Shown here one piece after another: positions 1 through 52,951 of a stretch of DNA of 52,951 nucleotides; the first letter of the stretch is position 1; every line of letters starts with the position of its first letter. The DNA is taken from the IMG/VR virus record IMGVR_UViG_3300038660_000404, positions 1 through 52,951 of that record, one strand, 5' to 3'. A model generated the notes under the pieces. The model was not told the origin of the DNA. It saw nothing but the letters and a program-made list of their open reading frames with translations, and searched no databases. This DNA is from a virus. Its lineage: Duplodnaviria > Caudoviricetes. The position numbers were made by a program, and so were the translations under genes.

Positions 1-402
1 TCAATTTTCGGACGTGCTGATGTCCTCAAACACTGCATTTGCCTGCTCATCCCACGGCAAGGCTGAAATTTTGATCAGGTTCAATAACGTCACTGCGGGT
101 ACGTCGCGCTTGTAAACAATGCGTCGAAGAACATCGGGCGCGAGATAGGCCAGCCGCATTCGGCGGCTGACTTGCCGCTCGGAAAGTTTGACGGCAATTG
201 CCAGATCACGGACGGTTCCGAATTCGCCTGCCTCCATGCGCCGCCGCCAGGACCAGGCGCGGCCGATGGCGTGTAGGACATGCGGATCCTGTGTCTGGTC
301 TTCGCTTGGCAAGTAATTGGCGGGCGGCATAATTTTTGGCCGCCCATTTTTCTTGCGAAGTTTGAGGGGTACAAAGATCTGGATGGTGTCGGACGCGCCC
401 AT
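1..402 (-). CDS. Recombinase-associated hypothetical protein (HTH-like)
   Basis: Coupled to the recombinase (TAATG overlap); 'VRDLAIAVKLSERQVSRRMRLAYLAPD' is typical of ORFs following these serine recombinases. Confidence 0.7.
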   Translation of the reverse strand: MGASDTIQIFVPLKLRKKNGRPKIMPPANYLPSEDQTQDPHVLHAIGRAWSWRRRMEAGEFGTVRDLAIAVKLSERQVSRRMRLAYLAPDVLRRIVYKRDVPAVTLLNLIKISALPWDEQANAVFEDISTSEN

Positions 403-1724
403 TATTCTGCGGCCTCAAGCTTGCGTGGAACCATCAGGTCCCGCATGACACCTGCGATGCCGTCGGTGCGCAGGTCGATAATGAGCCCCTCGGCAGTCAC
501 GGTCACGCGCCGGACTAGTAGCTGAATGAGACGGGCTTGCTCTGCCGGAAAGAGCTGGTCCCAAAGCTGCGGAAACTGCTGGAAGGCGGCGATTGCGTCA
601 GCCTCGGGAATGTCATCCCTGTCCAATGCGGCAATGACACTCGCCGTTATTGCCGGTGTCCGAAGCACTCGGCGGATTTCGGCGATGACAGCGCTTTCGA
701 CTGTATCTGCCGGCAAACGACGCGGGATGCCATCATCTGGCGTCTCACGACTTTTCAGCAGGTCCATCGACACATAGTACCGGTACCGGCGACTTCCTTT
801 TTTCGTACTTGACGGCGTCATCGCCGCACCTGTGGCTGTGAAGATTAGGCCCTTCAACAGTGCAGGTGTCTGCGTACGGGTGTTGTTCGCCCGCTTGCGT
901 GGGCTTTCGCCGAAGATGTCATGCACCTGATCCCAAAGCCGCTCATCGATAATTGCGGTATGCTCGCCGGGATAGGCTTTGCCCTTGTGGACAGCCAGGC
1001 CGCGGTAGACGCGGTTATTGAGCATCCGGTACAGGTACCCTTTGTCGATGAGGGTGCCGCGCTTGTTTCGAAAGCCTTCCTTTCTCAAGTTTTTGGCCAG
1101 GATGGTTGCTGAACCGATTTCGACAAAGCGCTTAAAAACCATTTGGACGCGAGCAGCTTCGTCCTCGTTCACCAGCAATTTGCGATCCTTCACGTCATAT
1201 CCGATGGGGACTGGGCCGCCCATCCAGATGCCCTTCATGCGCGAGGCCTTCACTTTGTCGCGGATGCGTTCGGCGGTGACCTCCCGTTCGAACTGAGCAA
1301 ACGACAGCAGGATGTTCAGGGTCAGCCGCCCCATGGAGGTGGTTGTGTTGAACGATTGCGTGACCGACACGAAGGTAACGCCGTTTCGGTCAAAGACCTC
1401 GACCAGCTTGGAAAAGTCCATCAGCGAGCGCGACAACCGATCAATTTTGTAGACGACAACCACGTCGATCAGCCCATCCTCGATATCGGCCAGCAGTTGC
1501 TGCAGGCCTGGGCGTACCAACGTGCCGCCCGAGATCCCGCCATCATCATACTGGTCACGCACCAGCGCCCAGCCTTCCGACTTCTGACTGGCGATATAGG
1601 CCTCGCAGGCTTCCCGCTGCGCATGGAGCGAGTTGAACTCCTGCTCGAGCCCTTCCTCGCTGGATTTGCGCGTGTAGATGGCGCAGCGCAGACGGCGGGC
1701 CGGTTTTGGGGGCGCATCAATCAT
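402..1724 (-). CDS. Large serine recombinase (integrase)
   Basis: Resolvase motifs CAIYTRKS (catalytic Ser), DGGISG, RPGLQQLL, VVYKIDRLSRS, followed by a recombinase domain (G..PIGY, Y.G). Confidence 0.95.
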   Translation of the reverse strand: MIDAPPKPARRLRCAIYTRKSSEEGLEQEFNSLHAQREACEAYIASQKSEGWALVRDQYDDGGISGGTLVRPGLQQLLADIEDGLIDVVVVYKIDRLSRSLMDFSKLVEVFDRNGVTFVSVTQSFNTTTSMGRLTLNILLSFAQFEREVTAERIRDKVKASRMKGIWMGGPVPIGYDVKDRKLLVNEDEAARVQMVFKRFVEIGSATILAKNLRKEGFRNKRGTLIDKGYLYRMLNNRVYRGLAVHKGKAYPGEHTAIIDERLWDQVHDIFGESPRKRANNTRTQTPALLKGLIFTATGAAMTPSSTKKGSRRYRYYVSMDLLKSRETPDDGIPRRLPADTVESAVIAEIRRVLRTPAITASVIAALDRDDIPEADAIAAFQQFPQLWDQLFPAEQARLIQLLVRRVTVTAEGLIIDLRTDGIAGVMRDLMVPRKLEAAE

Positions 1725-2176
1725 GCTTCACCCCGCTTTCGCTCACGGAGCCCAAAAAAGCGGTATCCGTTCCAACGCGTGCCGGTGATGGCACGCGCCA
1801 GTGCCGAAAGCGATTTGTAGTGGCGGCCATCCCATTCGAAGCCTTCCTTCAGAACGGTGACCGTGTGGGCAACTCCGTCCCATTCGCGGATCAGCTTCGT
1901 GCCGACCACAGGATTGCGGGGATCCGCAATCTGGGCCTTGCGCGTCAGCGTCCCCTCGACCTCGTCAGCGAGCAGATCGAGCAATCGCCGTGTCTGTTTG
2001 TCAGGGCCGCCGTAGGTCAGCTCCTGAATGCGGTAAGCTAAGCGGCCTTCCAGAAAGCCGCGGCTGTTGTTTGGGGCGGGCGCGTCAAATAGCGCCCGCC
2101 ATTCTGCTTTCAGCTCGTTGACGGTCATGTGCTTTAGCGCCGCCAATCGTGCCAGGACGGGTTCGTGTGTCGTCAT
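1721..2176 (-). CDS. DUF2924 family protein
   Basis: LAYRIQEL.YGG, GTKLIREWDG, YKSLSALARAITGTRWNGYRFFGL; overlaps the recombinase start. Confidence 0.9.
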   Translation of the reverse strand: MTTHEPVLARLAALKHMTVNELKAEWRALFDAPAPNNSRGFLEGRLAYRIQELTYGGPDKQTRRLLDLLADEVEGTLTRKAQIADPRNPVVGTKLIREWDGVAHTVTVLKEGFEWDGRHYKSLSALARAITGTRWNGYRFFGLRERKRGEA

Positions 2177-2376
2177 GCGGATCTCCTCTGAGTTGGACCC
2201 GCAGTACCGCTCTGTTCTGGTCGGAAGTGTAGCGAACTATCTCTACTTTCGGCGAACGTATCGTGGTGATCGCGCTGCACCAGGCGCACCACAGCTGTCG
2301 CGAGCAGACCGTTCAGCTCATTGCGGCGTTCATGCCCCGTCATGCGGTCGGGGTGATGGGGGTTGCAATGGTTCAT
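2173..2376 (-). CDS. Small hypothetical protein upstream of DUF2924
   Basis: ORF MNHCNPHH..., ATGA overlap with DUF2924. Confidence 0.6.
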   Translation of the reverse strand: MNHCNPHHPDRMTGHERRNELNGLLATAVVRLVQRDHHDTFAESRDSSLHFRPEQSGTAGPTQRRSA

Positions 2377-2548
2377 GTTTTTTCTCGTGGCTCTGCTTTT
2401 TGATGTTCTCTCACAATGATTTTCTGCAAGCGCGCAGCGATGGCATCGCGGTCTTTCGCTTGCCAACGTCGCCGGTAGAGGTCGCGCTCGAGGATGTCTT
2501 CAGCGTCCTGCTCAAGGCGCTTTTCAAGTCGCGCATTTGTATTGGGGA

Positions 2549-2875
2549 TCATTGCTGGATTTCCTTATCTGCCTGTGGCGCGATCTGGTGCTGCAGTTCA
2601 CCTTCCTCAGAAAGCGTGATGATGATCAGGTCGCTGGGCAGCTGTCGCCAGAGCAAGACGGTTGCCACAGATTCCTCGTTGCCCGAGCGTTCTGCGGTAT
2701 TGCACCATTCCAACACGCGGCCGATTGTGTCGGGCAGATCATCCGGTGCGCGCGCGTTGATTTTTCCGATGACATTGGCAATTTCATCCTCGTGCCAATC
2801 AATACCGATTTCACGGCACCAACTTACGATGTCATTCCACAAATCAGGGGCATCGCGGCGCAAGCTTTTGTTCAT
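2549..2875 (-). CDS. Hypothetical protein
   Basis: ORF with AGGAG RBS in the leftward operon. Confidence 0.6.
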   Translation of the reverse strand: MNKSLRRDAPDLWNDIVSWCREIGIDWHEDEIANVIGKINARAPDDLPDTIGRVLEWCNTAERSGNEESVATVLLWRQLPSDLIIITLSEEGELQHQIAPQADKEIQQ

Positions 2876-2897
2876 GTTTTCTCTCCTTGAAGCGTGA

Positions 2898-3422
2898 TTA
2901 GGCCGGTGACGTGACGGCATCTTCTTTTCCGCGCAGCATGTGGCTGGCGACCAAAATCTTCTCGATCTCCGGCCAATGGTCGCTGGCCTCTATCCACGGG
3001 ACGAGGTGGTCACGGACATAGGTCATCGTGTCGTCCATGAAGGCGGAGAATTCATCCCCGTCCATTGAGGCGAAGCTGATCGACACCGGTCGCGCGACGA
3101 TCGCGATCGCACCCTCCGGGATGTTGTGCCTGGCCCGTTCCGACCGCGTCATATTGCGGTTCCGGGTGCGTCCGGTTGCCACCAGCAGGTCGTCTTTGAT
3201 GTTCTCCGCCGTCCATTCGGCGCTGGTCGGTCCATCGTTCAGGGCCTTGGCCACGTAGGTCAAAAAGGCCCAGAACAGGCGGTGCTGCTTGCCGTTGCGC
3301 GGCCGCGTGGGTTCGATCTTGTAGAGCGCGCCAAACTTGAGCTTCTCGATCGCCAGCTGACCCGCTTTTGAGGATGGGACCAGCATATGGTCAAACCGGT
3401 GCACAAAAAACGCATAAGCCAT
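2898..3422 (-). CDS. DUF1367/NinB-like phage protein
   Basis: RPRN..QHRLFWAFL and SISFASMD..EF motifs; coupled to the upstream ORF. Confidence 0.6.
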   Translation of the reverse strand: MAYAFFVHRFDHMLVPSSKAGQLAIEKLKFGALYKIEPTRPRNGKQHRLFWAFLTYVAKALNDGPTSAEWTAENIKDDLLVATGRTRNRNMTRSERARHNIPEGAIAIVARPVSISFASMDGDEFSAFMDDTMTYVRDHLVPWIEASDHWPEIEKILVASHMLRGKEDAVTSPA

Positions 3423-3616
3423 CACACCAACCCCACTTTTGTCGCAAGCCACTCCGGCAAGGCGACCGTTTTGACACCAGGGTTGTTGGTCGCACTCACC
3501 TCGACCAAGGCGAGGGGCAGCCAGACTGCCGCGTCGCTGTCGCCGGTGTGCACCAGGACCGCGCGCTCCGTGAGGGCGACAATTTCCACGTCGATATAGG
3601 TAAGCGCGTCATTCAT
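3422..3616 (-). CDS. Small hypothetical phage protein
   Basis: 64 aa, TERAVLV...VWLP...LPEWLA..GLV; coupled on both sides. Confidence 0.7.
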   Translation of the reverse strand: MNDALTYIDVEIVALTERAVLVHTGDSDAAVWLPLALVEVSATNNPGVKTVALPEWLATKVGLV

Positions 3617-3849
3617 GATCTTTTGATCCTTTCCCGTGGTGGCATCCGCAGCACCTCGATTGCGCGCGACCTGTGGCGGAGGCGGCGGATGAAGCCGCGC
3701 TCTTCAAGCGCATCGAGCAGGCGATGGATATTGGACTTGCTGGCGACATTCAGGGCGTCGGCCATCTCCTCGAATGAGGGGGCGTATCCGTGTTCTTCAG
3801 TGTATTTTGCGAGGAACACCCAGCAGTCGTTCTGGCGCGGCGTCAGCAT
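3613..3849 (-). CDS. LexA N-terminal DNA-binding-domain-only protein (78 aa)
   Basis: MLTPRQ...GYAPSFEEMADALNVASKSNIHRLLDALEERGFIRR..RSRAIEV matches the alphaproteobacterial LexA winged helix; no peptidase domain; GGAGG RBS. Confidence 0.88.
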   Translation of the reverse strand: MLTPRQNDCWVFLAKYTEEHGYAPSFEEMADALNVASKSNIHRLLDALEERGFIRRLRHRSRAIEVLRMPPRERIKRS

Positions 3850-4229
3850 CGCTCCGCCTCCCGGTCCGGATGGCCCAGCAAGCCGCCGTCTCTGATCCAT
3901 CCGGTCAGGTGCTCCCGGCTGCCAAAGCATCCGCCGGGGGCATAGTTGTGCAGGAACATCGCGTATCCGAACAGGCCCGCGCGGTTTGGGTCGTCTGCCC
4001 GGCGGCAGGCCTCGAAATAGTCGCCCACAATGATCGCCTGAATGAACGATCCGGGCCGCACGCCCAAAAGGACATACCGCACCATGCCCGCGTGCATGTG
4101 ACGTGGGAGCCATCGGTCCAGCCCTGTGCCCCATTCCGAGCGGGTGATCCGATCGTAGGTGCCCGCTGGGTCAGCCTCAATGTCCAAGGCGATCTGGTGG
4201 CGGTCGATCTCTTGCGTCTGTGCCGTCAT
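3843..4229 (-). CDS. Hypothetical phage protein
   Basis: 128 aa ORF coupled to both neighbours. Confidence 0.7.
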   Translation of the reverse strand: MTAQTQEIDRHQIALDIEADPAGTYDRITRSEWGTGLDRWLPRHMHAGMVRYVLLGVRPGSFIQAIIVGDYFEACRRADDPNRAGLFGYAMFLHNYAPGGCFGSREHLTGWIRDGGLLGHPDREAERC

Positions 4230-5380
4230 GCTCCACCCCTCCCAGCATTGGTCGCAGCGATGTTGATGTCAGCCTGTGCCTGCTCCGAGAGCGTCGCGAT
4301 CTGGTCCTGCCAAAGCGACATGACGGCGTCGGCGGCGTCTGCGCTGTCGGCTTCCGCCAGATCGGACATGATCCGCGCAATTAAGCCCGCCGATGCTTCC
4401 TCGGCCATGTCGCGCTCTGCCGTCTTGGGGTCTGGCTTCTTCTCGGGCAGGGGCTTCTGTTCGGCCGCCGCTGGCTTGGCCTGCTTTTGGACTGGCGTCG
4501 GCTCTTCCTCGCCCTTCGCATCGTCCGCCTTCTCATCCGCGCCCTGATCCGCGTCCAACTCAGTGGCCTCACCATCGATCGTGCGGTTGTCCTCGTCGTC
4601 CGGGGTCGCGTCGAGCTGCTCGGCCGGGTTTATCGCGAAGGCCGCGAAGTCCGCCTTGCCGCCGTCGACCGTCAGCGCATCGCGGAATTCCACCGAGAGC
4701 GGCAGGTATTTCGCCAGTGCCCGGATGGCGGTCTTTTTCGCCATCTCGTCTTCATGGCTTTTCCACGGGTTGCGATCCGTCGCGCCAAACTTCACGGCCG
4801 TCTGCCAGCCCTGCGACCCATCCCTGATCTTCATGACTTTGGCCCAAGGCAGGACCACGTAGGCGTGCCCGCCGTCGCGGAATTTGGCGATGGCGTAGGC
4901 GTGGCGCTTGTCGCCCTCCTGTGCGCCGGGGATATGGCGCAGCCGCGCTTCGGTGCCTTCCTCGTATTCCCAGACCTCGTCGTCAGAATAGTGGATGTTG
5001 GCGGAGATCGACGTGATGTGTCCGGACCGGCGCGCAAGATCGATCAGGCCCTTATAGCCGACGACCAGCTGGACCTCGGTGATCTTTTTACGGTTGTTCC
5101 TAAACGGGATCAGATAGGCGTGGCCCATGATCGTGTTCGGCTCCAGCCCGAGCCCCGCACAGGTCATCAGCCCGCCGAGTAAGCTCATGGGATCGCATTC
5201 GCCCAGTTTCGGGGTGGTCCGGATCGCGTTCGCCATCAGCCGCATCATCCGCTCGGGCTTCATATGCGCCGCCGCGACCTGCTGCAGCTGGGTCTTGGCG
5301 GCGTCGTTCCACAGCAGCTCCTTGACGTTGGTTACCTGCGTCAGCGGCTTGGTTTTGATCTTCTCAATAGCGGTGATCAC
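4226..5380 (-). CDS. recT: RecT family single-strand annealing protein
   Basis: GLEP...GHAYLIPF, GYKGLIDLARRSG, EMAKKTAIRALAKYLPLS. Confidence 0.93.
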   Translation of the reverse strand: MITAIEKIKTKPLTQVTNVKELLWNDAAKTQLQQVAAAHMKPERMMRLMANAIRTTPKLGECDPMSLLGGLMTCAGLGLEPNTIMGHAYLIPFRNNRKKITEVQLVVGYKGLIDLARRSGHITSISANIHYSDDEVWEYEEGTEARLRHIPGAQEGDKRHAYAIAKFRDGGHAYVVLPWAKVMKIRDGSQGWQTAVKFGATDRNPWKSHEDEMAKKTAIRALAKYLPLSVEFRDALTVDGGKADFAAFAINPAEQLDATPDDEDNRTIDGEATELDADQGADEKADDAKGEEEPTPVQKQAKPAAAEQKPLPEKKPDPKTAERDMAEEASAGLIARIMSDLAEADSADAADAVMSLWQDQIATLSEQAQADINIAATNAGRGGA

Positions 5381-6126
5381 AGCTTTTGCTCCTCAATGAT
5401 GTCGATGCCGGGGATGGTGATCTTCGCGCCCTTGGCCGCGCGAATGTCGGCATTGGCGAGGCGCGTGATGCACTCGGCCAGATCGGCGTGGCCGCGGTAG
5501 TGCAGCATCGCCTGATTGATGTTTGTGATCTGGGCGGAGCGGTGGGTGCGCAGGCCGGTCCGGTTGGACCCGGTGCCGGTTGCGGAGCTGACTTTGGCTC
5601 GAGCGGGGGCCGCCGCCACCTTGGCTGCCTCAGCGGCCTCCTTGGCCTTCTCCTCCGCCTCGAGGATCGCTGCGGCATTGCGGTTGCGCTCGGCGATCAG
5701 GCGCTCGCGCTCGGCCTCCTCGGCGGCCTTGCGCGCGGCTTCCTGTTCGGCACGGCGTCGCTCCTCGGCGATCCGCTGCTGTTCCTTGAGGTAGGTTTCG
5801 AGCGGGGCCTTCGCGAGCTTGCCAGCCTTTTCGATGATGTCCTTCACGCGGTTGAAGGCCGTGTCTACATCGCGCCCAGCATCAAGGAACGGCTGCTTTT
5901 CTGCCTTGCGGCGATCCTCGATCTCCTTGAGCTTTGCCCGTGCGGTATCGAGGAAGTCCTTCAGTTCGCCCGCCTTGGTGTCACTCGCGATCTCGACGCC
6001 TGCCCACTCGCTGGCCGCGTCCGCGATCTCGGTCGCCTCTTTGACAAATGCGTCGACCACATCGGCGTCGAACATCGGCCCCTTGTTGTGGCCCACTGCA
6101 GCAGGGGTAAAATCGTCCATATTCAC
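5377..6126 (-). CDS. Coiled-coil phage protein
   Basis: GHN N-terminal motif, E/A/R-rich helix, C-terminal IPGI; coupled to recT. Confidence 0.75.
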   Translation of the reverse strand: MNMDDFTPAAVGHNKGPMFDADVVDAFVKEATEIADAASEWAGVEIASDTKAGELKDFLDTARAKLKEIEDRRKAEKQPFLDAGRDVDTAFNRVKDIIEKAGKLAKAPLETYLKEQQRIAEERRRAEQEAARKAAEEAERERLIAERNRNAAAILEAEEKAKEAAEAAKVAAAPARAKVSSATGTGSNRTGLRTHRSAQITNINQAMLHYRGHADLAECITRLANADIRAAKGAKITIPGIDIIEEQKL

Positions 6127-6329
6127 AGTCCCCCTTCGGCCAGAACGGCAACGATCGGCTTGCAGGCGAATGACGGCTTCGGAACATCGACCGCTACGAC
6201 GCTGACGGTTTTGGTTCCGTCCTTGCTGTCGACCTTCACCATGTCACCGGGGTGGAGCGGTTGCGCGCCATCGTAGGTGTATGTGTAGGTGCGGCTGTCC
6301 CGCGGTTGGAATTTGACAGATACAAACAT
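6123..6329 (-). CDS. Small hypothetical protein
   Basis: 68 aa beta-rich ORF with RBS, coupled to the next gene. Confidence 0.7.
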   Translation of the reverse strand: MFVSVKFQPRDSRTYTYTYDGAQPLHPGDMVKVDSKDGTKTVSVVAVDVPKPSFACKPIVAVLAEGGL

Positions 6330-6340
6330 TCAGTTCCCTT

Positions 6341-6748
6341 TCATGGTCTGATTTGACCCGCGCGCAGCCGGATCGGGGCATGGGTCGCCGCCATCTCGGG
6401 ATGGCGACGCTGAAGATCTTGGAGGTCGAGGTATTCAGCTCGGCTGATCGGGTTCTTGCAGATCGACAGCCAGGCCCGAGCGGGATCGCGGCGCTCGCCG
6501 TTCACCTCGCAGACAAGGCGTTCGTCGCTGGTCAGCTCGCCGTTCGCGTCCACATCACGCTGGATGGAAATCGACGCTGGGACGAAGGGACCGCCCTTGA
6601 CCAGCCGGGTGCGATACCAGCCACATTGCGGCTCCCCTTCGTGGATCGCGACCTGCCGACCAGTCAGCGCGGCGCGGTGCCACGCATAGAGCTGCAAAAC
6701 CGAAGTTGGTTGCCGGATCATAGCTGATGGGTCCTTGAGAAAAATCAA
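6341..6748 (-). CDS. Hypothetical phage protein
   Basis: PQCGWYRTRLVKGGPFVPA motif; start uncertain. Confidence 0.7.
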   Translation of the reverse strand: MIFLKDPSAMIRQPTSVLQLYAWHRAALTGRQVAIHEGEPQCGWYRTRLVKGGPFVPASISIQRDVDANGELTSDERLVCEVNGERRDPARAWLSICKNPISRAEYLDLQDLQRRHPEMAATHAPIRLRAGQIRP

Positions 6749-6906
6749 TTCAGGCCGAGGCCGTGACCGATCAGGAGCAGCATGTAGCCGGTCGCGAAGA
6801 TCGAAATCGTGCCGATCAGGTCGCCGACAAAGTCGCCCACCGCGCGCCAGTTGATGCGCTGGTGGTCGCCGCTCGGGATTGTGGATTTGGAAAGGTTCGT
6901 GAACAC
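6745..6906 (-). CDS. 53-aa membrane protein, first gene of the leftward operon (not in ORF track)
   Basis: GTG start with GGAGG RBS; MFTNLSKSTIPSGDHQRINWRAVGDFVGDLIGTISIFATGYMLLLIGHGLGLN; one hydrophobic segment. Confidence 0.65.
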   Translation of the reverse strand: MFTNLSKSTIPSGDHQRINWRAVGDFVGDLIGTISIFATGYMLLLIGHGLGLN

Positions 6907-6908
6907 TT

Positions 6909-6923
6909 GTTCCTCCGTTGTTC
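6909..6923. promoter_or_regulatory. Alphaproteobacterial LexA (SOS) box
   Basis: Perfect GTTC-CTCCGTT-GTTC just downstream of predicted PL, overlapping the first RBS. Confidence 0.55.
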
Positions 6924-6930
6924 TAGGGGG

Positions 6931-6983
6931 ACATTAGTTCACAAATAGTGGATAACTCAAGCATAAATTCACATACAGTGGAT
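6931..6983 (-). promoter_or_regulatory. PL promoter with two OL operators
   Basis: Minus strand TTGAGT-N17-CTAATG; operators GTTCAC-N5-GTGGAT (6937-6953) and ATTCAC-N5-GTGGAT (6967-6983). Confidence 0.75.
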
Positions 6984-7016
6984 TTTAATTTTCTATCTAG
7001 ACTGACAGCGCGGCGT

Positions 7017-7031
7017 GTTGCTAATTTGTTC
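7017..7031 (+). promoter_or_regulatory. Second SOS box (one mismatch) over a predicted -10 element
   Basis: GTTG-CTAATTT-GTTC, 2 nt before ATG 7034; TAGACT -35-like hexamer at 6998-7003. Confidence 0.5.
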
Positions 7032-7033
7032 TC

Positions 7034-7225
7034 ATGATGAAGTGGCGCGAACATGCTGAAGTTGACGTCCGTCTCGACCGAATGATCGAGGTCGCGGACC
7101 TTCTGGACGTTCCGCTGGATCACGTCGTCCAGCACATGGGCTGGTGCGATCAGAGCGACTTCCGCAGGCTCTCTGACAACCCGTCGCTTCTTCCGCGGTA
7201 CACGAAGTCGAGTGTTAGCCCGTAG
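7034..7225 (+). CDS. 63-aa ORF convergent with cI; candidate antirepressor
   Basis: Leaderless-type ATG behind an SOS-like box; VRLDRMIEVADLLDVPLDHVV resembles XRE C-terminal helices. Confidence 0.45.
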   Translation: MMKWREHAEVDVRLDRMIEVADLLDVPLDHVVQHMGWCDQSDFRRLSDNPSLLPRYTKSSVSP

Positions 7226-7407
7226 CGAGTGCAAAGCTCCATCGCGCATTCAATGGGAATGCGGCGTTTGCCCTTCTCCCAGTTGTTGTACTGGGTGGGG
7301 TTGAAGCGATTCTTTTCGGCCCAAGCCTTCTGGCTCTCGCTTGAAAATGCTTGGCGGATGCGCGCAAGGCGCTCACCGATCTCTTGGTATTCTGGTTGGT
7401 CACTCAT
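7150..7407 (-). CDS. XRE-family HTH repressor (CI-like, no peptidase domain)
   Basis: IGERLARIR...SQKAWAE...QYNNWEKGKRRIP...LTLDFVYRG; divergent from cro. Confidence 0.9.
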   Translation of the reverse strand: MSDQPEYQEIGERLARIRQAFSSESQKAWAEKNRFNPTQYNNWEKGKRRIPIECAMELCTRYGLTLDFVYRGRSDGLSESLRKSL

Positions 7408-7416
7408 GACCTACTG

Positions 7417-7489
7417 ATCCACCCAATGTGAATTCCTTTGCAATCTACAAATTGTGGTCTTGTATATATCCACCAAAGGTGAATATTAC
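7417..7489. promoter_or_regulatory. OR region: three operators with divergent PR/PRM
   Basis: ATCCAC-N5-GTGAAT (7417-7433, 7468-7484) and ATCTAC-N5-GTGGTC (7443-7459); same consensus as OL; AT-rich. Confidence 0.8.
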
Positions 7490-7494
7490 TCCGC

Positions 7495-7800
7495 ATGGAT
7501 AAGGCAAAAATCATCGCAGCCCAGATCGGGCAAAGGAACATCGCGTCCGCTCTGGGGATCGGCGTGACCGCTGTCAACAACGCCGTGGTGCGGGGCAGGT
7601 TCCCCGCCACATGGTTCCCGGTAATTCGCAAGATGTGTGAGGTTGAAGGCATCATCTGCAGCGAGGACGCTTTCAATTTTAAAGCACGGCCTTGCGATCA
7701 TTCCGAAACCTTCTCTTCTTTCGAACCAAATCCTAGCGCGGAGCCTTCAGGGCGAAGGCCTGGTCATACTTCACACATGCGTATCGTTTCGCACTTATGA
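7495..7800 (+). CDS. Cro-like HTH protein
   Basis: IGQRNIASALGIGVTAVNNAVVRGRFPATW; position divergent from the repressor. Confidence 0.8.
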   Translation: MDKAKIIAAQIGQRNIASALGIGVTAVNNAVVRGRFPATWFPVIRKMCEVEGIICSEDAFNFKARPCDHSETFSSFEPNPSAEPSGRRPGHTSHMRIVSHL

Positions 7801-8174
7801 AGTCTTCATTTGCAGGAAATAAGGGTTGCGCCGGAATTTTGTCGTTAGCAATCAGCAGCTTGATCGGCTGCACGCGTGGGCGACCGGTCGAAAAGTGGAT
7901 GCACAAGCGTTTTTCTGAATATCGGGGTATTGGTGAGTGGTTCAGCGTTCATCCTGACATGCTTTCAACCGTTCCGCCTGATGTGGTGCCGCGCGTTGAG
8001 AAGCTGGTGACACGCCGTGACGTCCGCTTGTCGCTCAAAGAGCGATTTCTTGCGGTTGAAATGCAGCGCGAAGGACTGGGGCTTTCGTTAACCGAAGCGC
8101 TCGTGTTGCTGGTAGCGCATATGGCCGATTTGGAAGCGCTGACCGCGTTGGGAATGATCGGCGGTGGGGCATGA
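7797..8174 (+). pseudogene. Probable N-truncated GIY-YIG/T5orf172-like protein
   Basis: Retains E..MH.RF..YR..GEWF but lacks the N-terminal GIY/KIG motifs. Confidence 0.45.
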
Positions 8175-8842
8175 ATACGCACAGCGCAATCCCTGAACGC
8201 CTGCCGGTTTCGACAATCCGCGCCGATGGCGGCACCCAATCCCGCGCGCAACTCTATCGAAGTATCGTTTCTGATTATGCCGGCCTGATCGCAGGCGGTG
8301 CAGTATTCCCCCCGATCATCGGTTTTCACGATGGCTCTGATTATTGGCTGGCAGACGGGTTTCACCGCCACGCCGCGCACATTTCTCTTGGCCTCGCCGA
8401 GATCGATGTTGTTATCCGGCAAGGGGCGCTCCGCGATGCGATCCTCTACAGCGTGGGTGCTAATTCGAGCCACGGTCTGCGCTGCACCAATGAGGACAAG
8501 CGCCGTGCTGTATTGAAATTACTGAACGATCAAGAGTGGGGCCAGTGGCCGGATACGGCTGTTGCCAACCAATGCGGCGTGGGCCGAAATTACGTTCACA
8601 AAATGCGTGGCGAAGTCACTTGTATTCCGAGTGCAAGTGAACCCGCCGAGCCAGTGTACCGGAAATACACTGATCGATACGGCAAGCCAAAGGGCAAGCG
8701 CGGCTACCTCTGGGCGTGCTCAGACCATCGACCTGACGGCGAGAGCCGCCGCGAGGAGCGGGTCGAGGCCTGTTACGGCCACGGCAAACCAAAACCAGAC
8801 ATTACCCCCACCACCGCAGCAGAGAAAGGACCACAGGAATGA
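8171..8842 (+). CDS. ParB N-terminal domain protein (possible deletion fusion)
   Basis: FPPII.FHDG..YWLADGFHR; N..HGL..TNEDKRRAV; HTH follows. Confidence 0.8.
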   Translation: MNTHSAIPERLPVSTIRADGGTQSRAQLYRSIVSDYAGLIAGGAVFPPIIGFHDGSDYWLADGFHRHAAHISLGLAEIDVVIRQGALRDAILYSVGANSSHGLRCTNEDKRRAVLKLLNDQEWGQWPDTAVANQCGVGRNYVHKMRGEVTCIPSASEPAEPVYRKYTDRYGKPKGKRGYLWACSDHRPDGESRREERVEACYGHGKPKPDITPTTAAEKGPQE

Positions 8843-9180
8843 GCTACCCCACAAACCAGAACAACTTCAGCATCTCGCTAGAGCAGCTGCTGTCTGACAT
8901 CGCGAGCGCGGAGGATACGGCGCAGACTATCTCGGAGGCCACCGGCGTCCATCGCTCGAACATCAAGGGCATCCTTGACGACCGCGGCTACCACAAGAAG
9001 GCCTTTGCCGACTTTCGCGCCATGCACGCGATGTCCGACGAGAAGTTTGCGGATTATTGGCGCACCTTCAAAGCCTGTGTCGACGCCTACGACGTGGAAG
9101 CCGAAAGCCGCATTCAAGACCTCCTCGATCGCAAGGGCGAGGAAACCAGCGGCATGCAAGCCGACATGGCGGCCGAATAA
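8839..9180 (+). CDS. Helical hypothetical protein, weakly GapR/DUF2312-like
   Basis: Coupled ORF; IK..LDDRGYHKKAF pattern; family call tentative. Confidence 0.55.
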   Translation: MSYPTNQNNFSISLEQLLSDIASAEDTAQTISEATGVHRSNIKGILDDRGYHKKAFADFRAMHAMSDEKFADYWRTFKACVDAYDVEAESRIQDLLDRKGEETSGMQADMAAE

Positions 9181-9716
9181 TGATCATTGCGGCGCTGGAT
9201 TTGGCCACAAAGACCGGCGTCGCGGTTGGCCCGCTCGGGGGCCAGCCGGAGCTGTGGACGTTTGATCTCAAGTCAAAGGGCGAGGCCAAGTTCCACGCAA
9301 CCCGCCTGATGCAAATCCAGGGCCTGGCCCACCGGCTGATCGCGGAGCAGGGTGCCCGGTTCATCGCGATCGAGAAGCCCTTCGTGGCCAGCCACAACAA
9401 CTGGGAGGCGACCCTGCTGACGATCGGGCTCACGGCCAACGTGCTCAGCTGGGCCGAGCGTAAGGGCATCCCGGTCGACATCATCCCGGCCCAGACTGTC
9501 GCCAAGCACTTCACCGGCTCCGGCAAGATGAAGCGCGACGAAAAGAAAGCCGCGATCCTTGCCGAGTGCCGCGCGCGCGGCTGGGAGCCCAAAGACGACA
9601 ATCAGGCGGATGCGGCAGCCCTTTGGGACCTCGCCTGCGCGCGGTTGCTGCCAACTCAAGTCGTGAGTTCAGCGTTGGCTTTAAACGATAAAAAAAGGAG
9701 AGGCCGAGGTGCATAG
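9180..9716 (+). CDS. RuvC-like Holliday junction resolvase
   Basis: IAALDLATKTG, IAIEKP, DDNQADAAAL acidic active-site motifs. Confidence 0.85.
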   Translation: MIIAALDLATKTGVAVGPLGGQPELWTFDLKSKGEAKFHATRLMQIQGLAHRLIAEQGARFIAIEKPFVASHNNWEATLLTIGLTANVLSWAERKGIPVDIIPAQTVAKHFTGSGKMKRDEKKAAILAECRARGWEPKDDNQADAAALWDLACARLLPTQVVSSALALNDKKRRGRGA

Positions 9717-10638
9717 CTTTGACCCCAATATAGCGCAACGCGTCGGGATCAGTGCGGCGGTGATTTACCAAAACATCTTTTGGTGGTGCCAGAAAAACGC
9801 CGCGAACGAGCGCAATATCATCGATGGACTGGCGTGGTCGTACAACAGTGTTCGGGCCTTCACGACGCTGTTTCCCTACCTGACCGCAAAGCAGGTTCGC
9901 ACAGCGCTGACGGTGCTGGAAGACGAAGGTCTCATTTTGGTCGCCAACCACAATGTGGATCCGCGCGACCGGACAAAATGGTATGCTATTTGCGTTCAAA
10001 ATGCTGTGCCGGATCCGGCAAATGGCTCTGCCCCACAGGGCAAAGCGGTCTGCCCTCCAGGGCAAAGCACATTTGCCCCACAGGGCAAACCATTACCAGT
10101 TAGTAAACCAGATATAAACACAGATGGTAAACCTTATGATCACCGCGATGCGGCGATCGCATCGACGCCGCAGGAATTTGAACTTGCTCAAGACGAATTG
10201 GTCCCAGTCGATGCCAACCCGCCATCCAGAGCCATAAAGCGATCTGCGCACCCAATCGCTGGCGGATTGCACGAATCCTGCGAAAGCCTGAACGACGAGT
10301 TCGAACGGGTCTGGGCGCATTTCCCGCGGAAGGTTGGCAAGGGTGCAGCACGCGCAGAATGGGTCAAGGCCCGGCGTAAGGCGAGCTATGCGGCGATCAC
10401 TGGCCCTCTTGGTTTTTGGATCAAACTTCAGAGCGGCACACCCACCGACAAAATCCCACATTTCCGGACTTGGCTGCATCAGGAGCGCTGGACGGATGAC
10501 CAGACCCATGCCCGGAACAGGGCTGAGACGACATCCGACCGGCTCGACCGGCTCGGCGAGATTTCCACGGATACCGGGTGCGATCAGATCGCCGGTCCAC
10601 AGCGCAAACTTCCAGAAATTGAGTTGAGGTTCGACTGA
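9709..10638 (+). CDS. Phage replication initiator (O-like)
   Basis: N-terminal winged helix (WSYNS...FPYLT...DRTKWY), internal iterons, C-terminal F..VW..FPRKVGK..A...TWLHQERW. Confidence 0.85.
   Translation: MHSFDPNIAQRVGISAAVIYQNIFWWCQKNAANERNIIDGLAWSYNSVRAFTTLFPYLTAKQVRTALTVLEDEGLILVANHNVDPRDRTKWYAICVQNAVPDPANGSAPQGKAVCPPGQSTFAPQGKPLPVSKPDINTDGKPYDHRDAAIASTPQEFELAQDELVPVDANPPSRAIKRSAHPIAGGLHESCESLNDEFERVWAHFPRKVGKGAARAEWVKARRKASYAAITGPLGFWIKLQSGTPTDKIPHFRTWLHQERWTDDQTHARNRAETTSDRLDRLGEISTDTGCDQIAGPQRKLPEIELRFD
10029..10140 (+). repeat. Replication origin: three iterons plus AT-rich tract
   Basis: TGCCC(CA/TC)CAGGGCAAA at 10029, 10051 and 10074 (22-23 bp period), then AT-rich 10090-10140. 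Confidence 0.85.
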
Positions 10639-11339
10639 TGTACGGATTGACCTACGAGCAGCGCAAACGTGCGGTCTTTGAATTTCTTTACTGCAAAGAC
10701 GGGGGGCTTCTGCGCCGATACCGCGCCCCGGAGCACCTCTCGGACGACGCGATGCGCGACGAGGTCAATCTGCTGGTCGAGGACATCAACCAGCTGATCC
10801 CGAACGAGCAGACCGAAAGCAACCTCCGGCTGCTGTTCGCGGAGATCAACGGCGCGATCCGCCGACGCCATGGCGCGCAGGGCTGGCCACCGGCGAAGAT
10901 CTTCATTGCCGCCACCGAGGACGCGGTTGCCGAGGCCGCGAAGAAGAAGGCCGCCAGCGCGCCAGCGGGTGCGTCAAGCTTTGATCCCTACGAGATCACG
11001 TCGGCGAAGATGCGGGCAGGGGAGCCGGTGTCTGAGGGCTATCTTTGGGGCCGCGAGGCGGTTCAGCTTATCGCCCGGGGCCTGATCGACCAGACCACGA
11101 TGGAGGGGTACCGGACCGGGGCCTTCACCGCGCTCCAGGAGCAATACGGCGAGGACCATGCCGTTCGCTGGGAGGCCGAGGCGAAGGCCCGGCATCAATC
11201 TGCGAGAGAGGCTTACCACGCCCGCAAGGACGACGGTCGCCCAATCGACCCTGAAATCCTGCGCCGGATGCAAGCGGACCTCGACGCAGTCGCCGGGGCA
11301 ATGGATCGCCGTTCTAACGCGATGCGTCGGTCGGCTTAA
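10638..11339 (+). CDS. Hypothetical protein (helicase-loader position)
   Basis: Coupled to the initiator (TGATG); 233 aa. Confidence 0.7.
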   Translation: MYGLTYEQRKRAVFEFLYCKDGGLLRRYRAPEHLSDDAMRDEVNLLVEDINQLIPNEQTESNLRLLFAEINGAIRRRHGAQGWPPAKIFIAATEDAVAEAAKKKAASAPAGASSFDPYEITSAKMRAGEPVSEGYLWGREAVQLIARGLIDQTTMEGYRTGAFTALQEQYGEDHAVRWEAEAKARHQSAREAYHARKDDGRPIDPEILRRMQADLDAVAGAMDRRSNAMRRSA

Positions 11340-11353
11340 ACAGGAGGGGCGTC

Positions 11354-11569
11354 ATGACAAGACTGGTCTCAAGCATCTACCACAAAGGCCCCAGCGAGTT
11401 TGAGGCCGAGCGTCGGCAGCGGCAGGTCCGTGAACAGAGCGGAAAGGCCTGGCGTGAGCGCGGCATCGCCATGATCCCGGTTGATGATTTGGTCAGTGAT
11501 TGGGACCGGCAGGCGGTGACCAATATCGCCAACCGGCTCTATGGGAGGCGCTTGGATGCCAAAGATTGA
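11354..11569 (+). CDS. Hypothetical protein
   Basis: Strong AGGAGG RBS, 71 aa. Confidence 0.7.
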   Translation: MTRLVSSIYHKGPSEFEAERRQRQVREQSGKAWRERGIAMIPVDDLVSDWDRQAVTNIANRLYGRRLDAKD

Positions 11570-12044
11570 CCTGCGCCAGATTGAGCAGCCGACATGGACG
11601 CCAGAGCTGGTCCGCGACCGGATGATCGAGGCGGTCCGCTGGGCGCGCTACAATGGCGGCCCGACGGGTCCGGCACCTTTGCGCTCCATGATGCCAAAAT
11701 TTGAGCCAACGCTTGCGGACCACCTCGCCGAAGGCTGGGGCATTCCGGAAAAGGCCGAAGGGGTGGACGAAGCCAGCAGGGTGCTGCGCATCCCGCTTTC
11801 GCCAAAGCGCGTCGATGAGATGATCTGGGTCCTTGATTGGTGCCGGTTGTACCTTGCTGGCGATCGCCCCGGGGACGCCGTGATCCTGAACCTCTGGCTG
11901 CGGTGCCGGGTCTACAAGGGCAACTTCGGTGCCACTCTTAAGCGCCGCGGCTTCGCGCTTTCCCGCCAGCATGCTTACCGGATGCGCGACCGCGCACTGT
12001 CACATATATCGCAACGCCTTGATGGGGAGGGCTTTCAGCCATGA
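11556..12044 (+). CDS. Putative late-gene regulator (Q position, C-terminal HTH)
   Basis: WTPELVRDRM.EA N-terminus and LSRQHAYRMRDRAL..I helix; GGAGG RBS. Confidence 0.55.
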   Translation: MPKIDLRQIEQPTWTPELVRDRMIEAVRWARYNGGPTGPAPLRSMMPKFEPTLADHLAEGWGIPEKAEGVDEASRVLRIPLSPKRVDEMIWVLDWCRLYLAGDRPGDAVILNLWLRCRVYKGNFGATLKRRGFALSRQHAYRMRDRALSHISQRLDGEGFQP

Positions 12045-12469
12045 CAAAGCGCAGGGACAACATGCGGCGCCTCAACAACGACCCTGAATTTGCAGCTGCC
12101 CGGGATGAGCGGGCGCGCGCGCGGTTCTCGGCCGACAACACTCGGCTGCAGCGGCTTGCCAATATCGCAAAACGCGGCTGCGACGTGCCGCCCCGGCTTG
12201 AAGCGGAGTGGAAGGCGCTCAAGCAGATGAAGATCGCCAACCGTGAGGCGGCAGGGATGCTCAATATCGCGTGGCTCGGCGATCCTGAGGACGCGGCCGA
12301 TGCTCGCTGGGCATCCCGCCGTGCATGTCATGTCGTCGACGAACTGATCGACCTGATCGAGACCGATCGCATGGTCGATCCCGACTTTGCCTATGAGCTG
12401 ATAGAAAGGGGCAAGCGCATCAAACGCATCCTCGAATGGAACACTGAAACCGACGGGACAAAACGATGA
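12041..12469 (+). CDS. Hypothetical protein
   Basis: Coupled ORF, 142 aa. Confidence 0.65.
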   Translation: MTKRRDNMRRLNNDPEFAAARDERARARFSADNTRLQRLANIAKRGCDVPPRLEAEWKALKQMKIANREAAGMLNIAWLGDPEDAADARWASRRACHVVDELIDLIETDRMVDPDFAYELIERGKRIKRILEWNTETDGTKR

Positions 12470-12618
12470 AGCGCGCAGAAACCCTTGCCACCGCCACGGA
12501 GTACGTCACCCAAGATCGGGCCGCCATGCATGGCGATGCGGTGGACAGCTTTGTAGAGCTGGGGCGCGTGTGGGGCACCCGACTGAGTGTGGCGTTGACA
12601 GTGTATGAGGAAACATAG
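12466..12618 (+). pseudogene. Truncated DUF6378-like protein (50 aa)
   Basis: MKRAETLATATEYVTQDRAAMHGDAVDSF..LGRVW matches the family N-terminal half, then stops. Confidence 0.55.
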
Positions 12619-12652
12619 CCATTGTGGGCCATGTTGTGAGAAACTCTACCCT

Positions 12653-13030
12653 CTACTGATCGGTGGGAGATCCATCGCCGCTGATCATTCTGTGGTCGAT
12701 TTCAGGCTCACCCCACTTGTTCGCAACGCCCATCCAGCGTTCGATCTCGGCCTGAAGCTTAGGATCATCGGCGCAGAGATGAAATGTATAAAGGCGGTTG
12801 ACGATATCGCGCATCAGGTTGCGCATTTCATCCTCATCGATCTGTGAAACTTCCAACCAGGGAATGCGCCGCCCATCGGCGTCCACGACGAAGACATCAG
12901 AGTAGTCGCCAGTTCGGGTGACGGGCGACAGGCCGGCATGCAGTGTTTCCAGCTGTGTATTGCGCACACACAGCATTGCCATGATCTTGGCAAGCCTGGC
13001 TGCAACGCGTTTTTCGTCCTCCGGGGTCAT
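12653..13030 (-). CDS. Hypothetical protein (antisense, moron-like)
   Basis: 125 aa, CVRNTQLETLHAG.SPVT.TGDYSDV; opposite to flanking operons. Confidence 0.75.
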   Translation of the reverse strand: MTPEDEKRVAARLAKIMAMLCVRNTQLETLHAGLSPVTRTGDYSDVFVVDADGRRIPWLEVSQIDEDEMRNLMRDIVNRLYTFHLCADDPKLQAEIERWMGVANKWGEPEIDHRMISGDGSPTDQ

Positions 13031-13346
13031 GCTCTCAGACTAGCGGCTTTGCGGTGCCGATGCCATCAATTTGACTGCGGCTCTGTCCTTGCATCGACAG
13101 ACACGCGCTTGGTTGCGCAGCACAGCGTAGTCGCTGAGCATCCGGACACCCATCTTAACCTACCGCAGCGGTGAGTTCACAGCCGGGACAACCGCAAAGA
13201 TCGATAAACGGACGAACCGGCCTGCGTTTGTCACATCAGTATTGTCAGGAGCCCGATTTTGCCTGTTGGTATCGGTATATGTTTGTTTCACAGGGATATT
13301 TGCACAAATCGCAAACAAGCCGATCGTTAGGATCGCGAACGCATCC

Positions 13347-13376
13347 TTTGACCGACACGGTCAAAATCGGCTACAT
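13347..13376 (+). promoter_or_regulatory. Putative late promoter with palindrome over -35
   Basis: TTGACC-N17-CTACAT; inverted repeat TTTGACCG-aca-CGGTCAAA (13347-13365). Confidence 0.6.
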
Positions 13377-13478
13377 CTCGTGTGCGGCGGCCAATAGCGC
13401 CTGCAGCCAGAAAAAACCCACACATTGCAGCATCGAAATTCACCCAGCAAAATAGGCTGGGGCAGGGGGAGTGGCATC

Positions 13479-14015
13479 GTGAATGTGATCATCCGCGACC
13501 TCGACCAGACCCGTGTGCATTTCGAGGCAGCAGTCCAGCGCGTCGGGGAGCAGGAAGCCAACCGCGCCTTCAACCGCGCGCTCAACAGCGAGGGCGACAA
13601 GGTGCGCACCGCAGTCCGCCGCGCCCTGCGCCAACAGACAGGCACCAAGGCCGCACTCATCAACCGCGAGACGCGGGTCCTCCGGTCGACCTTTTCCAAC
13701 CTCGTCTACACCATTGAGGCCCGCGGTGACTACCTGGGCCTGTCGCATTTCAGCCCGCGCCAGTTCGGCTACGGTGTGCGTGCCAAGCCCTGGGGGCGGT
13801 GGCAGCGTTTCGACAGCGCCTTCCTGATTGGCAGCCTTGGCAACAACGCCTTTGTCCGCGAGACCGCAGCACGCTTTCCGATCAAGAAGATGTTTGGCCC
13901 GGCGATCCCGAAGGAGATGGTCCAGCACGAGACCAAGCGAGCCTTCGAGGAAACTCAACCCGACGTCCTGACCGAAGCCCTGCGCCAGCTGCAACGGATC
14001 ATCGAGGGCCGCTGA
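13479..14015 (+). CDS. GpZ-like minor tail protein
   Basis: A..RALN, R.PIKKMFGPAIPKEM motifs; GTG start with GGGGGAG RBS. Confidence 0.7.
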   Translation: MNVIIRDLDQTRVHFEAAVQRVGEQEANRAFNRALNSEGDKVRTAVRRALRQQTGTKAALINRETRVLRSTFSNLVYTIEARGDYLGLSHFSPRQFGYGVRAKPWGRWQRFDSAFLIGSLGNNAFVRETAARFPIKKMFGPAIPKEMVQHETKRAFEETQPDVLTEALRQLQRIIEGR

Positions 14016-14154
14016 TAAGCGCCCAGAGGCCCACGTCCACAGCGCCACGGAGCGGGCCGTAGAGAGCGGACAGCACGCGCTTTACCAGGACCTTAACGCC
14101 AGGCCAAAGGCGGGCCACAGCAAGCCTCTGCGCACCTCGTAGACCCCACCCCTT

Positions 14155-14220
14155 GGGTCCCCTCCGGAGAGGGCTGACGTGCGGGGCCGCCGCTGCGCGG
14201 TATTTGCGTGTTTTTATTTC
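14155..14220 (+). other. Predicted lambda-like cos site (cosQ-cosN)
   Basis: GGGTCC at 14155, then GCG|GGGCCGCCGCTG|CGC at 14181-14198, paralleling lambda GGGTCCT...ACG|GGGCGGCGACCT|CGC; AT tract follows. Confidence 0.65.
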
Positions 14221-14233
14221 TTTCAAATATCCG

Positions 14234-15544
14234 ATGGAGTTTGTTTTGCCCCCAAGTTCAGATGCCCCTTCCGGTCGACTTGATGCTGCCCGCTGGCCTG
14301 CCTCGAAGATTGAGATGTGGCCGGTTGCAGACCTCACGCCCTACGTCAAAAATGCCCGCACGCATCCTCAAGAGCAGGTTGATCAGATCGCGGCGTCGAT
14401 GGAGCGGTTCGGCTTTACGATCCCGATGCTTGTCGCTGAGAACGGCACGATCATCGCTGGCCACGGACGGCTGATGGCTGCGGCGCAGCTTGGCATGGCC
14501 GAGGTCCCGGTGATGGTGGCGCGGGGCTGGTCTGATGAGGACCGGCGGTTTTACACGCTGGCTGACAACCGGCTGGCGGAGACGTCGGAGTGGGACCCGG
14601 AGACGCTGCAGGTTGAGTGGGATGAGTTGAACGCGCTCGGGCTTGGCGATGATCTGTCGATGATCGGGTTCTCCGATGAGGACCTGAAGGACATTCTGCC
14701 TGCCGCGCTGCTTGAGGTGACGGGCGGTCTGACGGACCCGGATGATGTGCCGGAGGTCGACGAGGCCCAGCCGATCAGCCAGCCCGGCGATGTCTGGATC
14801 CTCGGCAAGCACCGGCTGCTCTGCGGCGATAGCACTGTGGCCACCGATGTGGAAAAGGTGCTGGGCGATGTGACGCCGCTGCTGATGTGCACAGATCCAC
14901 CCTACGGAGTTGAGTACGACCCGAGCTGGCGCAACCAGGTGGGGGCGGCCAAGACCAAACGTACCGGCAAGGTGCTGAATGATGATCGGGCCGATTGGCG
15001 CGAAGCCTGGGCGCTGTTTCCGGGTGACGTGGCCTATGTCTGGCATGGCGCGCTGCACGCAGGAGAGGTCGCGGAAAGCCTAGAGGCGGCTGGCTTCACG
15101 ATCCGCTCGCAGATCATCTGGGCCAAGGAGCGGCTGGTGCTCAGCCGGGGCGATTATCACTGGCAACATGAGCCGGCCTGGTACGCTGTCAAAAAGACCG
15201 GCAAGGGTCACTGGGCGGGCGATCGCAAGCAGACGACGCTGTGGCAAATCCCCAGCAAGGATCAGGATGCCAAGACGGTACACGGAACACAAAAGCCGGT
15301 CGAATGCATGCGTCGGCCGATCGAGAACAACTCGAGCCCCGGACAGGCGGTTTATGAGCCCTTCATGGGCTCAGGGACCACGCTGATCGCAGCGGAAATG
15401 TCAGGACGCGTCTGCTTCGGCATCGAGTTGAACCCGGCTTACGTCGATGTGGCGGTGGAGAGGTGGCAGAACTTCACCGGCGAGGACGCCGTTCTGTCCG
15501 GCTCGGACGAGACCTTCAACAAAATTAAGAACAAAGACGATTGA
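14234..15544 (+). CDS. ParB-N / N6-N4 DNA methyltransferase (beta class)
   Basis: ParB-like IIAGHGRL...ADNRL; TDPPYG before YEPFMGSGTT; HGTQKPV; start uncertain. Confidence 0.92.
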   Translation: MEFVLPPSSDAPSGRLDAARWPASKIEMWPVADLTPYVKNARTHPQEQVDQIAASMERFGFTIPMLVAENGTIIAGHGRLMAAAQLGMAEVPVMVARGWSDEDRRFYTLADNRLAETSEWDPETLQVEWDELNALGLGDDLSMIGFSDEDLKDILPAALLEVTGGLTDPDDVPEVDEAQPISQPGDVWILGKHRLLCGDSTVATDVEKVLGDVTPLLMCTDPPYGVEYDPSWRNQVGAAKTKRTGKVLNDDRADWREAWALFPGDVAYVWHGALHAGEVAESLEAAGFTIRSQIIWAKERLVLSRGDYHWQHEPAWYAVKKTGKGHWAGDRKQTTLWQIPSKDQDAKTVHGTQKPVECMRRPIENNSSPGQAVYEPFMGSGTTLIAAEMSGRVCFGIELNPAYVDVAVERWQNFTGEDAVLSGSDETFNKIKNKDD

Positions 15545-15547
15545 GGC

Positions 15548-16729
15548 ATGAATGACCTGGCTTTACATCCCTCCGGACGCGTTTCCGGATCCCCAGACGC
15601 TTGCCTCTTCGGCCTCTCGCTGTGCTCCGGTGCAGGCGGGCTCGACCTCGGGCTCACCATCGCCATCCCTGGATATCGAACTTTGGGCTATGTCGAACGG
15701 GAGACCTACGCCGCAGCCACTCTCGTGGCGCGGATGGAAGACGCGGCCTTGGATCAAGCGGTTGTCTGGGACGACGTTGGAACCTTCGACGGCCGACCGT
15801 GGCGCGGCGTGGTGGATATCCTCTCGGCCGGGTACCCTTGCCAGCCATTTTCGGTCGCGGGCAAACGGCTCGGCACCGAGGACCCGCGCCACCTCTGGCC
15901 GCATGTCGCGCGCATCATCGGTGAATGCGAGCCGCCCTTCGTGTTCCTCGAGAATGTCGCCCATCATCTCCGCCTCGGCTTCCCCGAAGTCGCCAGCGGA
16001 CTGGTCAGCATGGGCTACAAACTTGCGGCAGGCCTCTTTACGGCGGCGGAAGTCGGTGCGCCGCACAAACGCGAGCGGCTGTTCATCCTTGCCATCCGCG
16101 AGGGGGACGCGCTGGCCGACCCCGCGCGCCTGCTCTGGGACCCGGTCGAGTGGCGGCAACCGGACGGAGATGATGCGGCTCTGGCCGACGCCCCGCGCCA
16201 GCGCCAACGAGAACCGGCAGACGAAACCGACGCCGTCGCAAGAAGCGGGCAAGCATGGGATGAACTTGGCAACGACGGCCGCGATGTGGCCCACGCCGCA
16301 AACCGACAGCTTTCGGAGCCGGGGCGGAGACCGAAAGCACGAGAAGGGTCTGGACAGTATGGCGCGGGATTGGCCGACGCCCATGGCGAACGACGGCAAC
16401 AAGCCGAGCGCGGGCAACCGCAAGACGGCGGATCTGACCCATGCCAGCCGCCTGTGGATGACGCCGACGGCGCGGGATCACAAGGACGGCGCGACGACAT
16501 TGGCGAACACGCCGGTGAACGGCCTGCTTGGCCGCCAAGTCCTGGTGATGAAGGTGGCTGGGAGCGATACCTCCGATGCGCGCCGGACCTTGAACCCAGC
16601 ATTCGTCGAGGCGCTGATGGGCTGGCCCACCGGGTGGACCGGCTTCGCCTCTGTGGCAACGGTGTGGTCCCCTTGGTTGCAGCGCATGCGCTGCGAACTT
16701 TGGCGGCTGAACTGCTGGCCGATAGATGA
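15548..16729 (+). CDS. C5 cytosine DNA methyltransferase, catalytic polypeptide lacking motif IX
   Basis: Motifs I (LCSGAGG), IV (GYPCQPFS), VI (LENV), VIII (PHKRERLF), X (CGNGVVP). Confidence 0.9.
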   Translation: MNDLALHPSGRVSGSPDACLFGLSLCSGAGGLDLGLTIAIPGYRTLGYVERETYAAATLVARMEDAALDQAVVWDDVGTFDGRPWRGVVDILSAGYPCQPFSVAGKRLGTEDPRHLWPHVARIIGECEPPFVFLENVAHHLRLGFPEVASGLVSMGYKLAAGLFTAAEVGAPHKRERLFILAIREGDALADPARLLWDPVEWRQPDGDDAALADAPRQRQREPADETDAVARSGQAWDELGNDGRDVAHAANRQLSEPGRRPKAREGSGQYGAGLADAHGERRQQAERGQPQDGGSDPCQPPVDDADGAGSQGRRDDIGEHAGERPAWPPSPGDEGGWERYLRCAPDLEPSIRRGADGLAHRVDRLRLCGNGVVPLVAAHALRTLAAELLADR

Positions 16730-16742
16730 GGAGGTTGGCTGA
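15552..16742 (+). CDS. Overlapping +1-frame polypeptide with WPTP repeats and C5-MTase motif IX
   Basis: 396 aa open frame; five W(P/M)TP repeats; RRTLNPAFVEALMGWPTGWT; GAGG 5 nt before its ATG. Confidence 0.75.
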   Translation: MTWLYIPPDAFPDPQTLASSASRCAPVQAGSTSGSPSPSLDIELWAMSNGRPTPQPLSWRGWKTRPWIKRLSGTTLEPSTADRGAAWWISSRPGTLASHFRSRANGSAPRTRATSGRMSRASSVNASRPSCSSRMSPIISASASPKSPADWSAWATNLRQASLRRRKSVRRTNASGCSSLPSARGTRWPTPRACSGTRSSGGNRTEMMRLWPTPRASANENRQTKPTPSQEAGKHGMNLATTAAMWPTPQTDSFRSRGGDRKHEKGLDSMARDWPTPMANDGNKPSAGNRKTADLTHASRLWMTPTARDHKDGATTLANTPVNGLLGRQVLVMKVAGSDTSDARRTLNPAFVEALMGWPTGWTGFASVATVWSPWLQRMRCELWRLNCWPIDEEVG

Positions 16743-16772
16743 AACGCCTGTCTGCAACGGGCGCTCGATGGA

Positions 16773-17084
16773 TCAAGGTTGCCAATCGCTCCGACGGCCA
16801 TGCCGGACATGGAGCACCTGCACGACCCCGTCGATTACGGAATAGTAAATCCGCCAACGGGTCGCCCGCCCATAAAGCGCACGACGGACAGCCAAGTCGA
16901 AATCCTGCGATTCAGGGGCCCTCGGATGTGCTTCCGGCATGGCCCCAAGCGCGAGGATCAAATTCCGGATGCCCGCACGCCATTCGTCCGCAGCCCTCGG
17001 GTTGCGGTCGCGCAGCCAGACCCATGATGCTGTCAGATCATCCGCCGCATTCGGCGTGATGATCACCGGCAGCGGTGCGGTCAT
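16773..17084 (-). CDS. RelE/ParE family toxin
   Basis: VIITPNAADDL...WRIYY...VQVLHVRHGRR; overlaps the antitoxin stop. Confidence 0.88.
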   Translation of the reverse strand: MTAPLPVIITPNAADDLTASWVWLRDRNPRAADEWRAGIRNLILALGAMPEAHPRAPESQDFDLAVRRALYGRATRWRIYYSVIDGVVQVLHVRHGRRSDWQP

Positions 17085-17356
17085 TTCGTCAGTTTGAGTT
17101 CATCAAAGAAACGGCCAGCCTCCGTGCCTTCACCGGCCAGTGCCTGCGTCAGACCCTTGCGGATGCCTGCGACGGTCTCGGCATAGTCAAGCTGGTCCTG
17201 CATCTCCTGCCACGCGGCAGCATCCATCACAACGACGGAGGGCTTGCCATTGACGGTCAGGATCTGCGGCCGTCCGCTTTCCTTGATATGCGCGATCATG
17301 CGCGCCGAATCCCGCTTGAACTCGGTCAGCGGGCTGATGTCTTTGGTGATGTTCAT
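17081..17356 (-). CDS. Phd/YefM family antitoxin
   Basis: DISPLTEFKR...PQILTVNGKPSVVVMD; GGAGG RBS. Confidence 0.9.
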   Translation of the reverse strand: MNITKDISPLTEFKRDSARMIAHIKESGRPQILTVNGKPSVVVMDAAAWQEMQDQLDYAETVAGIRKGLTQALAGEGTEAGRFFDELKLTK

Positions 17357-17370
17357 GGCTGGCCTCCCGA

Positions 17371-17415
17371 CGCGCATCTAATTCGGTGCGAATATAGCGT
17401 TAATTTAGATGCACG
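17371..17415. promoter_or_regulatory. Inverted repeat, likely TA operator
   Basis: CGCGCATCTAA...TTAGATGCACG (10/11 match) upstream of the antitoxin. Confidence 0.6.
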
Positions 17416-17431
17416 TCGAGATGCTTAGCGA

Positions 17432-17950
17432 TCAATCTCGGATGGCGTAGACGCGGCCTCTGCCCTCGACCTTCTCGGAGGTAATCGTCAGGCCAAGCTT
17501 TTTCTTGAGGGCGCCGGACATCGCACCCCGTATTGTGTGACCCAGCCACTGGGTTTCTTTTGCGATCTCATCAATCGTCGCGCCGTCAGGCGCGCTGAGC
17601 ATGCTGATGAGCGTCGCCTGTTTTGTACCATCGCGCGGCGTGCGCGTCTTGGGCGCTGCCTTATCAATTGGTTCGGCCGCCGCGTCCTCGAGCTCAATGC
17701 CAATGGCGGCAAGCCCTGCATTCGTGGCGATCAGCGTGACGCCGTGGCTATCGCCAGTCTCGCGCCAAATGGGCTCGCCCTTGCGCGTGTCGGCGTCGGC
17801 CTCTTCGATAAGCCCTTTGGCGATCATAGCGCTGACCACCTTGGCGGCAGCGCCGCCGCGCAGGCTGTCGGGCAGCGGCAGGGCGATGTGATCAGGCCGT
17901 TGTGCTGCGGCGCTGAGGATCAGGGCTTGGGTGTCGGAAAGCGTGGTCAT
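17432..17950 (-). CDS. DUF3489 family protein
   Basis: LSDTQ.LILSAAAQR; GTKQATLI.ML..PDGATI.EI...T.W..HT.RGAMSGALKKKLGL; in frame with an upstream extension to 18295. Confidence 0.88.
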   Translation of the reverse strand: MTTLSDTQALILSAAAQRPDHIALPLPDSLRGGAAAKVVSAMIAKGLIEEADADTRKGEPIWRETGDSHGVTLIATNAGLAAIGIELEDAAAEPIDKAAPKTRTPRDGTKQATLISMLSAPDGATIDEIAKETQWLGHTIRGAMSGALKKKLGLTITSEKVEGRGRVYAIRD

Positions 17951-18230
17951 CGGAAGTTTGCCTTTCTCCTGCGACAGAAACGGTGCGGTGTTCAGGATCG
18001 GCCGGGGGTCAGCTCCAGCGATTTCGCATGCCATCGCGAGCGAAGGGCAGATGCGAGGATCGCCGGAGAGGGTGGTGCCGTGGACGTGGAATTCCCAGAC
18101 TGGCCCGTGGCCGTAGTCTTCGCAGGAAGCCCAGATCTGGGTCCGGGATCCGTTGGCGTCAAAGATCAGGAACATGCGCATCGTTTCCGTCATCGGGGCA
18201 ACGCGGGATGCGCGCCCTTCTACGATGGCA

Positions 18231-18250
18231 AGCCCGCCTGTTGGCGGGCT
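18231..18250 (-). other. Perfect 8-bp hairpin downstream of ORF 18270-18539
   Basis: AGCCCGCC-tgtt-GGCGGGCT; only a short U tail. Confidence 0.55.
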
Positions 18251-18269
18251 GCGTTCGGGAGGCGTTTGT

Positions 18270-18539
18270 TCACTCCGCGTGTTCGCCCTCGCCAAAGGCG
18301 CTGTCGGTGATGCGCTTCAGCAGACTGGCGTAATGGTCGAGGGTGCCGACGTCGCCCCAGTTGATCTCGTCAGGATGGCTGTTGAAGTGGTCCTCGCTGA
18401 GCGCCTGCAGGCGGCCGAGCATTTCGTCGATCTCGGTCTTCTTGCCGAGGAAGGTGTTCAAGGCCGCCTCCTTGTTCCGCGCAGCCTTTGCGGCGCGCAG
18501 CTTGTGGCGGGGCGTGGTGATCGGGTTCAGGCGGGTCAT
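18270..18539 (-). CDS. Hypothetical protein
   Basis: AL..F..KK.EID.ML.RLQ.LS.DHF...PDEINWG.VGTL; AAGGA RBS. Confidence 0.8.
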   Translation of the reverse strand: MTRLNPITTPRHKLRAAKAARNKEAALNTFLGKKTEIDEMLGRLQALSEDHFNSHPDEINWGDVGTLDHYASLLKRITDSAFGEGEHAE

Positions 18540-18641
18540 GGCTTGGTTCCTTGGGGTGAGTTGCATGGTTTTCCTGCCACCATATTCGTTCTTTGATGCT
18601 GATTAACGTAGTAAAATCAGAGCCATACTATTGCTTTCTGA

Positions 18642-18926
18642 TCATTCGGAGCGGTCGGTGGCGTCCACCCATGCGCCATCCTGCCAGACATAAAGATGGC
18701 ACAACTCACAAGTCGGGCGCGGCAGGACGCGTGGCGCGCGCGGCGGGTCAAAGCAGTCCAGCGCATCGGCCCGAACCTGTCGGATTTCACGGGCAGCAAG
18801 GATGTCTTCTGGCGTCCAGCGCGCCAGCGCGGGCAGCATGTGGGCCGGGTAGCCGTCGTAATGTATGTAGACGTGGGCCCATTCCTCGGGTCCGGTCTGG
18901 ATGGCGATCTGTGCACGTGTGCTCAT
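18642..18926 (-). CDS. Hypothetical protein (MSTR...Y.H.DGYP family)
   Basis: 94 aa with GGAG RBS. Confidence 0.75.
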   Translation of the reverse strand: MSTRAQIAIQTGPEEWAHVYIHYDGYPAHMLPALARWTPEDILAAREIRQVRADALDCFDPPRAPRVLPRPTCELCHLYVWQDGAWVDATDRSE

Positions 18927-18937
18927 AATGCTCTCCC

Positions 18938-19156
18938 TCAGATCAGCTGCAAATCAGCCAGCGTGGCACAGGCCGCCGCCAGCTGGCTGGTGGGCAGTTC
19001 GATCTTCAGATGCGAGATCACGTCCGAGGCTGCGGCGGCAATGCCGTCTTCGCGCAACGCGGCCTCAATGGCGGCGGCCACGGCGTCCGGGCGGGAGCGG
19101 TCGAACTGATGGGGCAAAGCGGCGTGGTCGATGCGGATGGTGGTGATAGCGGTCAT
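18938..19156 (-). CDS. Hypothetical protein
   Basis: 72 aa, AAAGG RBS. Confidence 0.7.
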   Translation of the reverse strand: MTAITTIRIDHAALPHQFDRSRPDAVAAAIEAALREDGIAAAASDVISHLKIELPTSQLAAACATLADLQLI

Positions 19157-19167
19157 GGTGTGGCCTT

Positions 19168-19350
19168 TCAGGTTTGTTGTTCAATCAGGGCGAGGATCGC
19201 GCAGGCCATTCCGCCAAGGTATTCGCTGCGGCGAAACACGATGTCGTCAATGTGGCTGGCGTCATCGATACTCGGATCGACTGCCAAGCTTTCCGCGTGG
19301 TGCGGCAGGAGGCGCGCGGCCTCGGCGTTGTAGCGTTCTGCGATTGTCAT
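19168..19350 (-). CDS. Hypothetical protein
   Basis: 60 aa, GGAG RBS. Confidence 0.7.
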   Translation of the reverse strand: MTIAERYNAEAARLLPHHAESLAVDPSIDDASHIDDIVFRRSEYLGGMACAILALIEQQT

Positions 19351-19463
19351 GGTTTTTTCTCCGGGGCTGGTGCGTCGCGGGGTGCGGCGCTTTCTGTAAT
19401 CATGTTCGCTCTACCGCAGGTACTTATCAACTTAAATAGAAGCAAAAACAGAGACTTAATCGC

Positions 19464-19967
19464 ATGGCAGACGAGGGAGAAAAGCCGAGGGGCAACATTG
19501 TTACGGTCACTCAGGCCGCTGCTCTTTGCGGCCGCAGCACGCAGTGGGTCCACCAGCTGGCAAAGGGCGGCTACATCACCAAAGAGGGGCACGGCAGCTA
19601 CACCCTGGTGTCGCTCGTGCGGGGCGTGATCGCCTATTACGAGGACCTTCAGTCCAAGAACAGCAAGACGGCCTCCGCCAGCCGCGCGACGGACGCACGG
19701 ACGCGCGAGATTGAGCTGCGGATCAAGGAGCGCAGCCGGGAGCTGATCCCGATCGAAGATGCGCGGGCAGAAATCGCTGACTGGACCTCCGCTTTCCGTG
19801 CTGAGCTTCAAGGCCTTGCCGCTCGGTTCACGCGCGACATGCAGGAGCGCCGCAGGCTTGAGCAGGAAATAGATGGCGCACTCGAACGACTTTCTCGGCG
19901 GACCAGCGAAGCAGAGCAGGCTCTCGCGTCTGGTGAAGGAGCTGTTGCGGCCGAGCCAGAAGCGTGA
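19464..19967 (+). CDS. Terminase small subunit (Nu1-like)
   Basis: N-terminal winged HTH plus coiled coil; overlaps the terL start. Confidence 0.82.
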   Translation: MADEGEKPRGNIVTVTQAAALCGRSTQWVHQLAKGGYITKEGHGSYTLVSLVRGVIAYYEDLQSKNSKTASASRATDARTREIELRIKERSRELIPIEDARAEIADWTSAFRAELQGLAARFTRDMQERRRLEQEIDGALERLSRRTSEAEQALASGEGAVAAEPEA

Positions 19968-22900
19968 TCCGGCGGACTGGGCCGCCGACAACCGCGTCTA
20001 TCCGGAGACGGCGGGCATCCCAGGCCCGCGTGACCCATGGCTGACGCCGTATATGATCCCGTGGTCCTCGGCGGTTCATCGGGGTGGTTATCGCCGCATC
20101 GTGGCTGTGACCTCGGCGCAGTCGGGCAAGACCGACAGCATGCTCGACATCATCGGGGCCCGGCTTGACCAGCGTCCAGCGCCGATCATCTACGTCGGCC
20201 CGACCAAAGAGTTTCTCACGGACCAATTCGAGCCCCGCCTGATGGGTCTGCTTGATGAGGCCGAGAGCCTGAAGAACAAGGTCATGCGCGGGCGGCGCAT
20301 GAAAAAGACCCTCAAGCATGTGGCTGGCGTTCGCGTTCGCCTTGCGCATGCAGGTTCGTCCTCGGCCCTGAAATCAGACCCGGCCGCACTCGCCCTGATC
20401 GACGAGTTTGACGAGATGATGGCGAACGTCAGGGGCCAAGGCGACGTGCTCGGGCTCGTGGAGGCCCGTGGCGAGACCTACGCCGACTTCGTGACCGCGA
20501 TCACCAGCACACCAGCGAGAGGTCTTGTGGAAATCGAGTTGAACGATGATAGCGGGCTTGAGTTTTGGTCGCGATCCGAACCGGCTGATTTGGAAAGCCC
20601 GATCTGGAAGCTGTTTCAGGAGGGCACGCGGCATCACTGGGCGTGGCCCTGCAAGCACTGCTCGGAATACTTCATCCCGCGCTTCAAGCAGCTGCACTGG
20701 CCGGACCGGGCGACACCTTCGGTGGCCAAGCGATCGGCTTCGCTGTTCTGCCCACGCTGCGGCGGGATCCACACCGAAGAGGACAAGGCATGGATGAATG
20801 CTCGGGGTGCAATGGTGGCACCCGGGCAGAGTGTTGAGCTGCGCAACGACGCCCCGCACGTAACAGGTGCGCCAGAGGACAACTCGACCCTGTCAATGTG
20901 GACCTCGGGCCTGTGCTCGCCCTTCGTGTCATGGGGCCAGCGGGCAGAGACCTATCTGACAGCGCTGCAATCGGGCGATCACGACCGCATCCAGACGGCG
21001 ATGAACGCCAGCTTCGGCGAATGCTACGCCATGATGGCTTCGGGAGACGTGCCGGAATGGCAGGAAATCATGGAGCGGCGGCTGCCGTATCAGCCCGGGC
21101 AGGTCCCTTTGGGCGGCCTGCGAGTGGTGATGGGCGTCGACGTGCAGAAGTTCAGCCTTGTCTATGTGATCCGGGCTTTTGGGGCTCGGGGATCGTCGTG
21201 GATGGTTGATAACGGCCAGCTATATGGCCCCACCGAGGACGATGATGTCTGGTCCGCACTGGCCGATCTTATGTTGCAGCCGATTGGCGGAATGCAGATC
21301 GAAAAGGTGTTCATCGACAGTGGCTTCCGGCCTGACAAGCCGGAGCAAGGCAACGAGCACAAGGTCTACGAGTTCTGCCGCCGCTACAGCTGGCTGTGCT
21401 CCCCGACCAAGGGCAAGGATATCCAGAGCCCGCCCTACAAGGTCTCGAAGATCGAGGTCAAACCGGACGGCAAGCGGGCGCTTTACTCGATCGACCTCGT
21501 GACGCTGTCGTCGGACTTTTTCAAGTCGCTGGTGATCTCGCGCATCCGCACGCCCATGGACGTGCCGGGTGCTTTCTATGTCCACGAACAGGTCTCAGAA
21601 GATTATTGCAGGCAATTGACCTCGGAGGCCCGGGTGGTCGTGGAGGGCAAGCCGGTCTGGGTGAAGCGCAGCCGGAACAACCATTTCCTCGATTGTTTCG
21701 ACCCCGAGACCGAGCTTCTGACCGAAGATGGCTGGATGCGTGTCGAGGACGCGGTTTCTTACGTGGGCCGCTTCGCAACGGTCAATCTGGACAGCGATGT
21801 GATCGAGTATCAGGGCGCGACCAAATCAGTCTCGCGCTGGCATTCGGGTGAGATGGTCCAGATCAAAGGTCGGGCAGTGGACCTTCTTGTGACGCCTAAC
21901 CACCGGATGGTGACGCAGCGCAGGAACCCTGTGGACAATACCCCTCGCATAACTTTGGCGAAGGATTTGACCATTTGGCACACGCTCAAACGGTCCTCGA
22001 ATTGGGTAGGTGAGCGACACGATGTCGTGACCCTGCCTGAGTTATCACTCAAGGCGACCAATTGGCGAGAGTTGAGTGAGCCAGAGCGATCTTTCAATGC
22101 CGGAGACTGGTGTGAGTTTCTTGGCTGGTACATCTGCGGCGGGCATACCACCCACCAAGGCAACTATGCCAGGGTTGTTATCTCGCAGGGCCCTGGTGAA
22201 AAGGCAGACCGCATTGCGGCTCTGCTTGATCGGATGGGGCTCGAATATAGCATCCATGGTGGGCGACAGTTCGTCATTTCATCGCGGCAGATCGCGGCGG
22301 CATTGGCTGACTGTGCAGGCGAGGATGGTCGTTGCTACTCTAGGCGCGTTCCGGGTTTTGTCCGACGTGCGAGCAGCGACCTGATCGACCGGTTCCTTGA
22401 TGCCGCCATCCTAGGCGATGGGTGGGTTCAGAATGGGTATCGTGCCTATGCGACGGTCAGCGCCAAGCTGGCTGACGATATGCAGGAGCTTTTTATCAAG
22501 GCCGGACGGAGCGCAAATATCATCCGACGCGATGCCAAGCCTTACTCCATCAACGGACGGACCTCGCCCAACACAGTCGACCAGTATCACGTCTCTGAAA
22601 TTCGTGCGCCTGCCGCCTCGTTGCGTCGAGCAGATAACGCTCCGATTTTCAGAAACGTCGCCTACTCTGGGATGGTGTATTGCGTGACCGTGCCAAACGG
22701 AACGCTGATAGCGCGCCGAAATGGCAAGGCCATCATAGTTGGCAACTGCGAGGCGCTTTGCGCAGCCATCGGCTACGCATTCAACGTTCAGCGGATCCCG
22801 GAAGGCATCGAGCGCAAGACTTCCATCGAGGCGGCGGTGCCCGAGGGGCATGACCAGAAACTGGCACCGATGTCAGACCCACCAGATACGTCGTTGGTCT

Positions 22901-22980
22901 CGCAATCGCCCAAGCTGCGTAACGGCAGCGGCGCTCTGCGCAGGCGATTTGCACGCCAAGGCAGCCGGTTGAACAGGTAA
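19873..22980 (+). CDS. Terminase large subunit (lambda GpA family), intein-containing
   Basis: SAQSGKT Walker A, LIDEFD Walker B, STP, CxxC/CxxC, GVDVQ, IDSG, NHFLD-C. Confidence 0.95.
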   Translation: MAHSNDFLGGPAKQSRLSRLVKELLRPSQKRDPADWAADNRVYPETAGIPGPRDPWLTPYMIPWSSAVHRGGYRRIVAVTSAQSGKTDSMLDIIGARLDQRPAPIIYVGPTKEFLTDQFEPRLMGLLDEAESLKNKVMRGRRMKKTLKHVAGVRVRLAHAGSSSALKSDPAALALIDEFDEMMANVRGQGDVLGLVEARGETYADFVTAITSTPARGLVEIELNDDSGLEFWSRSEPADLESPIWKLFQEGTRHHWAWPCKHCSEYFIPRFKQLHWPDRATPSVAKRSASLFCPRCGGIHTEEDKAWMNARGAMVAPGQSVELRNDAPHVTGAPEDNSTLSMWTSGLCSPFVSWGQRAETYLTALQSGDHDRIQTAMNASFGECYAMMASGDVPEWQEIMERRLPYQPGQVPLGGLRVVMGVDVQKFSLVYVIRAFGARGSSWMVDNGQLYGPTEDDDVWSALADLMLQPIGGMQIEKVFIDSGFRPDKPEQGNEHKVYEFCRRYSWLCSPTKGKDIQSPPYKVSKIEVKPDGKRALYSIDLVTLSSDFFKSLVISRIRTPMDVPGAFYVHEQVSEDYCRQLTSEARVVVEGKPVWVKRSRNNHFLDCFDPETELLTEDGWMRVEDAVSYVGRFATVNLDSDVIEYQGATKSVSRWHSGEMVQIKGRAVDLLVTPNHRMVTQRRNPVDNTPRITLAKDLTIWHTLKRSSNWVGERHDVVTLPELSLKATNWRELSEPERSFNAGDWCEFLGWYICGGHTTHQGNYARVVISQGPGEKADRIAALLDRMGLEYSIHGGRQFVISSRQIAAALADCAGEDGRCYSRRVPGFVRRASSDLIDRFLDAAILGDGWVQNGYRAYATVSAKLADDMQELFIKAGRSANIIRRDAKPYSINGRTSPNTVDQYHVSEIRAPAASLRRADNAPIFRNVAYSGMVYCVTVPNGTLIARRNGKAIIVGNCEALCAAIGYAFNVQRIPEGIERKTSIEAAVPEGHDQKLAPMSDPPDTSLVSQSPKLRNGSGALRRRFARQGSRLNR
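21694..22746 (+). mobile_element. Intein (351 aa) with LAGLIDADG-type endonuclease domain
   Basis: Starts CFDPETELLTEDGW, block B VTPNH, block F VYCVTVP, ends IVGN with +1 Cys; motifs FLGWYICGG and FLDAAILGDG. Confidence 0.92.
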
Positions 22981-22985
22981 CGCAT

Positions 22986-24596
22986 ATGTCGATGATCGGA
23001 AGGCTGAAACACCTGCTGGCCGAGGCGCTGCCTCAACCGGCAGGGCCTGAGGGGATGACCCTCCCTAAACCCTCGGGCAAATACATGCGCGGTGGGCGCG
23101 GTGTCACTTTTGCGGGCTGGAAACCGGCGCTGCGGGAAAGCCAGGATGATATTGGCGAGGCCTGGGACGATGCGGCCGCGCGGGTGGGCGACCTCTTGCA
23201 CAACAGCGGCTGGTTGGCCGGGGCCATGGAGCAATGCGTCGCCAACACCGTGGGCACCGGGCTACAGCTGAAGGCGCTGCCGGAAAATGAAACCTTCGGT
23301 ATGACGCCAGCCCAAGCATCTGACTGGGCGAAAACGGTGGAGCGCCGGTTCGAACTTTGGTCCCGCAACGCGCAGGAATGTGACATTCAGGGCCTGCGGA
23401 CCTTTGGCCAGATGCAGGCGGCGGCGTTTCGATCGTGGCTGGTCACCGGTGAAATCCTCGCGGAACTGCCCTGGCGCAAGCGGCCTTGGAACCGCTACGG
23501 CACCAAGGTACGACTGCTGCCACCGCAGCGGCTCTCGCGCAAGACGGAAAGCATGAGGCGGCTGATCAACGGGGTCTACACGGATGCCGATGGCATGCCC
23601 GTGGGCTACCGCGCGATCCGCAAGGACCTGTTCCGGCATGACGTGGAATACGATGTGCGCGCCCGCGACCGGGCAGGGCGGCCGCGCGTCATTCATATCT
23701 TTGAAGGCGCGCCTGGCACACACCGGGGCATCTCGCCTCTGGTCCCCGCGCTGCAGGTCGCCCGCCAGTTCGACCAGCTGGCGGATGCCACGCTGATGGC
23801 AGCGATTGTGCAAACGCTGTTTGCAGTGACCATCACCTCGGACGAGCCGACGGAACAGGTGCTGCAGGGGCTTCTGACGCCCCAGGAGCAGGCGCAGATG
23901 CTGGCGCAAGGCATCTCGCCAATGGAGGCCTATATCGAGATGGTGGCGGGCTATTACGACGGCAGCACGCTGGATGTGGGGATCAACGGCCGCTTGGCGC
24001 ATCTGTTTCCGGGACAGGAGCTGAAGTTCCACACCAGCAACCATCCATCGTCGGATTACGCGGCCTTTGCGATGCATCTGCTGCGCGAACTCGCGCGGTG
24101 TCTGGGGCTGACCTATGAAAGTGCGACGGGCGACAATGTGGGGGCCACCTATTCCTCGCTGCAAGCGGCGACCACGGAGATCTTTGCCATCACAAAAGCC
24201 CGGCGGCGCAACATCATGGCGCCATTCTGCCAGCCGATCTTTGAGGCCTGGCTCGAGGAAGAGATCGAGGCGGGCAGCCTGCCGTTTCCGGGTGGGATTG
24301 CCGGTTTTATGGCCAATCGCACGGCTGCGTGCCGGGCGGAATGGCGGGGTGACCCACGTCCGCAGGCCGATGATCTGAAAAAAGCCAAGGCCCACGAGGT
24401 CTGGAAGCGCCTTGGTGTCATGTCGGATGCGATGATCTGTACCGATCTCGGGGCCGATGTGGACGACGTTTACCAGCAACTGGCGCAGGAACAGGCGCTG
24501 CGGGCCGAATATGGGCTGCCCGAGCCGCAGATGATGGGCGCGCAGGGCGGTGGTCCTACAGCTGCTGACGACACAAGCGATGAGGCAGACGCATGA
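22986..24596 (+). CDS. Portal protein, lambda family
   Basis: NTVGTGL, HIF....G..RGISPL, TGD...TYSS, FCQPIFEAWLEE. Confidence 0.93.
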   Translation: MSMIGRLKHLLAEALPQPAGPEGMTLPKPSGKYMRGGRGVTFAGWKPALRESQDDIGEAWDDAAARVGDLLHNSGWLAGAMEQCVANTVGTGLQLKALPENETFGMTPAQASDWAKTVERRFELWSRNAQECDIQGLRTFGQMQAAAFRSWLVTGEILAELPWRKRPWNRYGTKVRLLPPQRLSRKTESMRRLINGVYTDADGMPVGYRAIRKDLFRHDVEYDVRARDRAGRPRVIHIFEGAPGTHRGISPLVPALQVARQFDQLADATLMAAIVQTLFAVTITSDEPTEQVLQGLLTPQEQAQMLAQGISPMEAYIEMVAGYYDGSTLDVGINGRLAHLFPGQELKFHTSNHPSSDYAAFAMHLLRELARCLGLTYESATGDNVGATYSSLQAATTEIFAITKARRRNIMAPFCQPIFEAWLEEEIEAGSLPFPGGIAGFMANRTAACRAEWRGDPRPQADDLKKAKAHEVWKRLGVMSDAMICTDLGADVDDVYQQLAQEQALRAEYGLPEPQMMGAQGGGPTAADDTSDEADA

Positions 24597-24853
24597 CGAT
24601 CAGCATTGATGAGGCTAATCCCTGCGGGGCGGCCGCCAACCTGCGGCAGGTCTATGTCCGGCTTGTGGCGGGAGAAGGTGCCATGGAGGTGCGGTTCCGG
24701 GCGGGATCAAACGGGGTGGAGCGGTCGGTGACCTATCACCGGGCATATCCCGACCGGCTCTTGGCCGTCATTCGCGGCTTTGAAGGACAATGCGCCCAGC
24801 AGCAGGGCCGTGGCCCGCGGCGCTTTGCGCTTGGAACAGGAGGGGTGAGGTGA
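24593..24853 (+). CDS. gpW-like head-tail joining protein
   Basis: 86 aa, L..G....V......RSVTY....D.L...I pattern. Confidence 0.6.
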   Translation: MTISIDEANPCGAAANLRQVYVRLVAGEGAMEVRFRAGSNGVERSVTYHRAYPDRLLAVIRGFEGQCAQQQGRGPRRFALGTGGVR

Positions 24854-26214
24854 CGGAACCACCGGAAATCGTTCAAAGCCTGGTGGGGCCAACGCTTGCA
24901 CAAATTGCAGGGCGCGTGCTGAACCGGCCGCTGCTGCTGCACCCGGACAAGGCTGATCTGATCCTGCATGTGCTGCAGGGCCGGATTGGCATCGAGCCAT
25001 TGGTGGCTCCGGACCCGCAATCAAACCGCTTTGTCGGCAGTCACCGCCGCGATAATGGCAGCGTCAGCTCAATGCGGGTTGCAAACGGCGTCGCCATCCT
25101 GCCCATCGTCGGCAGCCTTGTGAACCGCGGTGCCTGGATCGGAGCCAATTCGGGGCTGGTCTCCTATGAGGGCATTGCCGCGCAGCTGCGCGAGGCGCAA
25201 GCAGATCCGGATGTGCGGGCGATCCTCTTGGATATCGACAGCCCCGGCGGTGAGGCGACCGGCATGTTTTCGACAGCCAACCTCGTTCGCACTGTGAACG
25301 AGGTGAAGCCGGTTCTGGCCTTCATCAATGATGTGGCCGCCTCGGCCGCCTATGGCATCGCCAGTGCGGCGCGCGAAATTGTCGTCTCGCCCACCTCCAT
25401 GGTCGGCTCCATCGGTGTGGTGCTGACCCATCTGGACCGCTCTGGGGAACTGGAAGATCGCGGCGTGAAGCCGACGCTCATTCATGCCGGGGCGCACAAG
25501 GTTGATGGCCACCCGTTCGGACCGCTGTCGGACGCGGTGCGCGCTGATCTGCAAGCCGAGGTCCTCAAAATCTACGACCAGTTTGTCGGGTTGGTCGCAG
25601 AAGGGCGTGCTGGCCGGATCAGCGCCGCCGCGATCCGCGCCACGGAAGCCCGGACCTATCTTGGCGCGGATGCCATTGCCCAGGGTCTCGCCGATCGCGT
25701 GGCGAGCCTGGACGAGGTTATCGCCACGCTTTCGCAACCGCCCTCCGGGGCAATTCCCCAGAGAAAGGGAGGACCCATGACCAATTCGACAAAATCCCAG
25801 ACACCTATGGAGGCCGATACTGCGGTGGCTTCAGCCGCATCGGTTCCCGGTATCAGCCCAGCTGATCTAAAAGCAGCTGTCGATGCAGCCCGCACTGAGG
25901 CGCGTACCGCCGGTGTCACCGCTGGCAAAGCCGAGGCCACGGCGCGGATCAAGTCCATCCTGACAGCGCCCGAGGCCGAAGGCCGAGAGGCGCAAGCGCT
26001 GGTGTTGGCGCTTGAGACCGAGATGACAGCTGTGGATGCCGCGAAAGTTATGACGGCATCCCCCAAGGCATCGGTCCGCACGACGATTGCCGACCGGGCC
26101 GCACAGGAGACTGAGCTCGGGGCTGAAACCCCGGCCGATCAACGCAACCGCGCCGAGCGCAGTGTGGCCGGGTGGTCGAAAGCCATCACCCACGCCAATG
26201 CGCGCTTTGGCTGA
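24850..26214 (+). CDS. S49 family prohead protease with scaffold-like C-terminus
   Basis: LDIDSPGG, AASAAY.IAS, VGSIGV, GLAD. Confidence 0.92.
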   Translation: MTEPPEIVQSLVGPTLAQIAGRVLNRPLLLHPDKADLILHVLQGRIGIEPLVAPDPQSNRFVGSHRRDNGSVSSMRVANGVAILPIVGSLVNRGAWIGANSGLVSYEGIAAQLREAQADPDVRAILLDIDSPGGEATGMFSTANLVRTVNEVKPVLAFINDVAASAAYGIASAAREIVVSPTSMVGSIGVVLTHLDRSGELEDRGVKPTLIHAGAHKVDGHPFGPLSDAVRADLQAEVLKIYDQFVGLVAEGRAGRISAAAIRATEARTYLGADAIAQGLADRVASLDEVIATLSQPPSGAIPQRKGGPMTNSTKSQTPMEADTAVASAASVPGISPADLKAAVDAARTEARTAGVTAGKAEATARIKSILTAPEAEGREAQALVLALETEMTAVDAAKVMTASPKASVRTTIADRAAQETELGAETPADQRNRAERSVAGWSKAITHANARFG

Positions 26215-26230
26215 ATAAGGGAGAAGGACC

Positions 26231-26602
26231 ATGACTGTTCTCACAGAAGGCCGGCATCCCGGCGAATTCCTGATGACCGAGGCCAATGGGCAGCGCTCGC
26301 GGGAGAACATCACCATCGCCAGCGGTGCGGGCATCATTGCCCCCGGCACGGTGCTGGGCAAAATCACCGCCAGCGGCAAATACCTGGCCAGCGCTGTCGG
26401 TGCCACTGATGGCAGCCATACCGCAGTGGCCATCGCGCTCTATGGCTGTGATGCCACGGCAAGTGATGTTGCGGTTGCCGGCATCACTCGGGACGCCGAG
26501 GTCAACGGCAAGATCCTGACCTACCATCCTGACCGGGATCAGCCTGCCGAACAGGTCGCTGCCCAAGCTGATCTCGCGGGTGTCGGCATTATCGTGCGCT
26601 GA
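26231..26602 (+). CDS. Head decoration protein D
   Basis: SRE.ITI...PGTVLGKITASGKY...DGS; position before the capsid gene. Confidence 0.88.
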   Translation: MTVLTEGRHPGEFLMTEANGQRSRENITIASGAGIIAPGTVLGKITASGKYLASAVGATDGSHTAVAIALYGCDATASDVAVAGITRDAEVNGKILTYHPDRDQPAEQVAAQADLAGVGIIVR

Positions 26603-26740
26603 GCGCGTGGGACTTTCGCGGTGCGCTAACGCCGCGCCCTGACGTTCACACATTTCAAATCTGATCTCCCGCGCCCTCAGGCCACGGGCCGATCCCGCGT
26701 GGCCAGTCACTGGCGCGCCGACGCAATAAAGGACCCCCCC

Positions 26741-27772
26741 ATGTCGATCCTCAACATCTTCAGTCAGGACGCGTTCAGCGTCATGCGCCTCACGGATGCG
26801 CTTCGTGAGATCAAATACACGCCCTCCCGCATCGGTCAGATGGGGCTGTTTCAAACGACCAGCATCGACACGCTGGATATCGCGATCGAGAAGGACAAGG
26901 AACAAAACCGCATGCTGGTCTCGGCCAGCCCCCGCGGTGGCCCGGGCCAGACCTTTGGCAAATCGAAACGCGCCATGCGGATGCTCAAGGTGCCGCACTT
27001 CCAGGTCGACGATGCGATCTATGCCGACGAGGTGCAGCAGGTCCGCGCCTTCGGCCAGGAAGTGGCTGTCGAACGGTTACAGCAGAAGATTGCGGACCGC
27101 GCAGCCGAGGCCAGCCAGTTCTTCGCGCTGACCGAGGAATACCACCGGCTGAACATCCTCAAGACCGGCCAGCTTCTGGACGCTGACGGCTCGGTCCTCT
27201 TTGACTACTTCACCGAATTTGGCGAAAACCAGCAGGCCGTGGTCGACTTTGATCTCGACAACGCGAGTGCCACCGATGGGGCGCTGCGCAAGAAATGCGC
27301 TGGTGTCATCCGCCAAATGGCGGGCATTCTCGACGGGCTGCCGTATACGAGCGTCATCGCGCTGTGTGGCGACGCGTTCTTCGACGACCTGATCGGCCAC
27401 AAGGAAGTCCGCGAGACCTACAAGGGCTATGCCGATGCGGCCTCGCTGCGCAACGCCTACATCAATTCCGGCAATTCCGGCATCTACGGCGCGTTCGAGT
27501 TTGGCGGCATCACTTGGATGAACTACCGCGGTGGTCAGAATGTCGGGATTGAGACCGACAAGTGCCATCTCGTGCCGATGGGCGTGCCCGGGCTGTTCCG
27601 CACGGTCTATGCCCCGGCTGATTACATCGAGACGGTCAACACGCCGGGCCAGCGGCTCTATGGCAAGCAGTGGGAAATGCAGAACGGCAAGGGTGTGAAC
27701 CTCGAGTTCCAGATGAACGCCCTGCAATACTGCACCCGCCCGCGCGTGCTGATCCCCGGCAAGCGCACCTGA
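26741..27772 (+). CDS. Major capsid protein (lambda E family)
   Basis: Position; PRG.P, PHF..DD.I.ADEVQ..R.FG, N.L.YCTRP. Confidence 0.92.
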   Translation: MSILNIFSQDAFSVMRLTDALREIKYTPSRIGQMGLFQTTSIDTLDIAIEKDKEQNRMLVSASPRGGPGQTFGKSKRAMRMLKVPHFQVDDAIYADEVQQVRAFGQEVAVERLQQKIADRAAEASQFFALTEEYHRLNILKTGQLLDADGSVLFDYFTEFGENQQAVVDFDLDNASATDGALRKKCAGVIRQMAGILDGLPYTSVIALCGDAFFDDLIGHKEVRETYKGYADAASLRNAYINSGNSGIYGAFEFGGITWMNYRGGQNVGIETDKCHLVPMGVPGLFRTVYAPADYIETVNTPGQRLYGKQWEMQNGKGVNLEFQMNALQYCTRPRVLIPGKRT

Positions 27773-27809
27773 TTGGTGCGTGAGGCCGCCCGCTGAAAGG
27801 ACCTGAGCC

Positions 27810-28226
27810 GTGGCTTCTATGTTTGACGATCTCGACGCCGCTCTGTCGGGCGCGATCAAGGGCACCTTCGCGGAGGTCGCGGTCCACCGGCCGCGCGTTT
27901 CGGTCCAATATGTCGAGCGCGCGGCCGATCCTGACCGGCCGCAACACCTCATCTATGGGGTGTTTTCCGCTGGCCCTGCAGATGACGGGTTGAAGGGGAT
28001 AGCCCGGGGCTCGGACTTCTCGGGGACGACGCGTGTGGCATCGGCCAGCGCCGAGTTCTGGATCGCCAAGGCCGAGGTCGATGCGCTGACCGCTCTTCCG
28101 GCCAAGGGCGATACAATCAGACTCACCAGCCGGGCTGGCAGCCCGACCTATGCGGTCTCCTCAGTCCAGCACACGGATATGGGCGATCTGAACCTTATCC
28201 TCGTTTGGGAGGACCTGCCGTCATGA
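27810..28226 (+). CDS. Putative head-tail joining protein
   Basis: Position after the capsid gene; P.KGD.I beta-rich C-terminus. Confidence 0.6.
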   Translation: MASMFDDLDAALSGAIKGTFAEVAVHRPRVSVQYVERAADPDRPQHLIYGVFSAGPADDGLKGIARGSDFSGTTRVASASAEFWIAKAEVDALTALPAKGDTIRLTSRAGSPTYAVSSVQHTDMGDLNLILVWEDLPS

Positions 28227-29017
28227 GCCTGACCCGCCTTGCCATGCGCCTCGCGGCCGCCCGTGCGCTGCTCGACCGGACGCTGGCCGGGCCGCGGGTC
28301 TTCGACAGCGCGGTCGACCCGATTGACCAGACCATTGCAGAGACGCGCCAGCCGCTGATCGTGCTCACCACCGACGAGCACGAGCTTGAGGTGACGGGGC
28401 GCGACCTGACAAGCGGCAACCATCGTTGCGAGCTGGTGATCGAGATTGCCATTGCATCCCGGGTCGAAGTGCCCGCGTCTGATGGGGACGGCGGTCAAAT
28501 CACCATTGCCATTCCGCACACGGACGAAGGGATGGAGCTGACGCTCGACATCATGGAGCATCAGGTGGTCCGCGCCCTGAACCGCGACGACAATGCGTGG
28601 TCGCGTGTCTGGATGATGCTGGTCCCCCGGATCACGCGCAGCCTTTCCCGGCGCGGCGCATCGGCCGAAAACGGCGTGCGCTTTGCTGCACGGCAGCTGG
28701 TCTTGAGCTGCGATCTGGTGGAAACCCCGGTTTCTGGCGGCACGATCGCGCCAAACAGCGCCTGGGGGGATGCGCTGGCTCTTATGGAGGCCGATCCCAT
28801 ACTGGCCAATATCGCAAGCCTACTGCGCGCGGAGATGGATGGCACACCACTTGCCGATTGGCGCCGGGCTGCGGAAACCCTTGGTGTCCCGCTGGAGGTG
28901 GCAAACCAGATCGGCATCGGGCCGGTCGCAGACCTCGATGCGGACCCACAACCGCTCGCGGACATCACGTTTCTGGATTTTGACCAGACTGTCGTATTCG
29001 AGCCGCAAGGGTCATAG
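28223..29017 (+). CDS. Putative tail completion/terminator protein
   Basis: T.AG.RVFDS..DP, P.IV..TD; position. Confidence 0.55.
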   Translation: MSLTRLAMRLAAARALLDRTLAGPRVFDSAVDPIDQTIAETRQPLIVLTTDEHELEVTGRDLTSGNHRCELVIEIAIASRVEVPASDGDGGQITIAIPHTDEGMELTLDIMEHQVVRALNRDDNAWSRVWMMLVPRITRSLSRRGASAENGVRFAARQLVLSCDLVETPVSGGTIAPNSAWGDALALMEADPILANIASLLRAEMDGTPLADWRRAAETLGVPLEVANQIGIGPVADLDADPQPLADITFLDFDQTVVFEPQGS

Positions 29018-29019
29018 GC

Positions 29020-29607
29020 ATGGCGATCCGCGAAATCGTCGAGCTTGTTGCGCGTGTGACCGATTTGGAGCGCCGTGTCGCAGGCGTCATGCGGCATGGC
29101 ACGGTGGCGGAGGTCGATCCTGCCCGGCAACGGGTCCGGCTGGATTTTGGCCCGGCACATGGCCGGGACGGGCAGTTCCTTTCCCCGTGGGTGCCCTATG
29201 CCCAGTTCTCGGGCGCCCTGCGCGTCCACACGCCGCCCACGGTTGGGCAGCAATTCACGGCCATGTCGCCCACGGGCGACTTCCAACAGGCCGTGGCAGT
29301 GCCGCTGACCCACCACGCCAGCAACCTGAGCCCGTCGGAAGCGGCAGATCAGAACGTCATGACCTACGGGAACGTGATCATGACGCTGGCAGACGATCTC
29401 GTTCGCAGCGAAGTCAGCGGGCTGACCTTTGAGCTCACCAGCGCACAGGCGCAGATCACGGTTGGCGACGTGACCTTCAGGGTCTCTCGCGCTGGCGTGG
29501 AGATCACCGGCGGCACGGTCACGCACGATGGGAAGAATATCGGCTCCACCCACATTCATGGCGGGGTCCGCACAGGGCCGTCCACGACCGGCGAGCCTGC
29601 CAACTGA
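29020..29607 (+). CDS. Baseplate spike protein V
   Basis: GTVAEVD, SPW.P, PPTVGQQ, C-terminal H.HGGV. Confidence 0.92.
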   Translation: MAIREIVELVARVTDLERRVAGVMRHGTVAEVDPARQRVRLDFGPAHGRDGQFLSPWVPYAQFSGALRVHTPPTVGQQFTAMSPTGDFQQAVAVPLTHHASNLSPSEAADQNVMTYGNVIMTLADDLVRSEVSGLTFELTSAQAQITVGDVTFRVSRAGVEITGGTVTHDGKNIGSTHIHGGVRTGPSTTGEPAN

Positions 29608-29624
29608 ACCGAAGGGAAAGATCA

Positions 29625-29885
29625 ATGCGGCGTTACGCTATCACCGAGAAGGCCGGGCGCTTCGTCGCCGGGCAGAACAACACCGGGGTCGGGACAGTCC
29701 TGACCTTGACTGCCAAGCAGGCGGAGCATGAACTGCGGCTTGGAACATTGCGGCCGCTGGATGTGCCCGGCTCCGAGTCCGAGGGTGGCAAGACTGCGCC
29801 CGCCAGCAAGGCGAGGAAAGTTGCCAAGGGCGACCCCAAGCCAACTACGGATGATGACGCTGGCGAAGGCGCTGGTGACGAATAA
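29625..29885 (+). CDS. Hypothetical protein
   Basis: 86 aa in the tail operon with RBS. Confidence 0.65.
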   Translation: MRRYAITEKAGRFVAGQNNTGVGTVLTLTAKQAEHELRLGTLRPLDVPGSESEGGKTAPASKARKVAKGDPKPTTDDDAGEGAGDE

Positions 29886-29905
29886 GGGCCAGGGAGGGCT
29901 AACCG

Positions 29906-30331
29906 GTGGCCACGCGCAGCATAAACCCATCCGTCGGCCTCAACGCCGCCACCGGCGGTGTGATTGAGGGCTGGCCACACGTGGCCCAGAGCCTGCAGGA
30001 CATCTTCACCACGCGGTTTGGCGCCCGTATCATGCGCGAATGGTATGGATCATTTGTGCCCAACCTGCTGGGGCGCACGATCACGCCCAATGATTTCACA
30101 CCGTGGTTTGCTGCGGTGACCTCTGCGATCGAGCAATTCGAGCCGCGATACCGCGTGACCCGCATTCAGATCGTTGAGGTGACCCGCGATGGACGGCTGC
30201 ATTTCTTCCTCGAGGGCGAGTACCGCCCGCGCGCCACCTATGGCGACTTCACGGTCGAAGGCGCGCGCCGCATCAATGCCTATGCCAACCCGGACGGGGT
30301 GCTGATCGAGGAACGCGAGGCCCAACCATGA
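29906..30331 (+). CDS. Baseplate protein W / gp25 family
   Basis: H..QS..DIFTT..G.R.MR..YGS; EPR. Confidence 0.92.
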   Translation: MATRSINPSVGLNAATGGVIEGWPHVAQSLQDIFTTRFGARIMREWYGSFVPNLLGRTITPNDFTPWFAAVTSAIEQFEPRYRVTRIQIVEVTRDGRLHFFLEGEYRPRATYGDFTVEGARRINAYANPDGVLIEEREAQP

Positions 30332-31215
30332 GCCGTTTCACCGCCATCAACCTTTCCGGTCTGACGCCGCCGGACGTGATCGAGACGCTGGATTACGACA
30401 CGATCGTCACCGAGATGTGCGATGATCTGGTCGCGCGGTTTCCGGCCATCGCAGGCGTCATTGATCTCGAAAGCGAGCCCGCGCGCAAACTGATTGAGGC
30501 ATTCGCCTATCGCGAGATGCTCCTACGCGGGCGGATCAATGATGCGGCCCGTTCGGTTTTACTGGCCTCAGCCTATGGCAGCAACCTCGATCATCTGGCC
30601 GCACTGTTCGCCACGCAGCGGATGCAGGTCGAGGACACAACGGGCGTGCTGGTCGCGGAAGACGATGATCGCCTGCGCCGTCGCGTGCAGCTGGCCCCGG
30701 AGGCCTTTTCTGTGGCAGGGCCGGAGGGGGCGTATGTCTATCATGCGCTCACCGCGGCCCCTTGGGCACGCGATGCCACGGCGATCATGACGACGCCCGG
30801 CCGGGTGCGTGTCACCATCCTGCGGGCGGGACCTGATCCGGTTCCCAGCCTTACGGAACGCGAAACCGTGCGCCTGTCGCTGATCGACAATGATGTGCGG
30901 CCGCTGACGGACATGGTTGAAGTCTTGGGGCCACGCGTGCAGCGCGCGGACATCACGGCCAAACTGACCCTTTATCCAGGCCCAGACGGCAATGTGGTGC
31001 GCGACCGGGCCCTGTCAGCCTTATCTGACTGGGTGGAAACCAACCGGATGCTGGGCATGAACCTGCGCCGCTCGGCAATCTTTTCGAAGCTGCATGTCGA
31101 GGGGGTGCATTCGGTGGATCTTGTTACGCCCGCTGCAGATCTCGTCCTAGGGCCGACCGAGGTTTACGCGATCGATGCTATCACCGTGACGGTCGCCACA
31201 CTCCGCGATGAATAG
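30328..31215 (+). CDS. Baseplate protein J
   Basis: LESEP, R.NDAAR, LDHLAA, FSVAGP.GAY, VRPLTD.V. Confidence 0.93.
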   Translation: MSRFTAINLSGLTPPDVIETLDYDTIVTEMCDDLVARFPAIAGVIDLESEPARKLIEAFAYREMLLRGRINDAARSVLLASAYGSNLDHLAALFATQRMQVEDTTGVLVAEDDDRLRRRVQLAPEAFSVAGPEGAYVYHALTAAPWARDATAIMTTPGRVRVTILRAGPDPVPSLTERETVRLSLIDNDVRPLTDMVEVLGPRVQRADITAKLTLYPGPDGNVVRDRALSALSDWVETNRMLGMNLRRSAIFSKLHVEGVHSVDLVTPAADLVLGPTEVYAIDAITVTVATLRDE

Positions 31216-31226
31216 GATCCCCGTCC

Positions 31227-32486
31227 ATGACCCGCGAGACCCTGCTGCCGGACAACCGCACGGCCTTCGAGGAGGCGACCGATCTCACTGGCGCACGCAG
31301 TGCCTATTTGCCCATCGGGTTGCGTCCGCTGGTGCAACCGCATCAGATCCCGAGCAGCCATCTGCCTTGGCTCGCTTGGGGCCTGTCTGTCGATCTGTGG
31401 GACAGGGACTGGCCGGAGGAAAAGAAACGCGCACGTACCGCGCGGTCACTGCCGTTCCATGCGATCAAGGGGACCCAGACCGCCATCGCGCAAGCGCTCG
31501 CCGTGATGGGGGCCGAGGCGCGGCGGTTCATCGTGCCGCCCGCCAAGACCTATCTGTCGAAGGCGCTGACGGAGACGGAACGCAGCGCCTATCTCGATCG
31601 CTTCGCACAGCTCAGGGTCTATCCGTTCATCGCCCGGGGTGTTTCCGGCCGGAACACCCGATATCTGTCGGCGCCAGACGGCCCGGGCACCGCCTTTGCC
31701 GGGCCCAACAACCCGGTCTCGGTGCAAGGCACGCGCTATGTGCGTACCGCAAAGCTGCATGATCGTGGCCGCGAAACGACCCTGACGCTCCGCACGGTCA
31801 CGCCAGAACGCGTTGGGGAGTTCAACGCGATTGCCTATGACGAGGTGGTTCTCCCCCCCAAACCTACGGCGGCCATCCATCTGAACGCCGCGCCCCAAAC
31901 CCGCGCGTTTCTAATCGACGATATGGGGGTGCGCCAACGCATCGTCCGCATCCCGCGGGCCACGAGCTACAGCTACCGGCTGGGCCGCGAGCAATACACA
32001 ACCGTACTGCCAAAAGGTGAGCTGATCGATGTGCGGCCCCAGCAGGTGGCGCAGCAGCACCCGCGCCAGTTTGGAGCGATTTTCCCCGGCGTGCCGTGCC
32101 AGCATGTTTCCGGCACCTTTCTGCCCGAGACGATATCCTGGCAGTATCTCTATGAGCGCTGGCACATCCATGACCTGGCCCGCGTGCTCGAAGAGCGCAA
32201 GCGGTCAACCCATCTTGGCTACACCCGCCTTGGAATGCCGCCGTACCACGCCGAGGTGCTCACCCGCATCACAGGGCGGCGGTATCCACGCACGGCGGGC
32301 CGTTTCGTCAATGGCTATATCGTGGCTGCCAGCACCAAGCCGGTCGCGGATGCGCGCGAGGCGGTGATGGTCGCCAAATCGCTGCGGGACAAGGTCCTGA
32401 TCAACACCAAGACCTGGCGCGTGCCGCGACCGGGCGACCGCCGTGCAGTGGGCGATATCACGCTCGGCGCACTAACAGAGGTTTGA
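31227..32486 (+). CDS. Tail protein I (P2 gpI-like), long form
   Basis: LLP.N.T..E, LPWLAW.LSVD.W...W.EE.KR, H..KGT. Confidence 0.88.
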   Translation: MTRETLLPDNRTAFEEATDLTGARSAYLPIGLRPLVQPHQIPSSHLPWLAWGLSVDLWDRDWPEEKKRARTARSLPFHAIKGTQTAIAQALAVMGAEARRFIVPPAKTYLSKALTETERSAYLDRFAQLRVYPFIARGVSGRNTRYLSAPDGPGTAFAGPNNPVSVQGTRYVRTAKLHDRGRETTLTLRTVTPERVGEFNAIAYDEVVLPPKPTAAIHLNAAPQTRAFLIDDMGVRQRIVRIPRATSYSYRLGREQYTTVLPKGELIDVRPQQVAQQHPRQFGAIFPGVPCQHVSGTFLPETISWQYLYERWHIHDLARVLEERKRSTHLGYTRLGMPPYHAEVLTRITGRRYPRTAGRFVNGYIVAASTKPVADAREAVMVAKSLRDKVLINTKTWRVPRPGDRRAVGDITLGALTEV

Positions 32487-32489
32487 GAC

Positions 32490-34796
32490 ATGGAAAGAAC
32501 CGTCATCTACCGCGATCGGCAGGAGCTGCAATCCGCCGATCTCAACAACATGCAGGATTTTGCCCGCACCTCGATGGATCACATCGTTCGAGATGCGGTG
32601 GAAAGCGGCAAGGCCTATTCAGGCTTTTCCGCCACCAAGACGGCTGCAACGGAAATCACGCTCTCTGCAGGCCGACTTTATGCAGGCGGGGCCGTCTATG
32701 CGCGCGGCGAGGACATCATCGTTGATCTCTTCAACGTCCTGCCGCTGGTGACCCGCAAGCGCGTGGCAATCGTCAGCTTTGGTCAGGAGGTCGAGACGGA
32801 TATCCAGCCCCGCGACTTCCTGATCGATGCCCAGACCGGCACCACCGAGCCGCAATCGGTGGCGATGGAGTCTTTGCGTCGCGCGGAAATCTCAACCGTG
32901 GCGGGCACCGAAGGGCCGGACCCGAGCTATCCCGCCACGGATGCCAATGTGACAGTGATCGCCTATGTGCTGCTGGACACCACCGGCGTTGTGGCGATCG
33001 AGCAGTGGCAGGCGACGCAGCTGCCGAACCTGCGCAATGTTGCCAACCGCACGATTGCGCTGGAGCGCTGGCGCGGCCAGATCAGCGGCCAGGTCGATAC
33101 GCTGCGCACGGATCTGTCGGCGCTGGCCGACCGGCTGGCGGGCTATGCGACCAAGGCCGAGATTGTGGAATTGACGGAGCAGCTCGACGAGTTGCGCACC
33201 GAGGTCTATGCGCCGGGGGCCTATATCTACTACGGCACCAACCATTTCCTGACGGCTGATGGCTCAAATGTCGACCACCCTGATTTTGACGCGGTGGTCG
33301 AGGAAGGCATCCGGTTTCCACGGGCGGGCTCCGAGACCTCGGAACTGGCGCTGCTGAACCCCAACAACGTCTATATCGCCAATACCAGCGGGTTCGTGCT
33401 GCCCAAATACGCCCATGGCATCCGGCTTGATCTGACGGGCTATGCCTCCGAGACGCGGCTGGCGCAGTACACCTTCGAGACCACGGATATTCGCCAGCTC
33501 ACACGCGCCCGCACGCGGCGGCGTTATGGCAACTCCATGGTGGTCTGCACCAACAGCCGCTGGTGGCGCCAGGGCACCTATGATCTGGCAGGCAATATCT
33601 TCCGCCGGGATGGAGAGACCTGGGAGGTCACCAACGGCCTGCCAGACCGCATGCCCAATGGCGCGCGCGTGCCGAATGGCAATGTGCACTGGATCCGGGT
33701 CCGCCGCTTTTGGATCGACACCTATGAGGAGCAATATTGGGACCGGGTCACAACCACGGCCACGATCAACGGCCAGCAGGTGGCGCAGACCTTCCTGAAC
33801 TCGCAGGACGGCTGGTTGAGCCAGGTTGGGCTTTACTTCTCGCGAAAGGCCGCCGCGGGGGATGTCACACTGCTGGTGACCGAGACCGCCTTTGGCATGC
33901 CTGACCTGTCCCGCGTGATCTCGCGCACGACGCTGCCAGTGTCGGATATTCAGGTGGGGGCGATCTCGACGGAGGTGGGCCTGCCATCGCTGGTGGAGAG
34001 CAAACTGCCGATCACGCCAACCTTCCTGACGGCCGGACGGCGCTATGCCATCGTGCTGGTCACCACCGGTGATCATTATGTCGCCATGACCAATACCGAC
34101 AACGGGGTGGTGCAGGGCACGTTCTTTGTCTCGACCGACGGCGCGTTCTTCGCGGGTAATCTGGTCGATGACATGAAAATGCGGCTCTACTTTGCGCGGT
34201 TCGAGCGCACACGGCTCTCAGTCGAGTTGACAGCGCTGCAGCTGGCAGGCGGCATTCTCGATCTCGATGTGCTGCATGAGGGTGTGACGCCACCTGCCTG
34301 TCGCACCGATATCGAGGTGCAGGTCAACGGGGCGTGGGTGGCGCTGGATGGTGATACCAGCGGCCCGGACCTCTCGGGTCTGCCAGGCATCTTGCCGCTG
34401 CGGATGACGCTCACGGGCACCACCGACCTGATGCCGGGCTTCGGGCTTGCTGGCTCGCAGATGGTGGCAACGCGCCCCAAGACGGCGTTCACCTGGGTGT
34501 CGGATGAGCGCACGCTCGGCTCGCCCACAACCAGCGTCAAGGTGGTGACCGACCTGCAGCATTTTGAAGAGGTGAACCACGATTGCACCGTGACGCTCAT
34601 GACTGGCGCGGCGCTGGACGGGGTGGAGGCAGCCGATGTGGTTGAGGATGTGGTGCTGGCCGATGGGACGGTGCGGCGGACCTCGATCTTCAATGTAACC
34701 TCGGTCAGCACCTACGCGGTCAAGATCATCGGCTCAACTGTGAGTGCGGCAGTGCCGTTTCTGGTCAGTGAGTTGATCGAATACGCCCAGACCTGA
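32490..34796 (+). CDS. Large baseplate/fibre-attachment structural protein
   Basis: 768 aa after gpI; coiled coil; VAQTF...V.LYF motif. Confidence 0.7.
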   Translation: MERTVIYRDRQELQSADLNNMQDFARTSMDHIVRDAVESGKAYSGFSATKTAATEITLSAGRLYAGGAVYARGEDIIVDLFNVLPLVTRKRVAIVSFGQEVETDIQPRDFLIDAQTGTTEPQSVAMESLRRAEISTVAGTEGPDPSYPATDANVTVIAYVLLDTTGVVAIEQWQATQLPNLRNVANRTIALERWRGQISGQVDTLRTDLSALADRLAGYATKAEIVELTEQLDELRTEVYAPGAYIYYGTNHFLTADGSNVDHPDFDAVVEEGIRFPRAGSETSELALLNPNNVYIANTSGFVLPKYAHGIRLDLTGYASETRLAQYTFETTDIRQLTRARTRRRYGNSMVVCTNSRWWRQGTYDLAGNIFRRDGETWEVTNGLPDRMPNGARVPNGNVHWIRVRRFWIDTYEEQYWDRVTTTATINGQQVAQTFLNSQDGWLSQVGLYFSRKAAAGDVTLLVTETAFGMPDLSRVISRTTLPVSDIQVGAISTEVGLPSLVESKLPITPTFLTAGRRYAIVLVTTGDHYVAMTNTDNGVVQGTFFVSTDGAFFAGNLVDDMKMRLYFARFERTRLSVELTALQLAGGILDLDVLHEGVTPPACRTDIEVQVNGAWVALDGDTSGPDLSGLPGILPLRMTLTGTTDLMPGFGLAGSQMVATRPKTAFTWVSDERTLGSPTTSVKVVTDLQHFEEVNHDCTVTLMTGAALDGVEAADVVEDVVLADGTVRRTSIFNVTSVSTYAVKIIGSTVSAAVPFLVSELIEYAQT

Positions 34797-34848
34797 TCGA
34801 GCCGCGCGTAATCTATCCCGCTCAGACCAAAGCCAGGAGACAGCCCCA

Positions 34849-35019
34849 ATGCCATCAAAACCCACCCATTACCGGGTGACGGTGAACCGTCCCCTTGAAT
34901 TTGCCGGGGCCCGGTTCCGGCCAGGCGCGCGCTATACGGTGACGGCTGCCATTTTTGATAGTCTGACCACCGAGCATCCCGAGGCGATCGCCACATCCGA
35001 GCCGCTGAAGAAAGGGTGA
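34849..35019 (+). CDS. 56-aa hypothetical protein (not in ORF track)
   Basis: AGGAG RBS; MPSKPTHYRVTVNRPLEFAGARFRPGARYTV...; fills the gap in the operon. Confidence 0.7.
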   Translation: MPSKPTHYRVTVNRPLEFAGARFRPGARYTVTAAIFDSLTTEHPEAIATSEPLKKG

Positions 35020-35023
35020 CGCC

Positions 35024-35830
35024 ATGCTGAGGTTTGAAGATCTGCGGGTGCGGGACAATCAGGACCTCGACCGGGATTTCTTCAATCGCCGTTATCGCTT
35101 GATTGCTGAAAGCCTCGGCGATCTCGACGCGCAGCTGGCACGCATTCGTGGTGCCACCGACAATCTGGTGGCCCTTGGGCTTGCCCGGGTCAACGAGGTT
35201 CTTGGACCGGCTCTCGCGGCGGCTCAAGCTGCAGCGGAAAACGGCTTTCTGGTAGCGACCTCCTCAACGCCGCTCACTGTCTCAGTGGGCCTACAGACCA
35301 CCTTCGAGATCGACGACACACCTGCGCGGGCGCTCTTTGCGCCTACGCCATATGTCGTGCTGACGCGTGACGTCGACGACAGCCTGAACGACTGGGCGGT
35401 GTTCCGGGTCGATAGCTACGCCCGCGCCAATGGTGGGCTGGCGGGCGAAGTGGTGGCCGTCAACGGCGATATCGGTGCGGCGGTGCACGGTGATTGGGTG
35501 ATTTCTGCCAGCGCGGGCCTTGCAGCTTCCGTGATTGAAACGGCCGCTGCGGTCTCGAGCGCCCTGGCGCTTGCCCAGCAGGCGGCACAGGATGCGGCTG
35601 CCGCGGCAGATATTGCAGAAAGCGTTCTGGCCAATGGCCCGGTGTCGTCCGTGAATGGCCAAGCCGGGGAAGTGGCGCTTGGGATCGGCGATATTCCAAA
35701 CCTTACGGCGCAGCTGGCCAGCAAAGCGGCCAGTAGCCATGGCCATACGATTGCGCAGGTCTCCAACCTGCAATCAACGCTGACGGCGCTGCAAGGCCGG
35801 ATCGATCTGGTCGATGGGGGGACGTATTGA
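35024..35830 (+). CDS. Short tail-fibre/adaptor protein
   Basis: VSSVNGQAG.V, H.HTIAQV.NLQ fibre repeats; ends VDGGTY. Confidence 0.7.
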   Translation: MLRFEDLRVRDNQDLDRDFFNRRYRLIAESLGDLDAQLARIRGATDNLVALGLARVNEVLGPALAAAQAAAENGFLVATSSTPLTVSVGLQTTFEIDDTPARALFAPTPYVVLTRDVDDSLNDWAVFRVDSYARANGGLAGEVVAVNGDIGAAVHGDWVISASAGLAASVIETAAAVSSALALAQQAAQDAAAAADIAESVLANGPVSSVNGQAGEVALGIGDIPNLTAQLASKAASSHGHTIAQVSNLQSTLTALQGRIDLVDGGTY

Positions 35831-35844
35831 TGGAGGCAGGCACC

Positions 35845-36069
35845 ATGCGATCCGCCCTGACACAGATGAGCACCAAGCTGGGCATCACCGACGTGCGCGA
35901 TGTGCAGGTGGGTGAGGTTGTCGATGACGGTGCGGGCGGGTTTGTCCGCGCGATCCGGGTCTTTGGGGAGCCCGCAGGGTCCGCGGGCCCGGCGCTGATC
36001 CTCGAGGTCCAGATCCAGTCCGACACGAAAACTGACCTCGATATCACGACGCCGACGCTGTCGTTCTGA
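35845..36069 (+). CDS. Hypothetical protein
   Basis: GGAGG upstream; 74 aa. Confidence 0.6.
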   Translation: MRSALTQMSTKLGITDVRDVQVGEVVDDGAGGFVRAIRVFGEPAGSAGPALILEVQIQSDTKTDLDITTPTLSF

Positions 36070-36184
36070 GTTTGTGCCAGAGCGCGAAACGCGCCTGCAA
36101 CGCCCGCTTTCAATGACCCAATTGCCAATGCCCTGCGCACCTGACGGTCGCGTGGGGTTTATGGCTATTCAAGGAGACCTTCTC

Positions 36185-37432
36185 ATGTCTGACCCGACCT
36201 TCGGGATTTCCATCACGCGGATCGATACTGAGCCGCGCCCGCCCGTCTGGAGTGATATGTCCGTCGTGGGCCTGATCGGCACGGCGCCCGATGCCGATGC
36301 TGCGATGTTCCCGGCGGACACGCCGGTTTTTCTCTATTCTGACGACGCGACCAAGCTGACAGCGCTTGGTGCAACTGGCACGTTGCGCGATGCGGTCACG
36401 CTGATCAACGCGCAGCTCGGCGAGTTCCAGGTGGCCGCCAAGGTCGTGGTCGTCCGCGTTGTGGAGGGCGCCGATACGGACGCGACCATCGCCAATATCG
36501 TCGGCGACGGCGTCTCGACCGGCCTGCAGGCGTTCATCACCGCAGGTCCCGAACTGGGCATCATTCCGCGCCTCATCTGTGCTCCGGGCTATACCAGCCA
36601 GCGCGGTCTCGGCGAGGCCAACCCGGTCTGCGCAGCCCTGCCTGCGATCTGCGAAAAACTTCTGGCGCATGCGGTCGTGGATGGCCCGGCGACCACCGAG
36701 CAGGATGCCATTGATTGGCGCGAGACGATTGCCTCGCAGCGCCTGATCCCGGTCGACCCTGCAGTGAAGGTGTTTGCCGGTGGGGTTTCGGTCGTTCAGC
36801 CGCTGTCGCCCGCAGTGATCGGCATCGGCGTGCGCCGTGACCACGAAAAACAGGGCCGCCCGTTCCACAGCTGGGCCAACCAGCCAGTGCAGGGCATTGT
36901 TGGGCCGTCGCGCCCGATCAACTTCTCGCTTACCGATGGCGCGATTGAAGGCCAGCGCTTGCTGTCGGCTAATGTCGGCGTGCTCCTGCGCGGTGAAATG
37001 GGCGTGGAGAGCGCCATCGGCCAGGGCGGGTTCATCTTCGTGGGCACCGACAACGCGGGCGAGGATGATCTCTGGCGGTTTTATAACGTTACCCGGGGGC
37101 GCGATTTCATCCACCTGATGCTGCTTCGGACCCTGCGGTTCTATCTCGGGCGGTTCAACATCACGGGCCAGACCATTCAGGCGATCCTGAACACGATGGA
37201 AACCGGCCTGCGAAACCTCAAGGCCGATGGCGACATCCTCGGCTTCGAGATGAAGTTCACGCGCGATCAAAACACGCCCGAGGAACTGCGCCAGGGCCGC
37301 TTCACGGTCAGCTTTGCCGCCGAGGAAGCACCGGTGCTGCGCTATCTCGGTATTCAGTCCGCGCGCTACCGCCCGGCGCTTGATGCGCTGCTCGATGATC
37401 TGCTCGCGCAGGTCGGCACCATCACCGGCTGA
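36185..37432 (+). CDS. Contractile tail sheath
   Basis: VGLIGTAP, TGLQA, PRLICAPG, SWAN; precedes the tube gene. Confidence 0.92.
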   Translation: MSDPTFGISITRIDTEPRPPVWSDMSVVGLIGTAPDADAAMFPADTPVFLYSDDATKLTALGATGTLRDAVTLINAQLGEFQVAAKVVVVRVVEGADTDATIANIVGDGVSTGLQAFITAGPELGIIPRLICAPGYTSQRGLGEANPVCAALPAICEKLLAHAVVDGPATTEQDAIDWRETIASQRLIPVDPAVKVFAGGVSVVQPLSPAVIGIGVRRDHEKQGRPFHSWANQPVQGIVGPSRPINFSLTDGAIEGQRLLSANVGVLLRGEMGVESAIGQGGFIFVGTDNAGEDDLWRFYNVTRGRDFIHLMLLRTLRFYLGRFNITGQTIQAILNTMETGLRNLKADGDILGFEMKFTRDQNTPEELRQGRFTVSFAAEEAPVLRYLGIQSARYRPALDALLDDLLAQVGTITG

Positions 37433-37470
37433 CCGGCCAAAAACTTGTCCGACATTCAGGAGACGCTCCC

Positions 37471-38007
37471 ATGAGCAATATTTACGTGATGGAGGCCGCA
37501 AACCTGTTTTGCGGCGATGAGAACCCCACGGCCTCCAAGCACCTGACGCTGACCGAGTTGCAGCTGCCCAACCTGCAGGAAATCACCCAGGACCATCATC
37601 CGGGTGGCTCGCGCGTGCAGATCGAGGTGGCACTTGGCATTCAGAAGCTCGAGGCCAGCTTCAAGCTGGCGGGCTGGGATCCGGACCTGCTGACGCAATT
37701 TGGTCTGGGTGCCACGGCGCGCAAGAAGTTCACCGCTTACGGTTCGGTGCGCGATAAGCGCAACGGCGTGGCCATCGAAGCCAAGGCGGTGCTGGAGGGG
37801 CGTTTGGGCACGGCCAACCCGGAGGCGTTTCAGCGTGGCGAAATGCAGGGCTTTGACTACGCCATCAACGAAATCCTGCATTACGAGCTCTATTTTGAGG
37901 GGGCCGAGAAATATTACTGGGATTTCTTCACCACCGATTGGCGCGTCAACGGCACATCGCAAAACGCAGACGAGCGCGCGATCTTGCGCCTTCCCAATGG
38001 CTTTTGA
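37471..38007 (+). CDS. Tail tube (P2 FII-like)
   Basis: LP.L......H.PGG; size and position. Confidence 0.88.
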   Translation: MSNIYVMEAANLFCGDENPTASKHLTLTELQLPNLQEITQDHHPGGSRVQIEVALGIQKLEASFKLAGWDPDLLTQFGLGATARKKFTAYGSVRDKRNGVAIEAKAVLEGRLGTANPEAFQRGEMQGFDYAINEILHYELYFEGAEKYYWDFFTTDWRVNGTSQNADERAILRLPNGF

Positions 38008-38015
38008 GGTGATCC

Positions 38016-38431
38016 ATGTCTGACCCCAAGACGAAAACAGTCGCTCTTTCGGTGCCGGTGACCTTCGAGGGCCGCGAAATCACCGAGATCCGCATTGCCA
38101 AGCCCAAGGTCAAGGACCTCAAGCGGATGAATGCCGCACTGGACGGCATCACCGATCGTCTGGACCAGGGCATTGTCATGGCCTCGGCTCTGACGGGCTA
38201 TCCGGTCGAGATGATCGAGGATCTGGACACTGACGACTTCACCACGCTGTCGGAGGTGATTGCGGATTTTTTCCCCAAGGGCACGGCTTCGCCTCCTGGC
38301 GATCGGTCGTTGCCGAAACCGCCCACTGGCTAAACACGCCGCTCACGGCCTTTGAGGAAATGGACTGGGTAGAGGTGGTGCTGTGGCACGCCGAGGCCCG
38401 GCGTCTCGCGCGGGCGGCGAAGATGAGGTGA
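38016..38431 (+). CDS. Tail assembly chaperone E (38016-38333) and -1 frameshifted E+E' (to 38431)
   Basis: Slippery T TTT TTC at 38267-38273; -1 frame reads ...VAETAHWLNTPLTAFEEMDWVEVVLWHAEARRL. Confidence 0.85.
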
Positions 38432-38434
38432 TCC

Positions 38435-41400
38435 ATGACACAGCTCACGTCCCAACTGGTCATCGAACTGCTGGACCGGGTGACCAGCCCGGCGCGCCGG
38501 GCGGCCAATGCGCTTGCGGGCATCTCGAACACCGTCCGCGAGACCAATGGCCAGCCCATCACCTTCGGGGACCGCCTGAACGCGGCCATCACCCGCAACA
38601 ACCGTGCGCTTGCTGACGCGCGTGGTGGGCTGGTGGATGCGGTGGCCAGCTTTTACGCCCTGCGCGGCGCGATCGGCGCGCCAATCCAGGCCGCGTCGGA
38701 ATTTGAAAGCGCCATGGCCGATGTGGCCAAGGTGGTGGACTTTCCAAGCCCTGCAGCCTTTGCGCAGTTCCAGCAGGATCTCTTTGCGCTGTCGCGCGAC
38801 ATTCCCATCGCGGTGACGGGGCTTGCGGAGATTGCCGCGGCGGCGGGTCAGGCCGGAATTGCCGGGCAGGACCTGATCCGCTTTACCGATGCCGCTGCCC
38901 GGATTGGGGTGGCGTTTGATATCAGCGCCGAGCAGGCGGGTGGCTCGATGGCCAACCTGATGACGGCCCTCGGGCTGACCATTGATGAGACGGTGTCGCT
39001 GGCTGATGCGATGAACCATCTGTCGAACAACCAGGCGTCAACCGCTGCTGATATTCTCGACGTGGTCCAGCGCGTCGGCGCGCAGGCGACCATGTTTGGC
39101 TTCACGGCTGAGCAAACGTCGGCCTTCGCCTCCGCGATGCTGGCAGCAGGCTCGACCAGCGAGGTTGCTGCGACATCCTTCCGAAACATGGGGGCGGCGC
39201 TCACAAAGGGCGAGGCAGCCACCGCCGGACAACGCCGGGCCCTACAGGCGCTTGGACTGGACGCAGAAGAAACTGCCCGGTCCATGCAGGAAAACGCGGT
39301 TGAGACCACGATCGACGTGCTGCGCCGCATTGGCCAGTTGCCTGCCGAGCAGCGCGCGGCGATCTCGTCGCAGCTCTTTGGCAATGAGGCCCGTGCGCTC
39401 GGACCGCTGCTGACCAACCTTGGCCTTGTCGAGGACACGCTCGGCATGGTGGGGGATCGCGCCAATTACGCAGGCTCGGCTTTTGCAGAGTTTGCTGCCC
39501 GCAACAACACGTTCCAAGCCAATATGCAACGGTTCCAGAACGTTCTGACCGAGTTGCAGATCAATATCGGCAATGCGCTCATGCCCGCAATCACGCAGCT
39601 TGCCGAAGCCGTCACGCCGCTGATCACCCGTCTGGCCGACCTGGCAAATGCCTATCCCGACGTGACGCTGGCCGTGGTCGGGGCCACCGCAGCGGTGATC
39701 GCCTTCAAAGGTGCGATGGCGGCGCTGCGCTTTGCCGGGCTTCTGGGGCGTGGGGGTGTCTTGTCGCTGATTGCAGCCGGTTATAATTCCATCGGTCGGG
39801 CGGCCATCGGGGCGCGCACGGCGGCAAGTTCCATGATCGGATTGCAATCTGCGCTGGCGGCGATGTCTGGCCAGCCGCTTGGCACCATCGGACGCCTGGT
39901 GGCGGGTTTGAAAGGCATTGCGCTGGCGGTTCCCGGTGTCGCCGCCCTGTCATCGGGTATTGCGGCGATAGGCGCGGCCGTGGCCACGATCTCTGCTCCG
40001 GTCTGGGGCACGTTTGCGGTGGTTGCGGCCGCTGTGGCTGCGGCTGGCATTGCCATCTGGCGGTATTGGGACCGGATCAGCGCGATCTTCACTGGCGTGG
40101 GCCAGGCCATCGGGGAGGCGTTGCAACCGGGGCTGGACTGGGTCGGCGAAAAGCTGTCCTTTCTGACGCCACTGGTCGATGGGTTCGGTGCAGCCTGGGG
40201 TTGGGTGCGCGAAAAGCTGTCGGGTCTTGGCGACATGCTCTCGGGGCTGTTCACCCGTGAGACCTTGTCCGAGGAAGACGTCGCTCGGATCACTGAACGG
40301 GCGCGGGAAGTCACTGAGAATATCATCGGCTGGTTTGCTGGCCTGCCGGCCCAGATCGGTGAAGCCGCTGGCGCATTGGTCGAGGCTGGTCGCAGTCTGA
40401 TCCAGTCGATCTGGGACGGGGCCCGTGAGCGGTTTGGGGAATTCATCGACTGGGTTGCTGGCATTCCGGGCCGTATCATCGACGCGATTGGCAGCATTGA
40501 TCTGTCCAGCCTGATCAGCTTTGGCGAGCCGCCGCGTTGGCTGCGCTGGATGATGGGGGAAGAGGAGATCACACTACCGGAGATCCCGGTGCCGCGGGGC
40601 CTGGCGGAGCTTGATCATTTGCCGACCGATCAAAGAGCGGCCGCTGAGACGCTGTGGGCGGCGCGGATTGCCGGTAATCTGCCGACACCGGCGTATCTGC
40701 AGGACCTGTCAGACTACGCCGTACACTTGCGCGGTGAAATGGCCGGGGTTCAGGCGCAGATCGACCAGATTGATCAAAACGGGCCGATGGGCGACAGCCT
40801 GGCCGCTCCCTTGATGGCCAACCTTGGACGGTTGCAGGAAGAACTGGTTGGGGTCGAAGCAGATCTCGATGCGGGTCGTGTCCGCGCGGATGAGGTGACA
40901 GAGGCACTACGCATACTCGGGGAAACGGAGACCACGCCCAAGATCGACACTGCCTCCATCGACCGAGCACTCGCCCGCGTACGCGCGCTCCGCGCTGAAA
41001 TGGCTGCCGCGGAAGGCAGTGCGGTGGGACCCGTGCCATCAGTGCCGGAGATTGACGGTGCCCGTGCAGGTGGTGGCGCAGTCAGCCGGAACAGCACCTA
41101 TCTGGTGGGTGAGGAGGGGCCAGAGCTGGTCACGCCGTCGCGGTCAGGCTTCGTGAACACCTTTGGCGCAATACAAGATGTGGTTGCAGCAATCCAGCGA
41201 CTGCCGTCAGCGGTTGCGGCTGTCCAGTCAATCGGGCCGCAGCTGGTCACACCACCGTCCGTCGTATCTGCGCCAGAGGAAAGCGAGATGCCACCGCCTC
41301 GGAGCAGCGTAGCGGATGCGGTCGATACACCGGCGGCGGCGCAAAGGGCACCGCGCGCCGCCTTCCCGAAAATCGACGTGCAGATCAGTATCGCGCCGAC

Positions 41401-41524
41401 CATCCACACCACAGAGCGCGTCGATCCTGCGCAGCTCTCCCGCGACATCGGCGAGCAGATGCGCAGCGAACTGCGCGAGGCTTTCCGGGGCGTGTTTGCC
41501 GATACAGGGATGAGGTTTGCGTGA
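38435..41524 (+). CDS. Tape measure protein
   Basis: 1029 aa Ala/Gly-rich; FESAMADVAKV; W/F repeats; YLVGEEGPEL. Confidence 0.95.
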   Translation: MTQLTSQLVIELLDRVTSPARRAANALAGISNTVRETNGQPITFGDRLNAAITRNNRALADARGGLVDAVASFYALRGAIGAPIQAASEFESAMADVAKVVDFPSPAAFAQFQQDLFALSRDIPIAVTGLAEIAAAAGQAGIAGQDLIRFTDAAARIGVAFDISAEQAGGSMANLMTALGLTIDETVSLADAMNHLSNNQASTAADILDVVQRVGAQATMFGFTAEQTSAFASAMLAAGSTSEVAATSFRNMGAALTKGEAATAGQRRALQALGLDAEETARSMQENAVETTIDVLRRIGQLPAEQRAAISSQLFGNEARALGPLLTNLGLVEDTLGMVGDRANYAGSAFAEFAARNNTFQANMQRFQNVLTELQINIGNALMPAITQLAEAVTPLITRLADLANAYPDVTLAVVGATAAVIAFKGAMAALRFAGLLGRGGVLSLIAAGYNSIGRAAIGARTAASSMIGLQSALAAMSGQPLGTIGRLVAGLKGIALAVPGVAALSSGIAAIGAAVATISAPVWGTFAVVAAAVAAAGIAIWRYWDRISAIFTGVGQAIGEALQPGLDWVGEKLSFLTPLVDGFGAAWGWVREKLSGLGDMLSGLFTRETLSEEDVARITERAREVTENIIGWFAGLPAQIGEAAGALVEAGRSLIQSIWDGARERFGEFIDWVAGIPGRIIDAIGSIDLSSLISFGEPPRWLRWMMGEEEITLPEIPVPRGLAELDHLPTDQRAAAETLWAARIAGNLPTPAYLQDLSDYAVHLRGEMAGVQAQIDQIDQNGPMGDSLAAPLMANLGRLQEELVGVEADLDAGRVRADEVTEALRILGETETTPKIDTASIDRALARVRALRAEMAAAEGSAVGPVPSVPEIDGARAGGGAVSRNSTYLVGEEGPELVTPSRSGFVNTFGAIQDVVAAIQRLPSAVAAVQSIGPQLVTPPSVVSAPEESEMPPPRSSVADAVDTPAAAQRAPRAAFPKIDVQISIAPTIHTTERVDPAQLSRDIGEQMRSELREAFRGVFADTGMRFA

Positions 41525-41958
41525 TGCTGATGATGCTGGGTCCAGTTCAGTTCGAGGTGATCCCCTTTAATACGAACACCTACGGCCATGGCCACGAAGC
41601 CGGTTTTGCCGAGAAGCCGGTCCTTGGGACGCGGCCACCACTGGAGTTCGTGGGCGAAGGCCCGGAAAGCTGGACCATCAAGGCCAAGCTATATCCGGAA
41701 AAGTTCGGTGGGCTGGGCCAGTTGCAGACGCTCTATCAGGCCCGGGCGTCGGGACGGCCGCAATACCTGATGCGCGGCGACGGCGCGGTGATGGGCTGGG
41801 TGGTCATTCTCGATGTGCAGGAGCGCTCGACCTATCTTGACCCCAAAGGCGTCGGTAAGATCATTGATGTGGATATCAGCGTCAAACGCTGCGGCAGCCC
41901 ATCCTCAGCCAGTTTCTTTTCGCTGCTGGCGGATATTTTCCTTTGGGCCACGCGGTGA
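41521..41958 (+). CDS. Tail protein U (P2 gpU-like)
   Basis: MMLG...F, P.LEFVGEG, G...GW.VI. Confidence 0.88.
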   Translation: MMLMMLGPVQFEVIPFNTNTYGHGHEAGFAEKPVLGTRPPLEFVGEGPESWTIKAKLYPEKFGGLGQLQTLYQARASGRPQYLMRGDGAVMGWVVILDVQERSTYLDPKGVGKIIDVDISVKRCGSPSSASFFSLLADIFLWATR

Positions 41959-41975
41959 GCGCCATGAGGACCTCC

Positions 41976-42206
41976 ATGACCAACCCAGTCACCGAAACCG
42001 TGACCATTGAAGGCGACGGGCTGACCGTCTCCCTGATCGTCTGGCGGCGTTTCCACCGGCCGATGCCCGGTCTGGTGGAGCAGATTTACGACCTGAACCC
42101 CGGTCTGGCCGATCTTGGCCAGACCCTGCCGGTCGGGACCCGCTTTGAGATGCCGATCCAGATCCCGCGTGCGCAGCAGGTGCTGGACCCGATCCGGCTT
42201 TGGTAA
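41976..42206 (+). CDS. Tail protein X
   Basis: NPGLA.LG..LP.G...P; ends LW. Confidence 0.88.
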   Translation: MTNPVTETVTIEGDGLTVSLIVWRRFHRPMPGLVEQIYDLNPGLADLGQTLPVGTRFEMPIQIPRAQQVLDPIRLW

Positions 42207-42218
42207 GGAGGCTCGCCT

Positions 42219-43229
42219 ATGTCCAAACGCGCGCTGTTCAACGTGACGGTGGCGGGCAGCAATATCACCACGGCGCTCATGCCGGTGCTGATTGGTCTGC
42301 GGGTGTCGGACAAAGTGGGCACACATACCGACAGTGCCGATCTGGAAATCGACGACACGGAAGCCCGGATCATTCTGCCGCAAAAGGGGGCTGATGTGGT
42401 GATTGCACTGGGTTGGGAAAGTGCGGGCCTGCGGGTGGTGTTTCGCGGCACCGTGGATGAGGTCAAATCCTCTGGCAACCGGGGTGGGGGGCGTCGGTTG
42501 ATGATCGTCGCAAAGGGCATGGACACCACAGGGCCTGCAAAGGAAGGCCAGCAGCGCCATTGGGACAACCAGACCATCGAGACGATCCTGGGCGATGCGG
42601 CCCGCCATGCCGGTATCACAACGGTTGAGGTCGACCCTGACCTGCGTGGGTTGCGGCGGACTTATTTCGAGATGCGCGACGAAAGCTTCATCGCCATGGG
42701 TGAACGGCTGGCCCGCGAGGTGGGTGGCAACTTTCGGATCGTCGGCAACACCGCAATCCTGTCCAAGCGCAACGGGACCTATCAGGCGTTTGTTCTGGCC
42801 CGGTGGGGCGATAATCTGCAAAGCTGGGATATCGCCCCGCAGCTGGGGCGGCCGCAGTTCAGCACAGTTCGCGCAAGGTGGTACGACATGGTCGCCGCAC
42901 GGTGGGACTTGGCAGAGCGCGCCACCGATCTCGATGTGCGCGCGCTGCATGCGTTTCGCTTTGCCAAACCGGATGCGGTGGAGACCACCCAGCAGACCGA
43001 CAGCGATGCCGCCACCGCCGAACGGGACGCAGGCGAGGGCACGGTCACGATCGAGGGTGATCCCGCTGCGATCCCGGACGGGCTGTGCATCATCGCAGGC
43101 ACGCGCCCCGGCGTCGATGGCGCCTACCGCATCGAGGCAGTCACCCACACGCTGACGCGCGCGGGCGGGTTCGTGACGACGCTGGAGCTCAAACAGCCGC
43201 AGGACGGCGTGGGTTCTGACGACCGCTAG
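42219..43229 (+). CDS. Baseplate hub / late control protein D
   Basis: D..G...D...L.IDD, LGW, G.VDE, ES......RLA, V.H.L...GF.T. Confidence 0.9.
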   Translation: MSKRALFNVTVAGSNITTALMPVLIGLRVSDKVGTHTDSADLEIDDTEARIILPQKGADVVIALGWESAGLRVVFRGTVDEVKSSGNRGGGRRLMIVAKGMDTTGPAKEGQQRHWDNQTIETILGDAARHAGITTVEVDPDLRGLRRTYFEMRDESFIAMGERLAREVGGNFRIVGNTAILSKRNGTYQAFVLARWGDNLQSWDIAPQLGRPQFSTVRARWYDMVAARWDLAERATDLDVRALHAFRFAKPDAVETTQQTDSDAATAERDAGEGTVTIEGDPAAIPDGLCIIAGTRPGVDGAYRIEAVTHTLTRAGGFVTTLELKQPQDGVGSDDR

Positions 43230-43278
43230 CGCCGCGCGGACCTGGCAGAACCAACATATGGCAAGAAGGCGGAAGCCC

Positions 43279-43623
43279 ATGACGGATAGTGATCTGCGAT
43301 CTGAAATCGCAGCGATACGCAGCACGTTGCGCCATATTGAGGCCGAGCTGACCGACGCTAAAGAGCATCGCAAGGAGACCTCGGCCTTGGTGCAGGACTT
43401 CATCACGCGGCTGGTACGTCTGGAAACCGGCGGCGCGGCCCTGAGCGGTTTGCCAAAGCAGGTCCGTCAGAACGAGGTCTCCAATATTGCGCAAGAGGCG
43501 CGGCACCAGGCCCATCAAGAAGCAACCGAGGCAATGCGCAAAACCGTGCTGGCTGGCTTCGCAATCGCCGGAACCATCTCGTCGATCATCGGCCTGCTCG
43601 CCTCCTGGTTCATCCTGACTTGA
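43279..43623 (+). CDS. Coiled-coil protein with C-terminal TM helix (holin position)
   Basis: One hydrophobic C-terminal segment; directly before the endolysin. Confidence 0.55.
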   Translation: MTDSDLRSEIAAIRSTLRHIEAELTDAKEHRKETSALVQDFITRLVRLETGGAALSGLPKQVRQNEVSNIAQEARHQAHQEATEAMRKTVLAGFAIAGTISSIIGLLASWFILT

Positions 43624-43719
43624 CGCAGCGCTGATCGCGCCACGCCCACCGCCTCCCCTGAAACCCTGAACTTTGCATACCGCGCGCGCCTGCAGGCGGC
43701 TTTGCGCATGGAGATCGCT

Positions 43720-44652
43720 ATGACCCCTTTTGATATCGCCAAGACCTATATCGGGACCGTTGAAGGCCCGGGGCCCGAGAACAACCCCGCCATCATGGAA
43801 ATGTACGCCTCGGTCGGCCATGACTGGGTGGAGCATGACTCTGTGGCCTGGTGCGCCGCTTTCGTCGGCCACTGCCTTGAAACGGCGGGGCTGCGGTCAA
43901 CGCGGAAACTAACGGCGCGCTCCTATCTGGACTGGGGCATACCGGTGACGGTGGACGATGCCCAGCCGGGCGACATTGGCGTGATCCCACGCGGCAGTTC
44001 CAGCTGGCAGGGGCATGTCTTCTTCATCGACCGCATCGAGGGCGCCTGGGTCTGGGGGCTCGGTGGCAACCAGTCCGATGCGGTGAACATCAAGCGCTAT
44101 CCGGTCTCCAAGCTGCTTGGGGTGCGTCGGGCGGGGAACGTGGCCCCGGCCGTCACCCTGTCCGTTCGCGATGTGCAAACGCGGCTGCGCGGGCTGGGCT
44201 ATCACGAAGTCGGCAAAGCCGATGGCTTCATGGGGCCGCGCACGCGTAGCGCAATCCTTGCCTTCAGGGATGATAACAGTCTGCCGCTGGTGCCGATCAT
44301 CGATGTGGCGCTGACCGAGGCGCTGCCCAATGCCCGGCCTCGGGCTGTTGCGCCGGCGCGCGCAGCCGGGGCTCCGACTGAAAGCCGGATCGTGACCGCT
44401 GCCAACGCCCAGATCGGGCTTGGGGTCGTGGGGGCTGTCGGCACTGCCGGATCGCAGATCGCCCCCGCTGTCGCCGAGGCCGAAAACGCCCGGGCGCTGG
44501 CGGATCGGGTGTTTGGCATCCTTGGGCTGGAGGGCTGGCTTTCGGCAACCCTGCCGTGGGTTGGTGCTGCCGTGTTCGTCGGGGTCATCATCTACGCCGT
44601 GAAGGCGCGCAGCGCCCGGATTGACGATCACCGCATCGGGAAAACGCCGTGA
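43720..44652 (+). CDS. Endolysin, TIGR02594-type Cys/His domain + peptidoglycan-binding domain + hydrophobic tail
   Basis: WCAAFV, GHV.F, LGGNQSD.V; VQ.RL..LGY....DG..GPRT..AI.AF. Confidence 0.88.
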   Translation: MTPFDIAKTYIGTVEGPGPENNPAIMEMYASVGHDWVEHDSVAWCAAFVGHCLETAGLRSTRKLTARSYLDWGIPVTVDDAQPGDIGVIPRGSSSWQGHVFFIDRIEGAWVWGLGGNQSDAVNIKRYPVSKLLGVRRAGNVAPAVTLSVRDVQTRLRGLGYHEVGKADGFMGPRTRSAILAFRDDNSLPLVPIIDVALTEALPNARPRAVAPARAAGAPTESRIVTAANAQIGLGVVGAVGTAGSQIAPAVAEAENARALADRVFGILGLEGWLSATLPWVGAAVFVGVIIYAVKARSARIDDHRIGKTP

Positions 44653-44900
44653 TGGGCGGGTTCATCACAATGGCGCTCTCGGGGCTTGGTCGACGCACCG
44701 CTTTCTGGGGCGCGCTGGCCGCCGCACTCGGTTTTGCGATCTTGGCCCTGATCCGACACGGTCGCCATCAAGCCGAGGCCGATCTGGCGATCCGCCGGGC
44801 CGACGCGCGGGTGCGTGCGATGCAGACATCAAAGGAGACCCGCCATGAAGTTCGCAACGCTGACCTTGGCGATCGGGCTGACCGCTGGATGCGCGATTGA
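44649..44900 (+). CDS. Inner-membrane spanin (Rz-like)
   Basis: N-terminal TM helix plus charged helix; overlaps a lipoprotein gene. Confidence 0.7.
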   Translation: MMGGFITMALSGLGRRTAFWGALAAALGFAILALIRHGRHQAEADLAIRRADARVRAMQTSKETRHEVRNADLGDRADRWMRD

Positions 44901-45039
44901 GCCTCGCTGGGTGCATGACGACTGCGATTGGGCAGAGCCAATCCGCCCGTCGCGTGGGGACGTCCTGACCGACGAAACCTTGGCGCAGATTGTTGCGCAT
45001 AACGAAATCGGGGAGCGCCTCTGCGGATGGCGTCCTTGA
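44845..45039 (+). CDS. Outer-membrane spanin lipoprotein (Rz1-like)
   Basis: AAGGAG RBS; MKFATLTLAIGLTAG-C lipobox; extra Cys residues. Confidence 0.8.
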   Translation: MKFATLTLAIGLTAGCAIEPRWVHDDCDWAEPIRPSRGDVLTDETLAQIVAHNEIGERLCGWRP

Positions 45040-45063
45040 TGACACGCGGCGGGAGGGGGAGCA

Positions 45064-45534
45064 GTGGACCCGACAGACCATCACTTGCTTCCGGATGCCT
45101 GGACGCTGGTGGCCTTCAACGCTTCGACCGCCCTGATCGTCACTCCTATTGGTGCACGCCTGAGGGGGCAGTTTGCGGGTGATGACGCCCCGCCGCCGAT
45201 CAGCGATTTTGGCGGGTTTGCTATTCGGGGCATGCGGCTTGTCCGCGGCATTGCACCGTTTCAGGCGCTCTGGCTCCGGGCTGAAGGCTCGCCCGTGACC
45301 GTCAGCGTTTACAAGGGGAACAGCATGTCCGGTGTTGTCTATTTTGGGAAATCGCCATTCCGACCGCGCGCGCTTGGGCCTGTGGAGATCGAAGTGCCTT
45401 ATGTTCCGCAGACCCTCGACGGCGGGGGGCCGGACACCGACTACACTGGGCTTGCCGTGATCGACTGCGGTGGCCCGGTCACAGACCCGGCCTCGCGCAC
45501 GATTGATGGGCGCAGCGCAGGAGAGACGCCATGA
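45064..45534 (+). CDS. Hypothetical fibre-adaptor protein
   Basis: C-terminal LDGGG / IDCGG / IDGR motifs; coupled to the next gene. Confidence 0.6.
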   Translation: MDPTDHHLLPDAWTLVAFNASTALIVTPIGARLRGQFAGDDAPPPISDFGGFAIRGMRLVRGIAPFQALWLRAEGSPVTVSVYKGNSMSGVVYFGKSPFRPRALGPVEIEVPYVPQTLDGGGPDTDYTGLAVIDCGGPVTDPASRTIDGRSAGETP

Positions 45535-46235
45535 GCACCGTATTTGCGAAAATCCAACTGCGCCGGGGAACGGCGGCTGAATGGGCCGCGGCAAACCCGA
45601 TCCTCGATGAAGGCGAGCTCGGCTTTGAAATCGACACCGGGATCACCAAGGTTGGCGACGGCCTGACGGCATACGCGGACCTGCCAGCCTACGCGACCTA
45701 TGATCAGATGATCGCGGCGCAAAAGGCGATTGAGGCAGGCCAGGCGCTGTTGGCGACATTTGGCACCCAGTTGATAGCCGCGCAAAATGCTGCAACCACT
45801 TCTGTCGCCAAGGCGTCTGAAGCCCTTGTGTCAGCTGGCAATGCCAAGGGCTCGGAAGATGCTGCTGAGGTCAGCGCATCGCAGGCCGCGCAAAGCAAGA
45901 TCGACGCCGCGGCATCCGCCGGCCAGGCCGCCGCCTCCGAGGGCGCCTCGGCTGACTCCCAGCAGGCCGCAGCGGCATCGCAGGCCGCCGCCCTTGCCAG
46001 CGAGCAGGCCGCCGCCACGAGCGAGGCCAACGCCGCCGCCAGCAAAACTGCCGCCGCCGCTGCCGCCGCCGTGGTCGAGCCCCTCGCCGACGAGATCGAG
46101 GTGATAGCGAACAACATCGGCACCGTGCAGGACGCCGCCGGCCCGCTCACCGACATCCAGACCGCCATGCTCGAAATGGCGACCGCCTTCACCAATTCGC
46201 AGACGCGGTATGTGTCCGCCGTCGCCTTCTCGTAA
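45531..46235 (+). CDS. Mtd-N/hyaluronidase-N domain fibre protein with Ala-rich coiled coil
   Basis: KIQLRRGTAAEW...NPIL..GELGFE.DT...KVGDG...Y.DLP. Confidence 0.8.
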   Translation: MSTVFAKIQLRRGTAAEWAAANPILDEGELGFEIDTGITKVGDGLTAYADLPAYATYDQMIAAQKAIEAGQALLATFGTQLIAAQNAATTSVAKASEALVSAGNAKGSEDAAEVSASQAAQSKIDAAASAGQAAASEGASADSQQAAAASQAAALASEQAAATSEANAAASKTAAAAAAAVVEPLADEIEVIANNIGTVQDAAGPLTDIQTAMLEMATAFTNSQTRYVSAVAFS

Positions 46236-46247
46236 GGAGCCCCGCCC

Positions 46248-48803
46248 ATGACCGTTGAACAGCAAGTCGACGCCCTCGCGACCTCGGTGGACGACCTTAA
46301 GGCCGCCGTCGTCACGAAGAAGGCCACCCTCGATGCCTCCGTCGTGGACGCGCAGTCCGCCACCGCACAGGCGCAGGCCGCCAAGGCCAACGCGCTTTCG
46401 GCGCGGGATCAGGCCGGGGCCTTCAAGGATGCCGCCTACACCGCCGCGCAGTCGGCCGCTTCGGCCGTCGCCTATCAGGACCTCACCGCGCTGGCCGCCG
46501 AGAAGGCCGTCACGGCGGTCGACGTGTTCATCTACGACACCTCGAAGGACAGCGACGGTGGCGCGTGGCGGCATCGCTGCGCCGGGACCTCGTGGTTCAA
46601 CGAGCCGCTGAACACCGCGGCCCGTGGTGCACGGCGCGAATTCCCTGCGGTGGCCGTCATTGTCGCCGAGAGCCAGACGGTCACGATCTACGACGGCGAT
46701 GATCCGACGCTGCCGATGTGGATGGTTTTCACCCCGTCTGCTGCTGCGGCAACTCCGCAGATTTGGCGCGGCGGTCGGTCGGCAACCTCTTTGCGCGCGC
46801 TGAACGGGATCGTGTGCCTCGGTGTCGGCACGGACGGTCAGGGCGGCGTTGTTCTTATGGACCTCCTCGCAGATAGCATGTCCCGTTATTCTTCCGATAC
46901 GCACACTGGCGGCATCCCTGTTTCTCGGCGCAACGAAGCCGTCACTACGCCGGTACTCTCATCGCAGCGTATCCTCAACGCCATCGTCAACGACGTCGCG
47001 ATGACCGTCCTGACCGATGCGCCTATCTCCACGACGACTGTGCTCCCGGTGCCTACGATTGCATTGGCGTGTGGCCAGAGTGGTCAGCCGAACGGCGGCC
47101 TTTCCATCATTCACAACGACGGACTAATCGTCGATTTGCTCGCCACTTCTGGGGCTGGCGGTTACGCCTGTTTCGCGGTGGACTTTTCCGATGATGGTCG
47201 CCTCATCGTTTCGCACAGTTGGTCTGGTGGGCAACATGCCAGCCTCATCGTCTTGGACGCGTTGCCCCGAGCCGACATAAACAATCCGTTCGGTGCCCCG
47301 TCTAACTGGGGTGGCAGGGTTTACAATGTTGCATCGTTCCCAAGGCTGGCTCCGACCGCGTCCTCCTCGGACTTTTATGTTCGGCGGCTCGGGGCGTCTG
47401 ATGGCAAAGTCGCGCTGCTGCGAGGGTTTCAAGATACCCGTTTCGGCGGCATCACCTTGCTGTCAGAAACCCCAAACCAGCAGGCAAACGGCATGGCCGC
47501 GATGATCCACAAGGATTTCACCAGCGGCTGGCTGCCCGGCGCGATCCGCGGTGCCTTCCTTGCAGATACGGACGACACCGATCTCGTCGGGGCGCAACTG
47601 CTCGCGAACGGATCGTTCGAAAGCGACCTTTCAAGCTGGACCGTGAACCAAGCCACCGCTTGGGTGTCCGGTGCGATGCGGCTTGAAAGCGATGGCAACC
47701 CTGATCCCAACTCTTACTCCGAGATCATCTCGGTTCGCCCCGGCGCGATCTATGAGATCGAAATGCTTCTATCGAACCCCGACATCGTTTCGCGCCAGAC
47801 CTACATCCGCCTTTCCACGACCGGCACACCCGCCGGCGCCATCAACCCGTATATCGGCGGAATGGGTCAGGCTGTGGCGGCCGGGGCTACCGTCACCCGC
47901 AAAACGCTAACGCAGGTCCCCGCAGGCGTGACGAGCGTCCGGGTGTCGACCTCCCTGTCCGTCGCAGCCGGACAGGCTGGGGCGCGCATCGATGTCCGCG
48001 ATGTTGCGGTTCGAGAGGTGGTCGCGGACAGGTCTGTCGGGAACGGAAGCTTGACGATCAACGGCACGATCACCCGGGCGCCGGTCGCCACGGGCGCGGA
48101 GCTGGTCGCCTACAGCGGGTTCTCGGGCGACAACTTCCTTGAGCAGCCCTACAACGCGGCCCTCGACTTCGGGACCGGCGACTTCTGCGTGATGGGATGG
48201 ATGTTCATGCCATCGGTGGTCACGTCGGTCCCCTTTTCAAAAGGCCCTGTCGGTGGGAACCCGCCGCCGTATTTCGAGGTGCAAGTGGCCGGAGGTGAGG
48301 TGCGCTGGGTCGGGACTGCTGGTGCGGGCGCCAAAGCGTTTGGGCCGGCGGTTGCGGGCAGGTGGGCGCACGTTTGCTATACCCGAACCGCCGGCGTCGG
48401 TCGCGCTTACATGAACGGCGTCCTGAACGAAACCGAGGCGGACACCAGCAACTACAACCACAGCGGCACCGACGTTCTCCGCTTCGGCCTTCGGCAGGAC
48501 AACTTCGGCGCATTCAACGGCTCCCTCGCCCTTTGGCGCATCTCCGCGACCGTACCCACCGCCGACCAAATCCGACGCATCTACGATGACGAGAAGCCGC
48601 TGTTCCAAGAGAACGCCGCCTGCACGCTTTACGGCGCGTCGGACGTGGTGACGGCCCTCGCCCACGATCCAGACACCGGGCTGCTGCACGTTGGCACCTC
48701 CGCAGGCCGGTCGGTGTTCAAGGGCCTGCGCCGGGTGGCGAACACGACGGTCCCTGTCGGCGCAGCCATCGCGGCCGCCGGTGGCATGGTCGTCGACGAG
48801 TAA
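46248..48803 (+). CDS. Putative receptor-binding protein 1 (coiled coil, CBM-like and LamG domains)
   Basis: LLANGSF...W (CBM-like), DFGTGDF...W, W.HV...R, YMNG (LamG). Confidence 0.8.
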   Translation: MTVEQQVDALATSVDDLKAAVVTKKATLDASVVDAQSATAQAQAAKANALSARDQAGAFKDAAYTAAQSAASAVAYQDLTALAAEKAVTAVDVFIYDTSKDSDGGAWRHRCAGTSWFNEPLNTAARGARREFPAVAVIVAESQTVTIYDGDDPTLPMWMVFTPSAAAATPQIWRGGRSATSLRALNGIVCLGVGTDGQGGVVLMDLLADSMSRYSSDTHTGGIPVSRRNEAVTTPVLSSQRILNAIVNDVAMTVLTDAPISTTTVLPVPTIALACGQSGQPNGGLSIIHNDGLIVDLLATSGAGGYACFAVDFSDDGRLIVSHSWSGGQHASLIVLDALPRADINNPFGAPSNWGGRVYNVASFPRLAPTASSSDFYVRRLGASDGKVALLRGFQDTRFGGITLLSETPNQQANGMAAMIHKDFTSGWLPGAIRGAFLADTDDTDLVGAQLLANGSFESDLSSWTVNQATAWVSGAMRLESDGNPDPNSYSEIISVRPGAIYEIEMLLSNPDIVSRQTYIRLSTTGTPAGAINPYIGGMGQAVAAGATVTRKTLTQVPAGVTSVRVSTSLSVAAGQAGARIDVRDVAVREVVADRSVGNGSLTINGTITRAPVATGAELVAYSGFSGDNFLEQPYNAALDFGTGDFCVMGWMFMPSVVTSVPFSKGPVGGNPPPYFEVQVAGGEVRWVGTAGAGAKAFGPAVAGRWAHVCYTRTAGVGRAYMNGVLNETEADTSNYNHSGTDVLRFGLRQDNFGAFNGSLALWRISATVPTADQIRRIYDDEKPLFQENAACTLYGASDVVTALAHDPDTGLLHVGTSAGRSVFKGLRRVANTTVPVGAAIAAAGGMVVDE

Positions 48804-48871
48804 ACCGGGCGGGGCGGCACTGACCGTGCTGTGTCACCCCCAATCCATCTCCCCCCATCGAGGACCAAGAC

Positions 48872-51301
48872 ATGACCCTGATGAGCTCGATCTCGAGGTT
48901 GACCACATCGGTCGACCAGCTGGCCGGTGAGGCGAACGTCACAAAGGCGCAGCTGTACGCGAAGGCCGCGCAGGCTGATGCCGAGGTTGTCGCCACGCAG
49001 GTCGAGCAGGCAGCGACCGAGGTGGCTCGGGGCGAGGCGGCAGCGCACGCGACCGACGCCGCCATCCACCTTGCAACCGTGAAAGCCGACGTGACCTATC
49101 AGGGCATCGGGGCGATCCTCTCGGAGAAGGCCGTGACCGCTGTGGAGGTGTTCGTCTACGACACAAGCCTCGACAGTGACGGTGGGGCATGGCGCAAACG
49201 GTGCCAACACACGAGCTGGTATAACGAGCCGCTCAACACCGCCACGCGCGGGACGCGGCGCGAGTTCCCAGCTGTTGCTATGATCGTCTGCGTTGGTAAC
49301 CAGCTTCTTATCTATGACGGTGATGACCCGACGCTGCCGATGTGGATGATTTTTCAGGCATCCGTGAACCTGAACATGCTCGGAAGCGGCGGCGCTGGCC
49401 GCGCGGAAGCCTTGAACGGGACGGTTGTCGTCGTCGGCTCGGGCTCCTTCGGAAACCACTACGCGTTCCATTTCCTGCGCGATGAGGGCGGACGGCACAC
49501 GGCATCGAATACTTTCGGAAAAACATATTCCGGCAACATAGCGGAACGAAACGCGGGCAAGGGATTCAACGGCGTTCCTATGGCTCTGATCCGCGGGGAG
49601 CCGAGCCGCGACGTTTCGCTCATTGTTCTGGCCGATGCGCCAATCGACCCGGCGACGGGCCTGCCAATCCCGACGATCTTTGCTGCCACCAATGCTGGTG
49701 TCAGCGTGATCCGCCACGATGGGACAGTCGCGAACAGCGCCCAGACCGGGAACAGCCTCCGCGTCGAGGCGACCAAAGATGCCTTGTGGTATGGGATTGA
49801 GACGGCCCTCTACGTTGCGACATGGGACCAGATCGCAGCGGGCAGCGGCTTCGGTGTTTTGGCAGCTGTCAATTTTGGACCCACACCCATAACCTCGCCA
49901 GTTCGATTTCACCAATTTTCTGTGGGTGATGACTTTCTTGCTGCCGGTTCTGGAACGGCGATCAACGGAACGGTGCAGGGCTTCGCAAAGTTCAGGGGCA
50001 GCGCGTCCACTATGGGCACTTCGATGCTTGCTCTTGTAACTTCGCGTTACAACACCGGCTTGCTTCCCGGCGCAATCCGTGGCGCTTTTCTTTCGGACAC
50101 TGACGACACCGATCTGATTGGGTCTGGAGAATTGGTGACGAACGGGACGTTTGATACTGATACGGATTGGTGGAATGCGAACGACGGCGCATCGCTTTCG
50201 GTTGTTTCCGGTAGGCTTCGGATAACCTGTGACGTGTCCTATCGTTATGCCTACCAAGTCCTTAATACGCAGGTGGGAAAAACCTACAACCTGATGCTGG
50301 ACGGTTTTGTTGGAACCACAAGTTTCGATGTTTTCTTGGGCACAAGTATTGGGGCTGGAACGCTTGGGACCTCCGGTACTCGCTCCACTGAAGGATTGGT
50401 CGGTATAAGTTTCACAGCCACCTCGTCCACAACATTTCTGCATCTGCGTGCACGGAACGAGACGAATTCAAGCGACGTATATGTCGAGTTTGACAACATC
50501 TCTGTACGCCTTGCCGACACCGACCGCTCCGTCGCCAAAAAGGGTTTGACCATCAACGGGACGATCACGCGAGCCCCGATCGCTCCGGGGGCGGAGCTGG
50601 TGGCCTATAGTGGGTTCTCTGGGGTAAACTATCTAGAACAGCCCTACAATCCTGCGCTGGACTTCGGGACCGGAGACTTCTGTTACATGGGGTGGGTGAA
50701 CTACGCTGGATCAAACCAGCGATCAATCTTTGTTCGGCAAGACCCGGTTACGGGTTTTTACGTAACTATTCTGAGAGCAAATAACCTCAGCGTTAGTTTT
50801 ACTTTTAACAACGGGTTAGGTGGCCTCAGCACAGCCGCTGGCACTCTTGCACTCGGGTGGTCTTTTGTTACTGCTCTGCGCAAAAACGGTGTCGTGCAGA
50901 TATACATAAATGGGCGTTTTGTGCAGTCTGCGCTCTACACTGGCGATGTAAGCCGATCGGGTGCTCACCTAACCGTTGGAGCTTGGATATACCCGGGGGC
51001 ACCGCAAGCTTTCGGTGATCCTCTCGCCTTACTTCGCATCTCCGCCACTGCGCCGACCCCGGACCAAATCCGCAAAATCTACGAGGACGAGCGGAAGCTG
51101 TTCATGCCGGGGGCGCAATGCACACTGTTCGGCACTTCGGATGCCGTGACAGCGCTAGCGCATGACCCCAAGACGAACCTGTTGCATGTGGGCACCAGCC
51201 AAGGCCGCAGCGTATTCGACGGCCTCGTCCGTGTGGCCAATACCGAAACCCCCGTCACGACCGCGATCTCGGCGGTGGGTGGCATGATCGCGGAGCAGTG
51301 A
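48872..51301 (+). CDS. Putative receptor-binding protein 2, paralogue of 46248-48803
   Basis: Same conserved blocks; ELVTNGTF, DFGTGDF, IYING. Confidence 0.8.
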   Translation: MTLMSSISRLTTSVDQLAGEANVTKAQLYAKAAQADAEVVATQVEQAATEVARGEAAAHATDAAIHLATVKADVTYQGIGAILSEKAVTAVEVFVYDTSLDSDGGAWRKRCQHTSWYNEPLNTATRGTRREFPAVAMIVCVGNQLLIYDGDDPTLPMWMIFQASVNLNMLGSGGAGRAEALNGTVVVVGSGSFGNHYAFHFLRDEGGRHTASNTFGKTYSGNIAERNAGKGFNGVPMALIRGEPSRDVSLIVLADAPIDPATGLPIPTIFAATNAGVSVIRHDGTVANSAQTGNSLRVEATKDALWYGIETALYVATWDQIAAGSGFGVLAAVNFGPTPITSPVRFHQFSVGDDFLAAGSGTAINGTVQGFAKFRGSASTMGTSMLALVTSRYNTGLLPGAIRGAFLSDTDDTDLIGSGELVTNGTFDTDTDWWNANDGASLSVVSGRLRITCDVSYRYAYQVLNTQVGKTYNLMLDGFVGTTSFDVFLGTSIGAGTLGTSGTRSTEGLVGISFTATSSTTFLHLRARNETNSSDVYVEFDNISVRLADTDRSVAKKGLTINGTITRAPIAPGAELVAYSGFSGVNYLEQPYNPALDFGTGDFCYMGWVNYAGSNQRSIFVRQDPVTGFYVTILRANNLSVSFTFNNGLGGLSTAAGTLALGWSFVTALRKNGVVQIYINGRFVQSALYTGDVSRSGAHLTVGAWIYPGAPQAFGDPLALLRISATAPTPDQIRKIYEDERKLFMPGAQCTLFGTSDAVTALAHDPKTNLLHVGTSQGRSVFDGLVRVANTETPVTTAISAVGGMIAEQ

Positions 51302-51305
51302 AACC

Positions 51306-51605
51306 ATGACTGTGAACATCGAGAAACCGGCCCTGAACCTTCGTGAGGAACTTTCAATGCTCAGGGCGAAGGTCGCCGCTGGCGTCGCGCAGGAGGCCTT
51401 CTGGTTTTCTGGCACTGGCGCACTGACTGCCTTCGCGCTGCCGCGGGGATGGAAACCCAAGTTCGTCTACGTGGACGGCGCGCTAAAGCGGCCTGGCACC
51501 GGCGAGGACTATACCGTCAGCTACGACGGCTTCATCTATTCGCTGATTTTCGCGGTAGCTCCGGCCACGGTGGACGTGGGCGTAATCTGCGTGCGGGAGG
51601 TCTGA
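51306..51605 (+). CDS. Small beta-rich virion accessory protein
   Basis: VYVDG......DYTV......F.VAP pattern. Confidence 0.65.
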   Translation: MTVNIEKPALNLREELSMLRAKVAAGVAQEAFWFSGTGALTAFALPRGWKPKFVYVDGALKRPGTGEDYTVSYDGFIYSLIFAVAPATVDVGVICVREV

Positions 51606-51608
51606 TCC

Positions 51609-52232
51609 ATGACGGTATTCATCCAGAAGGGCGATGCGCCCCTGAGCGTGCGGCAGGCGACCAAGCGCGGCATGTCTTTTGTCGCGTCCGATCTTGCCCT
51701 GGCGGGCGCGCGCAGGGGTGATGAGGAATTATTGCGCGTTATCCCGCACGACAATTTGCCCGCCAGGCTCTTGGATGTTGTGCAGGCACTTGGGCACGTC
51801 TCCTACGAGGCCTTCGCTCTGGGCTGGGAAGCCGACAACTTCGTCAACGGGGAGCACAACCTGTTCAACCACCAGCTCGTGGCTTACCGGGCAGCGCAGG
51901 CACGTCTGGTGCGTTATCGGCTGGCCGTCGGGCGGGCCGAGATCACCGCAGAGCAGCAGGCGCTCGACGAGCAGGGGCAGCCCGTGTTCAACCAGACGAC
52001 CGGCGAGCCGGTGATGGAGGGCGTGGTCGTGCAGGCTGTGGTCGATCCGCTTCCTGAAGAGATCGAGCAGCTGGTTTACGAAGAGACGACCGGTGAGCAA
52101 ACCGGGACGATAATGGTGCCAAACCCGGAGGTCGTCCGAGACGATGCCGAGCGCGCTGCGGCTCAGGCCGTTATTGACAGCACGCCGGTCGACGTCATCG
52201 CATTTGCCGAAGCCCACGAGGTGGGACCATGA
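51609..52232 (+). CDS. Hypothetical protein (possible fibre chaperone)
   Basis: GGAGG RBS; acidic; D.AERAAAQAVI..TP. Confidence 0.65.
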   Translation: MTVFIQKGDAPLSVRQATKRGMSFVASDLALAGARRGDEELLRVIPHDNLPARLLDVVQALGHVSYEAFALGWEADNFVNGEHNLFNHQLVAYRAAQARLVRYRLAVGRAEITAEQQALDEQGQPVFNQTTGEPVMEGVVVQAVVDPLPEEIEQLVYEETTGEQTGTIMVPNPEVVRDDAERAAAQAVIDSTPVDVIAFAEAHEVGP

Positions 52233-52951
52233 CGTCAAAGCTGCTCAGCAAACGCTCCGCCGTGCCCGGAAAGGTGCCAACAACGGCACAGATCGATCTC
52301 GGGGAATTGGCCATCAACACCCGCGATGGCAAACTCTATCTCAAACGCGATAACGGCAACGGCACTTTCACAATCGTGGAGTTGGGAACCGTCCGTTCCG
52401 TGGCGGGCAAGACGGGGGAGGTCATCCTGACCGCAACAGATGTTGGCCTTGGGCAGGTGAACAACACGGCCGATCGGGACAAGCCGGTCTCCACCGCCAT
52501 GCAGAGCGCGCTGGAGGCCATGGTCAGTGGCAGCCGCCGTGTTGAAACTGGCATTGGCCTCACGGGCGGCGGTGATCTCGCTGCCAATCGCACCATCGCT
52601 GCAGATATCGCGAGTTTGGCCGAGGCGCGCGCTGGTGCTGCAGTCGAAAAGCTCATGAGCGCCGCCTCGGTCGAGCAGCATATGCTGGCCAATGCAATTG
52701 GCTGGGGCCAATCTTGGTCACAGGTCAACCGACAGGGTGGTGCCGAATACCTCAATGAAACCGGCCGTCCGATCCTGATCTCCTATCATGACACATCTTC
52801 TTCCCAGTGCAGGTTGTCCGGCGCCGCCCCGGGCGCGGGTTGGACCGTGATTGCCGCCGCCCGATACGGTGTCAGCGCAACAGTCATCATTCCAGCAGGC
52901 TGGCGGTATACGTTCAGTTACACGCCGGATTATGTTGCGATATTATTGTGA
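52229..52951 (+). CDS. Short tail-fibre protein
   Basis: KRS.VPGKVP......GELAIN..DGKLY; SVAGKTG.V.L...DVGL..V.NT.D.DKP.S; GLTGGGDL; Y.N.TGRPI. Confidence 0.8.
   Translation: MTSKLLSKRSAVPGKVPTTAQIDLGELAINTRDGKLYLKRDNGNGTFTIVELGTVRSVAGKTGEVILTATDVGLGQVNNTADRDKPVSTAMQSALEAMVSGSRRVETGIGLTGGGDLAANRTIAADIASLAEARAGAAVEKLMSAASVEQHMLANAIGWGQSWSQVNRQGGAEYLNETGRPILISYHDTSSSQCRLSGAAPGAGWTVIAAARYGVSATVIIPAGWRYTFSYTPDYVAILL

Follow-up and report, generated by a model that had tools for sequence, protein, structure and literature searches.

The question raised by this locus is how a DNA methyltransferase gene that appears to lack its recognition region comes to share almost its entire length with a second open reading frame. 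It lies in a viral sequence of 52,951 nucleotides (Duplodnaviria; Caudoviricetes), the whole of which is referred to here as the window. Two ORFs run on the + strand with starts offset by 4 nt and near-complete overlap: the frame A ORF, or alpha (15548..16729, 393 aa), consists of a catalytic core, a linker without constraint and motif X at its C-terminus, and the frame B ORF, or beta (15552..16742, 396 aa, +1 relative to A), consists of a leader without constraint, five cassettes, motif IX and a C-terminal helix. The ORF coordinates agree with the initial annotation, made from the sequence alone, which described two ORFs of these lengths starting 4 nt apart and overlapping almost end to end; the third frame has 13 stops over the same stretch. 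The gene, of 1.2 kb, has been classed as a prophage gene. Databases name the frame A product only and leave the frame B entries nameless or as ‘hypothetical protein’, as the initial annotation had anticipated in saying that the frame B product would be missed. Taking together sequence comparison, predicted models and analogy with known enzymes, the gene is probably that of a two-chain DNA (cytosine-5) methyltransferase encoded in two fully overlapping frames and translated from twin starts.

The catalytic part is read in frame A, where the stretch under selection for this frame extends over 15608..16111 (A residues 21-188) and residues 23-188 match PF00145 with an E-value of 9e-32. Its motifs are I (G28 and G31), IV (PCQ, residues 97-99, 15836-15844), VI (ENV, residues 135-137, 15950-15958) and VIII, and HKRER is found at residues 173-177 (16064-16078). 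Invariant in 51 A-family sequences are G28, G31, P97-C98-Q99, E135-N136, R175 and R177. The predicted model of the core has pLDDT values of 82-98, and a Foldseek search with frame A returned M.HaeIII and M.HhaI at E-values of 1e-12 to 3e-13, the top match being M.HaeIII (1dct_A, E 3e-13). Beyond the core lies the linker (16112..16537, A residues ~189-330), which is open, but whose protein sequence is not conserved: its amino-acid identity is 0.754 compared to 0.758 for the closed control frame, and in the model 129 residues (199-327) at a pLDDT of ~30 separate the confident core from a confident C-terminal helix. The C-terminal module (16628..16726, pLDDT 82-94) contains motif X, GNGVVP, at 16655-16672 (A residues 370-375), with G370 and N371 invariant in 51 A-family proteins. 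Proteins of the PF00145 type have a recognition domain and motif IX between motifs VIII and X in the same chain, and these are absent from frame A. The earlier description of frame A as having motifs I, IV, VI, VIII and X but not IX is thus borne out by the PF00145 match, the invariant residues and the lack of constraint over residues ~190-330, and sequence comparison supports the view that frame A is without a recognition region and motif IX and that frame B would supply both.

In frame B, the five W(P/M)TP cassettes occupy 16113..16544, as delimited by dN/dS and the repeat positions, i.e. c1 at 16113-16181 (23 aa), c2 at 16182-16286 (35 aa), c3 at 16287-16370 (28 aa), c4 at 16371-16454 (28 aa) and c5 from 16455; the initial annotation had placed its repeats at these same five starting positions. 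Whole cassettes have been lost in relatives, c2 in four loci, among them L033, and c3 in five, among them L061 (together 9 of 80 loci), and P0040 and P0044 have their c1-like and c2-like units in the opposite order, so that the cassettes are, judged from these sequences, modular. A tblastn search of 50,697 phage records with the cassette region matched nine records, none of them from a Bacillus phage. The cassettes are followed by the motif IX-like segment RRTLNPAFVEALMGWPTGWT (16581..16640, B residues 344-363), in which RRTLNPAFVEALMGWP begins at 16581, or B residue 344. L347 and N348 of this segment are invariant in 83 B-family proteins, of 55 viral loci in which the motif IX-like string was located, 53 have it in the +1 frame, and in L156, a relative with a single-frame gene, the segment aligns with residues 273-290 of M.HhaI and the string with residues 273-312; the earlier assignment of a motif IX-like segment to frame B is strengthened by these observations. 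The middle of B can also be aligned with gp76 of Mycobacterium phage Rita (E 2e-5), over the recognition region and motif IX that this protein carries in frame, and by such alignments the B-coded part is shown to be homologous to the corresponding parts of single-chain relatives. Relatives of frame B are numerous: at E<=0.001 they amount to 7,500 cluster representatives, and at E<=1e-10 still to 2,822.

It could be asked whether the frame B protein has a separate job, e.g. in DNA binding or regulation, and merely shares its DNA with the methyltransferase. Neither Pfam (at E<=1) nor NCBIfam gives a match for frame B, and the model of B alone (mean pLDDT 57) is too uncertain for a fold search, which would speak for a separate job. 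Against this, the selected part of B is homologous to a recognition region and motif IX that single-chain enzymes carry in frame, frame A misses exactly those parts, and PHROGs files B-like proteins under DNA methyltransferases (phrog_1008, E 8e-19), so that a separate job is decidedly unlikely. When Pfam is run on the single-frame relatives Rita gp76 and L156 the match ends at profile positions 166-198, which puts motif IX beyond the reach of Pfam in this subfamily. A search of solved structures with the B-family profile matched no methyltransferase, and its sole match, a short one between the unconstrained leader and the MS2 coat protein (E 2e-4), was judged to be due to chance.

An indication that both frames code, each over its own part, comes from the pattern of variation among close relatives. 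The sample consisted of 44 unique sequences, drawn from the window and the loci with ORFs of exactly its lengths, 393 and 396 codons (together 55 of 81 sequences), and dN/dS was computed on 200 random pairs. Diversity peaks at the third codon position of A over codons 21-190, variation lies at the third position of B over codons 191-330 and 351-360, and it returns to that of A over codons 361-392. Frame-specific dN/dS, which the initial annotation had proposed as a check, is low in A over the N-terminal part (0.15, compared to 1.78 in B and 3.09 in the control frame), low in B over the middle (0.11, compared to 3.22 in A and 2.47 in the control frame) and 0.07 in A over the C-terminal module. 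Purifying selection is shown by this codon-level comparison to switch from A to B and back to A along the gene, and the same comparison supports a reading in which the core (motifs I-VIII) would be read in A, the cassettes and motif IX in B, and motif X again in A. The off-frame stretches (B residues 1-187 and A residues ~190-330) are conserved no better than the closed third frame. The C-terminal helix of B (16665..16712, B residues 372-387, pLDDT ~85) overlaps motif X of A and is possibly constrained doubly, its dN/dS being 0.62 in B versus 6.4 in the control frame.

The selected segments follow one another as A, B and A, just as their counterparts do in single-chain enzymes like Rita gp76, and this pattern would also be produced if one polypeptide were made through a programmed +1 frameshift near 16100 and a -1 frameshift near 16640, joining core, recognition domain, motif IX and motif X. 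There is a GGGGG run at 16102-16106 in the window, close to the hand-over from A to B, a freely variable stretch of ~5 codons (16097..16112). This run was considered as a slippery site and rejected because it is not conserved, being present in a minority of the 44 relatives, among which no conserved slippery site was found at the hand-over; this is the most variable part of the gene, with 34 versions among the 44 unique sequences. Some database proteins do switch frame, but the nine that were inspected (P0005, P0015, P0016, P0021, P0025, P0097, P0098, P0108 and P0119) do so at different places and none of them returns to frame A for motif X, which fits scattered indels or assembly errors. Frameshifting would furthermore leave the open off-frame stretches and the second start codon unexplained, and we regard it as very unlikely.

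If the stretches without protein-level constraint are to be read through, they must stay free of stops, and this can be asked of the window and of its relatives. In the window alone, synonymous shuffling of the B-coded middle gives 3.1 stops expected in A where none is seen (P 0.012), whereas for B over the N-terminal part, leaving aside the fixed TGA ahead of the ATG of B, the expectation is only ~1.1 stops, which is not significant, and for this reason the N-terminal test was carried out on the family. A search with frame A gave 80 close genome loci, of which 74 have both frames at full length, and a frame is broken or cut in the other six (L026, L032, L035, L037, L055 and L057). A further 80 viral loci, with GC contents of 46-71%, were found with the catalytic domain alone; in these, frame B is stop-free over the catalytic domain in 74 of 80, down to 46% GC, the frame A linker is stop-free in 49 of 53, and the third frame is stop-free in none of 53. 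In synonymous shuffles of the viral loci, B over the N-terminal part has 3 stops against 108.8 expected, and A over the middle has 18, all in four loci, against 171.4 expected; with one representative for each of 18 divergent clusters, the Fisher P values are 3.8e-7 and 1.9e-10, respectively. L156, the one clear single-frame gene, has 8 stops in its +1 frame over the core. These counts support the view that both frames are held open by selection, as judged from sequence. The initial annotation had suggested asking whether both frames stay open in homologues, and had named a frame B interrupted by stops in most of them as the outcome that would speak against it; the counts of 74 of 80 in the close loci and, for B over the catalytic domain, 74 of 80 in the viral loci contradict that outcome.

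The same counts bear on the suspicion that the locus is a decayed gene or sequencing artefact, in which two compensating indels have disrupted a single-chain gene and high GC has opened the off-frames. The region has a GC content of 64-69%, and the openness of B over the N-terminal part is unremarkable in the window by itself. This explanation is nonetheless extremely improbable, given that 74 of 80 independent genome assemblies share the layout, as do viral loci with GC contents of 46-71%, that the third frame is always closed and that strong purifying selection acts on every segment.

The 5' end of the gene has its own conserved arrangement. The twin start TGA GGC ATG A ATG (15542..15554, in the context gat TGA GGC ATG A ATG ACC) has the ATG of A at 15548 and that of B at 15552, and its TGA (15542-15544), 3 nt 5' of the ATG of A, is the stop of the upstream gene (14153..15544, + strand), which encodes a ParB-N-like domain fused to an N6/N4 DNA methyltransferase and matches PF01555 (E 5e-20) and phrog_498 (E 4e-144), with a ParB_N match below cut-off. 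The twin start follows the pattern NTGNATG in 78 of 78 genome loci, with the upstream TGA 1-4 nt ahead of it in 78 of 78 related loci, and in the viral loci paired starts at most 5 nt apart are found in 48 of 53; twin starts at most 5 nt apart are a trait of the family, and selection has maintained them in distantly related phages. It had been proposed earlier that the spacing of a GAGG favours frame B, and this holds for the window, in which GAGG (15543-15546) lies 1 nt ahead of the ATG of A and 5 nt ahead of that of B, but not for the relatives, where GAGG is not conserved and the twin start is (78 of 78).

The shared 5' start is not universal, because the B ORF begins 47-68 codons inside A in Paenibacillus phage Tadhana, fecal phage MT838482 and Microcystis phage Mae-JY24. 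In these three lower-GC phages, then, there is some encouragement for supposing two chains of which beta starts at an internal codon near the cassettes, with the long B leader untranslated; all 44 close sequences also have B-frame ATGs at residues 47 and 135, and the beta chain of the split enzyme M.EcoHK31I can begin at internal methionines, much of its N-terminus being dispensable (PMC2836561). An internal start would however give no reason for B to be open back to the start of A, as it is in 74 of 80 viral loci, nor for an ATG paired with that start. The ATG at residue 135 merely follows from how the Asn of the ENV motif is encoded, and a conserved internal start there was rejected since the codon is not preferentially AAT (AAT in 13 viral loci, AAC in 16). 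Besides the twin start, no B-frame start is conserved for its own sake in the viral and close loci, and an internal start seems unlikely.

Under the preferred reading of two chains begun at the twin start, ribosomes that reach the site from the methyltransferase gene upstream, or that bind there, would start at either ATG. Alpha would provide the large domain, which binds AdoMet and catalyses the reaction (motifs I, IV, VI and VIII), followed by a ~140-residue spacer without sequence constraint and a motif X helix packing back onto the large domain. Beta would consist of a 187-residue unconstrained leader, five WPTP cassettes in the slot of the target-recognition domain, motif IX and the C-terminal helix. 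Alpha and beta would assemble to the usual two-domain enzyme, each frame coding where the other merely stays open; we infer that translation from the 5' starts yields both chains, that they bind each other and that both are required for methylation. A leader of 187 residues and a spacer of ~140 residues without constraint would be wasteful and unusual, and this counts against a two-chain enzyme.

Co-folding of A and B, another check proposed earlier, gave a predicted complex with an ipSAE of 0.89, compared to 0.20 for the best of three controls, a score which may reflect likeness to solved single-chain C5 methyltransferases; the ipSAE mark used is passed by 116 of 157 solved complexes and by 2 of 215 mismatched pairs. 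Agreement between runs extends to at least 66% of contacts; the partner pLDDT is at least 49, and with a value below 50 in one run the partner's own fold is uncertain. The predicted interface places B 297-310 and 329-387 against A 29-39, 57-67, 166-175 and 325-383, with the C-terminal helix of B in contact with A residues 37-38 and 376-383. Alpha and beta are thus predicted by the model to bind each other, and the heterodimer encoded by a two-frame gene that the initial annotation envisaged gains support from both the comparison and the predicted complex.

Among known systems, the two-polypeptide M.EcoHK31I was reportedly described by Lee, Kam and Shaw in 1995. According to PMC2836561 and PMC3404938, this Escherichia coli enzyme (YGGCCR) is active only with a second chain, beta, which is encoded inside the alpha gene in a different frame, and has its predicted recognition domain in alpha, while beta holds motif IX only; the precedent cited for the window earlier agrees with these sources. 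As far as the described layouts can be compared, the two share a second chain lying wholly inside another frame and carrying motif IX, and differ in that here the whole recognition region and motif IX are in the nested frame, the cassettes being selected in B, and the ORFs are near co-extensive (393 and 396 codons) with a twin start common to both. By this comparison of descriptions, the window gene is best read as an extended form of the M.EcoHK31I layout. M.AquI (CYCGRG) is, according to PMC3404938, a two-subunit C5 methyltransferase with a natural split inside the variable region; its alpha has motifs I-VIII and its beta IX and X, whereas the window keeps motif X in frame A. In 5 of 53 viral relatives (L098, L133, L144, L150 and L162) frame A stops short of motif IX, and L098 has GNGVVPQ in frame B; these split relatives resemble the M.AquI division into I-VIII and IX-X, but their B ORF still reaches the start of A.

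Rita gp76 and L156, and M.HhaI and M.HaeIII as solved models, have the same catalytic core. The first two also share the PTP-type repeats, the LxPxFxEWxMGxPxGW string and GNGVVP, but have all parts in one frame with the +1 frame closed. The multispecific C5 methyltransferases of temperate Bacillus phages (SPR, H2 and kin) are single chains in which targets have been assigned to individual domains experimentally. Like them, the window gene has short tandem units in the variable region that are lost or reordered whole; unlike them, it uses two frames, and none of its nine matching records is from Bacillus. A search of the freely accessible literature turned up the two split enzymes already known, and nothing in which this layout is described as a phage family.

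A joint reading, viz. an obligate heterodimer whose stoichiometry is set by the twin start and whose exchangeable WPTP cassettes each add one target, is offered only tentatively. If true, cassette swaps would let a phage re-tool its protection against host restriction while ~390 codons stay readable in both frames, each frame being alternately code and mere spacer, and the gene would rank with the longest conserved stretches of dual coding known from phages. Should both chains be made, the current annotation is wrong for a large family of cytosine methyltransferases in phages and prophages, and target prediction from the annotated protein alone would fail because the DNA-reading part lies in an unnamed or dropped ORF. 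The locus is a clean natural case of end-to-end dual coding, with the sequence selected in one frame and openness alone in the other, on which gene finders and models of how overlapping genes evolve can usefully be tested, and the cassette structure provides a route to studying how phages change methylation specificity.

The gene consists of two plus-strand ORFs, frame A (15548..16729, 393 aa) and, in the +1 frame, frame B (15552..16742, 396 aa), which open in the sequence TGA GGC ATG A ATG, where TGA is the stop codon of the upstream methyltransferase gene, 3 nt 5′ of the twin start. The Pfam match to PF00145 in frame A (E 9e-32) is restricted to residues 23-188; family searches of the frame B protein gave no Pfam or NCBIfam match, and phrog_1008, which carries the PHROG label DNA methyltransferase, matches it at E 8e-19. 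The B-coded part aligns (E 2e-5) with in-frame PTP repeats and a LAPAFSEWMMGWPAGW string in the methyltransferase of Mycobacterium phage Rita, a single-chain enzyme that also matches both ends of frame A (E 1e-37). In the single-frame viral relative L156, the motif IX-like string, together with GNGVVP, aligns to residues 273-312 of M.HhaI, a region that holds motifs IX and X; the alignment is a weak second stretch in a hit of E 1e-20. Frame B relatives numbered 831 in a word-indexed search and, as cluster representatives in an exhaustive search, 7,500 (E<=0.001), 2,822 (E<=1e-10) and 219 (E<=1e-30), counts which will include some single-chain enzymes matched through the cassette region.

The five W(P/M)TP units of frame B start at 16113, 16182, 16287, 16371 and 16455, exactly where the initial annotation had placed them. 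These cassettes, c1 to c5, are mutually distinct; c2 is absent as a whole unit from 4 loci among close relatives and c3 from 5, and in the database proteins P0040 and P0044 a c2-like unit precedes a c1-like unit, opposite to the order in the window. It is from this cassette anatomy only that the enzyme appears possibly multispecific. Bacillus phage methyltransferases have tandem recognition domains, and no sequence likeness to those enzymes was found when the cassette region was compared with phage records by tblastn.

Searching with frame A yielded a close set of 80 genome loci (77-88% identity), spread over many alphaproteobacterial genera, across which both frames align end to end, being full length in 74. 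The remaining six are L026 (frame B stop at codon 61, frame A cut by the contig end), L032 (frame B stop at codon 273), L037 (frame A stop at codon 252), L055 (ends altered), L057 (contig end) and L035 (2501-5069, Oceaniglobus ichthyenteri), in which an insertion of about 1.3 kb splits the gene at about codon 330 and both frames continue beyond it. For site-by-site analysis, 55 sequences including the window, all with exactly 393 and 396 codons, were reduced to 44 unique ones, 26 other loci being excluded. Among these 44, diversity peaks at the third codon position of A in codons 21-190, at that of B in codons 191-330 and 351-360, and again at that of A in codons 361-392, with a mixed pattern in codons 331-350. 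Mean pairwise amino-acid identity in the N-terminal part is 0.924 for A, 0.814 for B and 0.800 for the closed third frame, and in the middle 0.754, 0.937 and 0.758, respectively. The frame-specific dN/dS that the initial annotation had proposed, calculated from 200 random pairs, places selection on A in the N-terminal part (A 0.15, B 1.78, control frame 3.09), on B in the middle (3.22, 0.11 and 2.47) and on A in the C-terminal part (0.07, 0.62 and 6.4), where both frames may be under constraint over the last 30 codons. Identity and dN/dS thus indicate that B residues 1-187 and A residues ~190-330 are not conserved as protein. A match of ~28 residues of the B leader (15750-15830) to MS2 coat protein, obtained with a B-family profile (E 2e-4), was rejected as chance in an off-frame, unconstrained stretch.

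These unconstrained stretches are nevertheless kept open. When the window alone was shuffled synonymously, the openness of A over the middle had a P of 0.012 and that of B over the N-terminal part was not significant, so a family sample was chosen regardless of frame B: 80 viral loci found by alignment to the catalytic domain only (41-92% identity, 42-71% GC). The motif IX-like string LNPxFxExLMGxPxGW occurs in 55 of them, of which 53 have it in the +1 frame and two (L141 and L156) in frame 0, and a looser pattern finds +1 strings in 5 more. Over the catalytic domain, frame B lacks stops in 50/53 loci with the +1 string and 24/27 others (74/80 in total), which, with the close set, bears out the expectation that both frames stay open in homologues; 8 stops fall in that stretch in L156, the only gene that is clearly single-frame, and the third frame is stop-free in 0/53 (mean 6.5 stops). 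For frame B over the N-terminal part, shuffles of the 53 predicted 108.8 stops and 3 were observed; for frame A over the middle, they predicted 171.4 and 18 were observed, all in L098, L133, L150 and L162. With the sample reduced to a single representative per cluster (18 clusters, single linkage, 75% nucleotide identity), the P values by Fisher's method were 3.8e-7 and 1.9e-10, respectively.

To judge from the sequences, the gene quite probably encodes a two-chain enzyme, alpha from frame A and beta from frame B, each translated from its own start of the twin pair. This proposal would account for every feature: the A-B-A pattern of selection, the two off-frame stretches that need only to be open, the paired start codons at which both chains would begin, and the lack of a conserved shift site. 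Decay of the gene or an artefact deserves practically no credence, being ruled out by the conservation. No more than 5 nt separates the two start codons in 48/53 viral loci (offset +4 in 30, -2 in 12, -5 in 6), and NTGNATG with a TGA 1-4 nt upstream is present in all 78 genome loci that retain 5′ context; the GAGG of the window is not general. In the window's clade, frame A carries a 22-residue N-terminal extension (residues 1-22, 15548-15613), whose opening MNDLALH resembles the MNELALF that in other clades runs straight into motif I, and may be a relic of an ancestral twin start.

That beta begins at an internal codon of frame B is unlikely: the close set is invariant for ATGs at B residues 47 and 135, but an internal start would not need an open leader. 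The ATG at residue 135 is a by-product of the ENV motif, whose Asn is encoded across the family by AAT in 13 loci and by AAC in 16, no differently from other Asn residues. Still less probable is a single polypeptide made by double frameshifting, which would need neither the second start nor the open off-frames. Nowhere does the gene vary more than at the A-to-B hand-over (16097-16112), which has 34 versions in the 44 unique sequences; its GGGGG run is not conserved among them, and the B-to-A hand-over is close to invariant. In nine frame-mixing database proteins examined, the switch point differs each time and none returns to frame A.

The two-frame layout is also found in the phages Burkholderia phi1026b, Synechococcus Yong-M2-251, Komagataeibacter phiKX1 (frame B annotated only in part), Acidovorax Alfacinha1 (methyltransferase annotation on frame B), Microcystis Mae-JY24, Paenibacillus Tadhana (both overlapping CDS annotated as DNA methyltransferase) and fecal phage MT838482. 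In the lower-GC phages Mae-JY24, Tadhana and MT838482, the B ORF starts 47-68 codons inside A and there is no twin start; the three loci are L087 (Tadhana, 374-1444 and 576-1280), L088 (585-1328) and L086 (534-1502). In phi1026b (L001, 1490-3610), frame B runs without a stop into an annotated ParB-like gene as a single 706 aa ORF, possibly a fusion of the recognition chain with the ParB-like protein. Five of the 53 viral loci (L098, L133, L144, L150 and L162) represent a second, M.AquI-like version, in which frame A stops shortly after motif VIII, before motif IX, although the B ORF still extends back to the start of A; in L098 motif X (GNGVVPQ) was found in frame B.

Modelled alone, frame A has pLDDT values of 82-98 at residues 21-198, ~30 at 199-327 and 82-94 in the C-terminal helix, with M.HaeIII and M.HhaI as best Foldseek matches; frame B has a mean of 57, mostly <50 in the leader, ~92 in the motif IX helix and ~85 in the C-terminal helix. 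Co-folding, also suggested in the initial annotation, joined whole A to B residues 183-396 and gave a predicted complex with an ipSAE of 0.89 versus 0.20 in the best of three controls (agreement between runs in at least 66% of contacts, partner pLDDT at least 49), a mark also reached by 116/157 solved complexes and 2/215 mismatched pairs. Because the two chains are halves of a fold with many solved single-chain structures, this pass may reflect that likeness, and it is a prediction rather than a measurement. The nearest precedent is M.EcoHK31I, whose beta chain, according to PMC2836561 and PMC3404938, is read from a different frame within alpha and carries motif IX, as previously cited; the present gene differs in that its nested frame holds the whole recognition region and its ORFs are co-extensive. 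A literature search found no paper describing the two-frame layout as a family trait.

The provirus record (52,951 bases, completeness rating 92%) opens, by PHROGs, with a serine-recombinase integrase, RecT-like, exonuclease and RuvC-like recombination genes, and a fusion of a ParB-N-like domain with an N6/N4 DNA methyltransferase (14153-15544, +; phrog_498, E 4e-144), which precedes the two-frame gene; the prophage thus carries two methyltransferase genes in tandem, and translational coupling between them is probable. Directly 3′ on the other strand is a small overlapping gene pair (16773-17084 and 17081-17377), one member of which matches the antitoxin phrog_2268 (E 7e-7); with the methyltransferase on one side and the packaging genes on the other, the pair has the look of a toxin-antitoxin module. 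Beyond it are genes for terminase, portal, protease, major head, baseplate, sheath and tape measure; the large terminase ORF (19873-22980, +) encodes 1,035 aa, of which residues 13-609 match terminase, residues 606-711 give a weak hit to a PHROG with a thymidylate synthase label (E 6e-10) and the last ~320 are unexplained. No restriction enzyme gene was found among the neighbours scanned with PHROGs, which makes the methyltransferase an apparent orphan; it may serve against host restriction.
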